Origin: a virus | UHGV virus genome: UHGV-0047541 | Strand: one strand, 5' to 3' | DNA: 35,471 nucleotides | Shown: one piece after another, positions 1 to 35,471 of the stretch | Layout of the letters: each line of letters begins with the position of its first letter | Numbering within the stretch: position 1 is the first letter of the stretch | The notes under the pieces: generated by a model | What the model was told of the DNA's origin: nothing | The model's input: only the letters and a program-made list of their open reading frames with translations | Databases searched by the model: none | Made by a program: the position numbers and the translations under genes

Positions 1-2492
1 CGGGCCATGTCATACACCGCCTTCAGAGCAGCCGGACCTATCTGCCCGTTCGTGCCGTCGTTGTTAATCACCACATGGTTATTCTGCTCAAACGTCCCGG
101 ACGCCTGCGACCGGCTGTCTGCCATGCTGCCCGGTGTACCGACATAACCGCCGGTGGCATAGCCGCGCATCAGCCGGTAAAGATTCCCCACGCCAATCCG
201 GCTGGTTGCCTCCTTCGTGAAGACAAACTCACCACGGTGAACAATCCCCGCTGGCTCATATTTGCCGCCGGTTCCCGTAAATCCTCCGGTTGCAAAATGG
301 AATTTCGCCGCAGCGACCTGAATGGCTGTACCGCCTGACGCGGATGCGCCGCCACCAACAGCACCGCCAATGGCGCTGCCGATACTTCCGACAATCCCCA
401 CCATTGCCTGCTTAAGCAGAATTTCTGTCATCATGGACAGCACGGAACGGGTGAAGCTGCGCCAGTTCTGCTCACTGCCGGTCAGCATCGCCGCCATATT
501 CTGTGCAATACTATCAAAGGTCTGCGTGGCTGCACTTTTTACCTGCGACATACTGTCCGTGGAGCTCTCTTCCCACTCACTCCAGCCGGACTTCAGGCCT
601 GCCATCCAGTTCCCGCGAAGCTGGTCTTCAGCCGCCCAGGTCTTTTTCTGCTCTGACATGACGTTATTCAGCGCCAGCGGATTATCGCCATACTGTTCCT
701 TCAGGCGCTGTTCCGTGGCTTCCCGTTCTGCCTGCCGGTCAGTCAGCCCCCGGCTTTTCGCATCAATGGCGGCCCGTTTTGCCCGTTGCTGCTGTGCGAA
801 TTTATCCGCCTGCTGCGCCAGCGCGTTCAGGCGCTCCTGATACGTAACCTTGTCGCCAAGTGCAGCCAGCTGGCGTTTGTACTCCAGCGTCTCATCTTTA
901 TGCGCCAGCAGGGATTTCTCCTGTGCAGACAGCTGGCGACGTTGCGCCGCCTCCTCCAGTACCGCGAACTGACTCTCCGCCTTCCACAAATCCCGGCGCT
1001 GCTGGCTGATTTTCTCATTTGCTCCGGCATGCTTCTCCAGCGTCCGGAGTTCTGCCTGAAGCGTCAGCAGGGCAGCATGAGCACTGTCTTCCTGACGATC
1101 GCCCGCAGACACCTTCACGCCGGACTGTTTCGGCTTTTTCAGCGTCGCTTCATAATCCTTTTTCGCCGCCGCCATCAGCGTGTTGTAATCCGCCTGCAGG
1201 ATTTTCCCGTCTTTCAGTGCCTTGTTCAGTTCTTCCTGACGGGCGGTATATTTCTCCAGCGGCGTCTGCAGCCGTTCGTAAGCCTTCTGCGCCTCTTCGG
1301 TATATTTCAGCCGTGACGCTTCGGTATCGCTCTGCTGCTGCGCATTTTTGTCCTGTTGAGTCTGCTGCTCAGCCTTCTTTCGGGCGGCTTCAAGCGCAAG
1401 ACGGGCCTTTTCACGATCATCCCAGTAACGCGCCCGCGCTTCATCGTTAACAAAATAATCATCCTTGCGCAGATTCCAGATGTCGTCTGCTTTCTTAAAC
1501 GCAGCCTCTGCCTTAATCAGCATCTCCTGCGCGGTATCAGGACGACCAATATCCAGCACCGCATCCCACATGGATTTGAAGGCCCGCGCAGTCCTGTCTG
1601 CCCAGGTCTCCAGCGTGCCCATGTTCTCTTTCAGGCGGCGGGTCTGGTCATCAAACCCTTTCGTTGCGGCCTCGTTCGCCGCCTGCAATGCCCCGGCTTC
1701 ATCGCCGGAACGCTGCAACTGAGCAACATACGCAATCTGCTCCGCCGTCACGTTATGGAACTGGCGTGCCATCGCCGTCAGCCCCGACGTCGGGTCTGTG
1801 GTCAGCTTCCCGAAGGCTTCAGCGACCTTGTCCACCTCCACGCCGGATGCAGAGGAGAAACGCGCCACACTCTGGCTGATGGACGCAATCTGAGCCTCAC
1901 CGCTTACCCCCGCCTTAACCAGTGCGCTGAGTGACTCGCTGGTCTGGTTAAACGTCAGCCCTGCCGCCTGCCCGGCTCTGGACAGGACCAGCATACGATC
2001 TGCCGTCAGTCCCGCCTGATTGCCGGAAAGGACCAGCGTTTTGTTGAAATCGGACAGGGTTGAGTTGCCCTGATACCAGGCATACGCCAGCGCACCGGTC
2101 GCCACCGCCAGCGAGGTGGCCCCCACCATCGGCAGGGTGATCGCACCGGCAAGCCCCCTGAACATGGGGATCATCCCGCCGAAGGAGTCCTTCACCTGCC
2201 CCCCCTGTTGCAGCAGGATCAGCCACGGACTTTGCCCGCCTGCAAGCTGCGTGGCCACGTCGGTGAACTGTGCAGGCAGCATACGCATGGCGGCTTTATA
2301 CTGCCCGACGGAAATCCCCGCTTTCTGTGCAGCCAGCGCCTGTCGGCTCAGCGACTGTTCAACGACTGCCGCTGTTTTTTTCGCATCACTTTCCGTACCG
2401 GAAAAATGACGCCTGACTCTGGCCATCTGCTCGTCAAATCTGGCCGCATCCAGACTTAAATCAACGACCAGATCGCCTACCGGTTCAGCCAT
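1..2492 (-). CDS. H: tail tape measure protein (lambda gpH-like), 3-prime partial; start codon at 2492, 830 codons in window
   Basis: Minus-strand translation from ATG at 2490-2492 reads MAEPVGDLVVDLSLDAARFDEQMARVRRHFSGTESDAKK... and continues in frame to position 3 (…TNGQIGPAALKAVYDMAR), matching recalled lambda H. Absent from the ORF track only because it has no stop inside the window. Confidence 0.9.
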   Translation of the reverse strand, partial: MAEPVGDLVVDLSLDAARFDEQMARVRRHFSGTESDAKKTAAVVEQSLSRQALAAQKAGISVGQYKAAMRMLPAQFTDVATQLAGGQSPWLILLQQGGQVKDSFGGMIPMFRGLAGAITLPMVGATSLAVATGALAYAWYQGNSTLSDFNKTLVLSGNQAGLTADRMLVLSRAGQAAGLTFNQTSESLSALVKAGVSGEAQIASISQSVARFSSASGVEVDKVAEAFGKLTTDPTSGLTAMARQFHNVTAEQIAYVAQLQRSGDEAGALQAANEAATKGFDDQTRRLKENMGTLETWADRTARAFKSMWDAVLDIGRPDTAQEMLIKAEAAFKKADDIWNLRKDDYFVNDEARARYWDDREKARLALEAARKKAEQQTQQDKNAQQQSDTEASRLKYTEEAQKAYERLQTPLEKYTARQEELNKALKDGKILQADYNTLMAAAKKDYEATLKKPKQSGVKVSAGDRQEDSAHAALLTLQAELRTLEKHAGANEKISQQRRDLWKAESQFAVLEEAAQRRQLSAQEKSLLAHKDETLEYKRQLAALGDKVTYQERLNALAQQADKFAQQQRAKRAAIDAKSRGLTDRQAEREATEQRLKEQYGDNPLALNNVMSEQKKTWAAEDQLRGNWMAGLKSGWSEWEESSTDSMSQVKSAATQTFDSIAQNMAAMLTGSEQNWRSFTRSVLSMMTEILLKQAMVGIVGSIGSAIGGAVGGGASASGGTAIQVAAAKFHFATGGFTGTGGKYEPAGIVHRGEFVFTKEATSRIGVGNLYRLMRGYATGGYVGTPGSMADSRSQASGTFEQNNHVVINNDGTNGQIGPAALKAVYDMA

Positions 2493-2919
2493 ACCGGACT
2501 CCTCCTGCGATCCCTTCTGATACTGTCATCAGCATTACGTCATCCTCCGTCATGTCCGCCACATCCGGGGTCGCGGGGATAATTTCATTCCCGTCCGGAT
2601 CAAAGCGGACGCCTCCGGCAAGCCCTGCCGCTTTCTGCATCAGCACATCATCTTCAGACGCTTCATCAACCTCACGCCGGTTCAGCAGACTGAAATCCAG
2701 CGGATGCAGATCCGGATCGCTGAAAAACAGGCTGAGCACGGTGTACGTCAGCCCGGAAAAGTGCATATCCAGCAGAACATCATGAAAATAATGGGTGCTG
2801 TAAAAGCGGTGCCAGTCGGCATACTCCGTGGATGACATCCCGGCAAGCATGGCGCGCCAGTCGGGTCGCCCCATCTCGCGCGCCAGTTTCAGGGCAAAAC
2901 TCAGCTCACCGTCGAACAC
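2485..2919 (-). CDS. T: tail assembly chaperone T frame (expressed as G-T fusion by -1 frameshift)
   Basis: 144-aa ORF in the -1 frame overlapping the 3-prime end of G; slippery heptamer present (see 2919-2925). Confidence 0.8.
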   Translation of the reverse strand: MFDGELSFALKLAREMGRPDWRAMLAGMSSTEYADWHRFYSTHYFHDVLLDMHFSGLTYTVLSLFFSDPDLHPLDFSLLNRREVDEASEDDVLMQKAAGLAGGVRFDPDGNEIIPATPDVADMTEDDVMLMTVSEGIAGGVRYG

Positions 2920-3323
2920 TTTCCCGCAGAAACAGGCTCTGCAGGCCCGGCGTCTTCTGTCTGCTCAGGAGCATTATTCACAACAAACTCAGACATACCG
3001 GACAGACGCATTACCACATTTTCAGCCTGAGCAATTGCCTCTGTGGGCCAGGTGGTAAGCACTTCCTGCTCAATCTGTTTAACGGCTTCATCCATGGACG
3101 GCAGCTTTGTCTTCTGCGGATGGTTATGCCACAGGGACATCGCTACCAGAAAAGCGCCGGTTCTGACGAGATCTTCCACGCTCACCAGCAGGTTATCGCC
3201 ACCTCCCGCCCGTTCTGCCTGTCGTTTCAGCAGGGCGAGATGCTCAATACGCTGCAGGGCTGACAGTTCAGAAAGCGTGACACTTACGCCGTTATATTCA
3301 AATGATTCAGTTTTCAGGAACAT
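2901..3323 (-). CDS. G: tail assembly chaperone G
   Basis: 140 aa, MFLKTESFEYNGVSVTLSELSALQRIEHLALLKRQ...AGKCSTVS, near-identical to recalled lambda gpG. Confidence 0.9.
   Translation of the reverse strand: MFLKTESFEYNGVSVTLSELSALQRIEHLALLKRQAERAGGGDNLLVSVEDLVRTGAFLVAMSLWHNHPQKTKLPSMDEAVKQIEQEVLTTWPTEAIAQAENVVMRLSGMSEFVVNNAPEQTEDAGPAEPVSAGKCSTVS
2919..2925 (-). other. programmed -1 ribosomal frameshift slippery site G GGA AAG in G frame
   Basis: Plus strand 2919-2925 is ctttccc, i.e. GGGAAAG on the minus strand, phased as G-GGA-AAG in the gpG reading frame a few codons before the G stop. Confidence 0.8.
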
Positions 3324-3338
3324 CGCTGACTCTCCGGA

Positions 3339-4079
3339 TTAACTGTCGGTGACGGTGATTTCTGCAACCGCAGCAAGTTCACCATTACCGGATACGACCG
3401 GAATGTTGACCTTACCTGCAGCAACGCCGTTCACGGTGATGGTCATACCACTGACCGACACGGTGGCTTTTGTTTTATCCGCTGACACCGCACGGAAGCT
3501 CTTGTCGGTTGCGCCCTCCGGCTGGAATGCCACGGTCAGCGTGATGCTCTTCCCTTTCACCACCGAGGTGCTGGCAGGCGTCACGGTCATGCCGGTTGCC
3601 GCTGTTACCGTGCTGCGATCTTCAGCCATCGACGGACGGCCCACATTGGTGACCTTCACTGTGCGGGTGATCACTTCCTTCGCCGTCACCGCCTTACCGA
3701 TACTGCTGACCCAGCCACGGAACACATCGACCGTGCCGTTCGGGAAGCGGATTTTATAGGCACGGGTATCACCTTCATTAAACCACGCCAGCAGCGCCTG
3801 CTGACCCTGCTCTCCGGGCATCCACGCCAGCGTGAAGCTGGTATCTCCGGCGGATTTCTGCCCCTGCCCGGTCGCAGTCCAGTCTGCATCTTCATCATCG
3901 AGATAGCTGTCGTCATAGGACTCAGCGGTCAGTTCGCCGGGCGTCAGGTCTTTAACTTTTGCCAGACGCGACCAGTCAACGTCTGAAAGCGGATTCGCAT
4001 AAGGGTCACCGCTTCCCTTATAAACCCACAGGGTGGTCCCGGCACCTTTCACCGGCATTACAGGATTTGGTACAGGCAT
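3339..4079 (-). CDS. V: major tail tube protein V with C-terminal Ig-like (Big_2) domain
   Basis: ORF 3339-4109; the lambda V start [27 protein letters not shown] is the internal Met at 4079. Confidence 0.9.
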
Positions 4080-4086
4080 AGCGTCC

Positions 4087-4482
4087 TCACATTTCATAGG
4101 TAATGACATAAGTCAGATCGGCTGAACTCCACAGGCCCGCATCATCGTCGCGCCGGTAGTCATAGCCGCTGGCCACCATACTGGTGATCAAATCTGACAG
4201 TGCCGGGATATCGCTCATCACCGGATAAATCCGGGACTCCATCCACGCATCCAGCTCTGAATCCGGCACCTGAGCAGGCAGGAAAACTTCGATATGCAGC
4301 TCCGCCTGCCAGGTATCGCTGTCCAGCTCTTCGCCCGTGTATTCAGCGCCGGTGAGATAAACGGCAATTGCCGGAAAATCCGCCTCATCAAAAACAGCGG
4401 GGCGACCATCAAAAAGCGTCGCCCCGGTATCATGTTTCTCCAGTGCATCCAGTACGGCTGCACGGATATCAGTATGTTTCAT
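4087..4482 (-). CDS. U: tail tube terminator protein U
   Basis: 131 aa, [36 protein letters not shown]..., lambda gpU-like. Confidence 0.9.
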
Positions 4483-5057
4483 CGCTTTATTACCATCCTC
4501 AGTTGATGCTGCAGCGCATAGCCCAGCTCTTTCGGAAGACGTTCACGCCGTATCCGCTCAATATTTTGTTTAAACGCCGTGGTCAGCGGCACCGCCATCG
4601 GGATTTTCACCACATCAATGGGGTAACGGTTTTTTCCGGCCACACGCTGCATGACATGCCACCGGCCATTTTTCAGTTGCTGAATAAACGCGCCGGGAAT
4701 ACGACGGTTACCCACCACAAGCACGCTGCCGCCACCTTTCAGGGATGAACGCTGCCCCTTTTTACGACGCCTGCGGCGCGAAAGGACAACCCGCGCATTA
4801 CCCAGCTTGATTACGGGCAAATCCCCCCGGTTAACTTTGATTCTGGCCTGCGGATTTTTGACCGTGGCCCTTTTCAGCCTGGCCCTTTCCTTTACCAGTT
4901 TCCGGCGTACCTTTGTCTCACGGGCAACCTGTGACGCCGACTGCGATATCGCGGATGACGCAACGCGGTTAATGGCCATTGCGGCGGCACCAGGCACCGC
5001 CGTTTTGCTGATACGGCTGAGGTTTTCAACGGCCTGCTCAAGACCTTTTATGACCAT
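4479..5057 (-). CDS. Z: tail completion protein Z
   Basis: 192 aa, lambda gpZ-like; position between FII and U. Confidence 0.85.
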   Translation of the reverse strand: MVIKGLEQAVENLSRISKTAVPGAAAMAINRVASSAISQSASQVARETKVRRKLVKERARLKRATVKNPQARIKVNRGDLPVIKLGNARVVLSRRRRRKKGQRSSLKGGGSVLVVGNRRIPGAFIQQLKNGRWHVMQRVAGKNRYPIDVVKIPMAVPLTTAFKQNIERIRRERLPKELGYALQHQLRMVIKR

Positions 5058-5068
5058 ACATCCCCCTT

Positions 5069-5422
5069 TCAGCGGCGACGGTTAACGGCAGGCGGTACGC
5101 CCCGTCCAAGCCAGAGATGACAACTTCCGCCATCATCCGGCGAAACCCGGTCCACCCAGAAATTTTCCTCACCGATGGTCAGCGTGTCTCCACGCCGCAG
5201 CTGCCGCACCTCATCAGTCCGGACAAACAGGGACGGGCTGGAGCCTTCAACGCGCACGCCCTGTCCGGCATAGCTGATATTTTCAGGGTCATCAAAAACA
5301 CCACGTATCACCGCACCTGACTGCTCACCGGATGTCATGGTGGCTGACGTTCCCATGTACCCGCGTATCGTTTCATCGGCGCGGGCAATGGCAGCATCGA
5401 ACAGGTTATCGAAATCAGCCAC
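5069..5422 (-). CDS. FII: head-tail joining protein FII
   Basis: 117 aa, MADFDNLFDAAIARADETIRGYMGTSATMTSGEQSGAVIRGVFDDPENISYAGQGVRVEG..., near-identical to lambda FII. Confidence 0.9.
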   Translation of the reverse strand: MADFDNLFDAAIARADETIRGYMGTSATMTSGEQSGAVIRGVFDDPENISYAGQGVRVEGSSPSLFVRTDEVRQLRRGDTLTIGEENFWVDRVSPDDGGSCHLWLGRGVPPAVNRRR

Positions 5423-5433
5423 AGCGCCTCCCG

Positions 5434-5832
5434 TTATTGCATTCTGGCCAGGCCATGTTCTGTCATTTCGGCTGCCACACTGACAGAGACACGAAACGCC
5501 GTTCCCGGCAGTACAAAAGCCACAGGCTCATCCCGCGTGGCGTGAAGTGCATCAGTATGCAGCGTCACCAGTGCCACGACCGTGACCAGAGCAGCCGTAT
5601 CAGTCACGGTATCCGGCTGCGCTGATACCACCTCATTTTCATGCCCGGTCAGCACATTTTCCCGGCTGAGAGGGGTGTCCTGACCGGAAGTTTCATCCGT
5701 GTCATCAAGCTCCTCTTCCAGCTCTGCCACACGCTGTGCAATATCTGCCGCACTTCCTGACATATCAGGTTCACGTCCCAGCAACTCTGATAGTTCTTTC
5801 AGGCGTTTCAGATTCTCGTCTTTCTTTGCCAT
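5434..5832 (-). CDS. FI: DNA packaging protein FI
   Basis: 132 aa; C-terminal half (ELEEELDDTDETSGQDTPLSRENVLTGHENEV...HTDALHATRDEPVAFVLPGTAFRV) matches lambda FI. Confidence 0.85.
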   Translation of the reverse strand: MAKKDENLKRLKELSELLGREPDMSGSAADIAQRVAELEEELDDTDETSGQDTPLSRENVLTGHENEVVSAQPDTVTDTAALVTVVALVTLHTDALHATRDEPVAFVLPGTAFRVSVSVAAEMTEHGLARMQ

Positions 5833-5884
5833 ATCTGTTTCCGGTTGAATAAAAAAGGGGGTATATCACCCCCCCGGTTATATG

Positions 5885-6913
5885 TTATTTCACCTGTACC
5901 ACTACGAACTCATCCGGATCAGGGAGTACCATCAGCGGCGCGGACTGCGTCATGGTGAATTCACGGGCGGGATCACCCACTGTCATCCAGTGTTTCGGGT
6001 AACGGGAAGAAGCCACCACACCTTCCGACAACGCCTGCGCATCCTGAATGGCACCGTAACAACGGATCCCATCTGCAGCAGTATTCCCCAGGACCAGCGT
6101 GCCATCTGGCAGATAACGTTTTTCGGTACCATCCTCTGATACATAAGACGTTTTCGCCACCACAATGGCCAGATCGCCGTAATACCCCTTGAAGGACACC
6201 ACTGCGCCCAGATCTTTCACTGCCGTTTCGAGTTGTGAATTTGAACCGCGACGGGTATCCAGTTTTTCGCGAAACAGCTTAAAACCATTCAGCAGACGCC
6301 AGACGGTACCGTCCATGATGGCAATATTCACAAGACCGCTGGCCTGGTCGCAGTAGAGGTCAATATCATGTGTAGGATCGAACGTGTCACGATCCTGTTT
6401 TGACCATTCCTTACCGCTACCCTGTGTGATGTTATTCTTCGTCGACCTGCCAAAATCGACCTCAATTTTCTCGAACTGGTCTCCTTCCATGGTGTATTTG
6501 CCATACAACACAGCATTTACCGCCTGCATTTCTTCCACCTGGACAATCGCGTGCTCTTCCTGTTTGAGGTTATCGGTAATGATACGCAGACGGCGGTAAG
6601 CCGGATCGTTCAGTTGAGATGGATCTTCACCAGGAAGGCGCTCAACCGCCTGCTGGTAATTAAATTCGTGTTTCGGCTTGACGTAGCCCGGACGCAACAC
6701 GCGGGTTTCACCACCACGATGACGCAGCACTTTTCCTTCAACAACCGGGGAGACATAGGCCGCCACCGGCGTTTTTCCGGTAATTTTGTCCAGCATCACC
6801 TCTTCGGTCTGGAAATTCACCGTACGGCGGAAAAACAGCTCCAGAAACAGCGCACGAAATTTAACTTTTTGTTCGGTATAACCGAGCAACTGGCGGGTCG
6901 TAAACAATCCCAT
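5885..6913 (-). CDS. E: major capsid protein E
   Basis: 342 aa, lambda gpE-like (PGYVKPKHE, KEWSK, DTRRGSNS, TVGDPAREFTM, SAPLM motifs). Confidence 0.9.
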   Translation of the reverse strand: MGLFTTRQLLGYTEQKVKFRALFLELFFRRTVNFQTEEVMLDKITGKTPVAAYVSPVVEGKVLRHRGGETRVLRPGYVKPKHEFNYQQAVERLPGEDPSQLNDPAYRRLRIITDNLKQEEHAIVQVEEMQAVNAVLYGKYTMEGDQFEKIEVDFGRSTKNNITQGSGKEWSKQDRDTFDPTHDIDLYCDQASGLVNIAIMDGTVWRLLNGFKLFREKLDTRRGSNSQLETAVKDLGAVVSFKGYYGDLAIVVAKTSYVSEDGTEKRYLPDGTLVLGNTAADGIRCYGAIQDAQALSEGVVASSRYPKHWMTVGDPAREFTMTQSAPLMVLPDPDEFVVVQVK

Positions 6914-6969
6914 AAATCAGTTCCTTCATTCAGAAATAAGTCAGGCCACCGCAGTGGCCTGATAATGTG

Positions 6970-7317
6970 TTACGGCAGCGCCGCATGACTCAGGGCACTG
7001 CCGGAAAAGGCGTTGGCCTTTTTGTGTTCATCCACACTCTCAGGCCAGTGAATTGCCTCCGTCGCAAAAGTCCCCGACTTGTAATACGTCAGTACCGTCT
7101 CTGTGCCTTCAAGCGGCAGTACCAGTATGCCAACCGCACCACCGGCTTTCTGTCCGTCCCAGACCACCAGTTTCCCGGTGGCCTCATCCAGCATCAGAGG
7201 CGTCAGAGCCGGTGTCGCCGAGGAAATCCCGCTGCTACCTGTGGCTGTATGAGCCGGATCATTACCGGAAAAAATACGTACTTCCGCACGCTGTTAAGTG
7301 ATGGTTTTCGTTACCAT
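6970..7317 (-). pseudogene. D: head decoration protein D homolog interrupted by an in-frame TAA at codon 8; an N-terminally truncated 74-aa product could start at 7194
   Basis: Minus strand from ATG 7317: M V T K T I T TAA(7296-7294) Q R A E V R I F S G N D P A H T A T ... continuing in the same frame into the lambda D-like body (SGNDPAHTAT, KSGTF). Confidence 0.6.
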
Positions 7318-7353
7318 ATTATTAAAACCTCATATTGATGATCAGCAGTGGCT

Positions 7354-8859
7354 TTATGGCATGGCCATGAGCATTTTTACGTCCGCATCACCGTCTGCTG
7401 ACGTTTGTGACATGCCGCCCTGCACCGCTGCCGGTGAATGGTTCGCCATGAAACGTTCAAACATGGATGTCGTGGAGGCAGAGACTGGTTCAGCTTTACC
7501 TGATGCAGCAGCCAGTACAGCCCGGGCATTCTCCACGGACATCCCCGGGCAGGCCGCCAGTTTTTCAGCCTGCGCCTCAGCCCCTTTCGCCTCATCCAGG
7601 GCCATGATTTGATCACGGAGTGATAGTCCGGCATCCGCCCGTGGTGAAGCAGCCAGGATCGGGCGGGCTTTTTCCACTGTCATATCCGGCATCGCCGCCA
7701 GCGTTGCAGCCAGTTGTTCACGACCTTTCGCTTCTTCACACGCCATAATGCGATCGGCTTCACTCAGCGGGGATGCCTCCGGCTGCTGCGGTGCCGCCGC
7801 TGCCAGAATCGCCCGGGCCTGCTCAACGCTCATTCCCTGTTGTCCTGCCAGCATCGAGGCAAGCTGTTCACGTCCTTTCGCTTCCTGGCATGTCAGGATC
7901 CCCATCACTCGCTGGTTCTCCTGCGCGACGGCTTCCGTTGCAGTTAATTGCGGCATAGTGCCTCCTGTATCATGTGTGTTCAGCGTCGCGGCCATCACGC
8001 TGATGGCATCCGACGCATTGATTAATTCATCCGCCAGCCCGGCCTCAATACCTGACTGCCCTTCAAAAACAGCGGCCTCTGTCCCCATAACCGTATCCAC
8101 AGATAAACCGGTATACATCGCCACTTTTTCAGCAAACATCCGGCGCGCCGCATCAATGCGCTGCTGCATGTCCTGGCGAACCTCTGACGGCAGGGATTCA
8201 AACTGATTGCCATCCACCTTGTGCGATCCGGCGTAAATAAGCGTGATATCAACACCGGCCTGCGCCAGATGACCGGCATAGCTGACATGGCTCATCATCA
8301 CACCAATGGAGCCGATACGTGATGTCTGGGTAATCAGCCGTCGGGAACAGGCCGATGCCAGCAGCATTGCGGCAGAACAGGCCGTGTCATTGCACAGCGC
8401 CCAGACAGGCTTCTGCTGCCGGAGGCGGTAAATCATGTCAGCGCAGTCAAACGCGCCGGCGGCCTGCCCACCAGGGCTGTCAATATCCAGCAGTACACCC
8501 CGCACCTGGGTATCCGACATTGCCTGCTGAAGACAGGCGACAATGCCGTCATAACCTGTCATTCCGGAAAATGGCCGCATCCCCCCCAGCCGGTGCACCA
8601 GCGTGCCTGTCACCGGCAGTACAGCAATACCATTCACCACCCTGTAAACACGGGCCGGTCGTTTTCCTCCGGCCATGTACTCGTCCGTTTCAGCCAGCAT
8701 CCCGGGAGCATCAAGCTGTACCTGCTGTTGCGGTACCGAAAGACTTGTCGCACCCATCTCACGCCCCAGCGCGCAAAAGAAAACCCGCGCATAGGCGGGC
8801 TCCAGAAGCAGCGGTTCATTGAATGCTGCTGCAATAATGTGTGAAAGATTACGTCTCAC
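7354..8859 (-). CDS. C: capsid assembly protease C with nested scaffold (Nu3-like) C-terminal region
   Basis: 501 aa; N-terminal and S49-peptidase-like core similar to lambda gpC; C-terminal three-fold repeat of EAKGREQLA...GMSVEQARAILAAA-type motif. Confidence 0.85.
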   Translation of the reverse strand: MRRNLSHIIAAAFNEPLLLEPAYARVFFCALGREMGATSLSVPQQQVQLDAPGMLAETDEYMAGGKRPARVYRVVNGIAVLPVTGTLVHRLGGMRPFSGMTGYDGIVACLQQAMSDTQVRGVLLDIDSPGGQAAGAFDCADMIYRLRQQKPVWALCNDTACSAAMLLASACSRRLITQTSRIGSIGVMMSHVSYAGHLAQAGVDITLIYAGSHKVDGNQFESLPSEVRQDMQQRIDAARRMFAEKVAMYTGLSVDTVMGTEAAVFEGQSGIEAGLADELINASDAISVMAATLNTHDTGGTMPQLTATEAVAQENQRVMGILTCQEAKGREQLASMLAGQQGMSVEQARAILAAAAPQQPEASPLSEADRIMACEEAKGREQLAATLAAMPDMTVEKARPILAASPRADAGLSLRDQIMALDEAKGAEAQAEKLAACPGMSVENARAVLAAASGKAEPVSASTTSMFERFMANHSPAAVQGGMSQTSADGDADVKMLMAMP

Positions 8860-10441
8860 GTGGTGTTGTCTCCTCTTCCGGCCTGCGACTCTCCGCTATC
8901 TGCTGCTGATACGCCTGCGCTATCCACACCGGGCGTGAGAGCCCGGCTTTTTCCCGCTCTGCAGATTCCCTGACCTGCTGGCGGAAAATGTCCTGATAAT
9001 CCTCACCCATCAGCGCCAGCTCTTTCTCATACGTGCTCAGTCCGGCCTCAATGCGCATCACCGACTCCTGAACCTCCTTGAGTCCATCAATGGCCATTCT
9101 TCCGGAGCCAATCCACTCTGCCCGTGACCAGGCTGAACGCGCCTGATAAAAATCAAAACGCGCCCGTGGCGGACGAATAATCCCCCGAAGAAGCGCCTCT
9201 TCCAGCCAGCAGGAAAACATCTGCGTGGCCAGCCGGGACGCAATAAATTTTCGTCGCCCCATAAAATAACGCCACGACTCATTGGCTGAGGCACGGGCAC
9301 TTGAGTAACTGACCTTCGAGTAATCACGGGACAACTGTTCGTAGGAAACACCAAGACCGGCGGCGATATACCGCAGCAGCGCCTGTTCAAGCGCAGAAAA
9401 TCCATTATCTGAATCCTGCGCAGTCTGCAGTTTCAAATCATCCCCGGGGAAAAGGTGCGGAATTTTGACACCGCCCAGCGTCACGTTATTCGTGTCATAC
9501 CAGCGGGTGAACTTCTCCAGAATATTAATGAGCGGATTATCCTGCTGACTCTGCGGTGCACCCGCGATATATTCAAAGGCCTTTTCGGTATCGAGTTCAC
9601 TTTCAATCGTCGCTGCATACATCGCCTTCACTATGGCCGACTGAAGCTGCGTGGTCTGCAGGGAATCGAGCATTTTCAGCCGTTCCATGACGCTGTAAAA
9701 CTGATTAGCCCCACGGGTCTGCCCGTCCTCAACCGGCTCGAAAATATGCAGCATGGCCGGACGCCCGGTGGGAAGTTCACGCGGGATCCGTTCCCATCGT
9801 CCACGACCAGAGAACGGAAAATCATCCTCACAGATATGGTACGCAACGGCCCGTCCATACCGATCGACTTCCACCCCGGCCCGCAGGAAACGGTTACCCA
9901 TACCGTGTCCCGGCGTGTCCACCCGTTTAGGGCTCACGGCTTTAAAACGCGTGCGGAATAACCGTGTGGTTTCCGTATCCCAGACCGGCTGCACAAAGAT
10001 TTCACCGTTAAATGCATGAACGCCCACACCTTCACGGATAAATTCCGTAAAGGTGCGTTTCCCTTCCACATCGATCTCGCCAAACATTCCTTCCGCGTAT
10101 TCCGACCAGGCCGCCTCCACCTCATCGACAAAGATTTTTGCCGCGGACTCCCGCATCCCAAGCCAGCGCCAGTTCGGACGGTAACTAATAAGAAACATGT
10201 GCCCGACAATGTGATCCTTATGCAGGGCCACCGCATTGGCCGCTATACCGTTATTGCGTACCAGATCATCTGCACGGGCATTCCCCAGACGCAACGCAGG
10301 CAGCAGGGCAGCATCAACACCCTGCGCCGGTGGTAACCACTCGGCCATTTGCCCGCCAAATCCTGCGCCGCCCCCGTTGTAGCTGAGACTCTCACGAAGC
10401 GGAACGCCGTTCACATCAATCAGGACTGGCGTTCGTTTCAT
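8849..10441 (-). CDS. B: portal protein B
   Basis: 530 aa, lambda gpB-like length, position and sequence. Confidence 0.9.
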   Translation of the reverse strand: MKRTPVLIDVNGVPLRESLSYNGGGAGFGGQMAEWLPPAQGVDAALLPALRLGNARADDLVRNNGIAANAVALHKDHIVGHMFLISYRPNWRWLGMRESAAKIFVDEVEAAWSEYAEGMFGEIDVEGKRTFTEFIREGVGVHAFNGEIFVQPVWDTETTRLFRTRFKAVSPKRVDTPGHGMGNRFLRAGVEVDRYGRAVAYHICEDDFPFSGRGRWERIPRELPTGRPAMLHIFEPVEDGQTRGANQFYSVMERLKMLDSLQTTQLQSAIVKAMYAATIESELDTEKAFEYIAGAPQSQQDNPLINILEKFTRWYDTNNVTLGGVKIPHLFPGDDLKLQTAQDSDNGFSALEQALLRYIAAGLGVSYEQLSRDYSKVSYSSARASANESWRYFMGRRKFIASRLATQMFSCWLEEALLRGIIRPPRARFDFYQARSAWSRAEWIGSGRMAIDGLKEVQESVMRIEAGLSTYEKELALMGEDYQDIFRQQVRESAEREKAGLSRPVWIAQAYQQQIAESRRPEEETTPRET

Positions 10442-10641
10442 AACCTCACTCCCAGCGGGCGACGGCGGCGGGTTGTCCCCAGTACCGACTCCGCATCATT
10501 GATAGCACGATTAAGCTCATCCAGAGAGGCTGCCGTATATTCAATTCTGCGACCATCTTTCTGGACCGACACCACCCGTTTACCGGTTAATAAATCAAGA
10601 CGCGCCTGACGCAGCGCCTGCAGTTCAGCGACTGTTACCAT
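10438..10641 (-). CDS. W: head-tail joining protein W
   Basis: 67 aa, ...LLTGKRVVSVQKDGRRIEYTAASLDEL..., lambda gpW-like. Confidence 0.85.
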   Translation of the reverse strand: MVTVAELQALRQARLDLLTGKRVVSVQKDGRRIEYTAASLDELNRAINDAESVLGTTRRRRPLGVRL

Positions 10642-12553
10642 TCACTCCTCCGGACAGCTTCGCTGCCAGTTCTTCAAGGGTTGGCCGGGTCGTCTCTTCT
10701 TCCCGGGATTTTGCCAGTACAGCCAGATCAAGCTGCCAGCGTTGCACGGACACACGTAATGCTGCGTAGGCATACACCAGGCAGTCCAGCGCTTCGTTAC
10801 GCCGCTTTTTGTTATCCCACAGCAGGCGCATCTTTCCTTTTTCCCACTTCTCCACAAGCTCTTCCGCGACCAGTTGCTGCGCCTCTGTCTGCGAAAAAAT
10901 CTCCGGATTATCAGGAAAACGGATGGCATACGATGTGGCTTCATCTGCAGGTGTGGGACTGGCTTTCATACGGGCATAGAGAATTTCTTTTGCGGTGTCC
11001 GTCCCCACTTCACACAGATACAAGCCCCGCTGATTGCGGGTTTTCGGCATGGTGATCACCGGCTTGCCATAGACAGACGCACCTTTTACCGGTAGCACAC
11101 GGAAAACACCGTGTTTTTTTGACCTCTGGTAAACGATTTCGCCATCGATCCCCCCGGTGTCCCAGCAGACACGGGAAATAGTCATTTCGGTGCCATCCGC
11201 ATGGCGGTATTTTTTGTTAATCACCGCGTCCACACGTAACAGCGTCTCTTCCTCATCAGGACGCCCCATAATGATGATTTTATCCACCAGAAAAGCTTCC
11301 TCTCCCGGTGCCCATCCCCAGACATACATCTCAAAACGGTTTCGCTGCGAGTCAATGCCCGCCGTCAGATAAACCACCCGGTCAGGTACCGCCGCCGTGT
11401 AATGCACGACCTTATCCATCAGAACCTGGTGATCGAGTTTTTCGCCCACGGCCTCTTCCCAGGTCTCGCCCAGCGTGGTGTTCACAAAGGTTTTCAGGCC
11501 GTTGGGATCTTTCAGCGCATCCAGCCAGTCATAGACTATCTGTACCCAGGTGGTAAACGGGCTATAGGCCGTCCAGATGTGGAAAGTGATGGATCGCGGT
11601 GGCGGCATCTCCTCATCACCCGCGCTGTAAAATGTCAGGCCGTCACGTGTCCACATGCCCGTGTTTTCACAGATCCACCGCCCGTTATTCTGTTCAAGCT
11701 CAGACTGATGGATCACACAGCCATGATGCTCACAAAGGTAGAAAACACTTTCTGGCTTATTCTTCTCCCACTTAAGACCGAAAAGCGAGGCATCATCGCC
11801 AAATTTCAGATACTGCTCCTCCCCACAGTGCGGACAGGGCACATAAAAACGCATGAAATGTGCCGACTCGTTAGCGGCTTTTTCGATCTGGCAGGAGCCT
11901 TTGATTTTAGGCGTCGAGCCGCGAATGGATTTTGGCCATACAGAGCCCTCAATACGCTTATCCCCCAGCAGGGTTGGCGAGCCCTCTTTTTCGACATCCG
12001 GCTCGAACGAGGAAAGTTCGTCATAGCAGACCACGTCCACGGATTTTTCACGGTAGTTTTTGGCGGCAGCGCCGCCCAGGCACCAGAAGCCCACACCCGA
12101 TGAAAAGCGTTTCAGCGTGAGAGTATTGTCACGATGTTTACGACCCAGCCATGGGGAAAGGTCTTTCAGGCATGGCACGTCCCGAATCGTCGCCTCCACG
12201 TGAGACTTCATAAAATCTTCAGCGGCAGAATCCGTGGGCTGAAAAAGCAGACTGTTTCGGGATTTATGCTCAATAAAATATCCGACCACCCCCAGCAACA
12301 TCTTTGTATAGCCAACACGGGCAGATTTAATCAGATTAACAGTGCGGATCTGATCATTCCCCATGCTGTTCATGATGGCGATCTGGAATGGCAGCGTTTT
12401 CCATTCTCCCTCACCATATGAAGATTCTTTCGGCAGATAATAATTTTGATCAGCCCATTCAACTGGCGTCACCGGCAATGCCCTTATCAGGGGCTGTAAT
12501 GCTGTTGTGACAGCGCTCATCATATTATTCAGTTGTTGCTCTGATATATTCAT
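10625..12553 (-). CDS. A: terminase large subunit A
   Basis: ORF 10625-12610; probable start is the internal MNISEQQL (12553), matching lambda A MNISNSQ; rest highly similar to lambda gpA. Confidence 0.9.
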   Translation of the reverse strand: MNISEQQLNNMMSAVTTALQPLIRALPVTPVEWADQNYYLPKESSYGEGEWKTLPFQIAIMNSMGNDQIRTVNLIKSARVGYTKMLLGVVGYFIEHKSRNSLLFQPTDSAAEDFMKSHVEATIRDVPCLKDLSPWLGRKHRDNTLTLKRFSSGVGFWCLGGAAAKNYREKSVDVVCYDELSSFEPDVEKEGSPTLLGDKRIEGSVWPKSIRGSTPKIKGSCQIEKAANESAHFMRFYVPCPHCGEEQYLKFGDDASLFGLKWEKNKPESVFYLCEHHGCVIHQSELEQNNGRWICENTGMWTRDGLTFYSAGDEEMPPPRSITFHIWTAYSPFTTWVQIVYDWLDALKDPNGLKTFVNTTLGETWEEAVGEKLDHQVLMDKVVHYTAAVPDRVVYLTAGIDSQRNRFEMYVWGWAPGEEAFLVDKIIIMGRPDEEETLLRVDAVINKKYRHADGTEMTISRVCWDTGGIDGEIVYQRSKKHGVFRVLPVKGASVYGKPVITMPKTRNQRGLYLCEVGTDTAKEILYARMKASPTPADEATSYAIRFPDNPEIFSQTEAQQLVAEELVEKWEKGKMRLLWDNKKRRNEALDCLVYAYAALRVSVQRWQLDLAVLAKSREEETTRPTLEELAAKLSGGVNGNSR

Positions 12554-13034
12554 CGAGTAAATCCGGTAATTTATCCCCCGCCCGCGCACACTGATTTGCC
12601 CCCTTCGCAATAAGGGTTTTCAGATGGTCAAGATGGCGCGGTGTTAAATCAGGAAACTGTCGCTGCATGGATAAAGGGATGGAATCAAGCGTACTGGATA
12701 ACGCCATTGCCAGCTTACTGAGGGCAAAAATACAGAACCCGGTGTCAATAAGTTTTCCTTTTGACACCTCATTTTTTAACTGCTGTGTAACAGCCTGTTC
12801 TGCTGTCAGTTCCCATCTGGCAATAAGCAATTTCTCCTCATAGTCGTCTTCGCTATCGCCACCAGGCACATCGTTTTTACTTCTCCTCAGATACGATATG
12901 TAAAAATCGCGCCAGGCATCCAGATCCAGTTGCCCTCGCTTATTCGATATCGGGGCACCCGGCAATTTCTGCAATCTGCGAAGCTGGCGATCGGTCAGAC
13001 TTAAATGCCTGGCAACTTCAGTCTGCGTAGCCAC
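12525..13034 (-). CDS. Nu1: terminase small subunit (Nu1-like C-terminal region, divergent N-terminal DNA-binding region)
   Basis: 169 aa; C-terminal FCIFALSKLAMALSSTLDSIPLSMQRQFPDLTPRHLDHLK resembles lambda Nu1; N-terminus differs; stop overlaps A start; about 185 bp from cosN. Confidence 0.8.
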   Translation of the reverse strand: MATQTEVARHLSLTDRQLRRLQKLPGAPISNKRGQLDLDAWRDFYISYLRRSKNDVPGGDSEDDYEEKLLIARWELTAEQAVTQQLKNEVSKGKLIDTGFCIFALSKLAMALSSTLDSIPLSMQRQFPDLTPRHLDHLKTLIAKGANQCARAGDKLPDLLDEYIRATTE

Positions 13035-13176
13035 TCCTCACCTCGCAAAAACTCTCACCTCACAATCACAACAAAACCGGTCATGTCCGGCTTACATGTT
13101 TATTTTTTGTTCACGTCCGGTTCACAGAAAACCTGTTTCTATATTTTTCATATAGTTAACCTGAAGAGAAACCGGA

Positions 13177-13240
13177 CATGGATCCCGGAAAATTTTCATA
13201 AATAGCGAAAACCCGCGAGGTCGCCGCCCCGTAACCTGCC
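13177..13240 (-). other. cos site: cosN with lambda-type 12-nt cohesive end GGGCGGCGACCT (minus strand, 13229-13218) and flanking lambda-like sequence
   Basis: Reverse complement of 13177-13240 reads GGCAGGTTACGGGGCGGCGACCTCGCGGGTTTTCGCTATTTATGAAAATTTTCCGG, matching the recalled lambda left-end cos sequence. Confidence 0.85.
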
Positions 13241-14395
13241 GGATCGCCGGAAAGGACCCGCCAGCCAGAGCGGGCCTAAATTCATCAACCAATCAGCTTA
13301 TAGCGGCCATCCCGTGCATTACGGTGTACACGCTCAATATTGAGGCATAGTGCACATCTGGCTTTTTTGGCACAGGAACACGGCAACATTCAGAAGCGCG
13401 AGGAATATTATTTATCCAGTCGATCACTTCGCTTAAATACCAGGCATTGCGTCCTTACGTAACTGACACTGCCTCCAATATTGAAGATGTAAGTTGATAA
13501 GACCTGATAAAAGTTTATATCCAAAATCAAGATAAGACTTATCACTTTAATAAATTAGCAAGAAAACAATACCTCTGATTTACCATGCGGAAATAACTAA
13601 TAGACATTCACTTTTCAGTTTATTATTTTCCAGCAGTACTATACCTTCAGTTAAACACCATTTTTTTACATGTTCAATTTTTATATAACTCATTCAGATT
13701 TATCACCACCAGATTGTGTTTCCACAGAGAATAGCCGGCTAACCTCTGTTATATCGTTGCTTATTTCATCACACGATAACGATATTATTTCCGTTACTGA
13801 TTACCTTAATAAAAATGGCATTTCGCATTGTTTTTACTTTCTGTCAACAGGGAATATAAGGTTTACCACACATAATCAAAGTATGATCACGGTACAGACC
13901 CAAAAAAGATCTGCTTATATAAACCACAGGCCAAATAATATCTGGACAAAACTGGTTATAAAAAAACATTTATCCGGAAACATACCCTTCTTCCGGAGCC
14001 ACTTTACTCTGTCCCGTACAGGCATCTTTAAATATGTTCTGGATGTAAACAGAAAACACTGCCAGTATTACTCAGTAAGAAACCACATTTTGCATTCACA
14101 ATTCATTATTCCGGTTTCTTCCACCATCGCACCGGAAAAGCGACTATGAGGGTAAACCTGCGTCCGTCAGCGCACTAAAACCCGGTGTGCATCGTTTTTG
14201 ATTATTCCCGCACACTCTCGCAGAAGGAGTTCCCCGTCGGGCTACGGTCTCTGTTAATACGGGAATACGGCGACGATACAGCGCATGATGTGTCAGGCTT
14301 GAATACCTTTATCCGTTAAAAAGGATATCAGTTAAGTTATCCCGTGCAGGGTATAAGCCATTATCAAGCCCACCCGTAGATAGGCTTTGTAATGG

Positions 14396-14653
14396 CTACT
14401 TCGCTTTTGCTTCCGCTCGCTTACGCCGGCGCTCTTCTTTCCTCTCGGCTTTTGCCATGTCCATGAATGCCTGCATGATCGAGTTCCGCATCATGTAGCT
14501 AACAAAGTGATGATTGACACAGCCGTTGAGGCGCAGCTGCTCGCCAAACTCATCCACCGAGGCCAATGCTTCCATCATGCCCTTCTCGCCTTTCATGAAC
14601 TCTGAGAAGTCACGCCCCGCTCTGGAGGCGCATTCAATGACACGATCACTCAT
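14396..14653 (-). CDS. hypothetical small protein (85 aa, charged C-terminus), translationally coupled to upstream KilA-N gene
   Basis: ORF with ATGA start/stop overlap with 14650-15147. Confidence 0.5.
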   Translation of the reverse strand: MSDRVIECASRAGRDFSEFMKGEKGMMEALASVDEFGEQLRLNGCVNHHFVSYMMRNSIMQAFMDMAKAERKEERRRKRAEAKAK

Positions 14654-15147
14654 CCCGGAAGCCCCGGGATCGTTATCTGCAGCTGGTTAGCCAGGGCGTT
14701 AATCTCAGCGACCAACACTGGCTTCGTATAGCGCCATGCCGCCAGCCCTTGTCCGCAGAAGCTCGCCATATCTTTTTTCTGATCAAACTCATGACACTTC
14801 ATATTGAGCTGCGCACTTAAGCTGTTGCGATGATGAAGTTCTCCGGTGAAGTAGTCATCCAGGACTTTATAGGCTGCATATTTAAATCCGGGGTTTAGCC
14901 ATGCTGCATAATCATAAGCAACAAACTTCCCGCCATATGTTCCACCGTGTACACCGCGCTCAGTAAAAACCACAGATTCGTGGTTTTTCTCCAGCTCGGC
15001 TAAGAACTCTTTGGTCTGCTTGTTTCGCAGGTAGTGGTACGGAGATTCAGATTCACTTTTACCACTGGCTTTCCACATATCAGTGAGACAGATCATGCCA
15101 TCTTCACCGATGCGAATTGGTTGATTGAAGAGGGTTAATGATTTCAT
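14650..15147 (-). CDS. KilA-N domain protein
   Basis: 165 aa; N-terminal PIRIGEDGMICLTDMWKASGK resembles the KilA-N signature. Confidence 0.55.
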   Translation of the reverse strand: MKSLTLFNQPIRIGEDGMICLTDMWKASGKSESESPYHYLRNKQTKEFLAELEKNHESVVFTERGVHGGTYGGKFVAYDYAAWLNPGFKYAAYKVLDDYFTGELHHRNSLSAQLNMKCHEFDQKKDMASFCGQGLAAWRYTKPVLVAEINALANQLQITIPGLPG

Positions 15148-15365
15148 AGCGTGTACCTACTCTTTGAAATGAACCTTTGCCGCACAGGAAACCAGCCCAC
15201 CGAGGCTCGCCAGCACTAACTGATATCCTCAAAGGCCCATTCCAAAGGGTCAGGTTCGGTGGTTATTGTGCGCTGCGGTGCGCGGTGAAATACCTATACA
15301 AAAACGCCCCGCATCTGCGAGGCATTTTCCTGAAAGTCACTTGTTAAATTTCAGTGAAATTAAAA

Positions 15366-15803
15366 TTATTTTAAGCACTGCGTCCTAATGTAATCCTGCA
15401 AGTAGTTAACCTGCGCGGTTATCCTGTCGATTCCACTTCGGAGACGGTAATAATTGAGTTCAGCATCTGCTGTAAGTCTTGGGCTTTCTCCATCGCCCAT
15501 GCTGCTGGCTCCGGTCGTTGACTTTGCACAGGTGGCGGCGACCTGCAGGCGCTTACGCCCAGCAGAAACATCAGCACGGAGACTTTCGATAGTCGCGTTA
15601 GCATCAGCAAGCTCCTTTGTATATCTGGCGTCGAGTTCTGCTACATCACGTTGACGCTTCTGCATGTCAGCGATGATGGATGTGGCTTTATCGCGCTGTT
15701 CTTTGTAGGCGATTGCATTATCACGGTAATGATTAACAGCCCATGACAGGCAGACGATGATGCAGATAATCAGAGCGGAGATAATCGCGGTTAACCGACT
15801 CAT
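15366..15803 (-). CDS. Rz: i-spanin Rz
   Basis: ORF 15366-15932; likely start at internal [19 protein letters not shown] (N-terminal TM helix) followed by coiled-coil region; contains embedded Rz1. Confidence 0.8.
15419..15610 (-). CDS. Rz1: o-spanin Rz1 lipoprotein embedded in +1 frame of Rz
   Basis: 63 aa, signal peptide with lipobox LGVSAC followed by proline-rich [13 protein letters not shown]; entirely inside Rz. Confidence 0.8.
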
Positions 15804-15891
15804 GACATCAACACTCCAACGGCCAGAAACCACGGCCACGCATCGTTGCCATTGAATGCGAGCAACGCTGCCATGAAAAAGCAAATCATGC

Positions 15892-16389
15892 TCATTGTTG
15901 CCCCCACAAACAGACTTCACGCTCAATCTCACGACGAGTCATCAGACCTTTCCATTGCTTACCGCCAGCGTATGTCCAACGCCGTAGCTGATCACATGCG
16001 CCTTTGATATCGCCCTGGTTTATTTTGCGAAGAAGCGTAGATGTTCTGAAATTGCCAGCGCCCACGTTGTAAACGAACGAGTAAAGAGCGCCGCGCATTG
16101 TTTCCGGTATATCAACTTTGATGTACGGGTTAATTTGTCTGGCGACGGTGGCGAGGTCTTTATTCAGGAGGGCTTTGCATTCTGCTTCGGTATACGTTTT
16201 ACCGAGCATGATGTCTTTTCCGGTGTGTCCGTGGCATACAGTCCATACACCAACAATATCTTTGTATGGTATGTAACTGACACCTTCCAGACCATCGTCA
16301 CCACTCGGACCAGTGATTAACACAGATGCTATAGCAATAGCTCCGCCACCAATAGCAACAGCAACGGCTTTTCGTAATGATGGAGGCAT
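15892..16389 (-). CDS. R: SAR endolysin (T4-lysozyme-like, phage 21 R-type)
   Basis: 165 aa, [30 protein letters not shown] domain, then [25 protein letters not shown] catalytic region; matches recalled R21. Confidence 0.9.
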
Positions 16390-16604
16390 TATTCACCTCT
16401 CGCAGCCTTTCTTCTGTCTTCTCTGATTTTGAAGTACAGATTTGTCAGATAAGTCAGGAAGCCCAGAACCAGACTCCCCAGTACACCAATCGCAGCCCAC
16501 TGTGACGGACTGACCTGATCAAGCCACTGTAAAAACCAGTAGCCAGCACTGCCTGCGGAGGTGCCGTAGGCAATGCCCGTTGAAATTTTGTCCATGGATT
16601 TCAT
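16389..16604 (-). CDS. S: pinholin S21 (71-aa form with dual-start MKSMDK)
   Basis: ORF 16389-16661; functional start [28 protein letters not shown]... matches recalled phage 21 S; stop overlaps R start (TAATG). Confidence 0.85.
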
Positions 16605-16704
16605 AGCCTCACCTCCGCGCAGAACGGATGGCGTAGTTATTATGTGCAGGCTTTCAGACACATCAATCAGAGCCTTAATTGATATATATGCTGGAGACGA
16701 TGCA

Positions 16705-16735
16705 ATATAAAAAGCTCGCCGTAGCGAGCTAATAA
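16705..16735 (-). terminator. intrinsic terminator downstream of the lipoprotein moron (minus strand)
   Basis: Hairpin AGCTCGC-CGTA-GCGAGCT at 16713-16730, followed on the minus strand by TTTTATATT. Confidence 0.5.
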
Positions 16736-16855
16736 AATGTATATCTCTGAAATTATGTTTATTTGTATTAGCTCAGACTTGACATCACAGATTTCGTATA
16801 TAGAACATCATCAAATCTGTCAGTTTGCTATGAATGAGATATAGTAATTGAAGAG

Positions 16856-17251
16856 CTAACCTCGCATGTCAAAGCCAGATTTCTGAAAATCTCTGTAGAC
16901 TTCCGGATTGTTGAAGGCCGGAAATTTGGCTTTATGAGCTGCGGACTTTATCGCTTCGCAATAGGCTTTATCACCGTTACTGGTAGATATTTTTAAAGCC
17001 GTGCCATCCTGAGAGAATTCCATATGCAACCTGCATTTTTTCCCTTTCCAGTTATGTGGCTCATCAAGTTTGGCATTAATTGCAGCTCTGATTCCCCGCG
17101 CTTGCGCCCCCCATTCATCCTGATCATCCCAGCGTCCTGAACTGCAACTACCTGTAGCAGTAGTTTTGTGGCAATCTGAAGGGTGTAAAGGTGTGCATCC
17201 CGCAACAAAGCCGACCCAAAAAGTCAGCATAACGATTTTCTTTAATCCCAC
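16856..17251 (-). CDS. lipoprotein with TolA C-terminal domain III-like fold (divergent paralog)
   Basis: 131 aa; signal peptide plus lipobox VAGC; C-terminal KKCRLHMEFSQDGTALKIS...AYCEAIKSAAHKAKFPAFNNPEVYRDFQ aligns with TolA domain III (two conserved Cys, P..EVY..F). Confidence 0.7.
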   Translation of the reverse strand: MGLKKIVMLTFWVGFVAGCTPLHPSDCHKTTATGSCSSGRWDDQDEWGAQARGIRAAINAKLDEPHNWKGKKCRLHMEFSQDGTALKISTSNGDKAYCEAIKSAAHKAKFPAFNNPEVYRDFQKSGFDMRG

Positions 17252-17372
17252 TTCTTGCTCCCCAATCCATTAAAATCTCAGCAATAGTAGTTGTTACGTC
17301 CGCCACTGGCTCAGTGCCGTAGTTGTGTCAGAACAAACCTAAGCCGAAATCTTTATTACAAAACAATAAATA

Positions 17373-17801
17373 TCAGGGTTTAAAATCCAGCACCCCATTT
17401 TGAAATACTTTATATACTTCCGGCGAAGGGGGGGCAGGTATATCAGCATTCTTTATCGCATTCATCGCTTCACGACATAAATTGGGGTCTCCACTTTCTC
17501 TTTTAACCTCCAGTAGAAGGCCATTCGGGGCCATATGCATTCTAAGCGTACACTCTTTTCCTGAATACTTACTCGCATCCCCGAACTGTTTTTCGATGGC
17601 GTTCTTGATTTGATGGGCATACTGACGGATATCTTCACTAACATCAGTAGTACGTTCAGATGAACTCACATACTGTGTTTCTGTTGATTTATCGGAGTAA
17701 TATGATGCCCGGTCGTAATAATTTGTCGATACAGCATCAGTGCACCCGATAATAATCCCACTAATAATCAACGTAAGAATTGATGCGCTACGAAAACCCA
17801 T
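17373..17801 (-). CDS. lipoprotein with TolA C-terminal domain III homology
   Basis: 142 aa; lipobox IIGC; C-terminal IKNAIEKQFGDASKYSGKECTLRMHMAPNGLLLEVKRESGDPNLCREAMNAIKNADIPAPPSPEVYKVFQNGVLDFKP closely parallels recalled E. coli TolA C-terminus (...IKSAIESKF..AGKTCTLRIKLAPDGMLLDIKPEGGDPALCQAA...PKPPSQAVYEVFKNAPLDFKP). Confidence 0.8.
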   Translation of the reverse strand: MGFRSASILTLIISGIIIGCTDAVSTNYYDRASYYSDKSTETQYVSSSERTTDVSEDIRQYAHQIKNAIEKQFGDASKYSGKECTLRMHMAPNGLLLEVKRESGDPNLCREAMNAIKNADIPAPPSPEVYKVFQNGVLDFKP

Positions 17802-17880
17802 TTTTCCTCACAATATGTCATATAGTAATGGATTATATATACCGTCGTTTTGGACGCTCAAACAGCGAATCAGATCAAAT
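17802..17880 (-). promoter_or_regulatory. putative sigma70 promoter and RBS for lipoprotein gene
   Basis: Minus strand reads TTGAGC-(18 bp)-TATAAT about 25 bp upstream of GAGGAAAA-ATG. Confidence 0.35.
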
Positions 17881-18780
17881 AAAACGCACATTTGTTAACA
17901 TTTACACAAAGTCTGCGTGGGATATTCTGAAAGAATATCCATAATGTGGAGAGAATCTATTGAAGTGCATGGTGCCGGGTGCCTCCCGGTGAACAAAACG
18001 TTCGTGATACCTGTCGGCGACAGAAAAGGTTAATGGTATCACCCCACCGCACAGGGGGATTCACCATGCAGGAGTTTTCTTAGCAAACTCTCTGCGCGCC
18101 CGGCAATTCCCAACCACATAAAATGCGGAGTTTGTAGCATTTATGCATATAACTCGCAGGAATTATCTTAAAAAACTGATGTCGATCCGGATTAAAAAGA
18201 AGCAGGTCATCATCAGATGACTGGAAAAAAGGAAAACAAAAAATACTCATCGTACAGTTTTGATTGCAGGGATGAGCCTGCTATGCACAATATACAGAAT
18301 ATAAGCAAGATAAAAATATGCAGGCATATTATTTCGGATTTTGTTATTAACACAACCTTTTTAATAATCATTTGGCATACAATAAACCAGCCCAAAAAGA
18401 ACCGCCTAAACAGGCGGTTGGTCAATACAAAGGATGCTTCGTCTTTATTATAGTAATCTGAGGCGTCGGCCCCCCCGAAGTATTCCGCACTGCATGGATA
18501 CTGTGGTTTCCCGCTAAATCACTATGTAAACCACCCTCGCACTGAGGAACATCTTTTTAGTGTTATTTACAACACCGGGATAATGCATCATCGGCCCTGC
18601 CAGGAAATACAAAATCTCCACCGATAATGCACCATTCTGCTGCCGTAAAAAGATCAGCACTGAGGCTACACCCGGCCTCAAATAATAGCCAGAGAACAGA
18701 ATGCTTTTTCAAAACAACCAGCTCCCACGTAGTAAAAAAATACGCCAGTGCCGCAATACAATAAGGCTTGTTTCAAATGC

Positions 18781-18855
<75 letters not shown>

Positions 18856-18858
18856 ATA

Positions 18859-18934
<76 letters not shown>

Positions 18935-18936
18935 AC

Positions 18937-19013
18937 TGGACCGCCACCGGAGACTCGAACCTCGCACACTCAACTTAAAGGGTTGATGCTCTTCCCTGAT
19001 GAGCTAGTGGCGG
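18937..19013 (-). tRNA. atypical tRNA-like gene (anticodon loop CCUUUAA, putative UUU/Lys, C at position 33; possible pseudo-tRNA)
   Basis: 77 nt with 7-bp acceptor stem CCGCCAC/GTGGCGG, D and anticodon stems, TTCGAGT T-loop, encoded CCA; non-canonical C33 and T-stem mismatch. Confidence 0.5.
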
Positions 19014-19014
19014 T

Positions 19015-19090
19015 TGGTGGCCCTTGCTGGATTTGAACCAGCGACCTGGCGATTATGAGTCGCTCGCTCTCACCACTGAGCTAAAGGGCC
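19015..19090 (-). tRNA. tRNA with CAU anticodon (ileX/ileZ-like tRNA-Ile2, formally Met)
   Basis: 76 nt, GGCCCTTTAGCTCAGTGGTGAGAGCGAGCGACTCATAATCGCCAGGTCGCTGGTTCAAATCCAGCAAGGGCCACCA; close to recalled E. coli ileX. Confidence 0.8.
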
Positions 19091-19663
19091 AAGCGCAGAA
19101 TAGTAACGTTACGAAATCAATGTTGCAAGCGTTCAAAAATCCACTGGTAAAAAATTACCCTTAACTCCTCCACCAGCGCATTCACCATGTTTATCCGAGA
19201 TAAGTGGCACAAAAAAACCGCTCAATGGCGGGTTTAAGCTGTGTGACGAAGCAACCACTCTTAACAGCATAACCAATTTTTTACGTACGTAAACCACTAA
19301 ATGATATTTGCGAGAATGCTACCGAGTATTGAAAACACCACTACAAATACATAAGCAAATCTCAACAAATAACTAACAAATAATTTCCAGTGTTATTTTT
19401 AGTCGATTTAAATTGAATATTCAAATTATAGAGCACTTATAAATAACATCCGTTAATATAAATTAACTAATAGATTTATTTTTATTCAGCCAAGAGCCAT
19501 GAATAGGATTCGATAGAAAAAAGTTCAGATAAAAATAGAGATCTACTTCACAAATCAAACGAGAAACCAAAACTTACATCTTGAAATAATCACATTGATT
19601 AGATGAATATTTATCGTGCAGTGACATCATTTTTTAATAATAGTTCAAAAAAAAGGACTCACG

Positions 19664-20746
19664 ATGAAAAAATTAACAGTGGCAATTTCTGCTGTAGCTG
19701 CATCAGTACTGATGGCGATGTCTGCTCAGGCAGCTGAAATTTATAATAAAGACAGTAACAAGCTGGATCTGTACGGGAAAGTTAATGCTAAGCACTACTT
19801 CTCCTCTAATGATGCAGATGATGGCGATAAGACCTATGCCCGTCTTGGCTTCAAAGGTGAAACCCAAATCAACGATCAACTGACTGGTTTCGGTCAGTGG
19901 GAATATGAATTCAAAGGCAACCGCGCTGAATCTCAAGGTTCCTCCAAAGATAAAACCCGTCTTGCCTTCGCTGGCCTGAAATTCGGTGACTACGGCTCCA
20001 TCGATTATGGCCGTAACTACGGTGTAGCATACGATATTGGTGCATGGACCGACGTTCTGCCAGAATTCGGTGGCGATACCTGGACCCAAACAGATGTATT
20101 CATGACTGGTCGCACCACAGGTGTTGCAACATACCGTAACAAAGACTTCTTTGGCCTGGTAGATGGTCTGAACTTTGCTGCTCAGTATCAGGGTAAAAAT
20201 GACCGCACTGACGTAACTCAAGCTAATGGTGATGGTTTCGGTTTCTCCACTACTTATGAGTATGAAGGATTCGGCGTAGGTGCAACCTATGCTAAATCTG
20301 ACCGCACTAATAATCAGGTTATCTACGGTAACAACAGCCTGAATGCATCTGGTCAAAATGCTGAAGTATGGGCAGCTGGTCTGAAATATGATGCGAACAA
20401 CATCTATCTGGCTACTACCTATTCTGAAACCCAAAACATGACTGTTTTTGGTAAAAACCATATTGCCAACAAAGCACAAAACTTCGAAGTAGTTGCACAA
20501 TATCAGTTCGACTTCGGTCTGCGTCCGTCCGTTGCTTATCTACAATCTAAAGGAAAAGACTTGGGTGCTTGGGGTGATCAGGACCTGGTTGAATATATTG
20601 ATGTAGGTGCAACCTATTACTTCAACAAAAATATGTCCACTTTTGTTGACTACAAAATCAACCTGATTGATAAGAGCGATTTCACGAAAGTATCTGGCGT
20701 TGCTACCGATGATATCGTTGCTGTAGGTATGGTTTACCAGTTCTAA
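19664..20746 (+). CDS. OmpC/OmpF-family general porin (NmpC/Lc-like lysogenic-conversion porin)
   Basis: 360 aa, signal peptide [39 protein letters not shown]..., C-terminal MVYQF; AT-rich upstream region. Confidence 0.9.
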
Positions 20747-20883
20747 TTTGATTACTAAAAGATATGTTGCGGGAGGCTTTGCCTCCCCAACATATAAGTG
20801 GCTCCCTCAAGCCACTTCCTTTAGAAGCACAACCTTGCTTCTAACTATATAAACCTTCTGTTATATATTACCCTTTATTTTTA

Positions 20884-20908
20884 GGGGCGTTTCAACGCCC
20901 CATTTTTA
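20884..20908 (+). terminator. intrinsic terminator (plus strand) downstream of porin gene
   Basis: GGGGCGTTTCAACGCCCC hairpin followed by ATTTTT. Confidence 0.6.
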
Positions 20909-20934
20909 ATAACTCTCAGTAAACAATTAGCATA

Positions 20935-21333
20935 TTAATTAGAGTTATTAATAACGATATCCATCTCTAACCGGATATCTAATGCCATTAACATCCCTTC
21001 AATTATGCCCTCAGCCTTCTGTAACCTTTTCCCGATATAACCATCAGAGCAGCAATGCTTACCTGCCAGTGACATGAATGTCATACCGACTACATAATAA
21101 TCTACTAATAAATCGTGCAAATCGCTGTTGTTCTTTTTCAGACGGGCCATGCACCCGCAAATGATCATCGCGTCATCGTCACAACATTGCAGGCGAGATT
21201 TTACTTTTGAAGGAATTAATCCCTTAAAACCGGCGGCAATGGACGACCAGGTCACATCTTCATGATTATTAGCCGCCCACGCTCCCCAACGTTCAAGAAC
21301 CATCTGAATATCACGCATCAACTTACTCCACAA
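20935..21333 (-). CDS. late-gene antiterminator Q (QuuD/phage-82 type)
   Basis: 132 aa, ...[34 protein letters not shown]...CGCMARLKK...; position immediately upstream of the late region. Confidence 0.8.
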
Positions 21334-21336
21334 AAA

Positions 21337-22326
21337 TCAGGCCAGCACGCCTATTGCCAGCGCACGATCGATAAAACGAAATATCAGCTCCAGCTGGGAG
21401 CCATACTTCTCTTCAAATGCCACGGTATCCGCATGCAGCTCGTCGTGATGCTTTCTGCACAAAGGCAACACAAAGAGGTCATGCGCTTTTGTACCCATTC
21501 CACCCTGACCGTGACCTATCAGGTGGTGGGGATCATCAGCAGGCTTTCCACAACATGCACACGGCTGCGTCTTAACCCAGCGCGTGTACTTTTCGTTAAC
21601 CCAGCGGCGACGTTTAGGGCGTAACATAAAAGACTCCGGCGACTCCGGATCCACTTTCAGCGCCAGCACCTTTTTCGCTTTATCCTGGATGATGCTGGTG
21701 GCAGGAACCGAAGGCACAAGGTCACTTTCCCGGGTGACAGACGGCACAACAGGCTTCGGTAATCTCAGTGCCTTACGGGCTGCACTTTCCGGTAAGGCAT
21801 CCGCCAGGTCATTACGAATCAGCCACCAGCACAGTTCCGGCATTGTCACAACGTGACTATCATCAAAACCGAGATCCCGACGCACAACAGACAACACCCA
21901 GCGGGCACAGTTATCCGTTGCCATTGATTCCAGCCGTTCCGTGAACTGATCGCGCAGCTGGTTATCGCAGTGCCAGCACAGACGGATTGCGCCCGGCGCG
22001 TGTCGCATTGTTGTCATGTTCTCGCTGTGCCAGTCGGAATGAGACCACTGGCAGCCTTTTTCACGAAGTAACCAGCTTTCAAGACATTCCACGCCACCAG
22101 CACGACGGATCACCGCCTCATTGCGGAACATAGCCCGAACGGCAGGATCATCCGCCAGCGGTTGTGATGCCGCCGGAACGGCACCACTGGCGAAAGATGA
22201 ATAACGTTCCGGCTCAGGCTCCAGCAGGACACGCCCCTGCATAAACAGGGGCATCAGCTCTGAACCGGGTCTGAACAATACGATCCCCATACGTGGGGCA
22301 ATTTCAGGGGTCAGTAGTGCTCTCAA
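21337..22326 (-). CDS. DUF968 domain protein (C-terminal HNH-like Cys/His motif)
   Basis: 329 aa; C-terminal QPCACCGKPADDPHHLIGHGQGGMGTKAHDLFVLPLCRKHHDELH. Confidence 0.7.
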   Translation of the reverse strand: MRALLTPEIAPRMGIVLFRPGSELMPLFMQGRVLLEPEPERYSSFASGAVPAASQPLADDPAVRAMFRNEAVIRRAGGVECLESWLLREKGCQWSHSDWHSENMTTMRHAPGAIRLCWHCDNQLRDQFTERLESMATDNCARWVLSVVRRDLGFDDSHVVTMPELCWWLIRNDLADALPESAARKALRLPKPVVPSVTRESDLVPSVPATSIIQDKAKKVLALKVDPESPESFMLRPKRRRWVNEKYTRWVKTQPCACCGKPADDPHHLIGHGQGGMGTKAHDLFVLPLCRKHHDELHADTVAFEEKYGSQLELIFRFIDRALAIGVLA

Positions 22327-22335
22327 CGTAGAACC

Positions 22336-22851
22336 TCACAGCACAATCTGTTTCAGTTTCTGTACCGCTTTCCCCATATCCGCCATAGCATCAACAAACT
22401 CATCAAATTTACGACTTGCCATTCCATACGCCTGGAGGATTTCCAGTTTCAGAGGATCCAGTTGCTTTTTAATTTCCGCACGATCATTAAATTTCTTCTC
22501 TGCTTCTTCCGCAGCCCTGATCAGCTCCTCAGCATGCCTGCGTAATTCATCCGGAGTAACGGTCTTTTTAATCACAACGGGTTCCTCTGTTTTTACTGGT
22601 ATTTCACTATTTACTGCCTGATGTCCAAATTTAGGATGATGTAACGTTGTAGTTCTTCCATCATTCGCAACGACCAGAAGTCCACTGTCGCGGATAATGC
22701 CAATGAGTATCTCCTTATCCCTTTTATTCAGCAGACTGTACGCCTGCACTTTCTGTGATATCTGGGTCAGTGTTGCGCCTTCCGGCATTCGTTCAACAAA
22801 ACGTTTAACCCTGGATAAAACTGGCTGCAGATGGGGTGGTGTAATTCTCAT
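22336..22851 (-). CDS. hypothetical protein
   Basis: 171-aa ORF in operon context; no confident family. Confidence 0.5.
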   Translation of the reverse strand: MRITPPHLQPVLSRVKRFVERMPEGATLTQISQKVQAYSLLNKRDKEILIGIIRDSGLLVVANDGRTTTLHHPKFGHQAVNSEIPVKTEEPVVIKKTVTPDELRRHAEELIRAAEEAEKKFNDRAEIKKQLDPLKLEILQAYGMASRKFDEFVDAMADMGKAVQKLKQIVL

Positions 22852-22866
22852 GCTCCACGCCTCCCA

Positions 22867-23676
22867 TCAGTGAACGGTATCGAGCAGCTTTAACAGCTCA
22901 GGGAATCGGGATTCGAAGAAATGCGGCTGCGTCTCGCGCGGATTTGCAGGACTGGTGATGTTCTTGCCGAACATGCAGCCTTTCGCTGTCAGCGACCAGA
23001 ATTTTTTGATGTTGTTAATCGCTGTACGGCTGTATCGTTCGCGCTGTTCGACGATCCCCAGCTTCGCCATCTGGTGATATACCTGATTAGCCGTAAGGCG
23101 GATACCATACTGTTTCAGCAGTGCACTCAGCGACAGCGTGGGGCGACTTGAGCCATCAGGCGCGTCAGCAGGAGCATCAATGGCATAGCGCGGTGCCAGA
23201 TTCGGTAAGCCAACAGCCTCCTGAAGTTTCTGACAGGCACCAAGCACTGATGAGTTAGACAGATTTAACTCCCGACGCATAAAGTCCAGCAGAATCACGC
23301 CAGCCTGCATCTTGTCAGCAGCCTGCCCGGATAATTTTTCCGGTGTGCTGGTTACCATATCGAAAGTACGGATCACCTTCAGATGGAATGACGGGCTGAT
23401 CCACATTGCATAGGCATACACCAGTTCTTTGCAGACATACGTTCCCCGTTCATTTCCCCCATGAATCACACTCACCGGGTCAACACCCAAATTCTGGGTG
23501 TTGGTCAATTCATGAACAAGCTCAACAGTTTGTTGGCTGGAAAGAAACTTTCCTGGCTCCTTGGTTCTGGCATTTGCACCAAATGCTACTGCTGCGCGAT
23601 GCAGATCGTTCAGGCTGTAACGCCCATAAGCATCACGACGAACTTCAATACCATCAATGACCATCAGATTATTCAT
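22867..23676 (-). CDS. KilA-N domain protein (antirepressor-like)
   Basis: 269 aa; N-terminal IDGIEVRRDAYGRYSLNDLHRAAVAFG KilA-N-like motif. Confidence 0.65.
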   Translation of the reverse strand: MNNLMVIDGIEVRRDAYGRYSLNDLHRAAVAFGANARTKEPGKFLSSQQTVELVHELTNTQNLGVDPVSVIHGGNERGTYVCKELVYAYAMWISPSFHLKVIRTFDMVTSTPEKLSGQAADKMQAGVILLDFMRRELNLSNSSVLGACQKLQEAVGLPNLAPRYAIDAPADAPDGSSRPTLSLSALLKQYGIRLTANQVYHQMAKLGIVEQRERYSRTAINNIKKFWSLTAKGCMFGKNITSPANPRETQPHFFESRFPELLKLLDTVH

Positions 23677-23695
23677 ACTTCGTTTCTCCTCTTAA

Positions 23696-24085
23696 TCAGG
23701 CGGCTGCACCCGCCGTTTTCTCGTACTTACTGATAGTGATCTCGACCTTCCCTTTCGGGATAACCGGTCCCCACTCCACCAGCATTCTTTTCACCTGTCT
23801 GTCGTCTTCCCACACACCCGCGTGGGTCAACGCGTCAAACAGCGCCTTGTTATAGTTATCCAGATCGCGGATCCTGTTATCAGGAGGAAACAACACGATC
23901 TCTACTGAAGCAGGTGCCGACGTTGGTTTTGGCAGACGACGTAACTGCTCAACTATTGCTGCACACGCCGCGCTCTGGAATTTGCGCCCCGCCGCGCTTA
24001 TCAGGCTCTTACCTGCAAACGCCCCTTTGTTGGGGTGTCGCCAGTACGTGTTCACGCTGGGCGGGAAAGGCAGTATTAGCTTCAT
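23696..24085 (-). CDS. rusA: Holliday junction resolvase RusA
   Basis: 129 aa, LPFPPSVNTYWRH...DLDNYNKALFDALTHAGVWEDDRQV, RusA motifs. Confidence 0.85.
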   Translation of the reverse strand: MKLILPFPPSVNTYWRHPNKGAFAGKSLISAAGRKFQSAACAAIVEQLRRLPKPTSAPASVEIVLFPPDNRIRDLDNYNKALFDALTHAGVWEDDRQVKRMLVEWGPVIPKGKVEITISKYEKTAGAAA

Positions 24086-24408
24086 ACTTTCAGGCCCCTC
24101 TCATGTAACCAGTGGGTTGCACGCAGCCTGGCGTTTTCCTCACCGGAAAGCAGTGAGCGGATAATCCCGACCGCCTCGCTGTCGTCGTCCTTCATCGCAG
24201 TATGAAGCGTTATCCCCCGGGCCACGCCACGCTTTATCGTGATGACGCCTTTTTTCTCCAGTGCGCGAAGATGCTCTACCGCTGCATTCACTGAACGGTA
24301 TCCCTGCATGGTTGCCACCTCCTGATTGGTTGGCGGGAAGCCACGTTCTTTCTGATAAGAAATCAGCATATCCAGCACCTGCTGCTGGCATTGAGTTAAC
24401 GTCGTCAT
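24082..24408 (-). CDS. LexA N-terminal DNA-binding domain-like protein (no peptidase domain)
   Basis: 108 aa, QQVLDMLISYQKERGFPPTNQEVATMQGYRSVNAAVEHLRALEKKGVI winged-helix LexA-like. Confidence 0.6.
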   Translation of the reverse strand: MTTLTQCQQQVLDMLISYQKERGFPPTNQEVATMQGYRSVNAAVEHLRALEKKGVITIKRGVARGITLHTAMKDDDSEAVGIIRSLLSGEENARLRATHWLHERGLKV

Positions 24409-25058
24409 GCCGCCATCTCCCTGACCAGTTTTTCCGCCTGCTGGCGAACCTGCGCCAGAAACGCCTCACCACATGCCTCAAGTTCATCGCGCCCGATGTA
24501 GCTGATTGCCGGTCCCTTCCATGTCTTGTCGAAAACAGCAATAGCACCAGCGAAGAACGCTCCTGTCGGCACCTGCTTCTCGTCTTTCGGGATAAACCAG
24601 ACAGGCAGTTCAAAACCAATACGCCCGCGAATAAAAGCAATATGATCTGCATCTTCCGGCCACCACACTTCGCTGGTGGCAGCTTTGATCAGGAAAACAT
24701 AGCGCCCGCCTTTATCGCGCATGGCACTGGCATGCTTCATGATGTAACGCATGCCAGTGATGTATTGCCCCTCATGCTGACTGGCGCGGCTGTATGGGGG
24801 ATTACCAAAGGCAGCACCTTTAAGCTCCGCAAGACGTTCTGACCAGTCATGCGCCAGCGCGTTGTCTTCCGCCGTGTAATACGCGGCACATTTGGCGTTA
24901 TCACCGTCAGTAAACAGATCCAGAACAAACGGACCAAACAGGGTGTTAATTCCCCAGAAAATGTTATCCGGCGTGCGCCACTGATCACCTACTTCCTTCA
25001 GTTCATGGGCTGGTTTGTTCCGCAGTTCCACCAGCGCCTGGCAATATTTATTACTCAT
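24405..25058 (-). CDS. phage DNA N6-adenine methyltransferase (Dam family)
   Basis: ORF 24405-25091, likely start MSNKYCQAL at 25058; catalytic FGNPPYS motif. Confidence 0.8.
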   Translation of the reverse strand: MSNKYCQALVELRNKPAHELKEVGDQWRTPDNIFWGINTLFGPFVLDLFTDGDNAKCAAYYTAEDNALAHDWSERLAELKGAAFGNPPYSRASQHEGQYITGMRYIMKHASAMRDKGGRYVFLIKAATSEVWWPEDADHIAFIRGRIGFELPVWFIPKDEKQVPTGAFFAGAIAVFDKTWKGPAISYIGRDELEACGEAFLAQVRQQAEKLVREMAA

Positions 25059-25552
25059 TAAGCCCCCACGTAATTCCCTGACAGATACCACTCTTCACCC
25101 GATGCAGCGCGCTTGCTGCTTTTCCGTAAGCACCGCTCACGACGCGCCAGAAAATTGTTTCGTTCTGGCTGGGAGTGGCTTTCACGGAATGCCGCCATCC
25201 ACACGGTTGCAGCACGACGAAATAAGCCCCTGGACTCCAGTTCTTCCGCCTGGCGGGTCAGGCACAAAATCACCCGTGGATCGTTAGTGCCGACATAGAA
25301 ATTGCGCACAGGTCTGGTTTCACGAACTGGTTGTAGTTCCGGCTCCTGCGCTCTCTCAGTCAGGCGCGGGAAATGTCTGCGTGTATCCCCTTCGCAACGG
25401 TGAGCCACACGCCCACTCTGACGTAACTTGCTTGCTGACTGCAGAACGCGCTGCCGTGAGTAACCTGCAAAAGCATCCGCAATGTCTCCGGAAGTACACC
25501 CCGGATGGGCTTCAATGTATTTCTGAACTTCATTCAAAAGACTCATGATCAC
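25058..25552 (-). CDS. hypothetical protein (basic, possible DNA-binding)
   Basis: 164-aa ORF, coupled to flanking genes. Confidence 0.5.
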   Translation of the reverse strand: MIMSLLNEVQKYIEAHPGCTSGDIADAFAGYSRQRVLQSASKLRQSGRVAHRCEGDTRRHFPRLTERAQEPELQPVRETRPVRNFYVGTNDPRVILCLTRQAEELESRGLFRRAATVWMAAFRESHSQPERNNFLARRERCLRKSSKRAASGEEWYLSGNYVGA

Positions 25553-26367
25553 CCCCTGAATCCTGCCGGGATCTGGCTGTAGTCCACGTTGTCGTAACTG
25601 GCTTTGAAGTACGGGTCCTCGCGTCTGGCTGCAGATACCGCAGGAACTTCCCAGGATTCTTCGAAATGACGATCCGGACCAAAGAACGTGACAGCCTGTT
25701 TCACAAATTGTGTGCCGCTGTTACCCATCGCAGATACCCAGCACGAGTAGCGTTTCACACCTTCCAGCATGGTTTCGGGGTTTACCCCCTCATTCAAACG
25801 GGCTTTCCAGGCTTTGAAGGCTGCTGATTTTGAATTGCCACCAGCACGTTTGGGGTATGCCAGCCATGCCTGCTCAAACTCCGGAGAGTATTCCGGTCGG
25901 TTTGAACGAACTCGCACAGACTCATCAGCAGATTCACCAACAGCTATTGGTTCATTGACTGGTTCTTTGACTGGTTCAAAAGAGTGACTGGTTCTGGGTG
26001 AATCTCCTGCACTACCCCCTGGTGCAACTCCTGCACTACCTGGTGAATTTGCTGCACCAGATAGTGAATTATTTGCACTACCCCCTAGTGAATCTCCTGC
26101 ACCATCCAGATGAAGGAGATAGATATTACTTGAGTTACCTTTTTCACCTTTCCGGGTGACTTTTTTTACCAGCCCGGACTCACAAAGGGCCGCAATATGA
26201 TTCATCACAGAACGTTTGCTAATCTCGCACTGGTCAGCAATATGCTGGTAGCTGGGCCAGCACTCACCCTGATCGCTGGCATTATCAGCCAGCTTGATCA
26301 GAACCAGTTTTCGCAATGGATTACCCACTCGAATTTTCATCGCTTTAACCATCAGCTCCATACTCAT
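25549..26367 (-). CDS. replication initiation protein (N-terminal HTH, low-complexity linker, conserved phage C-terminal domain); lambda O analogue by position
   Basis: 272 aa; WPSYQHIADQCEISKRSVMNHIAALCESGLV HTH; linker SGAANSPGSAGVAPGGSAGDSP encoded by DNA repeats; C-terminal EFEQAWLAYPKRAGG..AAFKAWKARL. Confidence 0.6.
   Translation of the reverse strand: MSMELMVKAMKIRVGNPLRKLVLIKLADNASDQGECWPSYQHIADQCEISKRSVMNHIAALCESGLVKKVTRKGEKGNSSNIYLLHLDGAGDSLGGSANNSLSGAANSPGSAGVAPGGSAGDSPRTSHSFEPVKEPVNEPIAVGESADESVRVRSNRPEYSPEFEQAWLAYPKRAGGNSKSAAFKAWKARLNEGVNPETMLEGVKRYSCWVSAMGNSGTQFVKQAVTFFGPDRHFEESWEVPAVSAARREDPYFKASYDNVDYSQIPAGFRG
25940..26110. repeat. iteron-like direct repeats inside the replication gene (candidate ori)
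   Basis: Three copies of TGACTGGTTC (25956, 25968, 25985) followed by about five imperfect 20-24 bp repeats of the GTGAATCTCCTGCAC family (25998-26103). Confidence 0.5.
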
Positions 26368-26588
26368 GCTGCACCTCCGAGATGCTTCATGTTTTTTCCG
26401 GAGCGAAAGGCTATAAGCGGCATACTGACGCGGTAATTACGACCCAGCGGTTCACAAATCACCTTCTGACATTCACGGTCCACCAGGCTAACACGTAGAA
26501 CATGCCCTGCAGACGTGGTGTACCACTGACCGGGGCGAGGACAACGGAAAGTCTGATTGGTAAATCGTTTGAAAATATTCCGGATCAT
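26364..26588 (-). CDS. hypothetical small protein
   Basis: 74-aa ORF with overlapping start/stop coupling. Confidence 0.4.
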   Translation of the reverse strand: MIRNIFKRFTNQTFRCPRPGQWYTTSAGHVLRVSLVDRECQKVICEPLGRNYRVSMPLIAFRSGKNMKHLGGAA

Positions 26589-27736
26589 TTGCGCCCCCTT
26601 ACCTCTGAAGAGTTCAGCGACGAATGAATAAGACGGGCAAGAAATGCCGCATCGTTAATTCGGTCATACAGACTTACAGCCAGCGGTGATTCAGCTTTTT
26701 CCAGCATGGGATAAAGCTGCTGCAACCAGACCTGATGAATTGATGAAATGTAGGAATAGAGAACGCTGGCGTTATGTGCAACGTCGCTCGGTACAGAGGG
26801 CTTTGAAAGCTGTTTCTCCATCTGGTTAAAGGCATTGATGTATGCCTCTTTGAACTGGGCAGCACGTTTACCCGTGAAACCCATAGCAAGAAACGCAAAA
26901 CCGTCGCGTGTGATTTGGTAGCAAGGAAGTTTGCGACCTGTGCAATCAGTGTAATCACTCACCGAAAAATTGCGGGCAGTGAATGATGCTGAGCATTCAA
27001 GCGTGCGGATCTTTTTCAGTACATCGTCATGACGTTTAGAGAAGAAGTCAGCAACAGCCAAAGAAGATGTAACAGCCTGACCATCAACGATGGCAATTTC
27101 AGGTTGAGAGATGGTTGGGAGAGTAGTCATGGTGACAGCCCCGGTAGTCAGTTTTTTAGAAAACTCACCACATGGGACGCCAATCACAGAGGTGGTGAGA
27201 CGTACAGGGTTGGCGTTACCGGAGACTACCGAACCCGGCCCGACCGAAGTCGGCCCTGTACGCCCCACCATAATTTGGGCGTAGCAATGCTCATGACACG
27301 AAAAAACCGCATGAGCGCGGTTATGCTCAGTAATCAATTTCAGGACGCCAATCCCGGCACCCGCTTTATAAGGTGCCTGAACAGTGTAACGTCCCGGAAT
27401 GGCAGAATCAATGTGCTGGTGGTCCTTCACACTCAACAAAATCACGCCTGAATTTCCACAAAGGACTAAAGCACTCATGCGGGTAGTCTTTGCGAAGATA
27501 GATAACGCGCTGTGTTTCTGGCTCCCAACGAATAACATGGACATAAAGCCCTCTTCCGTCACGAAACCAGCGGTTAAGTTCCTGCACAACTCGCCCCCCA
27601 CAGTCAGGTAAAGTTCTCTGTGGTTACTTACAGCCAGGTGATTTGGTAATCTGCATTCATGCCGTAACAACAGGTGTTCAGCGACGCTGACCACCTGCTG
27701 TTGCGACAAACGGTTATTTGCCGTTAAACTGTTCAT
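26585..27736 (-). CDS. Rha-domain regulatory protein with about 200-aa N-terminal extension of unknown function
   Basis: 383 aa; residues about 205-300 IAIVDGQAVTSSLAVADFFSKRHDDVLKKIRTLE...YQITRDGFAFLAMGFTGKRAAQFKEAYINAFNQME are Rha-like; N-terminal 200 aa open in the same frame. Confidence 0.6.
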   Translation of the reverse strand: MNSLTANNRLSQQQVVSVAEHLLLRHECRLPNHLAVSNHRELYLTVGGELCRNLTAGFVTEEGFMSMLFVGSQKHSALSIFAKTTRMSALVLCGNSGVILLSVKDHQHIDSAIPGRYTVQAPYKAGAGIGVLKLITEHNRAHAVFSCHEHCYAQIMVGRTGPTSVGPGSVVSGNANPVRLTTSVIGVPCGEFSKKLTTGAVTMTTLPTISQPEIAIVDGQAVTSSLAVADFFSKRHDDVLKKIRTLECSASFTARNFSVSDYTDCTGRKLPCYQITRDGFAFLAMGFTGKRAAQFKEAYINAFNQMEKQLSKPSVPSDVAHNASVLYSYISSIHQVWLQQLYPMLEKAESPLAVSLYDRINDAAFLARLIHSSLNSSEVRGRK

Positions 27737-28284
27737 GCGTTAGTTTCTCCACAGACACAAAACGCCACGACGCCCGGAGCTGCACACTCGCGGGCGTCAC
27801 TCTTTTCTGGAGCGCAAAAGATTTTGTAGACCAGTGCTGCATGCTCCTGGAGCTTCGAAATTGACAGATACAACTCATCATTAATTGCTGTCTGCTCGTG
27901 TGGCTCCACTACCCCATCTTCGATTGCCGAACGAATCTGCTTTGAGTAACTCCCGATCTGTTCGATGACTTCCAGCAGGCGCTGGTTTATATCGGCGTTC
28001 TCTACTTCCTCAATTTCAGGAAGCGATACAAACACCCCACCAGCAGACTGTGCGACAGCATCCGCAATGTGGTGAGTACCAGCCGCACGCTGTAAAACCA
28101 TTGCCCATCCCAGCGGAAAAAACTGATCGCCATCGGCACGAAGGCGGTTAAATAATGCGTTCTCTGTTACATCCAGCCAGTCAGCAGCTTCAGCGTAACC
28201 ACCTGGCAATGCCGCGATAGTTTTTCTGACAGCTTTCACGTACCACTCAGGTTGTTTTTCCACTTTCCAGTGATGCTTACCCAC
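27733..28284 (-). CDS. CII-like regulatory protein (by position; possibly Phage_CP76 family)
   Basis: 183 aa immediately downstream of cro-like gene. Confidence 0.45.
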   Translation of the reverse strand: MGKHHWKVEKQPEWYVKAVRKTIAALPGGYAEAADWLDVTENALFNRLRADGDQFFPLGWAMVLQRAAGTHHIADAVAQSAGGVFVSLPEIEEVENADINQRLLEVIEQIGSYSKQIRSAIEDGVVEPHEQTAINDELYLSISKLQEHAALVYKIFCAPEKSDARECAAPGVVAFCVCGETNA

Positions 28285-28537
28285 GGCTTACCTCCTGTTC
28301 CTGTGGTTTTAACTCATTCCGGTTTTGACTAGATTGAAAGCGTGCAGGATAGAGAATCTGCATTTCGCTGATTTCTCCCTTAAAAAAATTGGCCAGACGC
28401 TCTGCAAGATCGATAGATGGAATTTGTTCCAGTCTCTCAATACGACTCAGCGTTGCTGGATTAACCTGAACGCCCGCAGCAACATGCTGCAAAGTAAGCC
28501 CGTGCGCCTTACGCACATTTCGTAATGGTGATTGCAT
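28277..28537 (-). CDS. Cro-like HTH (XRE family) repressor
   Basis: 86 aa, KAHGLTLQHVAAGVQVNPATLSRIERLEQIPSIDLAERLANFF HTH; divergent from cI-like gene. Confidence 0.8.
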   Translation of the reverse strand: MQSPLRNVRKAHGLTLQHVAAGVQVNPATLSRIERLEQIPSIDLAERLANFFKGEISEMQILYPARFQSSQNRNELKPQEQEVSRG

Positions 28538-28634
28538 ATAACCTCCACATATTGCGTGATAAGCATATTATTTCACGCAAATATTTTGCGCAAGTTGATT
28601 TGCTTAACGCGCAATAAAGAAATGTAATAAACGC
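28538..28634. promoter_or_regulatory. oR-like divergent promoter/operator region between cro-like and cI-like genes
   Basis: 97-bp intergenic region with dyad elements TTGCGTGATAAGCAT (28552-28566), CGCAAATATTTTGCG (28576-28590) and TTGCTTAACGCGCAA (28599-28613). Confidence 0.6.
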
Positions 28635-29327
28635 ATGAACATAGGAAATCGAGTCAGACAACTTCGCCAGGCGAAGAACATGAAAATCGCCGATCTCGCT
28701 GAAGCAATAGGAGTGGATGCGGCGAATATCTCGCGCCTGGAAACAGGTAAGCAGAAACAATTCACTGAACAAGCTCTGAGTAATATTGCCAGGAGCTTAG
28801 GTGTTGATATTGCTGATCTCTTTACCTCAGACTTCAAAAGTAATACTGTATGTAAAAACAGTATTAGTGAGGATGTTGCGCAGGTGAAGGATGTATTCCG
28901 TATTGAAATGCTGGATGTCAGTGCCAGTGCGGGAAATGGCCTTATCCAGGGCGGTGATGTCATTGATGTGATTCATGCCATTGAATACAGAACTGATAAT
29001 GCTGTATCGATGTTTGGCGGACGACCAGCCAATCACATTAAAGTTATCAACGTTCGTGGGGACAGTATGTGTCCAACCATTGAGCCAGGAGATCTCATCT
29101 TCGTTGATGTCAGTATCAATCAGTTTGATGGAGATGGTATCTATGTATTTGGTTTTGATGATAAAATTTATGTCAAACGACTGCAAATGATACCTGACAA
29201 ACTACTGGTGATTTCTGATAACCAGATTTACCGTGAATGGGGAATTACCAGCGAAAATGAACACCGGTTTATGGTCTTTGGAAAGGTCTTAATCAGCCAG
29301 TCACAAACCCTTAAGCGACACAATTAA
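28635..29327 (+). CDS. CI-like prophage repressor (HTH plus LexA-like S24 peptidase domain)
   Basis: 230 aa; N-terminal HTH (IGNRVRQLRQAKNMKIADLAEAIGVDAANISRLETG), C-terminal VRGDSMCPTIEPGDLIFVD and KIYVKRL Ser/Lys dyad. Confidence 0.85.
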   Translation: MNIGNRVRQLRQAKNMKIADLAEAIGVDAANISRLETGKQKQFTEQALSNIARSLGVDIADLFTSDFKSNTVCKNSISEDVAQVKDVFRIEMLDVSASAGNGLIQGGDVIDVIHAIEYRTDNAVSMFGGRPANHIKVINVRGDSMCPTIEPGDLIFVDVSINQFDGDGIYVFGFDDKIYVKRLQMIPDKLLVISDNQIYREWGITSENEHRFMVFGKVLISQSQTLKRHN

Positions 29328-29347
29328 CCCTTACCTCCTCATCAATT

Positions 29348-29374
29348 AGCCACCCGAAGGTGGCTTTTCATTTT
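29348..29374 (+). terminator. intrinsic terminator after cI-like gene
   Basis: AGCCACC-CGAA-GGTGGCT hairpin followed by TTTTCATTTT. Confidence 0.7.
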
Positions 29375-29382
29375 CCATAAAA

Positions 29383-29421
29383 TTGCACATCTCGCAATAA
29401 AAACACTTGCATAATGCGCAA
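29383..29421. promoter_or_regulatory. oL-like operator pair
   Basis: Two TTGC-N7-GCAA dyads: TTGCACATCTCGCAA (29383-29397) and TTGCATAATGCGCAA (29407-29421), same motif as in the oR region. Confidence 0.5.
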
Positions 29422-29449
29422 CTTCATTTTATCTTTCTTTCCAGACCAA

Positions 29450-30049
29450 CAAACAAGGTACTAACAAAATTTGGTTGTAACACGGCGTATGGCACATGCG
29501 TCGTTAGCGGTCTGGGGACGTTAAAGGGGACAATCCACTCCTTGCTCGGGCAAACAAACCAGGTAGCCGGAATGTGCAAGTCAATGATGATGCTGATAAG
29601 ACGCCTAACCAGCGTGGCGATTCGGTTTGACGCCTGGGAAGAGACCAGGGTGCAACGATGAGGGCATTTATGGAACCGCCACAAAGTGTGGTGCCGTAAC
29701 TGGCTAAGTGCTCTCAGCGTTGTGGTGAATGCGCAGGCTGATGCGCGAAAGACATTGCAGCTATTGCGGAAAAGAGCTGTTCGGCGGGGCAATTAAATGC
29801 CCGTGAGAGTCTGAAATAACCGCAAGCCGGAGATCAGCACCGGTCACCACAACAGCCACTGCTTTGGCGGTACCAGTTTGTACACTTGCTTCCGGCTGGT
29901 ACCGCTCTTTTTACAAAACAGAGAAGAGCATCACCGGACGACGGGCTCATAACCCAATCCACCCGGGCGGCTGCCACCGCAGGTGTTCTTCTCTGTTTTG
30001 TGGAGAAACCAACCGACCTTGCAGGGTCGATATGATGAGGAGCAGCAAA
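29450..30049 (+). ncRNA. long structured untranslated leader of the leftward early operon (candidate cis-acting antitermination/processing element; no N gene)
   Basis: About 600 nt without credible ORF; nested inverted repeats (GGGCATTTA/TAAATGCCC; GCGGTACCAG/CTGGTACCGC followed by TCTTTTTA; 15-bp ACAAAACAGAGAAGA/TCTTCTCTGTTTTGT) and a boxA-like CGCTCTTTTTACAA. Confidence 0.4.
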
Positions 30050-30412
30050 ATGGCTAGCGAACGCAGTACTGATGTGCAGGCATTTATCGGGGAGCTGGAC
30101 GGCGGCGTATTTGAAACCAAAATCGGCGCAGTTCTCAGTGAAGTCGCTTCAGGTGTGATGAACACGAAAACCAAAGGTAAGGTCTCACTCAACCTGGAAA
30201 TCGAACCATTTGATGAGAACCGTGTGAAAATCAAACACAAACTCTCATATGTTCGCCCGACTAACCGCGGGAAAATTTCCGAAGAAGACACCACCGAAAC
30301 GCCGATGTATGTCAATCGCGGTGGTCGCCTGACTATTCTGCAGGAAGACCAGGGACAATTACTGACTCTTGCCGGTGAACCTGACGGAAAACTCCGCGCA
30401 GCAGGTCATTAA
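30050..30412 (+). CDS. yfdP: YfdP-like protein (120 aa)
   Basis: Start MASERSTDVQAFIGELDGG at 30050 with GAGG RBS; length and position match the CPS-53 yfdP-yfdQ-yfdR order. Confidence 0.55.
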   Translation: MASERSTDVQAFIGELDGGVFETKIGAVLSEVASGVMNTKTKGKVSLNLEIEPFDENRVKIKHKLSYVRPTNRGKISEEDTTETPMYVNRGGRLTILQEDQGQLLTLAGEPDGKLRAAGH

Positions 30413-30477
30413 TATCGTTCTTAATTAACCGATTATTTATCTCATCACTGAATATCTTTATATAGTGAGGACTTATT

Positions 30478-31302
30478 ATGTCTCAGAACTTAGACGCAAC
30501 CGCAATTAATCAAATCCATGCCCTTATTTCTGCTCAGGGTGTTAATGAAATTATCAGTAAGATTGGTGCCGATGCTGTGGCATTGCCTGAGAATTTCCGC
30601 ATTCATGATCTGGAAAAATTTAATTTAAATCGCTTCCGTTTCCGTGGTGCGCTTTCCACTGCCAGCATCGATGACTTTACCCGTTATTCTAAAGATCTTG
30701 CAGATGAAGGCACCCGCTGCTTTATCGATGCCGATAATATGCGAGCAGTCAGTGTGCTTAACCTGGGTACTATTGATGAACCAGGTCACGCAGATAACAC
30801 CGCCACTCTCAAACTGAAAAAGACAGCACCGTTCTCTGCCCTGTTGTCTGTTAACGGCGAGCGTAACTCCCAGAAGTCACTGGCAGAATGGATTGAAGAC
30901 TGGGCCGACTACCTTGTGGGCTTTGATGCTAATGGTGACGCTATTCAGGCAACAAAAGCGGCTGCGGCGGTCCGTAAAATCACGATTGAAGCAAACCAGA
31001 CCGCTGATTTTGAAGATAATGACTTCAGCGGCAAACGCTCCCTGATGGAGTCTGTCGAAGCGAAGACCAAAGATATTATGCCAGTGGCATTTGAATTTAA
31101 ATGCGTTCCGTTTGAAGGTCTGAAAGAACGTCCATTTAAATTACGCCTCAGCATTATCACTGGCGATCGTCCTGTACTGGTTCTGCGCATTATTCAGCTG
31201 GAAGCAGTGCAGGAAGAAATGGCTAACGAATTTCGTGATCTGCTTGTTGAGAAATTCAAAGACAGCAAAGTAGAAACCTTTATTGGTACTTTCACCGCCT
31301 GA
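30478..31302 (+). CDS. yfdQ: DUF2303-family protein YfdQ-like (274 aa)
   Basis: 274-aa [28 protein letters not shown]...; length and context as in CPS-53 yfdQ. Confidence 0.6.
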
Positions 31303-31430
31303 TTTCATTACTGCAAATGCCCCTGCGGGGGCATTTATGGAAACGTAATTAACTAAATAATCGCCGGATGGTGAGGGCTTCCTTTTACCCGAATTCAGCG
31401 CGGTGCAGCGCATATAACGTGGAGAACAAA

Positions 31431-31967
31431 ATGTCATTTATTAAAACTTTTTCCGGGAAGCATTTTTATTATGACAGGATAAATAAAGACAACATCGATA
31501 TTAACGATATCGCGGTTTCCCTTTCAAATATCTGTCGCTTTGCCGGTCATCTTTCACACTTCTACAGCGTCGCCCAACATGCGGTGCTTTGCAGCCAGCT
31601 GGTGCCGCAGGAATTTGCTTTTGAAGCGTTAATGCATGATGCAACAGAAGCGTATTGCCAGGACATCCCCGCGCCACTGAAACGCCTTCTTCCTGACTAT
31701 AAACGGCTGGAAGAAAAAATAGACGCCGTAATCCGTGAGAAATACGGGTTACCCCCGGTTATGAGTACGCCCGTGAAATATGCCGATCTCATCATGCTGG
31801 CAACCGAACGCCGCGATCTCGGGCTTGATGATGGCTCTTTCTGGCCTGTACTGGAAGGCATCCCGGCAACAGAGATGTTCAACGTGATTCCACTGGCACC
31901 GGGCCATGCCTACGGGATGTTTATGGAACGCTTCAACGAGTTATCGGAATTACGCAAATGTGCATAA
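31431..31967 (+). CDS. yfdR: HD-domain 5-prime-deoxynucleotidase YfdR-like (178 aa)
   Basis: Start MSFIKTF at 31431 with GGAGA RBS; HD-domain residues (H...HD: SVAQHAV, ALMHDATEAY). Confidence 0.65.
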   Translation: MSFIKTFSGKHFYYDRINKDNIDINDIAVSLSNICRFAGHLSHFYSVAQHAVLCSQLVPQEFAFEALMHDATEAYCQDIPAPLKRLLPDYKRLEEKIDAVIREKYGLPPVMSTPVKYADLIMLATERRDLGLDDGSFWPVLEGIPATEMFNVIPLAPGHAYGMFMERFNELSELRKCA

Positions 31968-32836
31968 CTCATGTAGTTAGTTTTTCTGGCGGGAGAACAT
32001 CTGCATATCTTGTTCACCTGATGGAAGAACAAAGAAAGGCTGGCAATAACGTCTGCTACATCTTTATGGATACCGGTTGCGAACATCCGCTGACATACCG
32101 CTTTATTCGGGAGGTTGTGAAGTTCTGGGGCATACCGCTAACTGTGTTGCAGGTCGATATAAATCCAGAGCTTGGGCAGCCAAATGGTTATACGGAATGG
32201 GAACCACAGGATATTCAGACACGAATGCCGGTGCTTAAACCGTTTATGGACATGGTAAAAAAATATGGCACGCCATACATCGGCGGCGCGTTCTGCACTG
32301 ACAGATTAAAACTCACCCCCTTCACAAAATACTGCGATGACCATTTCGGACGAGGGAATTACATCACATGGCTGGGTATTCGTGCAGACGAACCTCGTAG
32401 GCTGAAACCGAAATCGGGCGTCCGGTATCTTGCCGAGCTATCTGATTTTGATAAGTCGGATGTTATCCGGTGGTGGCATAAACAACCTTTTGATTTGCAA
32501 ATCCCGGAGCACCTCGGGAACTGTGTTTTCTGCATCAAAAAGTCCACGCAAAAGCTGGGGCTTGCATGTAAAGACGAACCTGGTCTGATGCGAGTTTTTA
32601 ATGAGCTGGTTACAGGTAAACACGTCCGGGATGGTCACCGAAAGACAAATAAAGACGTTATGTACCGTGGTCATCTGAGCCTTGACGGGATTGCCAGAAT
32701 GTATGCCGACAGCGACTACAGAAATTTGTATCAGGCGATGGTGCAAGCCAGGCGATTCGATACCGGCTCGTGTTCAGAGTCATGTGAAATCTGGGGTGAT
32801 CAATTGGAATTGAAATTCGAAGAGGTGGTGGCATGA
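31958..32836 (+). CDS. phosphoadenosine-phosphosulfate reductase family (PP-loop ATP pyrophosphatase) protein
   Basis: 292 aa; N-terminal VVSFSGGRTSAYL PP-loop (SGGxxS) motif; Cys-rich C-terminus. Confidence 0.65.
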   Translation: MCITHVVSFSGGRTSAYLVHLMEEQRKAGNNVCYIFMDTGCEHPLTYRFIREVVKFWGIPLTVLQVDINPELGQPNGYTEWEPQDIQTRMPVLKPFMDMVKKYGTPYIGGAFCTDRLKLTPFTKYCDDHFGRGNYITWLGIRADEPRRLKPKSGVRYLAELSDFDKSDVIRWWHKQPFDLQIPEHLGNCVFCIKKSTQKLGLACKDEPGLMRVFNELVTGKHVRDGHRKTNKDVMYRGHLSLDGIARMYADSDYRNLYQAMVQARRFDTGSCSESCEIWGDQLELKFEEVVA

Positions 32837-33036
32837 CAATCGTAAAAACCCATACCGGCATTGTGATCACCAAAGACGGCCCGCAGGTAAAAAAACTTCA
32901 CCAGACAGAGCGGATGTGGGTCGTGGGCAAAAACGAGTTTTACCACAAAGAAACCGGACGCCGCCACTTTGCAGAAAATACGCGCCGCCGACTACTGATC
33001 GACACCATCAAGCCTATCGAGGTGAAGCATGTTTAA
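32833..33036 (+). CDS. hypothetical small protein
   Basis: 67-aa ORF translationally coupled in operon. Confidence 0.45.
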   Translation: MTIVKTHTGIVITKDGPQVKKLHQTERMWVVGKNEFYHKETGRRHFAENTRRRLLIDTIKPIEVKHV

Positions 33037-33253
33037 ACAGAACGAAAAATCTATCGCTCAAATTGCTGAGTATATCCCGCGTGCGTGCCGGGGTATGCAG
33101 TTGCAGGAAGCCAAAGCGCGCCTGGAGAAAAAAATTGCGCTCTATATCGATGACGGCTGTGATGCTGCCGTTCTTAACGCGGCGTTCGCGCCAGCTCTTA
33201 ACAGTCATACGCGGGAGTCTTTTTTTTTCGCGCATCGCAGCGCAGATCCGTAA
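33029..33253 (+). CDS. hypothetical small protein
   Basis: 74-aa ORF overlapping previous stop. Confidence 0.45.
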   Translation: MFKQNEKSIAQIAEYIPRACRGMQLQEAKARLEKKIALYIDDGCDAAVLNAAFAPALNSHTRESFFFAHRSADP

Positions 33254-33265
33254 AGGAGGCAACCA

Positions 33266-33577
33266 GTGAGCAATTATCTGTACTGGTCTGGCTTAGTGGC
33301 TAACATTGCGCTCATGTTGTTCGTGGCTCTTTGCATCTGGGTTTGGTTTATCTGGCCTTTTGTAGAGGCCATGAGCATAACTCGGTGCTTTATTTGCGCA
33401 TCAAAGACTTCTGGATGCAAACCAACTGTAAGAGCAATTATCAGAACTTTAAAATACTGGTATCTGGATTTGCTTTTCGGCAGGGGCTGGACGCGAATTA
33501 GTAACCGCCAGTTTGAATGGGAAGGCGTCGGTAACTGGCGAATTCACAGCAGCAAAGAAACGCAGGAGGTGAAGTAA
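33266..33577 (+). CDS. hypothetical membrane protein
   Basis: 103 aa with N-terminal hydrophobic helix LVANIALMLFVALCIWVWFIWPF. Confidence 0.5.
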   Translation: MSNYLYWSGLVANIALMLFVALCIWVWFIWPFVEAMSITRCFICASKTSGCKPTVRAIIRTLKYWYLDLLFGRGWTRISNRQFEWEGVGNWRIHSSKETQEVK

Positions 33578-34149
33578 TGAACAACTTAATGATCGACCTT
33601 GAGACGATGGGGAAAAATAAGGATGCACCAATCGTTTCCATTGGCGCGGTGTTCTTCACCCCAGAAACCGGAGACATCGGACAAGAATTCTATACGGTTG
33701 TCAGCCTGGAAAGTGCTATGGAGCAAGGGGCCACACCTGACGGCGATACCATCCTGTGGTGGTTGAAACAGAGCCCTGAAGCACGAGCTGCAATCTGTAT
33801 TGATGATACTTTGTCGATCAGCGATGCACTCTCTGAACTGAGCCATTTCATTAATCAGCATGCAGACAATACAAAATATTTAAAAGTCTGGGGTAACGGG
33901 GCCACCTTCGACAACGTAATTTTACGTGGAGCTTATGAGCGAGCAGGACAAATCTGCCCGTGGGCATACTGGAATGACCACGATGTACGCACGATCGTTA
34001 CGCTTGGGCGTTCCATCGGATTCGACCCCAAAATGGACATGCCTTTCGATGGCGAACGGCACAACGCCCTGGCCGATGCCCGTCATCAGGCAAAATATGT
34101 TTCCGCTATCTGGCAGAAATTAATTCCTGCCACCAGCACAGAATTATGA
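33577..34149 (+). CDS. DEDDh-family 3-prime to 5-prime exonuclease
   Basis: 190 aa; Exo motifs MIDLETMG, WGNGATFD, H-NALADA; AGGAGG RBS upstream. Confidence 0.7.
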   Translation: MNNLMIDLETMGKNKDAPIVSIGAVFFTPETGDIGQEFYTVVSLESAMEQGATPDGDTILWWLKQSPEARAAICIDDTLSISDALSELSHFINQHADNTKYLKVWGNGATFDNVILRGAYERAGQICPWAYWNDHDVRTIVTLGRSIGFDPKMDMPFDGERHNALADARHQAKYVSAIWQKLIPATSTEL

Positions 34150-34185
34150 TTTTCCCGGGTGCAGCCGGTTTTGATGGAGAAAATT

Positions 34186-34467
34186 ATGAACACCTTGTTT
34201 TTACTGATGGCTGAATTCAATACCCCTAACATTGAACTCTCAGCAGTTAGCCAAAAGTACTTTGGCATGAGTCCAGCCACGGCAGAAGCAAAAGCAAACG
34301 CTTGTAAGTTGCCCGTTCCAACATATCGCATCGGCACATCACAAAAAGCAAAACGTTGCATCAATATTCAGGATCTTGCGGAATACATAGACAAAAGACG
34401 AGAAGAAGGACGTATCGAGTGGGAACAGGTCAGAACAAGCAAACAGAAGGGCAAAGAACATCACTAA
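34186..34467 (+). CDS. excisionase-like (AlpA/PrtN-type) DNA-binding protein
   Basis: ORF 34159-34467; start MNTLFLL at 34186 preceded by GGAGA; small basic protein at the distal end of the early-left operon. Confidence 0.5.
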   Translation: MNTLFLLMAEFNTPNIELSAVSQKYFGMSPATAEAKANACKLPVPTYRIGTSQKAKRCINIQDLAEYIDKRREEGRIEWEQVRTSKQKGKEHH

Positions 34468-34469
34468 AG

Positions 34470-34497
34470 AAAAAACCCGCCTTTAGGCGGGTTTTCA
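34470..34497. terminator. bidirectional intrinsic terminator
   Basis: AAAAAACCCGCC-TTTA-GGCGGGTTTT with A/T runs on both sides, between convergent genes. Confidence 0.75.
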
Positions 34498-34514
34498 AAA
34501 AGCACCAGCTATGA

Positions 34515-34688
34515 TCATGCTGCTTTGCGACGACGAAGCTTACCCTGCTGCTCTTTACCAGAGACAGTAGCGTGAGTGAACGCATTAGGAGCAGCCTTCA
34601 TCAGAACTTCAACAGCAGCACCCATACCTGCGAATGCTTTCATTGTGTCGAACTTAACCTGTGGCTTGGTTGCTTTTTGATCTTTCAT
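34515..34688 (-). CDS. hypothetical small protein (57 aa), below ORF-track threshold
   Basis: Minus-strand ATG at 34688 preceded by GGGAG RBS; MKDQKATKPQVKFDTMKAFAGMGAAVEVLMKAAPNAFTHATVSGKEQQGKLRRRKAA; ends at the bidirectional terminator. Confidence 0.5.
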   Translation of the reverse strand: MKDQKATKPQVKFDTMKAFAGMGAAVEVLMKAAPNAFTHATVSGKEQQGKLRRRKAA

Positions 34689-34884
34689 AGAAAACTCCCG
34701 AGACAGTAAAGGCGTCTCTAACCCTCTCTTTAAAGCTAGCTTGTTTCGCTAACTTATGCCAATCGATCATGTCGATTGGTGACATCGTTTCTTAGTAGTT
34801 TAAGCACAAAACGACTGCCATAGATGTACCTTTAAGGTAATCTGGACGGGTATCCTACAATTTGTAGACCCTTCTCGTCTATAC

Positions 34885-35421
34885 CTACTGAGCAAATTTA
34901 AGAAAGATATCCTGCAGCTCATCAATGACTGCAGACATCACATAACCGCACTGTTCCATGCGGAAACCAAAAGACTCGTAATACTGCACCAGTTCTGGTA
35001 CTGGCTCTACAATGTGGACAACTTTACATTCAACAGCTTTACAAAATATAAAAGCACTCATAAGAGTGAGTAAAACCATGCGCCCTTTCAATGGGTGAGA
35101 TTCATCTTCTCTAGAAAACCTTTCGATCATATGGATACGAAAGATGTTTTCTTCAACCCCATAAACACAAATTGCTGCTCCTGATGGTATTCCCTGAACC
35201 CGACCTTGCTGAACAAGTTTTATGCAGAACTCATACTTTTCTCTGGAGTTGCCATAGGTGCTTAACGCATAGTCCCATTCAAGCTCACCATAGCCACCAC
35301 ACAGAATCTTGTAATCATCATCACTGAGCGGACCAACAGCAAGAGGTAAGCCGACATGATCAATAATCAACTGGATATTGTTACGTACAGATTGACCTAT
35401 CTCGTCTAGGGTAAGCATCAT
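34885..35421 (-). CDS. hypothetical protein, low-GC cargo gene
   Basis: 178-aa ORF in a region of about 42 percent GC; no confident family assignment. Confidence 0.5.
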   Translation of the reverse strand: MMLTLDEIGQSVRNNIQLIIDHVGLPLAVGPLSDDDYKILCGGYGELEWDYALSTYGNSREKYEFCIKLVQQGRVQGIPSGAAICVYGVEENIFRIHMIERFSREDESHPLKGRMVLLTLMSAFIFCKAVECKVVHIVEPVPELVQYYESFGFRMEQCGYVMSAVIDELQDIFLKFAQ

Positions 35422-35471
35422 AGACTCTCAAGCGGAACACTAAAAATCTCATTATATCTCATTCTGATGCC

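Follow-up and report, generated by a model that had tools for sequence, protein, structure and literature searches.

An ochre codon at position 8 of the head decoration gene in a lambdoid prophage of Escherichia coli

[quoted passage not shown] The shp sequence type is about 49% identical to gpD, and gpD is required during the packaging of the final 10-20% of the genome (PMC7602432). The expected phenotype of a loss of this protein is supplied by the lambda D mutants, in which near-full-length genomes are not stably packaged and shortened ones are viable (PMC12656833, PMC7602432); D-null lambda is viable only with a shortened genome, of 79.5% in the example given (PMC12656833). In the account of PMC5701804, which cites Lander et al. 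2008, gpD contacts two gpE subunits through a strand made of its 14 N-terminal residues, which joins the E-loop of the first and the N-arm of the second; gpD without these 14 residues showed very poor complementation (PMC12656833).

The head decoration gene and the rest of the prophage

The window, that is the whole 35,471-nt stretch of DNA analysed here (UHGV-0047541), carries a homolog of shp and lambda D at 6970..7317 on the minus strand, where 115 codons plus stop are broken by an internal stop. The minus-strand frame reads ATG (7317) GTA ACG AAA ACC ATC ACT, followed by TAA at codon 8 (7294..7296, minus strand, derived base 7296), and then continues with CAG CGT in the same frame to the stop at 6972-6970. 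The codon listing thus bore out exactly the in-frame ochre and the coordinates that the original prediction had described from the sequence. The whole output of the native start is now the 7-codon remnant frame MVTKTIT (7297..7317, minus strand), preceded by a GAGG Shine-Dalgarno sequence (7328..7331, minus strand) that is the same in the intact relatives and reads AGGAGG in phage 21. The product reported by the gene caller is a 74-aa remnant ORF from Met42 (6970..7194, minus strand), without a Shine-Dalgarno sequence and without the N-terminal 41 residues.

When Glu was restored at codon 8, the 115-aa product aligned over its full length with phage 21 SHP (PDB 1TD3; 110 of 115 residues identical, 96%, E = 8.6e-70) and also matched lambda gpD (E = 7e-29 to about 1e-28). 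The repaired 115-aa sequence scored 82.6 bits against Pfam PF02924 (HDPD), the curated cut-off of which is 29.1 bits, and its 96% identity to the crystallised SHP makes a trimeric beta-tulip fold a prediction that is certain enough. The homologs do not start downstream of the stop, which the original prediction had named as a finding that would speak against it: the phage 21 record has a ribosome-binding site and a 115-aa CDS annotated at the same ATG, the PGAP annotation of the relatives gives 115-aa proteins, and the crystallised recombinant SHP chain covers residues 1-115. With TAA at codon 8, the ORF does not encode the full protein including the N-terminal capsid-binding arm, and the D gene is, as judged from its sequence, a pseudogene of the gpD/SHP family rather than a functional member.

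The D gene sits between the protease/scaffold gene (C/Nu3) and the capsid gene E, as in lambda and phage 21. Its upstream neighbour codes for an intact C-type S49 protease/scaffold protein of 501 aa (7354..8859, minus strand) and its downstream neighbour for an intact major capsid protein E homolog of 342 aa (5885..6913, minus strand); with the portal gene (8849-10441, minus strand) the head module has the order portal, C, D, E. No match was obtained near the D gene in an Rfam scan. When about 50 annotated proteins of three relatives were searched against the window by tblastn, all but D had matches that were full-length and free of stops, in agreement with the original statement that the neighbouring morphogenesis genes are intact. 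These matches covered the tape measure, T, G, V, U, Z, FII, FI, E, C, portal, W and both terminase subunits, as well as the lysis, Q, replication/regulation, repressor, cro-like, recombination and early genes. The E, portal and W proteins were 100% identical to those of the intact prophage of strain M8 (NZ_CP019953), and the comparison with this prophage revealed no compensatory change in capsid protein E, the binding partner of the lost protein.

Past the left end of the window, intact M, L, K and I genes and the start of J are present in L007, one of the contigs sharing the stop (see below). A second lesion in tail gene K, which is called 150 nt short in L007, was considered and rejected, as the frame is open and the difference is one of start-site choice. 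The right end of the window corresponds to the prophage boundary that adjoins zur in related genomes; the product of one right-end gene occurs in 1178 blocks of the collection, and the prophage family is located at the zur/dusA locus. The left end of the prophage lies outside the window; from the 35.5 kb of the window, the tail-tip genes in L007 and the integrase required at the far end, we infer a prophage genome of at least about 41-43 kb, which corresponds to 85-89% of lambda and is near the length of phage 21 (42.9 kb).

Several other features of the window are recorded here in their own right. Two ORFs in tandem, of 131 and 142 aa and each with a TolA C-terminal domain, lie between the lysis cassette and the tRNA cluster, and an STnc100 sRNA match (87 bits) comes after them (16856-18099, minus strand). 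An intact 360-aa OmpC-like porin is encoded on the opposite strand (19664-20746, plus strand), with the gene for the Q antiterminator on one side and the tRNA/lysis region on the other; its identity to an annotated ompC of a related prophage is 92%, and it is likely a lysogenic-conversion cargo gene. An extra 171-aa ORF (22336-22851, minus strand) was found between the DUF968 and KilA-N genes; the corresponding junction of the two related prophages compared has no such ORF, and neither Pfam nor PADLOC gave a match for it. At 27188-27376 (minus strand), inside a 383-aa Rha/Ash-like ORF (26585-27736), Rfam gave back-to-back matches to C4 antisense RNA (82 bits) and to the sRNA isrK (59 bits), which suggests that the early region has an antirepressor module of the P1/Gifsy type under antisense control. 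Finally, an early gene of the PAPS-reductase family (31958-32836, plus strand) matched PADLOC SspD (E = 1.4e-15) and, more weakly, BrxP and DndC, hinting at a possible role in DNA modification or defence.

Origin and distribution of the stop codon

Codon 8 was GAA in all four homologs aligned (the M8, IGC_EcoliInv and M19 prophages and phage 21), which makes GAA (Glu8) the ancestral codon and the derived change at 7296 a G>T on the coding strand (C>A on the plus strand). Among 5426 complete E. coli genomes, the five that matched most closely all came from mouse-gut isolates, including M8 and IGC_EcoliInv/Res, and these five differed from the window by a single mismatch in 521 nt, the base that turns GAA into TAA. 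Over the head block (5519-13000, about 7.5 kb) the window and the intact M8/IGC-type prophages differed at three sites only, namely 7296, 7834 and 11023. Site 7834, in the C-type protease/scaffold gene, is synonymous and leaves no amino-acid difference from the M8 prophage. Site 11023 corresponds to V511L in TerL and is polymorphic within the TAA lineage, with Leu in the window and in contigs L007, L008 and L012, a different base in L009, L011 and L013, and Val in the intact M8 prophage.

The stop was absent from diverged homologs, TAA being confined to copies that are at least 99.78% identical. A megablast search with a 61-mer found only GAA versions of this sequence context in the 5426 complete E. 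coli genomes, exact-pattern scans with a 35-mer for the TAA allele gave zero matches in representative genomes (GTDB), IMG/VR and JGI metagenomes, and no TAA copy was seen in another prophage backbone or in any viral collection. The empty pattern scans first suggested a singleton or an error, an interpretation that was overturned by a look-up of the 74-aa product. The exact truncated product was indexed in 31 blocks of the collection, 24 of which were read and yielded 24 contigs, and a cluster look-up returned 27 contigs with NCBI, Logan and ENA as sources. In ten out of ten contigs fetched (L007-L016; 99.78-100% identical to the window) the TAA was identical. Their source runs belong to several projects (ERR118219, ERR2221113, ERR12828329/-472/-496/-516, SRR18275625, SRR22464934/-967 and ENA ERZ13657893).

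By point changes and recombination patches the ten TAA contigs split into at least five haplotypes: L007, L008 and L010 have a common SNP cluster at 4938-5318, L014 has SNP patches at 3414-3429 and 4467-4566, and L015 differs from the window at 6014. The patches (3414-5318; L007, L008, L010 and L014) fall in the FII-Z-U tail-joining genes. Of the four combinations of patch type and 11023 allele that are possible, three were present among the TAA copies, which points to recombination after the stop arose. This pattern indicates short gene-conversion tracts, apparently from other lambdoid prophage alleles and postdating the nonsense mutation, and by the same comparison the TAA allele is old enough to have gathered a few substitutions and gene-conversion tracts. 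We consider it very probable that a single G>T transversion converted Glu8 to an ochre codon and that this recent, heritable knock-out is the sole disabling lesion in the window. Early decay of the prophage, one of the explanations put forward in the original prediction, is supported, since the stop is a derived and inherited change and the prophage is intact in all other respects.

Expected consequences for the particle and possible routes of rescue

Translation from the native start would end after seven residues, and nothing downstream would be expected to restore useful amounts of functional protein. By analogy with D-null lambda, excision, replication, prohead assembly and cell lysis would still take place on induction; the heads, once expanded, would be without the trimers that staple the capsomers at the three-fold sites, near-full-length genomes would not package stably, and the infectious titre would collapse unless the protein comes in trans. 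Taken together, the lambda gpD data, the length of the prophage and the absence or N-terminal truncation of SHP lead to the expectation that the prophage alone should fail to make stable, infectious full heads. In the searchable papers we found no experimental evidence that phage 21-type phages need SHP as strictly as lambda needs gpD.

The prophage may be transmissible without a decoration protein of its own, either by borrowing SHP or through a tolerance of phage 21-type heads for its loss at this genome length, but we regard this as unlikely. Were it the case, the ochre allele would represent a circulating helper-dependent phage variant and no dead end. In the first of these forms, a prophage that is defective alone would still be transmitted with SHP given in trans by a co-resident lambdoid prophage; defective-prophage pools of E. 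coli O157 are an example of such helper dependence, under which the ochre allele could persist and even spread horizontally. Potential donors are frequent, shp-type genes being present in 1865 of the 5426 complete E. coli genomes in up to five copies, and the SNP patches in FII-Z-U (at 3414-3429 and 4497-5318) resemble alleles of other prophages, so that related prophage DNA was within reach. Co-assembly of SHP and gpD on a heterologous capsid, according to work cited in PMC7602432, would make supply in trans mechanistically easy. Against this, the window itself holds no second copy of D or shp, the TAA allele was not found in another prophage backbone or viral collection, and all copies are at least 99.78% identical, which fits plain vertical descent. 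Helper dependence of this kind thus appears improbable.

Rescue by read-through of the stop, to which the original prediction had also pointed, is far less plausible. It would require that a host ochre suppressor, or near-cognate reading aided by the prophage tRNA-Lys(UUU), decodes the TAA often enough to provide sufficient full-length SHP. In its favour, the stop is followed at +4 by C, which makes for comparatively weak termination, and one of the prophage tRNAs is a tRNA-Lys(UUU) with an atypical C33; UAA is a near-cognate codon for Lys-tRNA. However, both release factors recognise UAA, no other stop leaks less in E. coli (read-through is typically at most 0.1%), and SHP is required stoichiometrically, at about 400 copies per head. 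None of the four tRNAs of the window (anticodons CAU, UUU, UGU and UCC) is a suppressor with a UUA anticodon. The stop is found in one near-clonal lineage, is missing from all diverged homologs, which have GAA, and is thus not a conserved recoding site. The C33/UUU tRNA family, moreover, is present in hundreds of genomes, as well as in phages that have no relation to the allele.

The tRNA-Lys(UUU) gene lies at 18937-19013 (minus strand) and has C at the normally invariant U33, giving the anticodon loop CCUUUAA; a sister gene at the same position in the related IGC prophage encodes tRNA-Arg(UCU) with the loop CUUCUAA, and the tRNA-Lys descends from a tRNA-Arg(UCU) lineage of prophages. The CCUUUAA loop is common to a family of prophage tRNA-Lys genes, relatives of which (80-99% identity) were present in 742 complete E. 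coli genomes and also in the sequenced phages PPompW and Stx2a, and the copy in the window has three private changes, one of them in the T-stem. A role of this tRNA as a suppressor specific to the ochre allele was rejected, given how widespread the odd loop is in the prophage tRNA family.

It is similarly doubtful in the extreme that re-initiation downstream of the stop yields a shortened functional decoration protein, either from ATT15 (minus 14 residues) or from Met42 (74 aa). As had been noted earlier, there is no in-frame ATG, GTG or TTG between codon 8 and Met42 (7194), and the codon listing and ORF list also confirmed the 74-aa length of the product; only the weak candidates ATT15, ATT31, CTG38 and CTG41 are present. 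The 74-aa ORF still scored 59.8 bits on PF02924, and a weak Shine-Dalgarno-like GGAAG precedes ATT15 (-4.2 kcal/mol for the duplex with the anti-Shine-Dalgarno sequence). ATT, however, is a very poor initiator codon. Met42 has no Shine-Dalgarno sequence (-1.7 kcal/mol, versus -6.3 kcal/mol for the native start), and its product would be devoid of the 41 N-terminal residues, which comprise the capsid-binding arm and part of the fold core, so that the truncated D envisaged in the original prediction is unlikely to be functional. In lambda gpD the first 14 residues are the capsid-binding strand described above, and complementation without them is very poor (PMC5701804, PMC12656833).

That the TAA is a sequencing or assembly error of a single record, as might be supposed from the absence of the allele from the 5426 complete E. 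coli genomes, the GTDB representatives, IMG/VR and the JGI metagenomes, can be dismissed, since ten separately assembled contigs from unrelated runs have the same base on at least five haplotypes.

Comparison with known systems

To our knowledge, this ochre allele of shp has not been reported previously. Intactness predictors that use length or gene content would probably call the prophage intact; with an essential head-stabilising gene knocked out, it ought to be tested before it is listed among active phages. Being a natural mutant with a single lesion, it could serve to gauge the dependence of phage 21-type capsids on SHP and to put a date on the first step of decay of a prophage in a wild E. 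coli lineage, although it reveals no new mechanism.

The locus agrees with shp of phage 21 in its 115 codons, its start codon context and its place between the C-type gene and the capsid gene, and differs from it by the stop at codon 8 and by five conservative substitutions elsewhere. With lambda gpD and the laboratory nonsense mutants of D, such as lambda Dam15, it shares the PF02924 domain, the genomic position and the type of lesion. Unlike Dam15, a laboratory amber mutant, it carries an ochre of natural origin, the prophage is resident in wild E. coli, and no suppressor host is implied. The intact sisters, the M8 prophage and the Rac-locus hybrid prophage of IGC_EcoliInv_1.1 (NZ_CP054665), have a virtually identical head block, in which codon 8 is GAA and a 115-aa head decoration protein is annotated; their early and lysis regions, tail genes and integration sites are unlike those of the window. 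The prophage further resembles point-mutated defective lambdoid prophages of E. coli, which have one lesion in a morphogenesis gene, are otherwise complete and are inherited with the chromosome; compared with those cases of decay, it represents a specific allele very early in the process, the 35 kb being free of any further lesion. The best reading of the ochre codon is accordingly that of an ordinary first step of prophage decay and not of a recoding device.

Follow-up and report, generated by a model that had tools for sequence, protein, structure and literature searches.

The gene examined here, in a 35,471-nt stretch of virus genome UHGV-0047541 (the window, numbered from its first nucleotide), belongs to a lambdoid E. 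coli prophage and is the lambda C/Nu3 head gene in its phage 21-type version. Its 501-aa product carries three tandem units of ~40 aa in the C-terminal region (Table 1). Sequence comparison identifies this triple repeat as the phage 21 "Tri box" repeat, which is already known and ordinary. Taking all lines of evidence together, we read it as a phage 21-type C/Nu3 gene whose three Tri units are likely capsid-binding scaffold modules, a joint reading to which we assign a probability of roughly 0.55.

Three units in the scaffold part of the head protease gene

PHROG 53 ("head maturation protease") aligned with the 501-aa protein end to end (E = 7e-224), and Pfam assigned Peptidase_S49 (PF01343) at E = 1e-34, with 120 bits vs. 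a cutoff of 24.9. A sequence search of the PDB returned nothing but SppA (3rst/4kwb, E about 1e-15), matching the protease part only; no match to the scaffold part was found. Ser162, the predicted nucleophile, pairs with lambda Ser166 in a C-S-A motif; both the serine and the motif are invariant in alignment A1. Lambda gpC Ser166 reportedly has a catalytic role. The head operon runs in the order terminase, W, portal, C, decoration, major capsid, and the order portal/C/decoration/capsid is common to phage 21 and lambda. The prophage copy belongs to mouse-associated E. coli, its DNA being 99.9-100% identical to strains M8, RSHH22, and SK6988; the RefSeq entry of M8 labels the identical ORF "S49 family peptidase".

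Table 1. Features of the repeat-bearing gene and its neighbors (positions in the window)
Feature	Position	Strand	Basis or remark
Portal gene	8849..10441	minus	C gene 8859 end overlaps portal gene end
Head maturation protease/scaffold gene (lambda C / phage 21 gene 5 ortholog)	7354..8859	minus	ORF, 501 aa, GTG start
S49 (SppA-like) serine protease domain, aa 146-292	7984..8424	minus	Pfam PF01343 Peptidase_S49
Shine-Dalgarno AGGAGG, 4 nt upstream of nested ATG	7961..7966	minus	Encoded by conserved Gly-Gly codons
Nested in-frame ORF for the scaffold, 200 aa from Met302 to the stop (equivalent of phage 21 gene 6 / lambda Nu3)	7354..7956	minus	ATG 7954-7956
Repeat unit 1 (U1), aa 317-357, RVMGILTCQEAKGREQLASMLAGQQGMSVEQARAILAAAAP	7789..7911	minus	HMM domain 1, i-E = 1.1e-24; phage 21 Tri1 box equivalent
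Repeat unit 2 (U2), aa 369-406, DRIMACEEAKGREQLAATLAAMPDMTVEKARPILAASP	7642..7755	minus	HMM domain 2, i-E = 3.2e-26; phage 21 second "Tri box" equivalent
Repeat unit 3 (U3), aa 415-453, RDQIMALDEAKGAEAQAEKLAACPGMSVENARAVLAAAS	7501..7617	minus	HMM domain 3, i-E = 5.3e-24; phage 21 Tri3 box equivalent
C-terminal tail, aa 454-501 (48 aa)	7357..7500	minus	Alignment A1; two predicted short helices
Decoration gene	6970..7317	minus	Head operon
Major capsid gene	5885..6913	minus	Head operon

The preliminary description had proposed a threefold repeat in the C-terminal region of this C homolog, and a self-diagonal scan, shuffled controls, and a unit HMM agree on it. The HMM recovered exactly three domains (i-Evalue of each about 1e-24). 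In the scan the units lie in register on diagonals offset by 50, 47, and 97 aa, which score 68, 55, and 61 (20-aa window); the next-best diagonal scored 33. Local BLOSUM62 scores of unit against unit were 92-107, compared with 25 +/- 5 for the shuffles (n = 2000, maximum 64), giving z = 13-17. Three single-unit profiles, PHROG 8399, 8940, and 17040, each matched the C-terminal region three times. The repeat had been placed at 7354-7800, an interval that does hold the tail, U3, and U2 but takes in only 12 nt of U1; the whole array occupies 7501..7911. About 17 invariant residues are kept in every unit (E, A, K/G, G, E, A, L, A, M, V, E, A, R, L, A, A). Among the domain libraries only PHROGs recognize the unit, with no mapped function: Pfam has no family for it (best match DUF7178, E = 0.31), and an NCBIfam search of the C-terminal 192 aa gave no match.

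The triple repeat is visible at the protein level only. Tandem Repeats Finder detected no tandem repeat in the DNA, and the short direct repeats of the region (12-15 nt) form chance-sized families only. Between units the nucleotide identity is 60-68%, with third-position identity of 0.37-0.49.

An internal GGAGG-ATG at Met302 very probably yields a 200-aa scaffolding protein, the gp6/Nu3 equivalent, besides the 501-aa protein. We infer this nested translation because the start is conserved and is annotated in phage 21. GGAGG followed by 4-5 nt and ATG is kept in this prophage, phage 21, Gifsy-1, lambda, mEp237, and mEp332, and the nested Met is invariant in five three-unit lineages. Met302 corresponds to the annotated start of phage 21 gene 6 (M81255 5475..6077) and of the "scaffolding protein" in OL657228, and both phage 21 records have a ribosome-binding site annotated there. 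In GenBank J02459, lambda nu3 starts at a different Met (aa 239); that start was ruled out for the prophage protein, where the residue is Ile235.

A single-sequence AlphaFold run on the whole protein gave a poor model (mean pLDDT 46) and was replaced by an alignment-based AlphaFold2 model of the scaffold part (19 sequences). In the latter each unit is modeled as a module of 3-4 helices at pLDDT 75-83 (about 80 for unit 1), the linkers have low confidence, and the pTM is 0.28; the tail helices lie at scaffold residues 160-173 and 191-196. The model suggests that the units may be small helical modules that fold independently, strung like beads on flexible linkers. A Foldseek search with the scaffold model (pLDDT 69) against 350,542 PDB chains found none at E <= 0.001 (best E = 3.2), the query being a whole chain of low pTM and the search insensitive for a 40-aa module. 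Against BFVD there was likewise no significant match, the only sensible ones being homologous S49 proteins at E = 0.39 or worse.

Relatives, age, and number of units

The gpC homolog of Salmonella Gifsy-1, STM2605, has three positionally orthologous units in the same order, together with the nested Met and its Shine-Dalgarno sequence. The Gifsy-1 protein is 63% identical to the prophage protein over its whole length. Unit by unit the identity is 76%, 79%, and 62%, and between units inside one protein it is 46-59%. Related enterobacterial prophage proteins (P0123, P0124, P0273-P0290, P0303, and P0313) have the same three units, nested Met, and Shine-Dalgarno sequence. In Gifsy-1 and the related proteins the scaffold part is only 45-74% identical, and neither the lengths of the linkers nor the C-terminal tails are the same; five lineages at 48-62% identity align colinearly and have three units each. 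The triplication must be old because the units are orthologous in Gifsy-1 and other lineages and third codon positions are near-random between units. The alignments indicate an ancient triplication that selection has maintained at the level of the protein.

A second E. coli lineage (P0271, P0127, P0132, and P0134) carries four units in an S49 protease-scaffold protein that is 47% identical to the prophage scaffold. Its units (GDQIMALPEAKGREQLAQALAEQPGMTV.QAK.LLAAAP) are almost alike, whereas those of the prophage are old and diverged, and their near-identity points to recent expansion or homogenization. Beyond these lineages, a unit profile search of 1.84 billion proteins gave 530 cluster representatives, nearly all of them either short scaffold-sized proteins or fusions of S49 protease and scaffold in which 30-90 aa separate the unit from the C-terminus. 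Among the best 150 of the 530, one unit was found in 131, two in 14, and three in 5.

Within E. coli the gene is common. A near-full-length copy was present in 1865 of 5426 complete genomes, the 1504-nt span recurs in complete genomes throughout the species, and the three-unit 501-aa version is the commonest form. Other alleles differ in length and unit number: 451/452 aa (2 units), 482 aa (2.5), and 551 aa (4). The 482-aa allele, in which the second half of unit 2 is deleted, is itself common (3592 blocks of the assembly index, at least 1000 contigs). In the head modules of the variant alleles the portal, the protease part, and the capsid protein are 96-99% identical (capsid protein 97-99%). 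Unit-number change appears to be tolerated in prophages, because alleles of 2, 2.5, 3, and 4 units adjoin an essentially unchanged capsid protein; unequal recombination between units would alter their number. Database proteins of 657 aa (six units), 577 aa, and 721 aa resemble larger duplications or fusions with tail-fiber sequence.

Possible roles of the units

We infer that the likeliest role of the unit is that of a repeated interaction module of a Nu3-type scaffold, probably binding the capsid protein. The scaffold part comprises three tandem copies of the conserved lambda Nu3 core module followed by the 48-aa tail. While the procapsid assembles, each unit would most likely contact the major capsid protein at its inner face or N-arm, and the protease would bind likewise through the shared C-terminus. 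A phage 21-type scaffold would then be trivalent and the lambda scaffold monovalent, and once assembly is complete the protease would break the scaffold down, as it does in lambda. Helical or helix-turn-helix motifs bind capsid protein in the scaffolds of P22, phi29, SPP1, and 80-alpha (PMC11565965; PMC11922011). For lambda, a Nu3-E interaction was reported in the yeast two-hybrid system at the level of the proteins rather than mapped to the unit (PMC3224144).

Some observations weigh against capsid binding by the units themselves. The scaffold model has no significant match among solved structures or predicted viral ones. Nor do the units, unlike the P22 coat-binding domain, lie at the extreme C-terminus, and the conserved 48-aa tail behind them could instead be the real capsid-binding element; its end (...D..LL/LM..P) is conserved and common to the 501-aa protein and lambda. 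Moreover, the common 482-aa allele lacking half of unit 2 and the 2-unit alleles go with the same capsid protein; therefore unit number, and perhaps the integrity of the middle unit, is not critical, which fits a spacer role equally well. It is a tentative idea that the Tri units are independent capsid-binding mini-domains and that the allelic series is a ready-made experiment on scaffold valency, bearing on procapsid nucleation, fidelity, and size. If true, the series would run from 1 unit (lambda) through 2, 2.5, 3, and 4 (phage 21-type) to 4 near-identical units (the other lineage), and scaffold valency would evolve freely via unequal recombination.

A different assignment would make the units self-association modules for scaffold-scaffold and scaffold-protease contacts, three of them giving a stronger or differently oligomerizing scaffold core. 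Nu3-Nu3 and C-Nu3 interactions were detected by yeast two-hybrid in lambda and Nu3 dimers were confirmed independently (PMC3224144); the unit is the sole well-conserved, folded-looking part of Nu3 and, being common to C and Nu3, would explain their co-assembly. However, AlphaFold leaves the three units unpacked at the low pTM given above (a monomer model is blind to intermolecular contacts), and the Nu3-E interaction comes from the same source. We regard self-association as unlikely, though it is the most serious of the alternatives to capsid binding.

Still less likely is that the array serves mainly as a length or spacer element, its folded beads determining how far the scaffold core reaches or how much volume it fills, comparable to the ~45-aa disordered linker of lambda, with the specific capsid or portal contacts made by the tail and the N-terminal helix and with unit number nearly neutral. 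The spread of 2-, 2.5-, 3-, and 4-unit alleles, plus the six-unit oddity, alongside 97-99% identical capsid proteins is what a spacer would allow, as is the abundance of the 482-aa allele with its half-deleted unit 2; lambda, moreover, has one unit and a long low-complexity linker. Constraint on the units nevertheless exceeds the needs of a spacer, because the invariant residues persist in each of them and conservation across lineages is position by position despite saturated synonymous sites.

The units could also be imagined as portal-recruitment modules binding gpB/gp4, which would explain why B needs Nu3 to be built into procapsids; C-B and Nu3-B interactions are listed in a table of the lambda literature (PMC3224144). 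This is improbable, since scaffold copies per prohead far outnumber portal sites. The lambda prohead holds roughly 200 scaffold copies. Finally, that the repeat serves regulation or recombination as a DNA or RNA element is hardly credible: the two "CII binding site" features annotated in OL657228 gene 6 and the 12-15-nt direct repeats speak for it, but the DNA has no tandem repeat, the units diverge at near-random third positions while keeping invariant amino acids and an amino-acid identity of about 60%, and Salmonella Gifsy-1 and other lineages have conserved the array, which also recurs in complete genomes throughout E. coli. Recent slippage or an assembly artifact, considered together with it, was ruled out by the orthologous Gifsy-1 units and the saturated synonymous sites.

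Comparison with known scaffolds

Capsid binding by the Tri units finds only a functional analogy in the coat-binding helix-turn-helix of P22 gp8 (also phi29 gp7, 80-alpha, and SPP1); no similarity of the units to the P22-type coat-binding domain was detected in the PDB sequence search or by Foldseek. P22 has one such domain, placed at the extreme C-terminus, whereas the prophage has three units with a 48-aa tail behind them, and the unit of single-unit relatives has 30-90 aa behind it. The P22 scaffold is recycled; in the lambda type, the protease encoded with the scaffold degrades it. P2 gpO and Mu gpI/gpZ also have a protease that is either fused to the scaffold or overlaps it in frame, and a capsid-targeting C-terminus common to both products, but belong to other protease families or lineages than the lambda C type. 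The domains of P2 gpO have reportedly been mapped, and we know of no Tri-type repeat in P2 gpO or Mu gpI/gpZ.

Phage 21 itself provides the closest match. Its gp5 also has 501 aa and is 93% identical to the protein of the prophage in mouse-associated E. coli, gap-free and with about 36 scattered substitutions, and the unit HMM finds its domains at the same residues. The head gene operon record M81255, for which we take Smith & Feiss 1993 (Gene) to be the reference, marks a Tri1 box (5542-5645), a Tri box (5682-5792), and a Tri3 box (5823-5936) inside the nested gene 6, with the remark "function unknown; putative". In gp5 these boxes span aa ~324-358, 371-407, and 418-455 and match the three units. 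The neighbors agree too, with portal gene 4 upstream and the shp decoration gene and major capsid gene 7 downstream. Record OL657228 has two pattern-matched "CII binding site" features within gene 6. A literature search for the phage 21 Tri boxes found no description, and none was found in the searchable literature for a binding partner of the unit or for its copy-number polymorphism. Annotation of the repeat in phage 21 dates from the early 1990s, and about one complete E. coli genome in three has it; as a discovery it carries little weight.

As to lambda, the preliminary description had called the gene a lambda C homolog of 501 aa with a scaffold-encoding 3' part and lambda C the shorter protein, and this holds: gpC/gpNu3 (J02459 4418..5737) has 439 aa and is about 59% identical overall in alignment A1, with the same gene position and S49 protease domain. 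It had further supposed that lambda C/Nu3 contains internal repeats, and here the lambda sequence tells otherwise. The unit HMM finds one unit (aa 360-399), and the self-diagonal scan peaks at 28, which is noise (vs. 68 in the prophage protein), with no internal repeat. One unit each is found in lambda, mEp332, and mEp237. The prophage gene is thus a repeat-number variant of lambda as had been suggested, with three units vs. one. Its greater length is explained by repeat number only in part: the unit number differs, but a ~45-aa low-complexity linker rich in Ser/Thr/Ala/Gln/Asp, which lies between protease and unit in lambda, is also absent from the prophage protein. An expected effect on scaffold length is seen at the level of the sequence. 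Lambda has GGAGG-ATG at the homologous Met (aa 309), from which its scaffold ORF encodes 131 aa, vs. 200 aa in the prophage. Between the two proteins no part of the Nu3 region is better conserved than the unit (alignment A1), and the lambda ending (...LL..P) resembles that of the prophage protein. The comparison corrects the idea of lambda Nu3 as repetitive and singles out the one module that lambda-type scaffolds conserve. In nature the number of these modules ranges from 1 to 4 or more with the capsid protein unchanged, a range usable for a study of scaffold valency or for engineering lambda-like particles.

C gene and probable nested scaffold start

In the window, the portal, C, decoration and capsid genes follow the lambda B-C-D-E order. 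The C protein, a lambda C homolog, carries a Peptidase_S49 domain at aa 146-292 (Pfam, E = 1e-34), matches SppA structures at E about 1e-15 and is covered end to end by PHROG 53 ("head maturation protease"). The gene almost certainly encodes the protease of a lambda-like head together with its nested scaffold.

Coordinates of head genes, nested start and repeat units in the window, and of the Tri boxes in phage 21 record M81255
Feature	Position	Strand	Protein	Remark
Portal gene	8849..10441	-	530 aa	end overlapped by C ORF
C protein ORF	7354..8859	-	501 aa	GTG start
Decoration gene	6970..7317	-	115 codons	downstream of C gene
Major capsid gene, lambda-E-type	5885..6913	-	342 aa	downstream of C gene
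Shine-Dalgarno AGGAGG	7961-7966	-		4 nt upstream of nested ATG
Nested scaffold ATG	7954-7956	-	Met302	arranged as in phage 21 gene 6
Repeat array	7501..7911	-		three units
U1	7789-7911	-	aa 317-357
U2	7642-7755	-	aa 369-406
U3	7501-7617	-	aa 415-453
Tri1 box	M81255 5542-5645		gp5 aa 324-358	"function unknown; putative"
Tri box	M81255 5682-5792		gp5 aa 371-407	"function unknown; putative"
Tri3 box	M81255 5823-5936		gp5 aa 418-455	"function unknown; putative"

GGAGG, a 4-5 nt spacing and ATG are kept at the homologous nested site in Gifsy-1, lambda (Met309), mEp237 and mEp332, the Shine-Dalgarno sequence being encoded by an invariant Gly-Gly pair. Counted from this conserved Met, the scaffold ORF has 200 aa in the window, 197 in Gifsy-1 and 131 in lambda. 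GenBank J02459 begins lambda nu3 at Met239 (5132..5737, 201 aa). This residue is Ile in phage 21-type proteins, and the conserved GGAGG-ATG at lambda Met309 (5342) matches the annotated gene 6 start; the lambda and phage 21 GenBank annotations are thus inconsistent. A Met239-type start was ruled out in the window protein, where the residue is Ile235 and no start is possible. Protein work on lambda Nu3, and UniProt, reportedly put its start at Met309.

The window is 99.9-100% identical to prophages in mouse E. coli strains M8, RSHH22 and SK6988. M8 differs from window 4800-11500 at 29 positions, 26 of them inside ∼700 bp (4836-5518) across the Minor_tail_Z-type, head-tail joining (FII-like) and FI-like genes; this cluster resembles a short patch acquired by recombination. 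In the portal, C and capsid genes the two hardly differ. The decoration gene, a homolog of phage 21 shp and lambda D, is interrupted at codon 8 by an in-frame TAA (7294-7296; MVTKTIT-stop-QRAEV...), base 7296 being A in the window and C in M8 (GAA, Glu). The next in-frame ATG, at 7194, gives 74 aa only. The stop was absent from all 5426 complete E. coli genomes, where all 11 matches to window 7256-7336 had at least one mismatch. The TAA may reflect a prophage defective in head stabilisation, or a sequencing error.

The three-fold repeat and the phage 21 Tri boxes

Self-comparison of the C protein gave diagonals at offsets of 50, 47 and 97 aa with 20-aa window scores of 68, 55 and 61 (next best diagonal, 33). 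Pairwise local alignments of the units U1, U2 and U3 scored 92-107 vs. 25 ± 5 for shuffled units (2000 shuffles; maximum 64; z = 13-17). The unit HMM, a profile made from the repeat units, found exactly three domains, and PHROG profiles from single-unit scaffolds each matched the region three times. We concluded that the three-fold repeat in the 3' part of the gene, as proposed in the preliminary description, is real. The proposed span of 7354-7800 lies partly on the repeat; it takes in the 48-aa tail and omits nearly all of U1. TRF detected no repeat at the DNA level, the units sharing 60-68% of nucleotides (third positions only 0.37-0.49) and ∼60% of amino acids.

The end of the S49 region (aa 243-262, AEKVAMYTGLSVDTVMGTEA) weakly resembles U3 (aa 431-450, AEKLAACPGMSVENARAVLA; diagonal score 33), and its counterpart was touched by the unit HMM in Gifsy-1 (i-E 0.84) and mEp237 (i-E 0.08), neither significant. 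This likeness could hint that the module derived from C-terminal helices of the protease itself.

Phage records were searched by tblastn with the C protein, and phage 21 gene 5 was found to be 92.8% identical over all 501 residues in a gap-free alignment. The 8-kb head-operon record M81255 marks three repeat_regions in gene 5; these Tri1, Tri and Tri3 boxes correspond to U1, U2 and U3 and lie inside nested gene 6 (M81255 5475..6077, 200 aa, own putative RBS). The complete phage 21 genome of 2022, OL657228 (PMC9119081), labels the gene 5/6 pair "capsid protease/scaffolding protein" and, nested, "scaffolding protein." The repeat thus belongs to what is already known of phage 21-type head genes; it has stood in phage 21 annotation for three decades and is common to a third of E. 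coli genomes. Two "CII binding site" matches (ttgynnnnnnttgy; patterns only) fall in nested gene 6 at OL657228 1509-1522 and 1743-1756 (-), and one of the two is within the Tri region.

Modeled by AlphaFold from its own sequence alone, the full-length C protein gave a poor result; the 200-aa scaffold part, modeled with a 19-sequence alignment, averaged a pLDDT of 69. Each unit was modeled as a compact body of three to four short helices (pLDDT 75-83), with a ..RIM.. helix, an EAK turn, a ..LA..LA helix, a PGM(S/T) loop and a VE.AR.ILAAA helix. Since the modules are confident, the linkers of low confidence and pTM 0.28, the model suggests folded beads on a flexible string, and each unit is predicted to fold independently. 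Foldseek with the scaffold model found nothing significant in the PDB (best E = 3.2), and in BFVD the sensible matches were only homologous S49 proteins (E at least 0.39); neither library contains a solved structure of the module.

Age and copy number of the units

Of 5426 complete E. coli genomes, 2029 matched the C gene, 1865 of them across 80% or more of it. An evenly spaced sample of 60 records included 55 close matches; 52 had the 1503-1504 nt span of the three-unit form, and two spanned 1447 nt. Three units in the same order are present in Salmonella Gifsy-1 (63% overall identity) and in four more enterobacterial lineages (48-62% in the scaffold part). Between lineages, U1-U1 identity is 76-83%, U2-U2 79% and U3-U3 62%, vs. 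46-59% for units within one protein. The units are thus closer to their positional counterparts elsewhere than to their own neighbors, and the triplication is older than the lineage split. These comparisons indicate that selection on the protein kept the triplication while synonymous sites became saturated, and that each copy is under purifying selection.

Unit-number alleles in proteins sharing 78% or more identity with the C protein
Length	Units	Structure
451 aa	2	U1/U2 hybrid, junction within EAKGREQLA, then U3
452 aa	2	U1 joined to U2 linker, then U3
482 aa	2.5	U2 without second half; very abundant (3592 index blocks)
501 aa	3	window form
551 aa	4	additional U3/U2 hybrid unit
657 aa	6	single protein, 156-aa duplication

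Unit number thus continues to change. The junctions, read from sequence, are those expected from unequal recombination between units. In the 657-aa E. coli protein (P0001) the duplication runs from the protease-domain end through 2.5 units, giving six HMM matches. The 2-, 2.5- and 4-unit alleles sit in complete head modules. In portal, protease part and capsid protein these modules share 96-99% identity with the window and with each other, so that differences in unit number are not accompanied by a corresponding change in the capsid protein. This natural copy-number series, a small point, may be undescribed. Another E. coli prophage lineage (P0271, P0127, P0132 and P0134; 47% identical) has four tandem near-identical units, which points to recent expansion or to concerted evolution of the same module. 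P0083 (721 aa), P0087/P0088 (577 aa) and P0128 are C homologs intact through U3 (...AVLAAGSG), after which tail-fibre-like sequence replaces the normal tail; these fusions could be rearranged prophages or misassemblies.

Among 1.84 billion cluster representatives, the unit profile matched 530 proteins at E ≤ 0.001. The best 150 of these 530 have one unit in 131 cases, two in 14 and three in five, so that a single copy is usual and arrays arose on several occasions. Most are either S49 proteins of 415-500 aa, in which 30-90 aa separate the unit from the C-terminus, or proteins of 100-230 aa.

Possible role of the units and comparison with lambda

The alignments mark the repeat as a triplication of the one module conserved in lambda-type scaffolds. 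The scaffolds of P22, phi29, SPP1 and 80-alpha use helical or helix-turn-helix motifs to bind the capsid protein (PMC11565965; PMC11922011), and lambda Nu3 was reported to interact with E, C and itself (PMC3224144). By analogy, scaffold and protease would dock on the capsid-protein lattice by way of the units, each serving as an interaction module; the phage 21-type scaffold chain would be trivalent, and the protease would later degrade the scaffold. We hold this reading tentatively, at a probability of roughly 0.4.

The units could instead be self-association modules. A further alternative takes the array as a mostly neutral spacer, the real contacts lying in the 48-aa tail; it is favored chiefly by the fact that two to four units, and a middle unit lacking one half, are tolerated, and opposed chiefly by the position-specific conservation of every unit. 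Recruitment of the portal by the units is the last alternative.

Lambda C is 439 aa long, as previously noted (J02459 4418..5737). The internal repeats ascribed to lambda C/Nu3 in the preliminary description were not supported: the unit HMM found a single unit at aa 360-399, and the self-comparison peak of 28 is background. Aligned with lambda C, the window protein has two additional units after the first and lacks the ∼45-55-aa stretch rich in Ser, Thr, Ala, Gln and Asp that lies between protease and unit in lambda and mEp237.

Follow-up and report, generated by a model that had tools for sequence, protein, structure and literature searches.

A horizontally exchanged late-operon cassette of a lambdoid phage encodes two predicted TolA-III lipoproteins that may act as decoys

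The phage genome UHGV-0047541 (35,471 nucleotides, called the window here) carries, immediately upstream of its holin gene S, a cassette whose comparison with related loci supports its reading as a moron, a horizontally exchanged accessory unit. The two protein genes of this cassette, lpp1 and lpp2, code for predicted lipoproteins that are best explained as captured copies of TolA domain III (TolA-III), with a lipoprotein signal peptide and a flexible linker taking the place of TolA's membrane anchor and long helical domain. We lean slightly towards one overall explanation for this locus: a moron cassette, transcribed in two ways, that would provide its host with decoy lipoproteins.

Extent, composition and exchange of the cassette

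The cassette (16616–18393, minus strand) fills the slot of variable content that separates the late-leader terminator from S in the lambdoid late operon, and lies on the same strand as S. In the direction of transcription an AT-rich spacer is followed by an STnc100 sRNA gene, a sigma-70-like promoter candidate, lpp1, lpp2 and an intrinsic terminator. These features and their neighbours are as follows.

18420–18720, minus strand: conserved non-coding leader, structured, immediately 3′ of tRNA-Gly; part of the tRNA/late-leader module, not of the cassette
18400–18419, minus strand: intrinsic terminator closing the leader module; 8-bp stem AACCGCC..GGCGGTT, then CTTTTT
18100–18393, minus strand: AT-rich spacer (34.6% GC); in the cassette of Rac-type carriers, missing from mEp460-type carriers
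17913–18099, minus strand: STnc100 sRNA gene (Rfam RF02076; score 87.3 bits, gathering threshold 47)
17832–17861, minus strand: sigma-70-like promoter candidate, TTGAGC-18-TATAAT, with 10 of 12 consensus positions
17806–17809, minus strand: Shine-Dalgarno motif GAGG of lpp1, read from the sequence, ahead of the ATG at 17801
17373–17801, minus strand: lpp1, a 142-aa predicted lipoprotein (PF06519, E 3e-25, 88.7 bits, threshold 25)
16856–17251, minus strand: lpp2, a 131-aa predicted lipoprotein (PF06519, E 1.3e-14, 54.6 bits, threshold 25)
16704–16730, minus strand: intrinsic terminator after lpp2, with its hairpin at 16730–16713, 100 nt upstream of the S start codon
16389–16604, minus strand: P21-type holin gene S, backbone context outside the cassette (PF04971, E 1.8e-35)

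Since the PF04971 match covers residues 24–86 of a 90-aa ORF, we place the start of S at the ATG at 16604. The outer limits of the cassette follow from comparison with the related Rac-like phage vB_EcoS-683R6, which lacks both genes: the interval measures 1778 bp here versus 378 bp in that phage, and the homology between the two ends at 18394. The terminator at 18419–18400 (−12.4 kcal/mol, z −2.84) marks the same upstream edge. An earlier note on this DNA had drawn the unit as 16662–18780, but positions 18394–18780 belong to the tRNA/leader module with its own terminator, and the add-on proper spans 16616–18393.

The same note described the locus as markedly AT-richer than the flanking phage backbone. 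This is accurate with respect to the downstream side: the GC content of 16662–18780 is 41.6%, compared to 49.5% for the S-R-Rz genes, 55.4% for the structural genes and 50.1% for the whole window, which places this stretch among the lowest 3% of all 2119-bp windows. Codon usage deviates in the same direction, with GC3 values of 36% and 42% for the two lipoprotein genes versus 43–52% for the lysis genes S, R and Rz. On the upstream side there is no such contrast, as all neighbours up to Q are equally poor in GC. Because GC is also low in 19091–19663 (32%), in the porin gene (43.7%) and in Q (42.4%), the trough is not specific to the lipoprotein locus but comprises the entire Q-to-S interval (approximately 16.6–21.3 kb), broken by the tRNAs only.

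Indications of mobility come from the distribution of the cassette. It is 96–99% identical between prophages whose adjoining S genes share only 83–86% identity, and among 80 prophage loci from IMG/VR two upstream breakpoints recur, at 18469 and at 18090. Three different Q families precede it: PF06530 in this phage, DUF1133 in Rac-like prophages and PF03589 in four loci (L004–L007) that contain only an lpp1 homologue with 69% identity. At least 80% of the region is present in 450 of 5426 complete E. coli genomes, and IS elements have inserted into the cassette in several genomes. The comparison with related prophages that the earlier note had proposed shows varied content of this slot: vB_EcoS-683R6 is devoid of the genes, the closest backbone by Q and porin (QuuD/porin) contains a SASA sialate esterase instead, and elsewhere the slot is either empty or occupied by stx and then STnc100 (PMC12370729).

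The architecture is that of an ordinary moron in a well-known variable slot. Like the morons of lambda (bor, lom) and of HK97 and HK022, it is an extra unit present in some of several related phages, deviates in base composition, has a promoter-like site upstream and a terminator downstream, is embedded in a late operon, and, as in the case of Bor, codes for envelope lipoproteins. The morons of HK97 and HK022 were reportedly defined by Juhala, Hendrix and coworkers in 2000. The present cassette differs in that it carries an sRNA gene, in that low GC extends over the whole Q-to-S interval, and in that its expression in the lysogen is a prediction. The Q-to-S slot of Stx phages (Q, pR′, tRNAs, stx, STnc100, nanS-p esterase, S) displays the same position and the same order of tRNA array, cargo and S. 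STnc100 resides in this interval in Stx and related phages (PMC12370729; bioRxiv 10.64898/2026.05.13.724894). In contrast to that arrangement, the cargo here consists of two TolA-III lipoproteins rather than a toxin or an esterase, and STnc100 lies upstream of the cargo and without its terminator. The sharp boundary, the swapped cassette and a terminator of its own agree with the reading of this unit as a moron, but calling it autonomous goes too far for a cassette that lies inside the late operon.

Two predicted lipoproteins with TolA domain III

Both proteins contain a lipobox that matches the pattern [LVI][ASTVI][GAS]C and are accordingly predicted to be lipoproteins. In lpp1 this motif (IIG/C, Cys20, with Thr at +2) is followed by a disordered linker (residues 21–49) and by TolA domain III (residues 55–142), which is 59–60% identical to residues 334–421 of E. 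coli TolA, including the C-terminal strand LDFKP. The AF2 model of lpp1 reaches pLDDT values of 78–92 in this domain; by Foldseek it matches 2x9a_B, from the If1 g3p–TolA complex, with a TM score of 0.95 and an rmsd of 0.7 Å over 88 columns, and it superposes on TolA-III as seen in the structures with phage g3p and with colicin A bound. The second protein, lpp2, has a GTG start codon with GGAG 7 nt upstream. It contains the lipobox VAG/C (Cys19, again with Thr at +2) and a diverged TolA domain III that is 28% identical to lpp1 and matches TolA from the PDB with an E-value of 5e-9. Its β3 strand has diverged strongly (SGFDMRG versus APLDFKP). Thr at position +2 would predict that both proteins are tethered to the inner face of the outer membrane.

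Neither protein is TolA proper, which is defined here by NCBIfam NF007065/TIGR02794 as a protein with an N-terminal transmembrane helix and a long helical domain II that scores as a full-length equivalog. The two proteins have 142 and 131 residues; the match comprises positions 292–386 of NF007065 only, with a score of 112 against a cut-off of 213. TolA and TonB_2 were the only Pfam matches above threshold among the cassette proteins. Compared to TolA-III of E. coli (PDB 1TOL, 2X9A, 3QDR, 1S62), lpp1 has the same fold and retains the disulphide cysteines and the C-terminal strand; in contrast to E. coli TolA, both proteins lack the transmembrane helix and domain II and would be anchored by lipid instead. 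Since these two elements are missing, coupling to TolQR is impossible, and RefSeq misleads by naming these proteins "cell envelope integrity protein TolA". A genuine tolQRA-tolB locus looks different (L098), and two Serratia loci returned by a survey of the wider family are this operon. Because we found no full-length TolA with more than approximately 60% identity to lpp1, no donor of the domain can be named.

Relatives of these proteins occur well beyond lambdoid prophages. A gene on more than 600 plasmids shares 87.6% nucleotide identity with lpp2 and sits directly after a mobA-relaxase pair; the typed examples that we inspected are IncI-complex, IncI1/B/O and IncK2/Z plasmids. The one Kosakonia homologue for which we obtained the context sits at a prophage end. 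Short TolA-III proteins with a lipobox form at least 45 distinct clusters at 50% identity. PHROG 5772, to which the lpp family corresponds, is annotated as "unknown function".

Sequence comparison also indicates that both genes are under purifying selection. The dN/dS ratio is 0.20 for the lpp1 domain relative to the 69%-identical homologue, and 0.08 for lpp2 between phage and plasmid copies. Among 85 homologous loci the lpp1 ORF is intact in 82 and the lpp2 ORF in 81; three of the remaining four lpp2 copies are cut by a contig end, and one (L062) has no lpp2 start. The lipobox Cys in both proteins and the fold core are invariant across homologues. Frameshifted lpp1 variants of 157–158 aa and the IS insertions mentioned above could indicate hitch-hiking genes in decay that no longer have a function, but the low dN/dS ratios across diverged copies, the large majority of intact ORFs and the invariant residues make this highly improbable.

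Non-coding elements and transcription of the cassette

The stretch of about 1 kb upstream of lpp1 (17802–18780) had been described as having no convincing gene and as either a decayed remnant or a regulatory or sRNA region. Indeed, we rejected all protein genes in this stretch: its ORFs of 49–78 aa have no Pfam or PHROG match, and homologues of 18420–18780 show non-triplet indels and substitutions that are not 3-periodic, which argues against a coding reading. Yet the stretch is not devoid of genetic elements, as it contains STnc100, the terminator at 18419–18400 and the structured leader; the sRNA alternative is thereby favoured, and a region that is in part a known sRNA gene is not simply a remnant. 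The leader is 79–88% identical to two copies in phage SerU-LTIIb and to one in vB_EcoS-683R6. From these four sequences RNAalifold predicts 84 pairs, 12 of which show compensatory changes, and a comparison of 18420–18720 with Rfam returned chance-level matches only.

The STnc100 match is full-length (model positions 1–206), except that this copy lacks the GC-rich 3′ terminator stem and the U-tail of the RF02076 consensus. In place of the stem stands the AU-rich GGAUAUUC..GAAUAUCC, then CACGCAG, and just after the sRNA gene (17915–17868) we detected no significant hairpin or terminator (z −0.29). Since this copy of STnc100 has no terminator, the lipoprotein genes could instead rely on a promoter further upstream, or on pR′ alone. 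One way to read this arrangement is to regard STnc100 and the two genes as a single unit, with STnc100 as the 5′ leader of the lpp1-lpp2 mRNA or as the source of a processed sRNA, and with TTGAGC-18-TATAAT as an incidental or minor internal promoter. In both carrier types STnc100 is inherited together with the genes (it accompanies both in L001, L002 and L008), and the 120 nt that separate it from the ATG are conserved at 100% and 95%; both observations favour such a unit. On the other hand, within approximately 200 nt upstream of STnc100 there is no sigma-70-like site with at least 9 of 12 matches on the same strand, the two carrier types diverge upstream of 18090, and diverged lpp1 homologues as well as the plasmid copies of lpp2 occur without STnc100, which is missing from L005, L006 and L012. 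We therefore judge the single-unit interpretation to be quite improbable.

The alternative start point is the local promoter candidate claimed by the earlier note. TTGAGC-18-TATAAT is present and correctly placed ahead of lpp1, and the predicted ribosome binding site of this gene (GAGG at 17809–17806) is where that note had put it. This site is a consensus match only: a match to at least 10 of 12 positions is expected by chance in 3.5–4% of 150-nt stretches of similar composition, and in the surrounding 7-kb region we counted 13 promoter-like sites versus 14.3 expected from shuffled sequences. The −10 hexamer is identical in 85 of 85 homologous loci, and 82 loci have an intact −35 hexamer, two have a point mutation in it and in one it is displaced by an IS-like junction. 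This conservation is uninformative because all 85 carriers are nearly identical and the flanks are equally conserved. Upstream of the 69%-identical lpp1 homologue we found no comparable promoter-like site, and the upstream region there is not homologous. Taken together, these observations offer real, albeit weak, support for a promoter at 17861–17832.

By comparison, the terminator at 16730–16713 is a robust prediction, as the earlier note had recognized. A 7-bp stem is followed by UUUUUAUAUU; the hairpin has a folding energy of −13 kcal/mol (z −4.06), none of 200 shuffled sequences folds as well, and the sequence is identical in 80 homologous loci. The further conclusion that expression would be independent of Q-driven late transcription does not hold. 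The cassette lies within the late operon upstream of S, and therefore Q-modified polymerase must cross it. Between Q and the porin gene we found no convincing sigma-70 match for pR′. The literature that we searched contains no transcript data for this cassette.

These considerations raise the possibility that lpp1 and lpp2 are late-operon passengers whose transcription, like that of stx2, starts essentially only at pR′, with Q-modified polymerase and after induction, and which would act during lytic growth. They might, for example, titrate TolB and so loosen the Tol-Pal link, which could promote outer-membrane disruption or vesicle release at lysis; alternatively, they might block progeny or competitors from exploiting the dying cell. 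The position of the cassette immediately upstream of S on the same strand, the STnc100 copy without a terminator, the weakly supported promoter and the diverged homologue that has no promoter-like site upstream would all fit this scenario, and so would the observation that tol-pal defects cause hypervesiculation and outer-membrane instability (PMC7391070). Nevertheless, we consider an exclusively late role unlikely. A strong terminator between lpp2 and S would be purposeless for a purely Q-driven transcript but sensible as a shield against lysogenic transcription. Homologues are also encoded away from lysis operons, by conjugative plasmids and at one prophage end, and the phage already contains a complete S-R-Rz lysis set.

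The cassette is instead probably transcribed in two ways, from the local promoter and by Q-modified read-through. The local promoter would give rise to a weak constitutive transcript that ends at the 16730–16713 terminator, and this terminator would shield the holin gene from lysogenic transcription. After induction, Q-modified polymerase would read through the entire cassette.

A possible decoy for TolA ligands

As to how the two lipoproteins may work, we propose that the host's own import hub has been copied and tethered at the outer membrane. Most probably, the TolA-III domains would bind ligands that normally dock on the tip of host TolA: group A colicins, through their translocation domains, and filamentous phages, through the N1 domain of g3p/pIII. 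If such ligands were trapped near the outer membrane and kept from the real TolA, the lysogen would become tolerant to them. Levengood-Freyermuth, Click and Webster are said to have found in 1993 that recombinant periplasmic TolA-III renders E. coli tolerant to group A colicins and also leaky. That experiment is a precedent for the decoy idea in that a free TolA-III domain acts as a periplasmic competitor; it differs in that the recombinant domain was artificial, overexpressed and soluble, whereas the proteins described here are natural, lipid-anchored, diverged and located on mobile elements. A further parallel is provided by Cor (phi80, N15, HK022) and Llp (T5), phage lipoproteins that act on FhuA. 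These are likewise small phage outer-membrane lipoproteins that protect the cell at a periplasm-facing import step, the role proposed here for the decoys. They have no sequence relationship to lpp1 or lpp2, and the mechanism that we propose is mimicry of a receptor domain rather than plugging of a receptor.

Strand β3 of TolA-III is bound by the N1 domain of g3p and by the N-terminus of TolB, and β2 by colicin A (PMC7391070). A TolA-III decoy could also titrate TolB and harm the host; this and the strong divergence of lpp2 in strand β3 count against the proposed explanation. Searches by accession, product name and other terms returned no functional study of the lpp1/lpp2 family, and a search of PADLOC-DB v2 gave no match to a defence protein at E-values up to 0.1. 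We dismissed one apparent lead, the prophage gene EDL933_2012, taken to be TolA-like and induced 32-fold by ciprofloxacin (PMC11125564), because the supplement lists this gene as a tail fibre protein.

More tentatively, and with less than even confidence, we suggest that stand-alone lipid-anchored TolA-III domains are widespread and so far unrecognised receptor-domain decoys of mobile elements, with the two paralogues of the present cassette covering different ligands. The carriers behind this suggestion are lambdoid prophages, plasmids (IncI-complex in the typed examples) and Kosakonia prophage ends. Cells that contain IncI-complex plasmids encounter pilus-specific filamentous phages, If1 among them.

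The present analysis places a copy of STnc100 in a defined transcriptional context, but the cargo of this cassette is more interesting than its architecture, and suggests the testable idea of protection by a copied receptor domain. Approximately 8% of complete E. coli genomes and hundreds of plasmids contain a member of the lpp family, which is routinely mis-annotated as "TolA". If the proposed function is correct, it would add a decoy mechanism to the protection afforded by prophages and plasmids, and would bear on the ecology of colicins in the gut.

Lipoproteins carrying a TolA-III domain

The window is a lambdoid prophage with its late genes on the minus strand, which leads from the tRNAs through region 16662-18780 to the lysis genes S, R, and Rz.

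Features between Q and S
21333..20935, minus: antiterminator Q (PF06530, QuuD type)
19664..20746, plus (opposite to the late operon): OmpC/NmpC/Lc-like porin gene, 360 aa, between Q and the tRNAs
19090..18781, minus: four tRNA genes (Met, Lys, Thr, Gly)
18420-18720, minus: structured noncoding element, ~300 nt, beginning right after tRNA-Gly
18419..18400, minus: second intrinsic terminator, closing this element
18099..17913, minus: sRNA STnc100 (RF02076; Rfam, 87 bits against a threshold of 47, full model)
17861..17832, minus: promoter-like TTGAGC-18-TATAAT (consensus scan)
4 nt before the ATG at 17801, minus: GAGG (ribosome-binding site)
17801..17373, minus: lpp1, 142 aa
17251..16856, minus: lpp2, 131 aa
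16730..16713, minus: intrinsic terminator (-13 kcal/mol, z -4.06, U-tract after the hairpin)
16604..16389, minus: holin S, P21-type, then R and Rz

Both proteins start with a signal peptide that ends in a lipobox, IIGC for lpp1 and VAGC for lpp2; the +2 residue is Thr in each, and the lipobox cysteine is invariant among homologues. Residues 55-142 of lpp1 share 59-60% identity with residues 334-421 of E. coli TolA, up to the common C-terminus LDFKP. In the AF2 model of lpp1, the linker (21-49) is disordered and the domain confident; this domain superimposes at 0.7 Å on TolA-III of the If1 g3p complex. Lpp2 is a diverged paralogue (28% identity to lpp1, Pfam E 1.3e-14, PDB TolA E 5e-9). The membrane helix and domain II of TolA are missing from both, and both fall below the cutoff of the full-length TolA equivalog NF007065. 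Their RefSeq name, "cell envelope integrity protein TolA", is therefore wrong. Both belong to PHROG 5772 (annotated "unknown function"), neither matched PADLOC, and lpp1 of the window is only 94% identical to its nearest database protein.

The selection data speak against the possibility that these genes are in decay and have no function. With dN/dS ratios of 0.20 (lpp1 domain) and 0.08 (lpp2, phage versus plasmid copies), selection is purifying, and the reading frames are intact in 82 (lpp1) and 81 (lpp2) of 85 loci. We conclude that these proteins are TolA-III domains with lipoprotein signals, maintained under selection. A frameshifted lpp1 variant of 157-158 aa (L008 2979-3455, L009, L010), in which the domain's last two secondary-structure elements are replaced, forms a minority lineage (P0009-P0018).

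A laterally exchanged unit in the Q-to-S slot

The earlier note placed a moron at 16662-18780. Comparison with vB_EcoS-683R6 (Rac-like) supports an exchanged unit but moves its boundaries: R and S (15889-16615) and the tRNA/leader module (18394-18939) are common to this phage and the window, but the phage holds 378 bp in place of 1778 bp, so that the add-on spans 16616-18393. The comparison with relatives that the note had proposed shows in this slot the cassette, the 378 bp of 683R6, and a SASA esterase, the last in the backbone nearest to the window (QuuD plus porin). Cassette segments are 96-100% identical to three other carriers, except for the lpp1-lpp2 spacer (17252-17372), where the window lacks 29 bp present in all other carriers examined. 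In contrast, the adjacent S gene shares only 83-86% identity with theirs, the pattern expected when a unit has recently moved laterally into backbones that had diverged. Among 80 IMG/VR prophage contigs the upstream breakpoint lies at 18469 (Rac type), 18090 (mEp460 type), or 17993, and the antiterminators preceding the cassette belong to three families. In other prophages, an lpp1 homologue with 69% identity is found by itself, lacking STnc100 and lpp2, and is flanked by tRNAs and a nanS-p esterase. At least 80% of the region is present in about 450 of 5426 complete E. coli genomes, and no complete genome exceeds ~98% identity to the window's copy across that length. These comparisons identify the cassette as a unit that is exchanged laterally within a variable slot; it ends in a strong terminator.

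The locus had also been described as AT-richer than the phage backbone. With 41.6% GC (50.1% for the window, 49.5% for S-R-Rz) it does rank among the lowest 3% of equal-size windows, but the trough is broader: the tRNA-to-porin spacer (32%), the porin gene (43.7%), and Q (42.4%) are also low, making the whole Q-to-S interval AT-rich. Late transcription would need to cross the porin gene in antisense direction; the equivalent gene next to quuD in related prophages is labeled ompC in RefSeq. Downstream of the lysis region, a very AT-rich island (13501-14000, 33% GC) includes a 159-aa ORF (13670-14149, plus) that may be another accessory gene. In the early region, Rfam finds adjoining C4 antisense RNA (27188-27275, minus, 82 bits) and isrK (27300-27376, minus, 59 bits), a P1/P7-type or Gifsy-1-type immunity/antirepressor RNA module.

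Transcription signals and upstream RNAs

The promoter-like site and the ribosome-binding site do precede lpp1 as claimed, but a site matching 10 of 12 positions also arises in 3.5-4% of simulated 150-nt stretches of similar composition, and the surrounding 7 kb shows no enrichment of promoter-like sites (13 versus 14.3 expected). Placement and orientation lend this candidate modest support, no more. The terminator claimed between lpp2 and S is convincing, with no shuffled sequence folding as well. At locus L085, about 30 nt upstream of lpp1, an IS-like junction lies precisely between the two promoter hexamers (-35 and -10); we take it to resemble an IS1 end. Insertions recur in the cassette; RefSeq annotates IS1, IS3, and IS5 in five of the complete-genome matches (H1-H3, H17, H18).

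The kilobase 17802-18780 had been thought to hold no convincing gene and perhaps to be a decayed remnant or a regulatory/sRNA region. For protein genes this is correct: its ORFs matched no protein family, and within 18420-18780 homologues show nontriplet indels and nonperiodic substitutions. As to the alternatives, the kilobase does contain an sRNA, a second terminator, and a structured element. STnc100, a PasD-related prophage sRNA, is known from Stx and other lambdoid phages, where it lies between Q and S; in one example it is located 75 nt downstream of stx2 (bioRxiv 10.64898/2026.05.13.724894; PMC12370729). It could alternatively be read as the leader of lpp1-lpp2; compared with the family consensus, the window's copy is missing the GC-rich stem of the terminator and the U-tail, and there is no significant hairpin downstream of it. 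The 18420-18720 element has no Rfam match, shows compensatory changes in predicted stems, and is conserved in 683R6 and SerU-LTIIb (two copies, each after tRNA-Gly). It is part of the tRNA/leader module, not of the lipoprotein unit, and may be a prophage RNA of the Pas/STnc100 type not described before, or else a late-leader RNA. Some of its motifs resemble STnc100 (CCUCAGUGCGAGGG; UUCGGGAGGCACCCGAC in relatives).

Wider family and proposed mode of action

More than 600 Escherichia/Shigella plasmids carry an lpp2-like gene (87.6% nucleotide identity) directly downstream of a mobA-relaxase pair (IncI1/B/O and IncK2/Z being the typed examples inspected; L003 5004-5435, L013 6005-6400, L014 6004-6435). 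The literature searched contained no functional description of this gene. An exhaustive HMMER search returned 369 clusters; of the 146 best, 83 are at most 170 aa long and at least 45 have a lipobox. Named members come from Serratia, Kosakonia, Franconibacter, and Dryocola, every one labeled TolA. The gene for the 140-aa Kosakonia pseudosacchari protein (L095 5001-5423) occupies a moron position different from the Q-to-S slot: it lies at the end of a prophage, with a tail-fibre assembly gene on one side and a dinI-like gene on the other.

In the lysogen, the local promoter would give a modest transcript that stops before S, so that holin stays unexpressed. Once the prophage is induced, Q-modified polymerase would cross the unit, as it must to reach S, so that expression could not be independent of late transcription, contrary to the earlier note. 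Exclusively Q-driven late expression with a role at lysis is opposed by the terminator before S and by homologues in nonlysis contexts. The earlier observation is largely correct and the essentials of the moron reading are supported, but autonomy was overstated.

As lipoproteins, lpp1 and lpp2 would be anchored in the outer membrane, on its inner face. TolA-III docks g3p N1 of filamentous phage and the TolB N-terminus on strand β3, and colicin A on β2 (PMC7391070). As such a docking site, a tethered copy should capture these ligands and confer tolerance. Levengood-Freyermuth et al. reportedly found in 1993 that soluble periplasmic TolA-III confers such tolerance experimentally. Colicins and g3p bind TolA-III with micromolar or better affinity. 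The affinity of TolB is 40-200 µM (PMC7391070). Given this difference, a decoy could act without crippling Tol-Pal. The plasmid location fits the decoy idea, because phage If1 uses IncI pili as its receptor and its g3p binds TolA (PDB 2x9a). The cassette is of a known architectural kind, and its cargo represents a common, uncharacterised family with a clear testable hypothesis.

Follow-up and report, generated by a model that had tools for sequence, protein, structure and literature searches.

The two adjacent genes at positions 16,856 to 17,801 of the window, by which we mean the whole stretch of DNA analysed (virus genome UHGV-0047541, 35,471 nt), encode predicted lipoproteins that carry domain III of TolA (TolA-III) but not the remainder of that protein. 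Judging from sequence, we see about an even chance that both are decoys for group A colicins and filamentous-phage g3p at the TolA-III step. The two minus-strand genes of 142 and 131 aa described in the initial annotation are both present as open reading frames (Table 1), and are referred to here as copy 1 and copy 2, respectively. Both proteins exceed the gathering score (25 bits) of PF06519, the Pfam family that they have in common with E. coli TolA domain III (~334-421; PDB 1S62, 3QDP, 1TOL, 2X9A): in Pfam profile searches copy 1 scores 88.7 bits (E 3e-25) and copy 2 54.6 bits (E 1.3e-14). The alignment of copy 1 residues 55-142 with E. coli TolA 334-421 (PDB 1s62, 3qdp and 1tol; E 3e-29) contains no gap, and 52 of the 88 residues are identical (59%), including the C-terminal strand LDFKP. 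The C-termini quoted in the initial annotation, ...EVYKVFQNGVLDFKP for copy 1 and ...AVYEVFKNAPLDFKP for TolA, proved exact in this alignment. Copy 2 is more diverged, matching TolA 341-419 through residues 51-129 (E 5e-9) and being identical at 27/88 positions (31%) across the whole domain. The order of secondary structure elements in E. coli TolA-III (helix, strand, strand, helix, helix, strand) recurs in both window proteins together with the same disulfide; both of its cysteines (E. coli C363/C388) are conserved in the two copies, as previously claimed for the upstream one, and no sequence in alignments A1 to A3 deviates at these columns.

The predicted structures lead to the same assignment. 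AlphaFold models of the domains, with pLDDT of ~90 for copy 1 and 80-94 for copy 2, match solved TolA-III structures in Foldseek at TM 0.95 (2x9a_B, rmsd 0.7 A) and 0.87 (3qdp), respectively. All top matches of both models are TolA-III, among them complexes with g3p, IF1 g3p and ColA, and TonB C-terminal domains match far more weakly. Thus, the TolA-III domain proposed in the initial annotation is supported by both profile and fold. By contrast, the full-length TolA model NF007065 gives only 112 and 54 bits for copies 1 and 2 against a cut-off of 213, with only model positions 292-386 matched; TIGR02794 is exceeded by copy 1 (82.7 versus a cut-off of 59.45) through its C-terminal 100 positions alone, and copy 2 remains below the cut-off. 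Neither copy has domain I of TolA, the transmembrane helix that binds TolQR, or domain II; a lipobox signal and a linker take their place. Unlike E. coli TolA, the window proteins are prophage-borne, have a lipoprotein signal and a disordered tether, and lack TolQR coupling; neither gene is part of a tolQRA-tolB-pal cluster, their neighbours being Q, tRNAs, holin, lysozyme and Rz.

Table 1. Features of the two-gene cassette and its surroundings, listed from high to low coordinates.
Feature	Position	Strand	Details
Late-gene antiterminator Q	20935..21333	-	Pfam PF06530, E 2.6e-53
tRNA cluster (Met, Lys, Thr, Gly), 5' of cassette	18781..19090	-	ARAGORN, Rfam
Terminator-like hairpin between tRNAs and STnc100-like element, 5' of cassette	18400..18419	-	Terminator scan
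STnc100-type sRNA-like element adjoining copy 1 on its 5' side	17913..18099	-	Rfam RF02076, 87.3 bits (gathering score 47)
Promoter-like site TTGAGC-18-TATAAT, ~30 nt 5' of copy 1	17832..17861	-	Consensus scan, 10/12
Copy 1, TolA-III lipoprotein gene	17373..17801	-	142 aa, ATG start
Copy 1 signal peptide (aa 1-19) and lipobox I-I-G-C	17742..17801	-	Sequence inspection
Copy 1 linker (aa 21-54)	17640..17741	-	Ser/Thr/Tyr-rich, predicted disordered
Copy 1 TolA-III domain (aa 55-142)	17376..17639	-	Disulfide Cys84/Cys109, C-terminal strand VLDFKP
Copy 2, TolA-III lipoprotein gene	16856..17251	-	131 aa, GTG start
Copy 2 signal peptide (aa 1-18) and lipobox V-A-G-C	17195..17251	-	Sequence inspection
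Copy 2 linker (aa 20-43)	17123..17194	-	Cys27-x8-Cys36 loop and acidic Trp-rich SSGRWDDQDEWG
Copy 2 TolA-III domain (aa 44-131)	16859..17122	-	Disulfide Cys73/Cys98, C-terminal strand GFDMRG
Intrinsic-terminator-like hairpin AGCUCGC-UACG-GCGAGCU followed by UUUUUAUAUU, copy 2/holin gap	16703..16730	-	Terminator scan
P21-type holin gene	16389..16661	-	Pfam PF04971; ~195 nt 3' of copy 2

Both genes have recognisable translation signals: a GAGG Shine-Dalgarno sequence lies 4-5 nt 5' of the ATG of copy 1, and a GGAG sequence lies 6 nt 5' of the GTG of copy 2, where an in-frame TAA is found six codons 5' of the start. The signal peptides, lipoboxes and threonine at +2 given in the initial annotation can be read in the sequence, and both copies fit the pattern [LVI][ASTVI][GAS]C located 15-35 residues from the start and accompanied by a basic n-region and a hydrophobic core. 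Copy 1 begins with MGFRSASILTLIISGIIIGC followed by TD, with R4 in the basic n-region, and its predicted lipidated residue is Cys20 (17742-17744), after which come Thr at +2 and Asp at +3. Copy 2 begins with MGLKKIVMLTFWVGFVAGC followed by TP, with K4K5 in the n-region and Cys19 (17195-17197) as the predicted lipidated residue, again with Thr at +2. The presence of Thr, and not Asp, at +2 suggests that both lipoproteins would be sorted to the outer membrane. The lipobox is kept in all full-length members of the copy 1 family, including a subfamily of 65-73% identity, and in 111 out of 120 representatives of the copy 2 family. In copy 1, residues 13-50 have pLDDT below 50, and AlphaFold confidence is likewise low for the copy 2 linker. 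Nevertheless, the motif of the latter (Cx8C plus the Trp-rich segment) is near-invariant across genera and still recognisable in remoter relatives. The core of the colicin TolB box is DG(S/T)GWSSE, in which Asp, Ser/Thr, Trp and Glu are essential (PMC2821528); the copy 2 segment SSGRWDDQDEWG was considered as such a box and rejected, since upon alignment of the Trp residues the essential Asp and Ser/Thr are replaced by Ser and Gly.

The initial annotation described the genes as tandem paralogues. They are indeed adjacent and encode the same domain, but they are only 28% identical to each other and belong to separate lineages, and they are not a local duplication. A recent tandem duplication was rejected on these grounds and because copy 1 is nearer to host TolA (59%) than to copy 2 and the two lineages are distributed differently. 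Among the homologues found, the copy 1 lineage is confined to E. coli prophages, with homologues of 93-94% identity in 38 IMG/VR prophage loci; its PHROG family, phrog_5772, is annotated as of unknown function. The copy 2 lineage comprises 368 homologous clusters in Citrobacter, Enterobacter, Klebsiella, Raoultella, Serratia and Shigella, and beyond prophages it occurs on IncK/Z-type conjugative plasmids and pO157 as well as in single-gene chromosomal islets. The initial reading of the genes as prophage lipoproteins needs revision in that the family is not prophage-specific, and genes related to the window pair occur on the virulence plasmid pO157 and on more than 600 plasmids. In conjugative plasmids of the IncK2/Z MPF_I type, the family gene is located just 3' of the relaxase gene, near the trbABC transfer genes. 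The pair itself is present in 769 of 5,426 complete E. coli genomes and is kept in Rac-like prophage remnants, and mEp460_ev081 is its sole carrier among 50,697 GenBank phage records. The copy 2 lineage is strongly constrained (dN/dS 0.04-0.13 at dS 0.5-1.1); in copy 1, dN/dS is 0.2-0.37 for the domain and 0.27-0.50 for the more relaxed linker.

The assignment to the Q-to-holin slot also stands, with Q, four tRNAs, the pair, the P21-type holin, lysozyme and Rz following one another in this order. The slot behaves as a moron site, holding in related prophages the pair, a single gene together with nanS-p, or other cargo. In a prophage of STEC, a single relative lies directly 3' of tRNA-Ile/tRNA-Arg and 5' of nanS-p and the holin gene, that is, at the stx position, in agreement with the earlier statement that this is where Stx phages carry stx. 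The window pair resembles stx1/stx2 in being an accessory cassette within the late operon, although the cargo is a toxin in Stx phages and would be a mimic of an envelope protein here. EDL933_2012, a ciprofloxacin-induced gene of CP-933O that one paper linked to TolA, was rejected as representing this locus, since according to the supplement it is a tail fibre gene ~30 genes 3' of Q. GC content is 0.37-0.47 over positions 16600-17950 versus ~0.49-0.53 in the flanking lysis genes. The STnc100-like element is a flanking repeat of the slot, found at the same place in pair-type loci and in multiple copies in Stx-like prophages. The promoter-like site is kept in the pair-type loci L017 and L001, and the region as a whole contains no excess of such consensus matches. 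A sigma-E-type promoter in the conserved DNA 5' of copy 2-type cassettes was rejected by eye because of unsuitable spacing. As far as the sequence goes, the terminator-like hairpin 3' of copy 2 is convincing: its fold energy is -17.8 kcal/mol (z-score -3.6), and 0/200 shuffles fold as well. The distance between copy 2 and the holin gene is fixed at 198 nt in at least 30 related IMG/VR loci, in which the types of endolysin and Rz vary.

To compare the ligand-binding surfaces, we mapped interfaces using published residues (PMC3365938; PMC4339652; PMC7391070). TolA-III ligands bind the edges of the beta-sheet by strand augmentation, and the window proteins still present such edges. The TolB N-terminus, colicin N and the g3p-N1 domains of Ff and IF1 phages all use the beta3 edge, formed by the C-terminal strand; the beta2 edge, the colicin A site, is retained in copy 1 only. 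In copy 1 the strand at the ColA site is LLEVKR, compared with LLDIKP in TolA, and K379, K396 and LDFKP are retained. In copy 2 both ligand-binding edges are altered relative to E. coli TolA-III: ALKIST is found at the ColA-site strand, all three cation-pi lysines are gone and the C-terminus is FDMRG. In a set of 39 diverse short relatives, beta2 varies more than any other strand, while beta3 keeps its L-D-F-K-P. The two copies may have different binding partners, with which the sequences are consistent. TolB binds TolA-III with low affinity (Kd 40-200 uM; PMC7391070), and because of this weak binding Tol-Pal could remain functional in the presence of a decoy.

More distant short TolA-III lipoproteins adjoin Tol-dependent bacteriocin operons on Col plasmids. 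These proteins (encoded, for example, on the Klebsiella ColRNAI plasmid NZ_CP044260 and on contigs L103, L105 and L109) share the architecture of the window pair, namely, a lipobox, a short linker and a domain ending in LDF(K/R)P, and are likewise borne by mobile elements, but are 20-30% identical to the window proteins and, unlike them, adjoin genes for bacteriocins, immunity, lysis and Exc2-family lipoproteins. One relative is found next to a pore-forming colicin with the ColA TolB box GDGTGWSSERG and a ColA_N domain; in this TolA-III lipoprotein the ColA-binding residues are not kept (VISATA; K368 to T). Others adjoin DNase and cloacin-like bacteriocin operons. On the Col plasmids, the TolA-III gene and the bacteriocin-lysis operon are divergent, the former lying outside the latter. 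On one plasmid, a Klebsiella Col plasmid, the TolA-III lipoprotein is paired with a TonB_C protein that has a signal peptide. Furthermore, on mobilisable Col plasmids and an IncF plasmid, relatives lie directly 3' of a gene for an Exc2-family lipoprotein (NF033828, E 6e-38), the two adjoining proteins having near-identical signal peptides. In the literature, a 'TolA protein' was merely noted as present on a Col-type plasmid (PMC10269471). CloDF13 was considered as a characterised carrier and rejected, as a published comparison reports the TolA gene to be absent from it.

According to the decoy hypothesis, the precursors would be exported and, as their signal sequences imply, lipidated at Cys20 (copy 1) or Cys19 (copy 2). 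The proteins would then be tethered under the outer membrane, with a predicted disordered linker of 25-35 residues letting the disulfide-bonded TolA-III fold hang into the periplasm. Since domains I and II are absent, they cannot transmit the proton-motive force. On reaching the space beneath the outer membrane, g3p or the translocation domain of a colicin would be captured by the decoy in place of energised TolA, import would stall and the prophage host would become tolerant. The promoter-like site and terminator that the cassette appears to have would make expression in the lysogen possible, and Q-modified polymerase would also read through the cassette late in infection. The occurrence of the family on IncK/Z (MPF_I) plasmids and beside Tol-dependent bacteriocin genes points to import protection and is an indirect support for this role. 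Moreover, the TonB_C partner on the Klebsiella Col plasmid is explained by a decoy role and not by a role in lysis. The matches to TolA-III in sequence and fold, the lack of the N-terminal TolA parts, the conservation of beta3, the low dN/dS values and the cassette-like makeup of the locus likewise speak for a decoy. Periplasmic TolAIII reportedly confers tolerance to group A colicins (Levengood-Freyermuth, Click and Webster in 1993). Laboratory constructs of this kind (Levengood-Freyermuth 1993; Wan and Baneyx 1998; employed in PMC6195910) provide, as free un-energised TolA-III, a functional precedent for the decoy; however, they are soluble, host-identical and over-produced, whereas the window proteins are predicted to be lipid-anchored, are diverged and presumably are made at a low level. 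A natural parallel is offered by Llp (T5) and Cor (phi80, N15, HK022), small phage lipoproteins of the inner leaflet of the outer membrane that block further phages and colicin M. They do so by plugging the receptor FhuA, whereas the window proteins would sequester the invader by mimicking a host protein of the periplasm, and Pfam and PHROG searches revealed no sequence relation between the two sets. A search of the full-text literature found no functional study of any family member, and the BFVD viral structures yielded no match at E <= 1e-3.

Several observations count against the decoy. The position of the genes just 5' of the holin gene is one, because late expression and a lysis role fit it equally well. 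Others are the loss of the ColA-site lysines and the change of beta3 to FDMRG in copy 2, the missing ColA-binding residues in the relative beside the ColA-like colicin, and the lack of a match in the PADLOC defence search. The promoter, too, is a consensus match only, and such matches are no more frequent than expected in the region. Where the gene is found in chromosomal islets, the context is free of plasmids, which speaks against a role directed at filamentous phages alone. The main rival explanation, which we regard as unlikely though the strongest of the alternatives, is that the proteins loosen the envelope for release: TolA-III domains made late under Q would titrate the TolB N-terminus from energised TolA, Tol-Pal activity would drop and the outer membrane would weaken, which would speed or complete lysis, boost the release of vesicles or toxin, or, beside colicin operons, aid colicin release. 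The genes are located within the late operon directly 5' of the holin gene and travel with it at fixed spacing while endolysin and Rz types change, relatives adjoin bacteriocin operons with lysis genes, the TolB-binding beta3 is the best conserved edge in the family, and over-production of TolAIII exported to the E. coli periplasm makes cells leaky (PMC6195910). On the other hand, a terminator-like hairpin stands between the pair and the holin gene, a spanin gene (Rz) is already there, and high protein levels would be needed given the low affinity of TolB for TolA. The copy 2 lineage is found in conjugative-plasmid backbones and chromosomal single-gene islets with no lysis genes nearby, so that the perturbation of Tol-Pal at lysis considered in the initial annotation fits these homes poorly. 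Likewise, the gene on Col plasmids is divergent from the bacteriocin-lysis operon, and its TonB_C partner in Klebsiella has no obvious role in lysis.

Somewhat less probable than envelope loosening is a Bor/Lom-like modulator of the host envelope in the lysogen, which would bind TolB or other partners and alter Pal mobilisation, vesiculation, serum or bile resistance or O-antigen display, to a benefit of the host unrelated to invaders. The architecture of the cassette is that expected of a lysogenic-conversion gene, and in related prophages the slot is occupied by conversion genes, stx among them; bor and lom themselves lie elsewhere in lambda. The strong purifying selection, the retention of the pair in Rac-like prophage remnants and the presence of the family on virulence plasmid pO157 are all in line with such a role, but the data indicate no specific partner or phenotype, and the repeated association with Tol-dependent bacteriocin operons and TonB_C points to import systems and not to general envelope fitness. 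An entry-exclusion or other conjugation-related lipoprotein that acts with plasmid transfer, its presence in prophages being incidental cargo, is improbable. It would account for the relatives that come right after the relaxase gene and beside trbABC on IncK/Z plasmids, or directly 3' of Exc2-family genes on Col and IncF plasmids. However, on the plasmids a hairpin lies between the relaxase gene and the family gene, the Exc2 model NF033828 matches neither of the window proteins, the window genes are in a prophage, and other relatives are in chromosomal islets with no transfer genes. Moreover, TolA is not known to take part in the entry of conjugative DNA. Finally, the idea that the genes are non-functional relics of captured tolA 3' ends is largely refuted by the present data and has hardly any probability left. 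It derives from PGAP, which annotates copy 1 as tolA or a tolA pseudogene and, in strain VE-T2, as 'tolA, incomplete, missing N-terminus' (partial pseudogene), and from the many truncated variants of copy 1 in the protein database. Yet the flagged open reading frame is intact (142 aa), for which reason the pseudogene call was rejected; conserved lipoboxes have been grafted onto the domain in both genes, dN/dS is far below 1 at high dS, and, leaving aside IMG/VR pair loci interrupted by the end of a contig, both open reading frames always have their full length.

The decoy hypothesis can be widened, with confidence falling a little short of even, to the proposal that enterobacterial mobile elements widely carry 'translocon decoys', lipid-anchored or secreted C-terminal domains of TolA or, on some Col plasmids, of TonB, which would make their hosts broadly tolerant to pilus-specific filamentous phages and to bacteriocins that depend on Tol or Ton; the window pair would then be two decoys with different ligand edges. 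If this is true, about one quarter of complete E. coli genomes, pO157 included, would contain a decoy layer hidden by annotation as 'tolA' or tolA pseudogene. Such decoys would be a widespread natural means of countering group A colicins and Ff/IF1-type phages, one that acts at the translocation step, and not at the receptor or the target. They would change the reading of colicin and phage sensitivity in clinical and commensal E. coli and would bear on the use of bacteriocins and of filamentous or pilus-specific phages as antimicrobials. For Tol-Pal research, they would offer naturally diverged TolA-III variants that separate the binding edges. Lastly, they would represent a second kind of cargo, besides Shiga toxin, in the stx slot.

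Copies 1 and 2, two small minus-strand genes whose coordinates agree exactly with those in the initial annotation, encode proteins that carry at the N-terminus a lipobox preceded by a short basic n-region and a hydrophobic core; the lipoboxes (IIGC20 in copy 1, VAGC19 in copy 2) and the Thr that follows are as that annotation had read them. For copy 2, an in-frame TAA six codons upstream and a GGAG 6 nt before the GTG make the start secure. Both proteins score above the gathering score (25 bits) of PF06519, the Pfam family of the TolA C-terminal domain (TolA-III), with 88.7 bits for copy 1 and 54.6 bits for copy 2. Residues 55-142 of copy 1 align without gaps to residues 334-421 of E. coli TolA (E 3e-29, 52 of 88 residues identical), and copy 2 aligns to residues 341-419 (E 5e-9, 27/88 identical); the C-terminal sequences cited in the initial annotation prove correct in the TolA alignment. 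AlphaFold models built from family alignments have domain pLDDT values of about 90 (copy 1) and 80-94 (copy 2), with linkers below 50. For both models, the best PDB matches in Foldseek are all TolA-III structures (copy 1 with 2x9a_B, TM 0.95, rmsd 0.7 A; copy 2 with 3qdp, TM 0.87), and TonB C-terminal domains rank far behind. The profile search and the structural comparison, both proposed earlier as checks, thus point to TolA-III. Moreover, the TolA-III disulfide Cys pair is kept in both copies, as had been claimed. Collectively, the Pfam scores, TolA alignments, fold matches and conserved disulfide pair confirm, far beyond chance, a pair of TolA-III domains with lipoprotein signals.

Copies 1 and 2 belong to the TolA C-terminal domain family and lie outside the TolA protein family. 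They have neither the TolA transmembrane helix nor the long helical domain, and against the full-length TolA equivalog NF007065 (cut-off 213 bits) they score 112 and 54 bits, with only positions 292-386 matched. Nevertheless, PGAP labels the 142-aa product 'tolA: cell envelope integrity protein TolA' (as it does hits H74-H98), and in E. coli VE-T2 (NZ_AP027960.1) it flags the copy 1-type gene as a partial tolA pseudogene 'missing N-terminus', a reading ruled out by the intact 142-aa ORF. Such a flag yields no protein record and therefore hides the family from protein databases; over-annotation as tolA probably helps explain why these genes drew no attention. Both proteins fall into phrog_5772, listed there as of unknown function, a BFVD structure search returned no match for the TolA-III lipoproteins, and a full-text literature search found no functional study of them.

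The low dN/dS values and conserved lipoboxes argue that both are functional genes and not debris. Between elements and genera, dN/dS of mature copy 2 is 0.04-0.13 at dS 0.5-1.1; that of the copy 1 domain is 0.2-0.37, with a more relaxed linker. Around the lipoboxes the remaining signal peptide is variable. The copy 2 linker is more than a plain spacer: it contains a Cys-x8-Cys loop (CHKTTATGSC), which recurs in distant relatives, and the stretch SSGRWDDQDEWG, both almost invariant across genera. Its resemblance to a colicin TolB box fails at essential residues.

On the minus strand the gene order is Q, tRNAs, copy 1, copy 2, hairpin, P21-type holin, lysozyme and Rz (see table), which agrees with the Q-to-holin position assigned by the initial annotation. 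GC content over the cassette drops to 0.37-0.47. The pair appears to have the architecture expected of a late-operon accessory cassette, its promoter being a consensus match only. The porin gene, encoded on the opposite strand, adds further surface-altering cargo to the same late-region slot. A hydrophobic, Gly/Ala-rich segment at the N-terminus of the lysozyme is typical of signal-arrest-release endolysins. Elsewhere in the window, adjacent C4 and isrK matches indicate a P1/P7-type antirepressor control region. Other pair-type loci have the STnc100-type element at the same place upstream of copy 1. In Stx-like prophages, the single TolA-III gene is followed directly by one such element, and four further copies, about 260-270 nt apart, precede nanS-p; a match to AsxR, the anti-stx2 sRNA, adjoins one copy. 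Such repeats flanking Q-to-holin cargo might act as terminator modules or as substrates for recombination.

Features of the window and of compared loci (L-numbers)
Feature	Record	Position	Strand	Remark
C4 antisense RNA and isrK matches	window	27188-27376	-	side by side
Q gene	window	21333-20935	-	
Gram-negative porin gene, complete	window	19664-20746	+	Porin_1, E 9e-153; between Q and tRNA cluster
Four tRNAs	window	19090-18781	-	
Terminator-like hairpin	window	18419-18400	-	
STnc100-type RNA element	window	18099-17913	-	Rfam; about 110 nt upstream of copy 1
Promoter-like site	window	17861-17832	-	TTGAGC-18-TATAAT; consensus match only
Copy 1 gene	window	17373-17801	-	142 aa, ATG start
Copy 2 gene	window	16856-17251	-	131 aa, GTG start
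Copy 2 linker	window	17123-17194	-	aa 20-43
GC-rich hairpin + U-run	window	16730-16703	-	after copy 2; z-score -3.6
Holin + lysozyme region	window	15892-16661	-	P21-type holin
Copy 1-type gene, VE-T2	L001	6700-7134	-	
TolA-III lipoprotein + TonB_C protein genes, NZ_CP044260.1	L111	9206-9939		123 and 121 aa
Exc2-family + TolA-III gene pairs	L109; L105; L110; L112	3804-4701; 2828-3727; 888-1751; 5526-6420		mobilisable Col plasmids and an IncF plasmid
Serratia islet	L007	5957-7736		
STnc100-type elements	L101; L066; L056	8585-8797 and 10557-11536; 4536-7487; 4599-4863		

The copies had been described as a tandem paralogous pair; the tandem arrangement stands, and close relatedness does not, as they share 28% identity and belong to different lineages. 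The copy 1 lineage (46 clusters) was found in E. coli and Shigella only and comprises two sub-types. Across 38 IMG/VR loci, the one seen in the window (93-94% identical) is always in tandem with copy 2, and the holin lies a fixed 198 nt downstream; endolysin and Rz types vary there, and the pair-holin linkage stays. The other sub-type (65-69% identical) occurs singly in Stx-like prophages in the order Q, tRNA-Ile, tRNA-Arg, TolA-III gene, nanS-p, holin, that is, at the stx position, consistent with the earlier remark that Stx phages carry stx at this locus. Of 5,426 complete E. coli genomes, 769 contain the pair; the single type has DNA matches in 136 genomes, only 17 of them covering at least 80% of the query. 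Among 50,697 GenBank phage records, only mEp460_ev081 contains a homologue. With 368 clusters, the copy 2 lineage has a far broader distribution: it forms chromosomal single-gene islets with differing surroundings in Enterobacter, Serratia, Citrobacter and Klebsiella oxytoca, and at 88% protein identity it occurs on about 600 plasmids. In IncK2/Z (MPF_I) conjugative plasmids the copy 2-type gene directly follows the relaxase gene and adjoins trbABC, and in pO157 it survives alongside a relic of an IncK2/Z-type relaxase gene. Conserved upstream DNA of 45-170 nt is shared across sites, and therefore the copy 2-type gene travels as a cassette together with a 5' region of its own, which may contain a regulatory element. 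In chromosomal islets of the four genera 130-170 nt of this non-coding DNA is conserved (L003, L007, L096, L099 and L082 compared with window 17252-17372), and the proximal ~45 nt also occurs in the window and in IncK plasmids. In the Serratia islet the gene adjoins GmrSD_N and HEPN-domain genes, a defence-island-like neighbourhood.

Searching 1.84 billion representative proteins with a profile identified 603 relatives. Among the best 150, 94 have at most 190 aa, and 60 of these 94 have a lipobox; a few short relatives have an ordinary signal peptide in its place. Those with retrieved contigs lie on Col-type plasmids next to Tol-dependent bacteriocin genes. One adjoins a pore-forming colicin with a ColA_N domain and the ColA TolB box GDGTGWSSERG, together with an immunity-like gene; another adjoins a DNase bacteriocin and immunity gene, and another a lysozyme-like protein and a ColE1-type relaxase. 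On several plasmids an Exc2-family lipoprotein gene lies directly 5' of the TolA-III gene, and their nearly identical signal peptides (..LPLV.FIPLFLAAC) suggest a shared signal-peptide module. The Klebsiella ColRNAI plasmid NZ_CP044260.1, which has a cloacin-like operon, encodes a TolA-III lipoprotein and, immediately after it, a 121-aa protein that has a signal peptide as well as a TonB_C domain (E 9e-11); related TolA-III genes match 721 plasmid records, 657 from Klebsiella. A 'TolA protein' on a cloacin-like plasmid was noted in one paper without further study (PMC10269471).

In published structures, the partners of TolA-III bind it by beta-strand augmentation: colicin N, the TolB N-terminus and g3p-N1 of Ff and IF1 phages use beta3, the C-terminal strand (A415-K420), and colicin A uses beta2 (L375-P380) plus K368, K379 and K396 (PMC7391070, PMC3365938, PMC4339652). 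LDFKP, K379 and K396 are all preserved in copy 1, whose ColA site reads LLEVKR; in copy 2 that site reads ALKIST, none of the three lysines remains and the C-terminus is FDMRG. Among 39 diverse short relatives, beta2 varies more than any other strand and beta3 is conserved. An outer-membrane-tethered TolA-III that cannot be energised would compete with host TolA for TolB, g3p and colicins. Export of TolAIII to the periplasm reportedly makes cells colicin-tolerant, according to a 1993 paper from the Webster laboratory. Such export also produces leaky cells in the laboratory (PMC6195910). Since TolB binds TolA-III weakly (Kd 40-200 uM, PMC7391070), a modest amount of decoy could trap tighter-binding invaders while sparing Tol-Pal. 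The decoy explanation of the pair has about an even chance of being correct.

Stand-alone periplasmic TolA-III and TonB_C domains, the ligand-binding parts of the two envelope energy transducers, beside a bacteriocin operon are easily explained by interference with import and hard to explain by lysis. Loosening of the envelope at lysis or release is rather unlikely. Modulation of the envelope independent of invaders seems somewhat less probable still, and a role in conjugation or exclusion quite improbable. That the genes are relics is scarcely credible, given their dN/dS values and conserved lipoboxes. As decoys, the window proteins would work like engineered periplasmic TolAIII. They are conceptually similar to the exclusion lipoproteins Llp and Cor, which block a receptor; the window proteins would instead mimic a host hub. 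Overall, these TolA-III lipoproteins are well supported as an observation, and their function is that of a candidate decoy, which is directly testable.

Follow-up and report, generated by a model that had tools for sequence, protein, structure and literature searches.

Iterons inside the initiator gene have been described for the lambdoid phages lambda, P22 and L (PMC8022706, PMC7466680), and their number differs between phages, with four in lambda and six in Stx phages (PMC7466680, PMC8022706). The replication of O-only lambdoid phages is, according to a 2025 survey, not understood (PMC12315714), and the O-only/Eru6 modules have been classed by their proteins, without mention of an origin or of iterons (PMC8951638). 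In the published literature on SfV, ST64B and iterons we found neither a description of the origin of the O-only module nor an experiment on that module. Toxin output has been found to depend on replication of the phage DNA in those lambda-type Stx phages that were studied (PMC7466680).

Here we report on a stretch of viral DNA of 35,471 nucleotides (UHGV virus genome UHGV-0047541), referred to as the window. Our results suggest that a lambdoid prophage of E. coli very likely has its replication origin at positions 25944-26102, inside its own initiator gene and there in the part that encodes the linker.

The initiator and its replication module

The initiator gene (25549..26367, minus strand; 272 aa) was identified from its ORF, its HTH_36 and PHROG 270 matches, and the annotation of its relatives. 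The protein matches Pfam HTH_36 (PF13730) over residues 17-67 above the gathering threshold (1.6e-11; 44.3 bits, cut-off 25) and PHROG 270, named 'replication initiation protein', with an E-value of 1.8e-87, and the 'replication protein' genes of phages cdtI, mEp460 and SfV are 98-99% identical to it. The Pfam scan at E <= 0.01 returned HTH_36, DnaD_N, B-block_TFIIIC and HTH_20 as all matches; Phage_rep_O (PF04492), the lambda O family, was absent at this threshold, and DnaD_N (PF21984) scored 24.3 bits, under its gathering cut-off of 27. No family was found in NCBIfam, and nothing meaningful came from searching PDB sequences with the entire initiator.

AlphaFold, when run on the single sequence, gave a useless model (mean pLDDT 39), and the alignment-based model is good for the N-domain only. 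In the latter (alignment A2), supported by Foldseek, an N-terminal winged-helix DNA-binding domain comprises aa 1-88 (26104..26367, minus strand; pLDDT 74-94), with elements in the order H17-29, H40-47, H51-64, E67-73 and E79-85. The predicted recognition helix (about aa 51-64) reads SKRSVMNHIAAL, and the wing covers about aa 67-85. Foldseek against the PDB returned generic winged-helix proteins only, the DnaD N-domain 2v79 among them, all at E > 0.02, and consequently the initiator cannot be assigned a specific structural relative. Residues 91-157 (pLDDT < 50) form a predicted disordered linker, followed by a helical C-terminal domain (aa ~155-272; 25549..25905, minus strand; pLDDT 58-77 with the alignment), which is delimited by PHROG matches and AlphaFold. 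This domain matched neither Pfam nor PDB sequences, and aa 146-249 matched PHROG 1701 'DnaD-like helicase loader' (2e-32) as well as PHROG 9327 'primosomal protein'. From these family names the C-domain is presumed to recruit the helicase. It is exchangeable between phages; in relatives, other C-domains are joined to the same N-domain.

Judged by gene content, the initiator is the early-right operon's sole replication gene, within an O-only or Eru6-type module like those of mEp460, SfV, ST64B and cdtI. The gene follows cro, cII and rha in that operon, and the arrangement that marks Eru6/O-only modules, a Rha-family gene and then an HTH_36 gene downstream of cI/cro/cII, is present. Pfam searches of the neighboring ORFs detected no helicase or loader gene in the replication module, and identified perC, dam, a LexA-like gene and rusA downstream of the initiator. 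The Eru6 reference phage Stx2a_WGPS2 (PMC8951638) carries an initiator 98.5% identical to that of the window. What comes after this N-domain in relatives is a DnaC-like gene with DnaB (AsXd-1), DnaB (ZF40, BUCT709) or a Toprim protein (Min27).

Of 5,426 complete E. coli genomes, 897 carry at least 80% of the initiator gene, and Stx-, Cdt- and serotype-converting phages (Stx2c, Stx2a_WGPS2, cdtI, SfV) have the module as well. Plasmid records with the module are mostly circular, phage-like molecules of 38-54 kb, ten of them from Arsenophonus nasoniae, and none is a small plasmid made of the initiator gene alone. The phage-like circular records fit extrachromosomal replication, but since no gene-only small plasmid was found among them, they do not prove origin function. 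Cumulative GC skew would be confounded here by divergent early operons that switch strand at ~28.5 kb.

The probable iteron array

Five repeats of 21-24 bp at 25998-26102, where Tandem Repeats Finder reports a period-24 array of 4.6 copies, share on the coding (minus) strand the dyad core GTGCA-N5-TKCAC (also GTG[C/A]A-N5-T[G/T]CAC). The cores, all on the minus strand, are GTGCAGGAGATTCAC in iteron 1 (26088-26102), GTGCAAATAATTCAC in iteron 2 (26064-26078), GTGCAGCAAATTCAC in iteron 3 (26043-26057), GTGCAGGAGTTGCAC in iteron 4 (26022-26036), whose half-sites form a perfect dyad, and again GTGCAGGAGATTCAC in iteron 5 (25998-26012), which directly abuts a conserved 36-nt element here and in all aligned relatives. 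They are spaced by 24, 21, 21 and 24 bp, or about two helical turns. The motif GTGCA-N5-TKCAC does not occur elsewhere in the 35.5-kb window, and shuffled sequence gave a mean of 0.26 matches, with six reached in 0 of 100 shuffles; with 0.26 expected, chance is excluded for the five dyad sites. A weak iteron-like site, GTGAATCTGCTGATG (25923-25937, minus strand), came from the search for inverted-repeat pairs; it lies beyond the decamers discussed below, and its relevance is uncertain.

The direct repeats that the first-pass annotation had noticed are real, as Tandem Repeats Finder and the repeat search show, and comprise three exact GAACCAGTCA copies and five 21-24-bp units. Their placement within the initiator gene, in a part encoding a linker, is likewise confirmed by the ORF (25549-26367, minus strand) and by the low pLDDT of residues 91-157. 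The repeat region translates to DGAGDSLGGSANNSLSGAANSPGSAGVAPGGSAGDSP and then RTSHSFEPVKEPVNEP, and the five iterons encode aa 89-124, between the winged helix and the C-domain.

Every relative examined carries a repeat array of its own at the same place, and both half-sites of the dyad change together: GGGCA-N5-TGCCC in Min27, GTGAY-N5-GTCAC in Vibrio phage D67, TGCCA-N5-TGGCA in Klebsiella phage KpnBHU6, and GTGTA-N5-TACAC and TGTAGGC-N5-GCCTACA in two further relatives (L126 and L113). Across about 150 genes the sequence of the recognition helix and the half-site type go together, in a raw association that includes shared ancestry: SKRSVMNH is found with GTGCA/TKCAC, SKRSVMRH with GTGAC/GTCAC, SK[ST]AVRxH with TGCCR/YGGCA, and GRSTVKVH with GGGCA/TGCCC. 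In 91 genes, 408 sites lay within 220 nt upstream of the 36-nt element, versus one elsewhere in 53.8 kb. Another reading frame is used at 41 of the 408, giving VQEIHQ and not SAGDSP, and in Shewanella prophages translation of the candidate origin as a whole uses a shifted frame (PLVNLLHPEPVTLEPV), its DNA motifs remaining intact. The repeats are kept as DNA in homologues, the same sites recurring in other frames and the lineage-specific arrays at the same place, and the constraint on the iteron region acts on the DNA.

It could be argued that selection for a linker that is flexible and rich in Gly/Ser/Ala/Pro gave rise to the repeats only incidentally, with slippage lengthening and shortening a low-complexity coding tract, and that the DNA itself has no function. 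The region does code for a low-complexity linker that is predicted to be disordered, and the copy number varies as slippage would have it vary. We nevertheless consider this explanation highly improbable, since the DNA motif is kept in frames that yield the hydrophobic VVQEIHQ or PLVNLLH, the units are dyads whose halves change jointly between lineages, and the half-site type tracks the recognition helix. Moreover, the peptides of different lineages (GSAGDS, PMPPKS, PSDKMS) differ wholly while the geometry remains constant.

Among genes that are 97-99% identical, about 1, 2, 5, 8 or 9 iterons and 2-4 decamers are found. These counts should be interpreted with some caution, since repeats may be collapsed in the short-read assemblies from which some of the variants derive, and the one-iteron variant (P0042) is a metagenome contig of 1.15 kb; the 2-, 5- and 8-copy forms are present in multi-megabase contigs. 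A recombinant (P0067) combines a Min27-type N-domain and GGGCA iterons (98.8% to Min27) with a window-type C-domain (95.5%), and its crossover, checked at the DNA level, falls inside the decamer element, with N-domain and repeats staying together. A deletion variant (P0040/L218), present in at least two assemblies, has lost iteron 5 and the decamers, one end of the deletion being the weak iteron-like site at 25923-25937, and its existence speaks against the reading as an origin. Distant N-domains (29-35% identity) show the same plan, with dyad iterons followed by direct repeats of 10-12 nt. The likening of this locus to lambda, whose iterons lie where the initiator gene encodes the linker, is borne out in that the dyads, the helix-linked half-sites, the independence of frame, the co-inheritance with the N-domain and the variation in copy number all agree with it.

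The decamers and the conserved 36-nt element

Adjoining iteron 5 is an element of 36 nt, CAGAACCAGTCACTCTTTTGAACCAGTCAAAGAACC (25961..25996, minus strand), which is conserved family-wide and was recognized from the alignment, from codon use and from a trough in GC. Three exact copies of GAACCAGTCA, confined within the window to 25956-25994, lie on the minus strand at 25985-25994 (decamer 1, frame +1, within R-T-S-H), 25968-25977 (decamer 2, frame 0, E-P-V-K) and 25956-25965 (decamer 3, frame 0, E-P-V-N), with a degenerate fourth, GAACCAATAG, at 25944-25953 on the same strand. The repeat search returned them as TGACTGGTTCT three times (25956-25966, 25968-25978 and 25985-25995), and Tandem Repeats Finder as a period-12 array at 25948-25978. 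The TGACTGGTTC copies, which the first-pass annotation had counted among the iterons, proved not to be lineage-specific iterons; they are part of the family-wide element, conserved at synonymous sites and across frames.

Mean identity of the 36-nt element to its consensus is 0.90 over 52 non-redundant genes, a set picked by N-domain peptide patterns only. The top-codon fraction within it is 0.96, versus 0.53 for N-domain residues of equal conservation, and the gap between the last iteron and the element shows zero variation among aligned relatives. It is found across gammaproteobacterial prophages, whose hosts include Escherichia, Salmonella, Klebsiella, Pseudomonas, Vibrio, Aliivibrio and Shewanella, and further Aeromonas, Marinomonas, Pasteurellaceae and Stenotrophomonas, and it is conserved whichever helicase system the C-domain serves.

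The GC content of 25944-25995 is 0.404, versus 0.499 for the whole gene, and the family-wide GC minimum (0.39-0.41) lies at the element, +10 to +40 nt past the last iteron. In Pseudomonas prophage genes that average 0.47-0.62 GC, the element region has 0.41-0.50. The first-pass annotation had instead placed an AT-rich stretch at 26103-26160, and this region is indeed mildly AT-rich (GC 0.414 vs 0.499 for the gene), but it lies upstream of the iterons as the gene runs, opposite to the arrangement in lambda. It encodes, on the minus strand, the wing of the DNA-binding domain, a confidently folded beta-hairpin, and the family-wide GC minimum there is shallower than at the decamers.

The 36-nt element is a candidate region for strand opening or helicase entry. 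More specifically, we tentatively propose, at somewhat less than even chances, that the GAACCAGTCA array is a sequence-specific element for strand opening or helicase entry, read by an invariant part of the N-domain, possibly on single-stranded DNA. The N-domain part is the likely reader because it is the only protein that always accompanies the array. A 74-aa ORF just upstream of the initiator gene (26364-26588, PHROG 1153) was considered as a universal reader and rejected, tblastn against 88 related loci finding it in ST64B only. The decamer element was inspected by eye for DnaA and LexA boxes and for IHF and GATC sites, and none fits. An explanation at the RNA level was also rejected, with no Rfam family and only a chance miRNA match at E 0.066; no hairpin is expected, since the repeats are direct and not inverted. 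Literal GAACCAGTCA or TGACTGGTTC retrieved, among the matches listed, unrelated eukaryotic papers only.

Two other roles could account for the conservation of the element, namely a short linear motif of the protein (RTSHSFEPVxEP) for contact with a host factor, or a patch of shared homology acting as the joint for recombination between N- and C-modules. The peptide RTSHSFEPV is retained in most members, the N/C domain boundary lies at the element in all architectures seen, and the crossover of the verified recombinant falls inside it. A peptide motif leaves unexplained, however, both the top-codon fraction, which is 0.96 and takes in the rare AGA for every Arg, and the presence of the same decamer in two frames of one gene, and the DNA is kept despite a different frame (e.g. 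RTSHRTSQLEPV, HPEPVTLEPV, HPEPVSFEPV). A passive patch of homology should decay like neighboring synonymous sites (0.53) across Shewanella, Pseudomonas, Pasteurellaceae and Escherichia. We thus regard these roles as an unlikely explanation of the element, and that of a recombination joint would in any case be compatible with an origin.

Proposed mechanism and likeness to known origins

We hypothesize that dimers of the N-terminal winged helix bind the five sites, the half-sites, 10 bp apart, each taking one recognition helix, and would there build an O-some-like nucleoprotein complex. This complex would destabilize the adjoining decamer region, which is placed like the AT-rich region of lambda, and the C-terminal DnaD/DnaT-like domain may then bring in the host DnaB helicase; recruitment of the host enzyme through the C-domain is suggested by the phage having neither loader nor helicase of its own. 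Since the linker is disordered and tolerates nearly any peptide, DNA signals can be written into its coding sequence. N-domain, iterons and decamer element would move as one module, with the C-domain swapped to suit different helicase systems.

The dyad sites might instead bind the initiator for autoregulation, as a roadblock or operator, or for copy control by handcuffing, with the true origin elsewhere in the phage. Plasmid Rep proteins (pPS10, F, R6K) act as repressors when bound as dimers to inverted repeats, which we counted in favor of autoregulation, and the region beside the sites is not strongly AT-rich. No promoter-like site was found in 25700-26500, a result counted on the same side; against autoregulation, the sites lie mid-gene and not at a promoter. 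Three to nine phased sites, flanked at a constant distance by an invariant element, would suit an origin better than an operator, and, by analogy, intragenic iterons are the origin in every lambdoid phage studied (PMC8022706, PMC7466680). On precedent and geometry, autoregulation or handcuffing alone is in our judgment improbable, and we favor the origin.

The location of the origin would give defined targets for EMSA, footprinting and ori-cloning, and the role of the short conserved element is directly open to synonymous recoding. The pairing of helix variants with half-sites could be a specificity code for this winged-helix family. The locus would further be a clear example of DNA signals that constrain coding sequence, which is relevant to the recoding or annotation of such genes.

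Among described phages, the window is one of the Eru6 group (mEp460, LLS, ST64B, SfV, cdtI, Stx2a_WGPS2), with which it shares the gene order rha, small ORF, HTH_36 gene, perC, dam. A further parallel is SPP1, where oriL lies in gene 38, the winged-helix G38P has binding repeats in its own gene and its C-part hands over to the helicase/loader. The likeness to SPP1 and DnaD-like initiators consists of the weak DnaD_N match, of 2v79 in Foldseek and of the PHROG name 'DnaD-like helicase loader', whereas repeats and hosts are unrelated, and homology would be at most a possibility.

In RK2 (oriV/TrfA), pPS10 (RepA), F (RepE), R6K (pi) and oriC, the initiator sites lie beside a short array of direct repeats where the strands open. 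In these origins the initiator can touch single-stranded DNA at the repeats, and a fixed distance separates the first repeat from the last site. If our proposal for the GAACCAGTCA array is true, the array would be the phage counterpart of the oriC 13-mers/DnaA-trios or of the RK2 13-mers. Plasmid iterons differ in being direct repeats bound by monomers, usually outside rep, whereas those of the window are dyads within the gene, and Pfam and Foldseek showed no Rep_3 or WH1-WH2 similarity for the initiator. General reviews stand behind the comparison with iteron plasmids and oriC (PMC4980987, PMC5043065).

The locus also resembles the lambda group. The ori of lambda in gene O, as well as those of P22 (gene 18), L (gene 18), Stx 933W and P27, likewise lies in a linker-coding segment of the initiator, with several sites of ~19 bp that have an internal dyad and recur every ~20-24 bp. 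In both, phages differ from one another in the sequence of their iterons and in the specificity of the N-domain, and the iterons come first along the gene, followed by a less stable region in lambda and a putatively less stable one in the window. Unlike lambda, the window has an HTH_36 N-domain without a Phage_rep_O match, and its module has no P-type loader or helicase gene. In conclusion, the presented data suggest that the plan of the origin is itself of the known lambda type and that the conserved GAACCAGTCA element is where it departs from lambda: where lambda has a strongly AT-rich tract, the family of the window has GAACCAGTCA direct repeats of ~60% AT that are conserved across bacterial orders.

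Dyad iterons and their co-inheritance with the N-terminal domain

The repeats lie inside a 272-aa ORF (26367..25549, minus strand), where Tandem Repeats Finder delimits two arrays, one of period 24 at 25998-26102 and one of period 12 at 25948-25978, and a repeat search finds three copies of TGACTGGTTCT at 25956-25995. The long repeats have in common, on the coding strand, the core GTGCA-N5-TKCAC, which occurs five times on the minus strand (iterons 1 to 5 at 26088-26102, 26064-26078, 26043-26057, 26022-26036 and 25998-26012), spaced 24, 21, 21 and 24 bp apart. No other match exists in the 35.5-kb window. Dinucleotide-preserving shuffles average 0.26 matches, and 0 of 100 reached the observed count, so the repeats that the first-pass annotation described here exceed chance by far. 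Since TKCAC repeats GTGCA in inverted orientation, every unit is an imperfect dyad, and the half-sites of iteron 4 form a perfect one. Among the spacers (e.g. 26013-26021 and 26079-26087), that between the last two iterons aligns, in almost every lineage, as C(C/T)A-GGGGG-T or C(C/T)A-CCCCC-T; a G5 or C5 tract is thus kept, with its strand flipped between lineages. A weak iteron-like site, GTGAATCTGCTGATG, is present at 25923-25937, past the short direct repeats (decamers).

Searches with tblastn revealed that the C-domains and partner genes joined to the N-domain are of several unrelated kinds: a Toprim protein containing intein-type domains in Min27, DnaB in ZF40 and BUCT709, and, in AsXd-1, a DnaC-like gene and DnaB next to a C-domain that is the same as the window's. 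In Min27 the Toprim domain of this large partner, gene ‘P’ (locus L001, 3887-6397), is split by Hint and LAGLIDADG domains, pointing to an intein within a replication protein. Every such relative carries its own repeat array in the same position, between the wing and a shared motif, and the units are again dyads with both halves altered together: GGGCA-N5-TGCCC in Min27, GTGAY-N5-GTCAC in Vibrio phage D67, TGCCA-N5-TGGCA in Klebsiella phage KpnBHU6, and GTGTA-N5-TACAC, TGTAGGC-N5-GCCTACA and GTGAA-N5-TTCAC in loci L126, L113 and L086. Half-site type tracks the sequence of the recognition helix across ~150 genes, as a raw association that ignores shared ancestry; for example, SKRSVMNH helices pair with GTGCA/TKCAC and SKRSVMRH helices with GTGAC/GTCAC.

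GTGMA-type sites were counted in 91 distinct genes: 408 lie in the 220-nt stretch upstream of that motif, against 1 elsewhere in 53.8 kb. Forty-one of the 408 are read in another frame, encoding VQEIHQ in place of SAGDSP, and flipped orientations also occur (locus L116). These comparisons show that the iteron constraint acts on DNA rather than peptide. The first-pass annotation had made its origin reading depend on conservation as DNA in homologs, and this is borne out by the dyad arrays in the same place, the frame-independent sites and the co-inheritance with the N-domain. It is scarcely credible that the repeats are a pure by-product of linker slippage, given conservation irrespective of frame, the dyad symmetry of the units and their co-variation.

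Iteron copy number varies among proteins that are 97-99% identical, from ~1 site in homologue P0042 (on a short metagenome contig, where repeat collapse is possible) through 2 in P0030 (64 contigs, one of 5.2 Mb) and 5 in the window gene to 8 in cdtI and P0009 (the latter seen on a 5-Mb contig) and 9 in P0001. At the DNA level, the recombinant P0067 (locus L216) follows Min27 over the N-domain and GGGCA iterons (98.8% identity) and the window gene thereafter (95.5%). The switch of parent after the iterons means that these stay with the N-domain and not with the C-domain; P0071 and P0072 display the same pattern at the protein level with a Klebsiella-type N-domain. The iterons could instead be autoregulatory or serve handcuffing, with the origin elsewhere, which is improbable considering all lambdoid precedent, the mid-gene position of the sites, and a search for promoter-like sites in 25700-26500 that found none.

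The decamer element

On the coding strand the decamer reads GAACCAGTCA, with three exact copies in the window gene and a degenerate fourth, GAACCAATAG; the reading frame differs between the first copy, within R-T-S-H, and the other two, in E-P-V. The TGACTGGTTC copies are not lineage-specific iterons; unlike the iterons, they belong to a motif common to all lineages. A pattern scan with AGAACCAGTCACTCTTTNGAACCAGTCA matched at least 120 viral contigs; 113 of 120 matches lay inside an ORF with a recognisable N-terminal start of the initiator type, and the remaining 7 ORFs had no such start. To avoid circularity, 80 prophage loci were chosen by two N-domain peptide patterns alone from one-genome-per-species bacterial assemblies (hosts including Pseudomonas, Enterobacter, Xenorhabdus, Aeromonas, Shewanella, Aliivibrio, Marinomonas, Avibacterium and Marinobacter), and 71 of them contained at least one exact GAACCAGTCA.

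When phage genes were added to those of the prophage loci, yielding 52 non-redundant genes, the 36-nt element CAGAACCAGTCACTCTTTTGAACCAGTCAATGAACC (25961..25996, minus strand, in the window) had a mean identity to consensus of 0.90. The commonest codon was used in 96% of element codons versus 53% for equally conserved, degenerate N-domain residues, and every Arg in the element is AGA. Moreover, element DNA is kept where the frame has changed, so that HPEPVTLEPV is encoded in Shewanella (L194/195/197), RTSHRTSQLEPV in Aliivibrio (L192/203/205) and HPEPVSFEPV in L179/L187. That the decamers are a protein motif or a recombination joint is unlikely in view of this synonymous-site and reading-frame evidence; a role as recombination joint can coexist with an origin role. 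In L180 (Erwinia tracheiphila) and L149 (Pseudomonas bharatica) a shifted frame runs through the putative origin and the gene ends at a stop codon inside the element, with the DNA motifs intact; these genes are probably pseudogenes in decaying prophages.

The last iteron directly adjoins the element with zero gap variation in 52/52 genes. The family-wide GC minimum is at the element (0.39-0.41 overall; 0.41-0.50 in Pseudomonas prophage genes with gene averages of 0.47-0.62), and AT-richness does not account for conservation of the decamer sequence itself. The stretch at 26103-26160, noted earlier as AT-rich, is mildly so (GC 0.414) and a shallower minimum family-wide than the decamer region; as a counterpart of the lambda AT-rich tract it fails, as it encodes the structured wing and lies upstream of the iterons. 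It contains a terminator-like hairpin, TCACCTTTCCGGGTGA then CTTTTTTTAC (26144-26169, plus strand), antisense to the initiator, which may be due to chance since 2 such sites occur in the region versus 0.6 expected.

Where N-domains are only 29-35% identical, the plan is kept and the sequence is not: in PotUPM1 and CUB19, GCAGCAGCTGC-type iterons precede four GAACCGTCA-like repeats that recur every 10-12 nt, Vibrio phage 252E42.2 shows five GTGAC-N5-GTCAC sites and then TCCTAACAnTAn repeats, and PF430-3 has iterons, an AT-rich tract and GAAATTGGAGCC twice. The sole constant companion protein of the element is the N-domain, through its first ~48 residues, which are nearly invariant, and consequently we favor a putative sequence-specific contact between the two, possibly on single-stranded DNA. 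In P0040 (at least two E. coli assemblies; L218, 3001-3744) a deletion fuses iteron 4 to the GTGAATCTGCTGATG site, with loss of iteron 5 and the whole element; such prophages may be natural ori-defective variants.

The initiator, its neighbours and its distribution

The initiator has an N-terminal HTH_36 domain (Pfam, 1.6e-11). PHROG 270 ‘replication initiation protein’ is hit at 1.8e-87, the PHROGs hit by the C-terminal half bear the names ‘DnaD-like helicase loader’ and ‘primosomal protein’, and Phage_rep_O (the lambda O family) is absent from its Pfam matches. An AlphaFold model built with a 33-sequence alignment predicts a confident winged helix at residues 1-88 (pLDDT 74-94; recognition helix ~51-64, beta-hairpin wing 67-85), pLDDT <50 at residues 91-157, and a helical C-domain of moderate confidence. 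Foldseek matched the model to generic winged-helix proteins only, the DnaD N-domain included, all with E >0.02.

Along the minus strand, the initiator is preceded by a cro-like HTH gene, cII (CP76), rha/ash and a 74-aa ORF, and followed by perC, dam, a LexA-DNA-binding-domain gene and rusA. In this gene order (Pfam, neighbouring ORFs) no helicase or loader gene was found 3' of the initiator. The 74-aa ORF (26364-26588, minus strand; PHROG 1153) overlaps the initiator start codon by ATGA, and is limited to close relatives (ST64B, cdtI) and missing in the wider family. Four tRNA genes (Gly-TCC, Thr-TGT, Lys-TTT, Met-CAT) lie head to tail at 18781-19090 (minus strand); lambdoid and Stx-type prophages frequently have such clusters in their late-regulatory region.

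The window gene shares 98-99% identity with the ‘replication protein’ of cdtI, mEp460, SfV and several Stx2c/Stx2a phages, the early region of the window is closest to mEp460, and the ST64B sb42 protein is 87% identical to the initiator. Identity is 98.5% to Stx2a_WGPS2, the reference of the type named Eru6 in the Stx-phage literature (PMC8951638), a report that remarks on the HTH_36 protein of Eru6 and makes no mention of an origin. The module, also found in toxin-converting phages, is very common: of 5,426 complete E. coli genomes, 897 contain at least 80% of the gene, where its only annotation is ‘helix-turn-helix domain-containing protein’. K-12 strains (e.g. record H127) align with the query over its first 76 nt only, the 3' end of the initiator gene. 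The match lies next to yfdN (PerC family), within a gene annotated ‘phage replication protein O’, and points to a related initiator, sharing this C-terminal end, in a prophage resident in K-12. Ten circular 28-104-kb Arsenophonus nasoniae ‘plasmid’ records carry this initiator type, as do single 38-54-kb circles from E. coli, Salmonella, Klebsiella, Shewanella, Pasteurella and Microbulbifer; these may be phage-plasmids or excised phage genomes. The gene of one, paNv_CAN10 (L214), has GTGAC-type iterons plus GAATCAGTCA/GAACCAGTCA.

Proposed initiation mechanism

At the sequence level our data establish the anatomy, the DNA-level constraint, the N-domain linkage and the position of the element. 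By analogy with lambda (PMC7466680, PMC8022706) and its O-some, winged-helix domain dimers would occupy the five sites, whose half-sites are 10 bp apart and which recur about every two helical turns, and the resulting nucleoprotein complex would strain the adjoining decamer region. The C-domain would then recruit the helicase, presumably host DnaB given the lack of a phage loader or helicase gene; relatives would use their own helicase enzymes instead. The principle of an origin inside the initiator gene is classical. The one feature that could mark a new variant, if its function were shown, is the conserved decamer array, which takes the place of lambda's AT-rich tract, 3' of the iterons on the coding strand.

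Follow-up and report, generated by a model that had tools for sequence, protein, structure and literature searches.

The question raised by this locus is what fills the long gap between the repressor gene cI and the first early-left gene of a lambdoid prophage. The window analysed here is the whole 35,471-nt stretch of virus genome UHGV-0047541, and its prophage is of the SfV/mEp460/ST64B type. Its early-left operon has the order yfdP-yfdQ-...-xis-int, with a non-coding 5' leader ahead of yfdP, the product of which was assigned to phrog_204. The cI-yfdP gap was long and without a repressor-sized ORF in all relatives examined. A scan of about 58 genome loci put the closest ORF of at least 120 aa on the upstream side at a distance of 139-2031 nt, or about 450-1700 nt where that ORF was the repressor. 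RefSeq annotates zero genes within the leader. The leader was present, at least in part, in 2692 of 5426 complete E. coli genomes, with carriers including Stx2 phages, cdt phages and ST131 strains, and its core layout was conserved in prophages of at least 20 enterobacterial genera. The fold of the 661-nt leader gave z values of -3.4 (+ strand) and -4.3 (- strand) against 20 shuffles per strand, and compensatory changes across genera in the terminator hairpin, hairpin 2 and further helices were above chance. Folding and covariation thus bore out the original prediction of a long structured non-coding leader on the + strand. The leader is probably an RNA stop-and-process module of the early-left operon, and its features are as follows.

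29348-29375, + strand: intrinsic terminator after cI, AGCCACCCGAAGGTGGCT plus a T-rich tail (terminator scan; annotated at the same place in the SfV and SfII records)
29383-29421, no strand: two oL-like operators TTGC-N7-GCAA (29383-29397 and 29407-29421), exact palindromes
29475-29650, + strand: multibranch 5' leader domain (RNAalifold, 7 sequences: 39 pairs, 11 compensatory)
29483-29503, + strand: hairpin A of the 5' domain, loop UAUGGCACAUG
29634-29650, + strand: 5' domain hairpin CCUGG-GAAGAGA-CCAGG
29652-29723, + strand: hairpin X, 17-19-bp stem, CACAAC..AAGAGCAUU / AGUGCUCU..GUUGU
29718-29911, + strand: sRNA-17, published 193-nt RNA (the primers in Table S2 of PMC7719688 map here)
29719-29853, + strand: tRNA-like domain
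29729-29843, + strand: swappable interior cassette of the tRNA-like domain
29866-29912, + strand: intrinsic terminator, hairpin 1, GCGGUACCAG-N19-CUGGUACCGC plus U-tract
29913-30001, + strand: hairpin 2, with a lower stem of about 22-25 bp at the base of a three-way junction, a candidate site for RNase III-type processing
29942-29955, + strand: CGGGCUCAUAACCC, identical in sequence to the anticodon arm of initiator tRNA(fMet) of E. coli
30002-30009, + strand: GGAGAAAC, SD-like word directly after hairpin 2, conserved across genera
30013-30052, + strand: weak hairpin 3, SD GAGGAG (30037-30042) and yfdP start ATG (30050)

Promoter pL is presumed to lie at the oL-like operators, a region (29383-29421) in which a sigma-70 scan found no promoter. 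The exact palindrome TTGC-N7-GCAA has an oR copy at 28600-28614, with a one-mismatch copy at 28552, and the boundary of the immunity module is at about 29454-29463. The 5' domain that follows was aligned in 7 sequences from Kosakonia, Phytobacter, Klebsiella, Citrobacter and E. coli and includes the conserved GGUAGCCGGAAUGUGCAAG; it occurred in a minority of relatives (about 8 of about 58 loci). In addition, ArcA-P bound the fragment 29469-29718 in vitro (PMC7719688). No nutR-like second copy of the leader was found in the right operon. The SfV termination-mediated immunity region was considered as an identity for the leader and rejected, as the SfV record places it at orf37 in the right operon.

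Hairpin 1 is a genuine, conserved intrinsic terminator. Its stem GCGGTACCAG/CTGGTACCGC (29867-29876/29896-29905) is perfect over 10 nt, encloses a 19-nt loop and is directly followed by TCTTTTT at 29906-29912. The generic terminator scan, which allows loops of up to 8 nt, missed it for this reason alone. All 40 distinct loci, which are genus-diverse leaders with the terminator and hairpin 2 module, had a GC-rich stem running straight into T5-7, and the stem sequences differed and covaried. Furthermore, the 3' RACE end of sRNA-17, an sRNA of E. coli K1 RS218 (Sun et al. 2020, Front Microbiol 11:574833, PMC7719688), is in the U-tract of hairpin 1 at 29911, in a prophage 98-99% identical. The terminator proposed from the stem and its U-tract was confirmed by this conservation and by the published end. 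The boxA-like word GCTCTTTTTACAA (29904-29916), also part of the original prediction, was not conserved. GCTCTTT occurred in only 2 of the 40 listed terminator ends and was replaced elsewhere by CCGCCC, CCGCAA or GGGCACC plus T5-7, and in the E. coli variant the word is the 3' end of the terminator. An RNA switch with an upstream antiterminator was rejected as well. When the best duplex per locus was compared with 100 dinucleotide shuffles, no conserved antiterminator duplex was found between the upstream leader and either terminator arm in the 40 loci (median p 0.40 and 0.46), and the window's own terminator-arm match (29671-29681) had p = 0.10.

The published primers were used to locate sRNA-17 in the window. 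All 16 of them mapped, none with more than one mismatch, and the 50-nt probe of the Northern blot likewise had 0-1. On the + strand, the "full-length" primers delimit 29718-29911; the 5'-RACE primers are antisense to this strand. A Northern blot in the lysogen and both RACE ends were reported, the RACE being of a kind that did not distinguish primary from processed ends (PMC7719688). The authors' qRT-PCR amplicon extends from 29469 to 29864, and therefore a longer precursor covers the 5' end of sRNA-17. No sigma-70-like promoter was found upstream of 29718, where the conserved bases are the 3' strand of hairpin X. The RNA starts 1 nt before the acceptor-like stem, where hairpin X has its foot, and this 5' end is probably a processing site; RNase P cleavage fits it, and a cut in hairpin X fits equally. 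The earlier suggestion of a processing site or a riboregulator was right in direction, since 29718-29911 is a published sRNA at the foot of a hairpin, with processing as the likely origin of its start.

The sRNA-17 paper dealt with the same locus in an mEp460-like prophage and reported the same end in the hairpin-1 U-tract, but took the RNA for an independent sRNA that acts in trans and has a promoter of its own under ArcA control. That paper describes neither the tRNA-like fold nor a role as terminator/attenuator, and hairpins X and 2, the yfdP leader context, the cassette variation and the spread in Enterobacterales are likewise absent from it. The reported yfdP reads were 0.49 in the wild-type lysogen and 47 in the strain with 29744-29861 replaced by a resistance cassette. 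This rise may come from read-through out of the inserted cassette and not necessarily from the loss of a control element.

sRNA-17 is composed of a tRNA-like multibranch domain, a spacer and the terminator hairpin. In the tRNA-like domain, the closing stem GUUGUGGUGA/UCACCACAAC (29719-29728/29844-29853) is followed by a 3-nt spacer, a D-like hairpin (29731-29746), a variable interior and the T-like hairpin CCGG-N9-CCGG (29827-29843), which abuts the 3' strand of the closing stem. This is a tRNA-like topology, with an acceptor-like stem on a T-arm-like hairpin and a spacer to the D-like hairpin. The closing stem was recovered in independent MFE folds of 23 of 23 homologues. The spacer was 2-3 nt and the gap at the T-like hairpin 0 in 19 of the 23 each, and the T-like stems had 7 different complementary versions. 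The formal covariation of the closing stem was weak (0.129 versus 0.103, reached by 5 of 500 shuffles) because the stem is nearly invariant in sequence.

The interior of this domain is a cassette. It is exchanged for another interior (the L126/L151 type) in leaders whose remaining sequence is 99% identical, and it assorts independently of the immunity region and the flanking leader. At this slot, tRNA models matched in leaders L103/L111 and L138. The Phytobacter slot gave 52.8 bits with the Rfam tRNA model and was called tRNA-Ile(aat) by ARAGORN, and the Yersinia slot gave 40.3 bits with the same model. The sRNA of the window itself matched neither the Rfam tRNA nor the STnc100 model (E<=10), and its tRNA-like part is not a functional tRNA. 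Likewise, Rfam gave no match in the leader, either for the whole window at gathering scores or for 29250-30150 at E<=10, and a single match, tRNA, for 20 related loci at gathering scores.

STnc100 (RF02076) and PasD are laid out like the leader RNA: the closing stem has 8-10 bp, next come an AAU spacer, a hairpin and branches, then CCGGGAGGCACCCGG, which resembles a T arm and lies directly against the 3' strand, and the last parts are a spacer and an intrinsic terminator. The STnc100 model matched the same slot with 35-45 bits in L087, L083, L092 and L130 (allelic leaders with 45.1, 36.9, 35.1 and 34.7; E 9e-7 to 4e-4), all below the gathering score of 47 bits. Moreover, STnc100 is located downstream of Q, whereas sRNA-17 is in the early-left leader after cI and, unlike STnc100, is flanked by two long hairpins. 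The leader sRNA is a relative of STnc100 by architecture and not a member of that family. PasB is in the structural operon and PasD near Q, and therefore neither is the leader locus; svsR was also ruled out as the leader element, being at the 3' end of cI. A bona fide STnc100 is present in the late region of the window.

The two long hairpins flank the sRNA and its terminator. Hairpin X, the 3' strand of which overlaps the initial 5 nt of the tRNA-like closing stem, had its pairing partner in each of the 23 diverse loci; 19 of them reached p<=0.01 relative to shuffles, and compensatory variants were seen. It shares with hairpin 2 the design CACAAC...AAGAGCAU / GUGCUCUU...GUUGUG, and the two are paralogous long hairpins. 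The 5' arm of a long-range pairing in the original prediction, GGGCATTTA/TAAATGCCC (29662-29670/29794-29802; 9 nt, perfect), is part of the conserved hairpin X, and its 3' arm is in the cassette replaced between otherwise 99%-identical leaders. About 1.2 perfect 9-mer pairs are expected by chance in 800 nt, and this pairing was accordingly dismissed as chance-level and not conserved. All four predicted repeats were present in the sequence, at coordinates a few bases off. In the covariation check that had been proposed, the paired segments of the terminator stem and hairpin 2 were kept, and that of GGGCATTTA/TAAATGCCC was not.

Hairpin 2 contains the perfect 15-bp stem ACAAAACAGAGAAGA/TCTTCTCTGTTTTGT noticed earlier, within 25-nt arms (29913-29937/29977-30001) that are 84% complementary. 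The stem is part of a strongly covarying hairpin: in 40 sequences (MAFFT and RNAalifold), 17 pairs were found, 11 of them compensatory, 96.6% of the cells paired compared with 25-63% in slid controls, and 0 of 500 shuffles reached the observed values. A long, near-continuous lower stem was present in every sequence folded singly. It offers about two turns (>=20 bp) of near-perfect, sequence-independent double-stranded RNA, as in RNase III hairpins. Pairs were kept through G-U/U-G wobble changes, which are possible only in + strand RNA, and indels of 2-27 nt occurred across the variants. No complement of the hairpin-2 loop was found elsewhere in the window.

Within hairpin 2, CGGGCUCAUAACCC has a GGG/CCC stem and the loop CUCAUAA with anticodon CAU at 29948-29950. 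It is a 14-nt exact match to metY, with 1.4e-4 expected by chance. GGG-YUCAUNN-CCC was found in 28 of the 40 hairpin-2 variants (15 exact), and this stretch is the most conserved of the leader, with 90-94% identity where YfdP has about 60%. In the other 12 (Serratia, Yersinia, Providencia, Rahnella, Xenorhabdus and others), the motif was absent and the long stem kept, and therefore the stem and not the arm is the universal feature. The 10-mer containing the adjoining GGAGAAAC also precedes other genes of the window (10 matches versus 1.8 expected). A small-ORF start at this word was rejected, as there is no start codon at SD distance. Further downstream, hairpin 3 reads GGCGGUGGCAGCCGCC in other genera, and one change breaks a pair in the E. 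coli variants.

These parts can be combined into the stop-and-process model. Transcripts would come in from pL, or by cI read-through in the lysogen, and would fold co-transcriptionally into the 5' domain, hairpin X, the tRNA-shaped domain and the strong intrinsic terminator. Most polymerases would halt at hairpin 1, so that yfdP and the genes after it stay silent in the lysogen. Of this, the structures with their conservation, the terminator, the sRNA with both its ends and the lysogen's silent yfdP are observed. Cleavage of the terminated RNA where hairpin X has its foot and the tRNA-like stem its 5' edge, presumably by RNase P and/or RNase III, would yield the stable 193-nt sRNA-17, and the variable interior cassette would be its likely specificity part. 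Polymerases that read through, as presumably happens in lytic growth, would make hairpin 2. A double-strand-specific RNase would probably cut this hairpin, which would separate the yfdP message from the leader and place its 5' end next to the SD-like GGAGAAAC.

A similar arrangement was reportedly described by Regnier and Grunberg-Manago in 1989 for the metY-nusA-infB leader, which is said to consist of a tRNA, terminators, an RNase III hairpin and genes. The order of the parts is the same and both have the initiator-tRNA anticodon arm, but no homology to the leader extends beyond these 14 nt. A homology to the metY-rimP spacer was rejected on the same ground. Unlike in metY, the anticodon arm here is in the downstream hairpin, outside the tRNA-like domain.

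P4 CI, P1-P7 C4 and N15 CA are processed tRNA-like leader RNAs that control termination. A second immunity or attenuation of this kind (P4 CI, P1 C4, N15 CA), in which the processed tRNA-like sRNA acts in trans or on the nascent leader to enforce termination, or alternatively excludes related phages with the swappable cassette giving specificity, seems unlikely for the leader. It shares with these systems a small structured tRNA-like RNA that is made in lysogens and lies directly upstream of a terminator within the leader, a C4/isrK-type RNA is present in the right operon of the same phage, and cassette exchange between otherwise identical leaders is typical of specificity determinants. However, no sequence or model similarity was found, the Rfam C4 model does not match the element, the leader yielded no complementary target boxes, and its upstream part had no conserved complementarity to the terminator arms. 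The cassette also assorts independently of the leader and the immunity region, and therefore no nearby cis partner co-varies with it.

A second possibility, compatible with the stop-and-process model and equally doubtful, is that hairpin 2 is a translational operator or a decoy by initiator-tRNA mimicry. The GGG-CUCAUAA-CCC arm beside GGAG would bind the 30S P site/IF3 or MetRS and control yfdP translation, or hairpin 2 would soak up a VapC-type anticodon nuclease. The 14-nt identity with the tRNA(fMet) arm, the CAU loop kept in the leader's most conserved part and the conserved GGAGAAAC with no start codon at SD distance are in favour of it, and no such phage-leader mimic was described in the literature searched. 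The variants that lack the motif yet keep the long stem speak against it, and the arm could be a relic of a tRNA gene. Extended to the whole leader, this would give a double tRNA-mimicry device, in which a cassette-bearing tRNA-shaped sRNA, released by tRNA/dsRNA processing enzymes, is joined with an initiator-tRNA anticodon-arm copy. We regard this extension as speculative and improbable. If true, temperate phages would have a new type of cis regulator or decoy, one that couples early-left expression or phage survival to the state of the host initiator tRNA.

Antitermination of the lambda or HK022 type finds little room here. The predicted absence of an N gene was confirmed: no conserved ORF was found on either strand, RefSeq annotates nothing, and among 20 early-left and right-operon ORFs searched with PHROGs, the sole antitermination protein was Q-like (20935-21333). 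The lambda nutL region with its RNase III site in the N leader also has a long hairpin before the first early-left gene, but the N protein, the conserved boxA and the boxB of lambda are missing here; the leader has its boxA-like word in 2 of 40 loci and no N-like early protein. It is very unlikely that the leader is a cis processive antiterminator of the HK022 put type making pL transcripts terminator-resistant, as the original prediction had offered. Like putL and putR, the leader is a structured, conserved RNA just downstream of an early promoter in a lambdoid phage without N, the downstream terminator needs passing somehow, and hairpin A has a CGGCG/CGUCG stem and a 9-nt word in common with putL stem I. 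However, a covariance model built from 7 put RNAs (GAACGGC...GUCGG...GGCGGGUUCAGGAUGAACGGCAAU, two stems), which gave 95.6, 93.2 and 58.9 bits for the controls, matched nothing at E<=10, either in the window or among 30 related leaders. The invariant core GGCGGGUUCAGGAUGAACGGCAAU is absent, the shared word is at chance level (E 7.3; blastn of putL gave chance words only), and the 5' domain is missing from most terminator-keeping relatives.

Finally, the view that the region encodes small proteins, or that its inverted repeats are DNA sites of a dimeric protein, is hardly tenable: although hypothetical ORFs are annotated here in phage records (minus-strand 122-aa and 47-aa in the mEp460 annotation; a plus-strand 84-aa and an Arg-rich 25-aa ORF were also considered) and the ORF at 29729-29806 begins MRRLMRER, the ORFs run across the mosaic breakpoints (29463 and 29727-29843) and do not survive the cassette swap, the Arg-rich ORF is not conserved and stops after 6-7 codons in L123 and L118, the 122-aa and 84-aa ORFs have no Pfam match, RefSeq annotates none, the hairpin-2 indels ignore the reading frame, and the DNA-site proposal is contradicted by stems whose strand-specific G-U wobble pairs work only in + strand RNA.

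In our analysis, the stop-and-process module remains the preferred reading of the leader. It recasts a published "virulence sRNA" as a piece of a prophage early-left control region. Since sRNA-17 lies within this region, its deletion phenotypes are to be reread, with yfdP up about 95-fold in cis. It also links sRNA-17 to the STnc100/PasD family and offers two leads, the copy of the initiator-tRNA anticodon arm and the swappable cassette. The leader provides a testable model of how lambdoid phages without N may insulate and process their early-left transcripts.

The prophage in the window is lambdoid, of the SfV/SfII/mEp460/ST64B type, and the leader studied here is its non-coding gap between cI and yfdP, the first early-left gene. 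The main features are as follows.

27733-28284, minus strand: CII/CP76-like gene
28277-28537, minus strand: cro
28635-29327, plus strand: cI, an S24 repressor
29348-29365: terminator-like hairpin 3' of cI
29383 and 29407: two perfect TTGC-N7-GCAA palindromes, downstream of the cI hairpin
29475-29650: multibranch 5' domain, 39 predicted pairs, 11 compensatory (seven sequences, five genera)
29652-29723: hairpin X, 5' arm CACAAC...AAGAGCAU, 3' arm GUGCUCUU...GUUGUG
29719-29853: tRNA-like multibranch, closed by GUUGUGGUGA/UCACCACAAC
29866-29912: hairpin 1, the intrinsic terminator
29913-30001: hairpin 2, first noticed as a 15-bp stem
30050: ATG start of yfdP

After yfdP, the gene order is yfdQ (DUF2303), a dNMP phosphatase gene, a PAPS-reductase-like gene, an exonuclease and an excisionase. 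The oL-like operators proposed earlier are plausible, because the same palindrome recurs at oR, exactly at 28600 and with one mismatch at 28552. In a PHROGs scan of 20 early-left and right-operon ORFs, the sole antitermination protein was Q-like (20935-21333).

The original prediction of a structured leader held, since folding was better than that of shuffles on both strands, and all the listed repeats were present with coordinates within a few bases. The 10-bp stem described as terminator-like was likewise upheld: T5-7 directly followed a GC-rich stem in each of the 40 distinct leaders that have the module of terminator and hairpin 2, with differing stem sequences (GGCGGUACCAG/CUGGUACCGCC, GGCGGCCA/UGGCCGCC, GCCCAUC/GGUGGGC and others). 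No copy of the module was found in the right operon. Moreover, no upstream segment paired with either terminator arm better than shuffles did, and therefore the terminator is not under a simple RNA switch. The boxA-like GCTCTTTTTACAA proved to be merely the 3' end of the terminator stem plus the U-tract of the E. coli variant; other loci read CCGCCCTTTTT there, and its likeness to rrn boxA is thus fortuitous. Antitermination of the HK022 put type was also discarded, as a put covariance model based on seven RNAs (HK022 putL and putR, HK639, phiEt88, CobraSix, S9-5 and PdC23) recovered its controls and matched neither the window nor any of 30 related leaders. Hairpin A (29483-29503) was considered as put stem I for its common CGGCG/CGUCG stem and 9-nt word CATGCGTCG; the model gave it no score, and the likeness was taken as chance.

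A published RNA has its 3' end at hairpin 1. The 193-nt sRNA-17 was mapped by 5'/3' RACE and Northern blot in an mEp460-like prophage of E. coli K1 RS218 (Sun et al. 2020, PMC7719688). The primers of that study map to the window with 0-1 mismatch, and the full-length pair gives 29718-29911. Its 5'-RACE primers are antisense to the plus strand and its 3'-RACE primers sense, which places sRNA-17 on the plus strand with its 3' end at the U-tract of hairpin 1. Furthermore, its qRT-PCR amplicon maps to 29469-29864, so a longer transcript covers the 5' end of sRNA-17. No promoter-like hexamers were found upstream of 29718, and the conserved bases just before it form the 3' strand of a hairpin; for both reasons, we infer that 29718 is a processing site. 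In the published deletion strain, a CmR cassette replaced 29744-29861 and hairpin 1 was kept; reads increased from 0.49 to 47 for yfdP and from 0 to 8.5 for yfdR (PMC7719688). These counts show that the operon is silent in the lysogen. If transcription of the cassette is directed to priming site P1, as it is in the Keio design, polar read-through is the simplest account of the yfdP rise.

The body of sRNA-17 resembles a tRNA. When 23 homologues from many genera were folded singly, the multibranch was closed by a GUUGUGG...CACAAC stem in every one. In 19 of the 23, a hairpin followed the 5' strand of the closing stem after 2-3 nt, and in 19 another adjoined its 3' strand without a gap; the latter used seven different stems, always complementary (for instance CCGG/CCGG, GGUG/CACC, GUGG/CCAC and CCAG/CUGG). 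The closing stem itself is conserved, not covarying. In Phytobacter, ARAGORN calls a tRNA-Ile(aat) in this slot, scoring 52.8 bits with the Rfam tRNA model, and the Yersinia massiliensis slot, with a 60-nt insertion, scores 40.3 bits. The Phytobacter tRNA-like gene (L103 2222-2300; L111 1186-1264) has the unusual anticodon AAU, and that of Y. massiliensis (L138 2169-2296) has canonical D and T arms, the insert replacing the anticodon arm. In the alleles of E. coli L087, ST64B and Buttiauxella, slot and terminator together match Rfam STnc100 end to end at 35-45 bits, just below the 47-bit threshold. The window's own allele matches neither the tRNA nor the STnc100 model. The interior (29729-29843) acts as a cassette, being wholly different between leaders 99% identical on both flanks, and its type is unlinked to the immunity region. 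Block exchange was seen in L077, L059, L031, L062 and other loci, the alternative block being of the Izhakiella/Erwinia type (L126/L151). Between this domain and the terminator, most relatives have a conserved single-stranded word, UUGCUGUGUGUAGUC (e.g. L087 2300-2316), replaced by AGCCACUGCUU in the window; the conserved word may act as a seed or as an Hfq site.

Two long hairpins of like design, X and 2, flank sRNA-17. The 15-bp stem was borne out as hairpin 2: in an unbiased alignment (MAFFT, 40 distinct sequences), 11 of 17 consensus pairs had compensatory changes, 96.6% of cells paired (just 25-63% in slid controls), and none of 500 shuffles attained any of five measures. Many changes form a U-G/C-G/U-A series, compatible with plus-strand RNA alone. 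Hairpin X was present in 23/23 loci tested, with p ≤ 0.01 in 19. RNase III recognises two turns of near-perfect duplex, kept irrespective of sequence. Five bases are common to the 3' end of hairpin X and the start of the tRNA-like closing stem; the helices thus compete, and the mapped 5' end of sRNA-17 falls within this overlap. The 5' domain occurs in only about 8 of about 58 loci and is an accessory part, not core.

Conservation within hairpin 2 peaks at CGGGCUCAUAACCC (29942-29955), a 14-nt sequence shared exactly with the E. coli tRNA(fMet) anticodon stem-loop (GGG-CUCAUAA-CCC), down to the CAU anticodon and three G-C pairs; chance alone would give about 1.4e-4 such matches. Of the 40 variants, 28 have GGG-YUCAUNN-CCC; the other 12 belong to more distant genera and retain the long stem without the arm. 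No description of an initiator-tRNA mimic of this sort was found in the literature searched. There are 10 occurrences of the word GTGGAGAAAC, where 1.8 would be expected (20241, 27743 and 30000 in the window, plus seven one-mismatch sites), and the copy at 27743-27752 directly precedes the downstream gene start. It is probably the preferred ribosome-binding context of the phage.

Relatives are widespread. Some part of the 720-nt region matches 2692 of 5426 complete E. coli genomes, with no annotated feature under it in the best 25 matches, and 177 phage records, including mEp460, cdtI, Stx2a/Stx2c phages and SfII. Among matching E. coli places, 486 of 3910 are plasmid-borne; some carriers may be phage-plasmids. 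The comparison drew on 80 viral contigs collected via the YfdP protein and on 68 genome loci of other species. The leader is mosaic, with break points near 29463, 29716, 29837 and 29865, and its final 185 nt always accompany yfdP. Short leader blocks of Erwinia and Mixta are 90-94% identical, against only about 60% for YfdP. The cI-to-yfdP gap is 629-993 nt in mEp460, SfII, ST64B, phiNP and phage LLS. In about 58 genome loci, the nearest upstream ORF of at least 120 aa lies 139-2031 nt away, or about 450-1700 nt if it is a repressor. Hypothetical ORFs are placed within the gap in the mEp460 and SfII records; no ORF in the leader survives the mosaic comparison.

Other RNAs were noted in the window. 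Rfam C4 antisense RNA (82 bits) and isrK (59 bits) match 27188-27376 (minus strand), in the N-terminal third of the 383-aa Rha/antirepressor ORF at 26585-27736 (minus strand), whose Pfam domains begin only at residue 116. This ORF is probably over-called, the RNAs preceding the real antirepressor gene; the homologue in SfV, orf37, bears the annotation 'immunity region'. A full-length STnc100 (87 bits) at 17913-18099 (minus strand) lies downstream of the Q-like gene and four tRNA genes (18784-19090), and is followed by two phrog_5772 paralogues and lysis-size ORFs. Its build is that of the early-left element, and it resembles the leader RNA of a late operon. Between Q and the tRNA genes, large overlapping ORFs at 19664-20746 (plus strand) and 19703-20500 (minus strand; no PHROG match) may be moron cargo.

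Taken as a whole, the leader is best supported as a stop-and-process device. The terminator bars entry into yfdP...xis-int, as its conservation, the RNA 3' end mapped to it and the silence of yfdP show. The terminated RNA would be trimmed at the junction of hairpin X and the tRNA-like domain into stable sRNA-17, whose ends are mapped. Cleavage of read-through transcripts at hairpin 2 may yield the yfdP message, a step proposed from the parallels with hairpin X, the lambda N leader and the metY-nusA-infB operon. It is possible that sRNA-17 acts in trans in a P4/C4-like manner, or that the initiator-tRNA arm has a translational or decoy role; either could coexist with the stop-and-process device. 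The RNA at the centre had been published before, and relatives of it connect with an Rfam family. The additions here are the tRNA-like nature of sRNA-17 and its role as a terminator-bounded part of the early-left leader, together with the pair of long hairpins, the exchange of the interior as a cassette, the initiator-tRNA arm and the breadth of conservation. The element is a prophage leader sRNA with its 3' end at an intrinsic terminator.

Follow-up and report, generated by a model that had tools for sequence, protein, structure and literature searches.

YfdR of Escherichia coli K-12, annotated as a 5'-deoxynucleotidase, binds domain I of DnaA, and this binding, not nucleotide-pool control, is its best-documented activity (PMC4776307). 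Inhibition of replication initiation in K-12 required yfdS or yfdT besides yfdQ and yfdR (Noguchi and Katayama 2016). The left operons of lambdoid phages are noted to contain DnaQ-like 3'-5' nucleases (PMC12315714), and PAPS reductases have been noted among the members of Aca-regulated anti-defence operons. The lambda gene ninC is dispensable in the laboratory; its family has been proposed before to serve phage evasion of DNA-phosphorothioate-based defence. The [4Fe-4S] cluster of DndC is reportedly held by three cysteines. Vibrio phage 44E38.1 encodes p0018, a NinC-like domain fused to Dam, and the transfer of p0018 and p0019 into a sister phage resulted in infection of a Dnd+ host. Because two genes were moved, one of them a Dam fusion, the anti-Dnd effect is not proven to be due to the NinC domain alone.

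The window, i.e. the whole stretch of 35,471 nucleotides that was analysed, possesses between positions 30050 and 34149 the genes yfdP, yfdQ and yfdR, a PP-loop gene, three small ORFs and a DEDDh exonuclease gene, all on the plus strand. The exonuclease gene ends at 34149 and is followed by an excisionase gene and a terminator. From yfdR to the exonuclease, neighbouring genes overlap or abut, which is consistent with a single operon. Annotated E. coli chromosomes match positions 29800-34600 over their full length at 99% identity, and annotated E. coli prophages are 99% identical to the whole stretch. These genes make up an ordinary, previously annotated accessory operon in a lambdoid prophage of E. 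coli; the arrangement is common and the finding as such was already known. The genes named in the initial annotation are all present where it had placed them, on the plus strand, its domain assignments (HD, PP-loop/PAPS-reductase family, DEDDh) are right, as is its placement of the genes in an early-left (PL) operon, and the domain and family matches of the region's genes lie far above chance level. Its observation is confirmed, whereas its interpretation is only partly supported.

Two operator-like palindromes TTGC-N7-GCAA (29383-29397 and 29407-29421, plus strand) are located just 3' of the cI-like repressor gene and its terminator. The motif occurs once more at 28600-28614, between the cI-like and cro-like genes, and has six matches in the window against 1.5 expected. 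Positions 29383..29421 probably represent the OL/PL control region of the operon, which we can only infer since a consensus scan did not detect a PL promoter. The leader directly 5' of yfdP contains an inverted repeat in the form of a long imperfect hairpin with 25-nt arms (29913..30001, plus strand), and the RNA fold of 29900-30050 reaches -61.5 kcal/mol (z-score -5.5 against shuffles). A GC-rich hairpin between A and T runs (34469..34496, assigned to neither strand), recognised by terminator scan and sequence, is probably a bidirectional terminator that ends the operon.

The product of yfdP (30050..30412, plus strand, 120 aa; phrog_204, E 1e-49) shows 99% identity with K-12 YfdP, 100% with gp35 of mEp460, and no match in Pfam and PDB searches. 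The gene yfdQ (30478..31302, plus strand, 274 aa, DUF2303) matches Pfam PF10065 along its full length (E 2e-92, profile positions 2-269 of 269), and its product shares 99% identity with K-12 YfdQ. A YfdQ homologue is present in the PDB (9o7m 'YfdQ Protein', 36 chains, E 1e-44); a Foldseek search of the PDB with the AF2 model (pLDDT 76) returned nothing significant. The HD-domain phosphohydrolase gene yfdR (31431..31967, plus strand, 178 aa) belongs to phrog_318 (dNMP phosphatase, E 4e-109), with 97% identity to K-12 YfdR over 178 aa. An upstream ATG at 31368 was rejected as its start, the start in PGAP and K-12 being 31431. The HD motif is intact (H50, H69-D70), the HD protein 2gz4 of the PDB is matched with E 1e-13, and the Pfam YfbR-like/HD match is weak (23.3 vs a gathering score of 25.9). 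As in K-12, YfdR would bind DnaA domain I and act as a weak dNMP phosphatase, and probably damps the initiation of host replication; its earlier description as a nucleotide-directed enzyme passes over DnaA binding, the best-documented activity. Homologues of yfdS, yfdT or any DUF551 gene were not found anywhere in the window with tblastn, and the yfdQRS/T replication-inhibition module is incomplete, consisting of yfdQ and yfdR only.

The PP-loop gene (31958..32836, plus strand) encodes 292 aa with a PP-loop ATP-pyrophosphatase fold, similar to lambda NinC and with a partial match to PF01507. Over the full length and without gaps, 227 of 290 residues (78%) are identical to the lambda protein, whose gene is named NinC in the lambda record (nin region ORF-290). 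Judged by sequence, the 'PAPS reductase' gene is the orthologue of lambda ninC at a different location, a relationship overlooked in the initial annotation, which had the PP-loop/PAPS-reductase family right. It is lambda's own NinC and no unusual acquisition; lambda has it in the nin region and not in the left operon. The protein possesses the PP-loop SGG..S, C113, C189xxC192 and K194/K195, which do not vary among 22 close and 7 distant members; even the members of phage Chi and of a Riemerella phage, at no more than 28-30% identity, retain the PP-loop and all of C113, C189 and C192. A cysteine pair, C272/C276, is located at the C-terminus. In CPS-53 and mEp460 the slot filled here by ninC is that of yfdS. 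Of 5,426 complete E. coli genomes, 549 carry the ninC allele group of the window, in many cases with yfdR immediately before it; 62 Stx2a phage records contain it as well.

The three small ORFs between 32833 and 33577 had been left unassigned, and each belongs to a PHROG of its own with function unknown. The first (32833..33036, plus strand, 67 aa; phrog_1226, E 1e-42) has no Pfam match; copies 91-98% identical occur in mEp460, there without NinC, and in a Stx2a phage. The second (33029..33253, plus strand; phrog_1344) contains a run of nine T at 33220-33228, in an alignment with three relatives that have eight, and this shifts the frame so that the product has 74 aa, not 79 aa as in the relatives. 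The third (33266..33577, plus strand, 103 aa; phrog_2531, E 4e-27) has a hydrophobic segment near the N-terminus, at about residues 7-34 (hydropathy window up to 2.47), and a Cys-rich stretch, and its product is probably a small membrane protein; no copy is present in mEp460, K-12 or the Stx2a phage. The DEDDh 3'-5' exonuclease gene (33577..34149, plus strand, 190 aa) matches Pfam PF16473 (Rv2179c-like, E 1e-75) at profile positions 1-177 of 177. All catalytic residues are present (D7, E9, D112, H162, D167), so that the full-length PF16473 domain and the five DEDDh residues are shared with Rv2179c (RNase AS)-like and phage exodeoxyribonuclease nucleases. The protein is 98% identical to mEp460 gp26 and matches PDB 8kel 'Exodeoxyribonuclease' with E 6e-10. 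The label 'exodeoxyribonuclease VIII' of some phage records was rejected; this is not a 5'-3' nuclease of the RecE/lambda-Exo type. The subsequent excisionase gene of the PrtN family (34159..34467, plus strand; Pfam PF11112, E 4e-23; phrog_1300 'excisionase'), with its start at the ATG 34186 according to PGAP, has a product 97% identical to mEp460 gp25.

In an alignment of NinC with annotated DndC (hhalign, probability 93%, NinC residues 4-147), FCTDRLK is aligned with WCTDRLK. NinC C113 aligns with the cysteine of DndC CTDRLK, C189xxC192 parallels DndC C265xxC268, and NCVFCIKK corresponds to DndC GCWTC..K. By residue comparison, the invariant cysteines of NinC number three (C113, C189, C192) and would match the count reported for the [4Fe-4S] cluster of DndC; they could instead be zinc ligands. 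PADLOC DndC models yield 15-16 bits (E 1e-3) for NinC, below the level of DndC members, and the SspD model yields 55.8 bits (E 1e-15) at profile positions 2-125 of 277 only. No ssp neighbours are present at the window NinC that would link it to sspABC. A true dndC lies directly 5' of dndD; DndD, DndE, SspB and SspC are absent from the vicinity of NinC, and dnd partners are lacking in the window operon and in related loci. The N-terminal domain of p0018 is 55% identical to the window protein over 96% of the latter's length and retains every invariant residue. A Gilliamella prophage has a NinC homologue adjoining two DNA methylases; others are situated near an N6 methylase on Acinetobacter conjugative plasmids, occur on a Photobacterium conjugative element and, in phage Chi, are flanked by genes for a ThyX-like protein and a nucleoside 2-deoxyribosyltransferase. 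DndC motifs, the Dam fusion in the two-gene anti-Dnd transfer, the orphan DNA methylases that neighbour some homologues and the conjugative elements that carry others lend independent support to the cautious earlier suggestion of a PP-loop enzyme acting in nucleic-acid modification or counter-defence.

According to its database name, its PF01507 match and its best PDB sequence matches, all of which are APS/PAPS reductases, NinC might really be a PAPS/APS reductase, encoded by an auxiliary metabolic gene that raises host sulfate assimilation. The N-terminal nucleotide-binding half of the CysH fold is indeed common to both, but PF01507 covers residues 5-72 only (E 4e-9, profile positions 2-66 of 175), the CysH equivalog NCBIfam PRK02090 scores 20.4 bits where its threshold is 154, the C-terminal half differs, and only some 165 of the 292 residues can be superposed on the fold. 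The catalytic motif EC.[LI]H (ECGLH) was searched in the NinC protein and is absent, and with it the catalytic cysteine. A sulfate-assimilation reductase of the CysH type is contradicted by the sub-threshold models, the missing ECGLH and the partial fold match, and an auxiliary metabolic role of this kind is hardly conceivable. A single nucleotide-pool pathway, in which the exonuclease frees dNMPs, YfdR dephosphorylates them and NinC modifies a nucleotide, agrees with three co-transcribed genes whose products act on nucleotides or nucleic acids, and with the neighbours of the phage Chi homologue. It is nevertheless very unlikely. YfdR occurs without NinC in K-12 and mEp460, NinC without YfdR in the Stx2a phage, and lambda has NinC without YfdR or a DEDDh exonuclease of the window type; the exact gene order of the window is found in only 5 of 80 related loci. 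This independent assortment points to cassettes assembled as a mosaic rather than to a pathway, and disagrees with the coherent nucleotide-directed gene set assumed before.

Within such a mosaic, the PL operon cassettes would be co-transcribed once the CI-like repressor leaves its operators, and would be exchangeable independently, with yfdP-yfdQ-yfdR corresponding to the K-12 CPS-53 module, the DEDDh protein acting as a 3'-5' exonuclease and the three small ORFs forming separate cassettes. NinC alone, together with host factors such as IscS, would most likely adenylate a nucleic-acid substrate and transfer sulfur to it, its C-terminal cysteine pair being a possible persulfide carrier, or interfere otherwise with sulfur-based DNA marking; phage DNA would thereby be shielded from Dnd-type phosphorothioate-dependent restriction. 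In its most far-reaching form, NinC would be a stand-alone, Fe-S-dependent PP-loop sulfurtransferase of phages and plasmids that, with no helper but host IscS, puts a phosphorothioate or another thio-modification on mobile-element DNA as it enters or replicates, or else disables the host phosphorothioate machinery, and so makes the element broadly immune to defences of the Dnd, Ssp and BREX-type-4-like kinds; we regard this form as tentative, possible and somewhat doubtful. If true, it would provide a function for a lambda gene that has been without one for decades, and would explain the movement of ninC between phage early operons and transfer-associated regions of conjugative elements. NinC might instead act on RNA, as a TtuA/NcsA/TilS-type tRNA/RNA thiolase or an adenylating modifier that tunes translation or guards tRNAs against anticodon nucleases. 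This is rather unlikely, given that CTDRLK and CxxC..K match DndC specifically, that DNA methylases make up both the known fusion partner and the neighbouring genes, and that evasion of a DNA-phosphorothioate system is the one phenotype tied to this family. Without modifying phage DNA, NinC might also block Dnd/Ssp as a decoy for the IscS/DndA persulfide or for DndD/DndE, or as a cofactor consumer, which would suit a DndC-like protein whose surroundings lack DndD, DndE and any other specificity partner, and a gene that forms a single-gene cassette in many contexts. However, the strict conservation of the PP-loop and three cysteines in very distant members favours catalysis over mimicry, and NinC is retained by phages of hosts without known Dnd, e.g. 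lambda in K-12, so that a decoy is unlikely. Taken as a whole, the region is reasonably likely to be best explained as an accessory PL operon of a prophage of the CPS-53/SfV/mEp460 type, a mosaic of cassettes in which NinC serves counter-defence. The data establish the gene identities, the orthology, the motifs, the fold and the mosaicism; Fe-S binding, the substrate of NinC and its part in counter-defence are deduced from these.

Compared to CPS-53 of K-12 with yfdP-yfdQ-yfdR-yfdS-yfdT, yfdP, yfdQ and yfdR of the window are 97-99% identical and in the same order, and a terminal excisionase is common to both. CPS-53 possesses yfdS and yfdT (DUF551), whereas the window instead has NinC, the three small ORFs and the exonuclease. 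Lambda NinC shares the PP-loop, the invariant cysteines and the C-terminal SCSESCE motif with the window protein, but the right operon of lambda and P22-like phages has ninC flanked by ninB and ninD/ninE, and in the window the gene is early-left, directly after yfdR. DndC/SspD and NinC have in common the PP-loop, the DTG/E motif, the [FW]CTDRLK cysteine, the RxDE motif and a downstream CxxC with lysine, NinC and DndC sharing the CTDR[LM]K cysteine and the CxxC..K motif. This likeness is confined to the N-terminal half: the C-terminal halves of DndC/SspD do not align with NinC, the scores expected of DndC/SspD members are far above those of NinC, and the cysteine pair is found at the C-terminus of NinC but before CxxC in DndC. 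In contrast to p0018 of Vibrio phage 44E38.1, the window NinC is devoid of a methylase domain; the window carries a separate Dam on the minus strand (24405-25091, PF05869), a member of the same Pfam family as the Dam of p0018.

The segment 30050-34467 carries nine tightly packed ORFs on the plus strand. These are yfdP (30050-30412, phrog_204), yfdQ (30478-31302, Pfam DUF2303, E 2e-92), yfdR (31431-31967, phrog_318 dNMP phosphatase, E 4e-109, with a weak Pfam YfbR-like/HD match), a gene for a PAPS-reductase-family protein (31958-32836, PF01507 matched at residues 5-72 only), three small ORFs (32833-33036, phrog_1226; 33029-33253, phrog_1344; 33266-33577, phrog_2531), a DEDDh exonuclease (33577-34149, Pfam Rv2179c-like, E 1e-75) and a PrtN-type excisionase (34159-34467, Pfam PF11112, phrog_1300). 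From yfdR to the exonuclease every junction is overlapping or abutting, and a GC-rich hairpin with A and T runs on its flanks lies 3' of the excisionase. Profile searches confirm the gene set read from the sequence in the initial annotation, apart from minor adjustments at the start of yfdR and in the second small ORF.

The PAPS-reductase-family protein is the orthologue of phage lambda NinC, with 78% identity in a tblastn search against phage genomes and 227 of 290 residues identical, without gaps, in a direct alignment. The window contains a single ninC copy. In lambda and P22-like phages ninC belongs to the nin region, with ninB on one side and ninD or ninE on the other, whereas in K-12 and phage mEp460 the slot that ninC occupies here is filled by yfdS. 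This relocation is not rare, since 62 records of Stx2a-converting phages have a 93%-identical copy in the same early-left setting, and the allele group of the window gene occurs, often straight after yfdR, in 549 of 5,426 complete E. coli genomes (~10%). Altogether ninC is present in 590 phage records, and NinC-family genes in 331 plasmid records (141 from Acinetobacter, 157 typed as conjugative). No conserved partner gene of NinC was found; its flanks differ across lambda, Stx2a phages, Vibrio phages, Chi, a Gilliamella prophage and plasmids.

A 4.8-kb stretch including the operon matches annotated E. coli chromosomes with 99% identity over its full length, and in these chromosomes it forms the prophage end adjoining zur and dinF. 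About three quarters of it is common to mEp460. Compared to the cryptic prophage CPS-53 of K-12, identities are 99% for YfdP, 99% for YfdQ and 97% for YfdR. Past the excisionase, two minus-strand ORFs of 57 and 178 aa (34515-34688, 34885-35421) lack a Pfam match and are kept in mEp460 and a related E. coli prophage. From the excisionase to position 35471, where the window ends, there is no integrase; that of mEp460 follows the 57- and 178-aa ORFs, whereas the related E. coli prophage has host zur at this place. Elsewhere in the window, the segments 13001-14000 and 19001-21000 have a G+C content of 0.39-0.41 against 0.45-0.59 in the remainder, and may represent inserted cargo genes.

The placement in a leftward operon is right, because a CI-like repressor gene (28635-29327, plus strand) and, in opposite orientation, a Cro-like gene lie upstream. 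Palindromes of the form TTGC-N7-GCAA occur six times in the window (1.5 expected), twice at 29383-29421, downstream of the cI-like gene, and once at 28600-28614, between cI and cro; this recurrence suggests OL-type operators in the 29383-29421 pair, and all three palindromes look like operators of the repressor. A sigma-70 consensus scan for the PL promoter returned nothing convincing, and the operator-like palindromes were used instead. Just upstream of yfdP, at 29913-30001, an inverted repeat with 25-nt arms is predicted to form an RNA hairpin of -61.5 kcal/mol (z -5.5), which could serve the left operon as terminator or antitermination element. A 47-aa minus-strand ORF, listed as a gene in mEp460, overlaps the repeat. 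A 122-aa ORF between repressor and yfdP (29424-29792, minus strand), corresponding to mEp460 gp37, is without family match and may be a moron within the left-operon leader.

As recent work on lambdoid phages points out, the yfdPQR cluster is often found in early-left operons, whether or not these also have a canonical recombination module. The Stx2a phage retains a yfdP-like and a yfdQ-like gene (58% and 53% identity) and has yfdR replaced, so yfdP-yfdQ is the conserved core. Homologues of yfdS, yfdT and DUF551 are absent from the window; therefore the inhibition of replication initiation reported from K-12, which needed yfdS or yfdT besides yfdQ and yfdR, cannot simply be assumed here. The AlphaFold2 model of YfdQ (moderate confidence) has no significant Foldseek match in the PDB library searched. 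A protein of ~40% identity is deposited as PDB 9o7m ('YfdQ Protein'), an entry that is not among these Foldseek matches, and its 36 chains suggest that YfdQ may form a large homo-oligomer.

All five DEDDh residues are present in the exonuclease, and among proteins of known structure it matches an 'Exodeoxyribonuclease' of 227 residues; its naming as 'exodeoxyribonuclease VIII' by some phage records is a misnomer. YfdP and the three small ORFs remain without Pfam, NCBIfam, PADLOC or PDB assignment, even with permissive thresholds; the third small ORF (33266-33577) has a hydrophobic N-terminal segment. At 33220-33228 the window has a run of nine T, compared to eight in three relatives (an E. coli chromosome, mEp460 and an Stx2a phage). 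The longer run puts the second small ORF out of frame, so that it is shortened from 79 to 74 aa and no longer overlaps the following gene; the difference is either a genuine mutation or a sequencing error in the homopolymer.

The initial annotation had treated these genes as one nucleotide-directed set, a coherence that their distribution does not bear out. Among the 80 closest NinC loci from IMG/VR, whose returned relatives are all at least 93% identical and are informative only for downstream mosaicism, the upstream genes are usually yfdP-yfdQ-yfdR, the downstream genes are highly variable, and only five keep the full gene order of the window. The components also occur apart in relatives: YfdR without NinC in mEp460 and K-12, NinC without YfdR or the DEDDh exonuclease in lambda, and the two conserved small ORFs without NinC in mEp460. 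Coverage of 80% or more of the stretch is reached in only 33 of the 5,426 E. coli genomes, although 3,247 contain some part of it. The gene set has arisen as a by-product of the shuffling of cassettes in the accessory part of the left operon.

For NinC itself, the CysH, DndC and SspD families can be dismissed. It is not a CysH-type PAPS reductase of sulfate assimilation: the Pfam model is matched at only 66 of 175 positions, the NCBIfam CysH equivalog scores 20 bits against a cut-off of 154, and the catalytic ECGLH motif is absent. Nor is it a true DndC or SspD orthologue, with 15-16 bits for the PADLOC DndC models, a half-length SspD match of 56 bits, and neither dndD/dndE nor ssp genes nearby. 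A weak sequence match (E 0.59) to PDB 21fy, 'PptA', which has a similar NCVxCxK motif, is lost in the profile search, and the literature searched holds nothing relevant on PptA.

Alignments of close NinC members with distant ones from phage Chi (gp42, 30% identity) and a Riemerella phage (28%) reveal five invariant features: the PP-loop SGG..S, a T-G-E motif, C113 inside [FY]C[TS][DE]R[LM]K, an R-x-D-E-P motif and G-N-C189-x-x-C192-x-K-K. Most members also end in G-S-C272-S-E-S-C276-E. Against an annotated DndC from a Rhizobium plasmid, profile comparison yields a probability of 93% over NinC residues 4-147, in which FCTDRLK of NinC is aligned with WCTDRLK of DndC; further downstream, G-C265-W-T-C268-..-K of DndC stands against N-C189-V-F-C192-I-K-K of NinC. 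In a published reappraisal, DndC is a PP-loop enzyme in which three cysteines bind a [4Fe-4S] cluster and a separate cysteine dyad is thought to be the sulfur acceptor (PMC10853773). The cysteine inventory of NinC equals that of DndC, differently arranged, and as judged from the sequences the relation would be one of mechanistic resemblance, not of family membership.

A role in counter-defence, among those proposed in the initial annotation, finds support in the protein p0018 of Vibrio phage 44E38.1, in which a NinC-like domain (55% identity over 96% of the window protein) is joined to a Dam methylase. Piel et al. transferred p0018 and its neighbour p0019 jointly to a sister phage, the NinC domain not being isolated, and the recombinant then infected a host whose resistance depended on DndFGH. 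The window encodes a stand-alone Dam in the right operon (24405-25091, minus strand, PF05869, E 1e-45), which belongs to the Pfam family of the fused methylase and is 27% identical to that Dam domain (E 8e-14); the prophage therefore has both halves of the fusion as separate genes. Further gene contexts agree with this role: a NinC homologue is found directly 3' of Dam-type and C5 DNA methylases in a Gilliamella P2-like prophage, with TraN/UvrD on one side and a series of small ORFs on the other in a Photobacterium element (locus L095), and near H-NS and an N6 DNA methylase on the Acinetobacter MOBF conjugative plasmid pOCUAc19-1 (locus L099). The Acinetobacter and Photobacterium loci examined contain genes for H-NS, thermonuclease and orphan methylases, or for TraN and UvrD. 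In Chi, a virulent phage (locus L007, 2477-3834), gp42 lies between a thymidylate synthase complementing protein and a nucleoside 2-deoxyribosyltransferase, a nucleotide-metabolism context that differs from those in temperate phages. A 2026 survey reports PAPS reductases in Aca-controlled operons and proposes them as anti-defence genes; against such a role, lambda ninC is dispensable in the laboratory. The best-supported hypothesis is that NinC acts on nucleic acid through ATP-dependent sulfur chemistry, probably Fe-S-assisted, and so aids the escape of mobile elements from phosphorothioate-dependent defence. This hypothesis has been published before; it is sharpened, though not proven, by the DndC-like cysteine signature and by the associations with methylases.

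The functional interpretation in the initial annotation was partly right and overstated coherence and novelty; arrangement and gene families are known and annotated. The value of the locus is as a reminder that ninC, a very widespread phage and plasmid gene, is still without assigned biochemical function. Together, a DndC-like signature of three cysteines, the cysteine pair at the C-terminus, the fusion to Dam and the neighbouring methylases narrow the hypotheses to a testable one, ATP-dependent sulfur chemistry on nucleic acid in the service of counter-defence, for which lambda is a clean genetic system. The locus is nothing new in kind: dozens of E. coli genomes have the same sequence in annotated form, the yfdPQR module of K-12 CPS-53 makes up its core, and its notable enzyme is the NinC of lambda.
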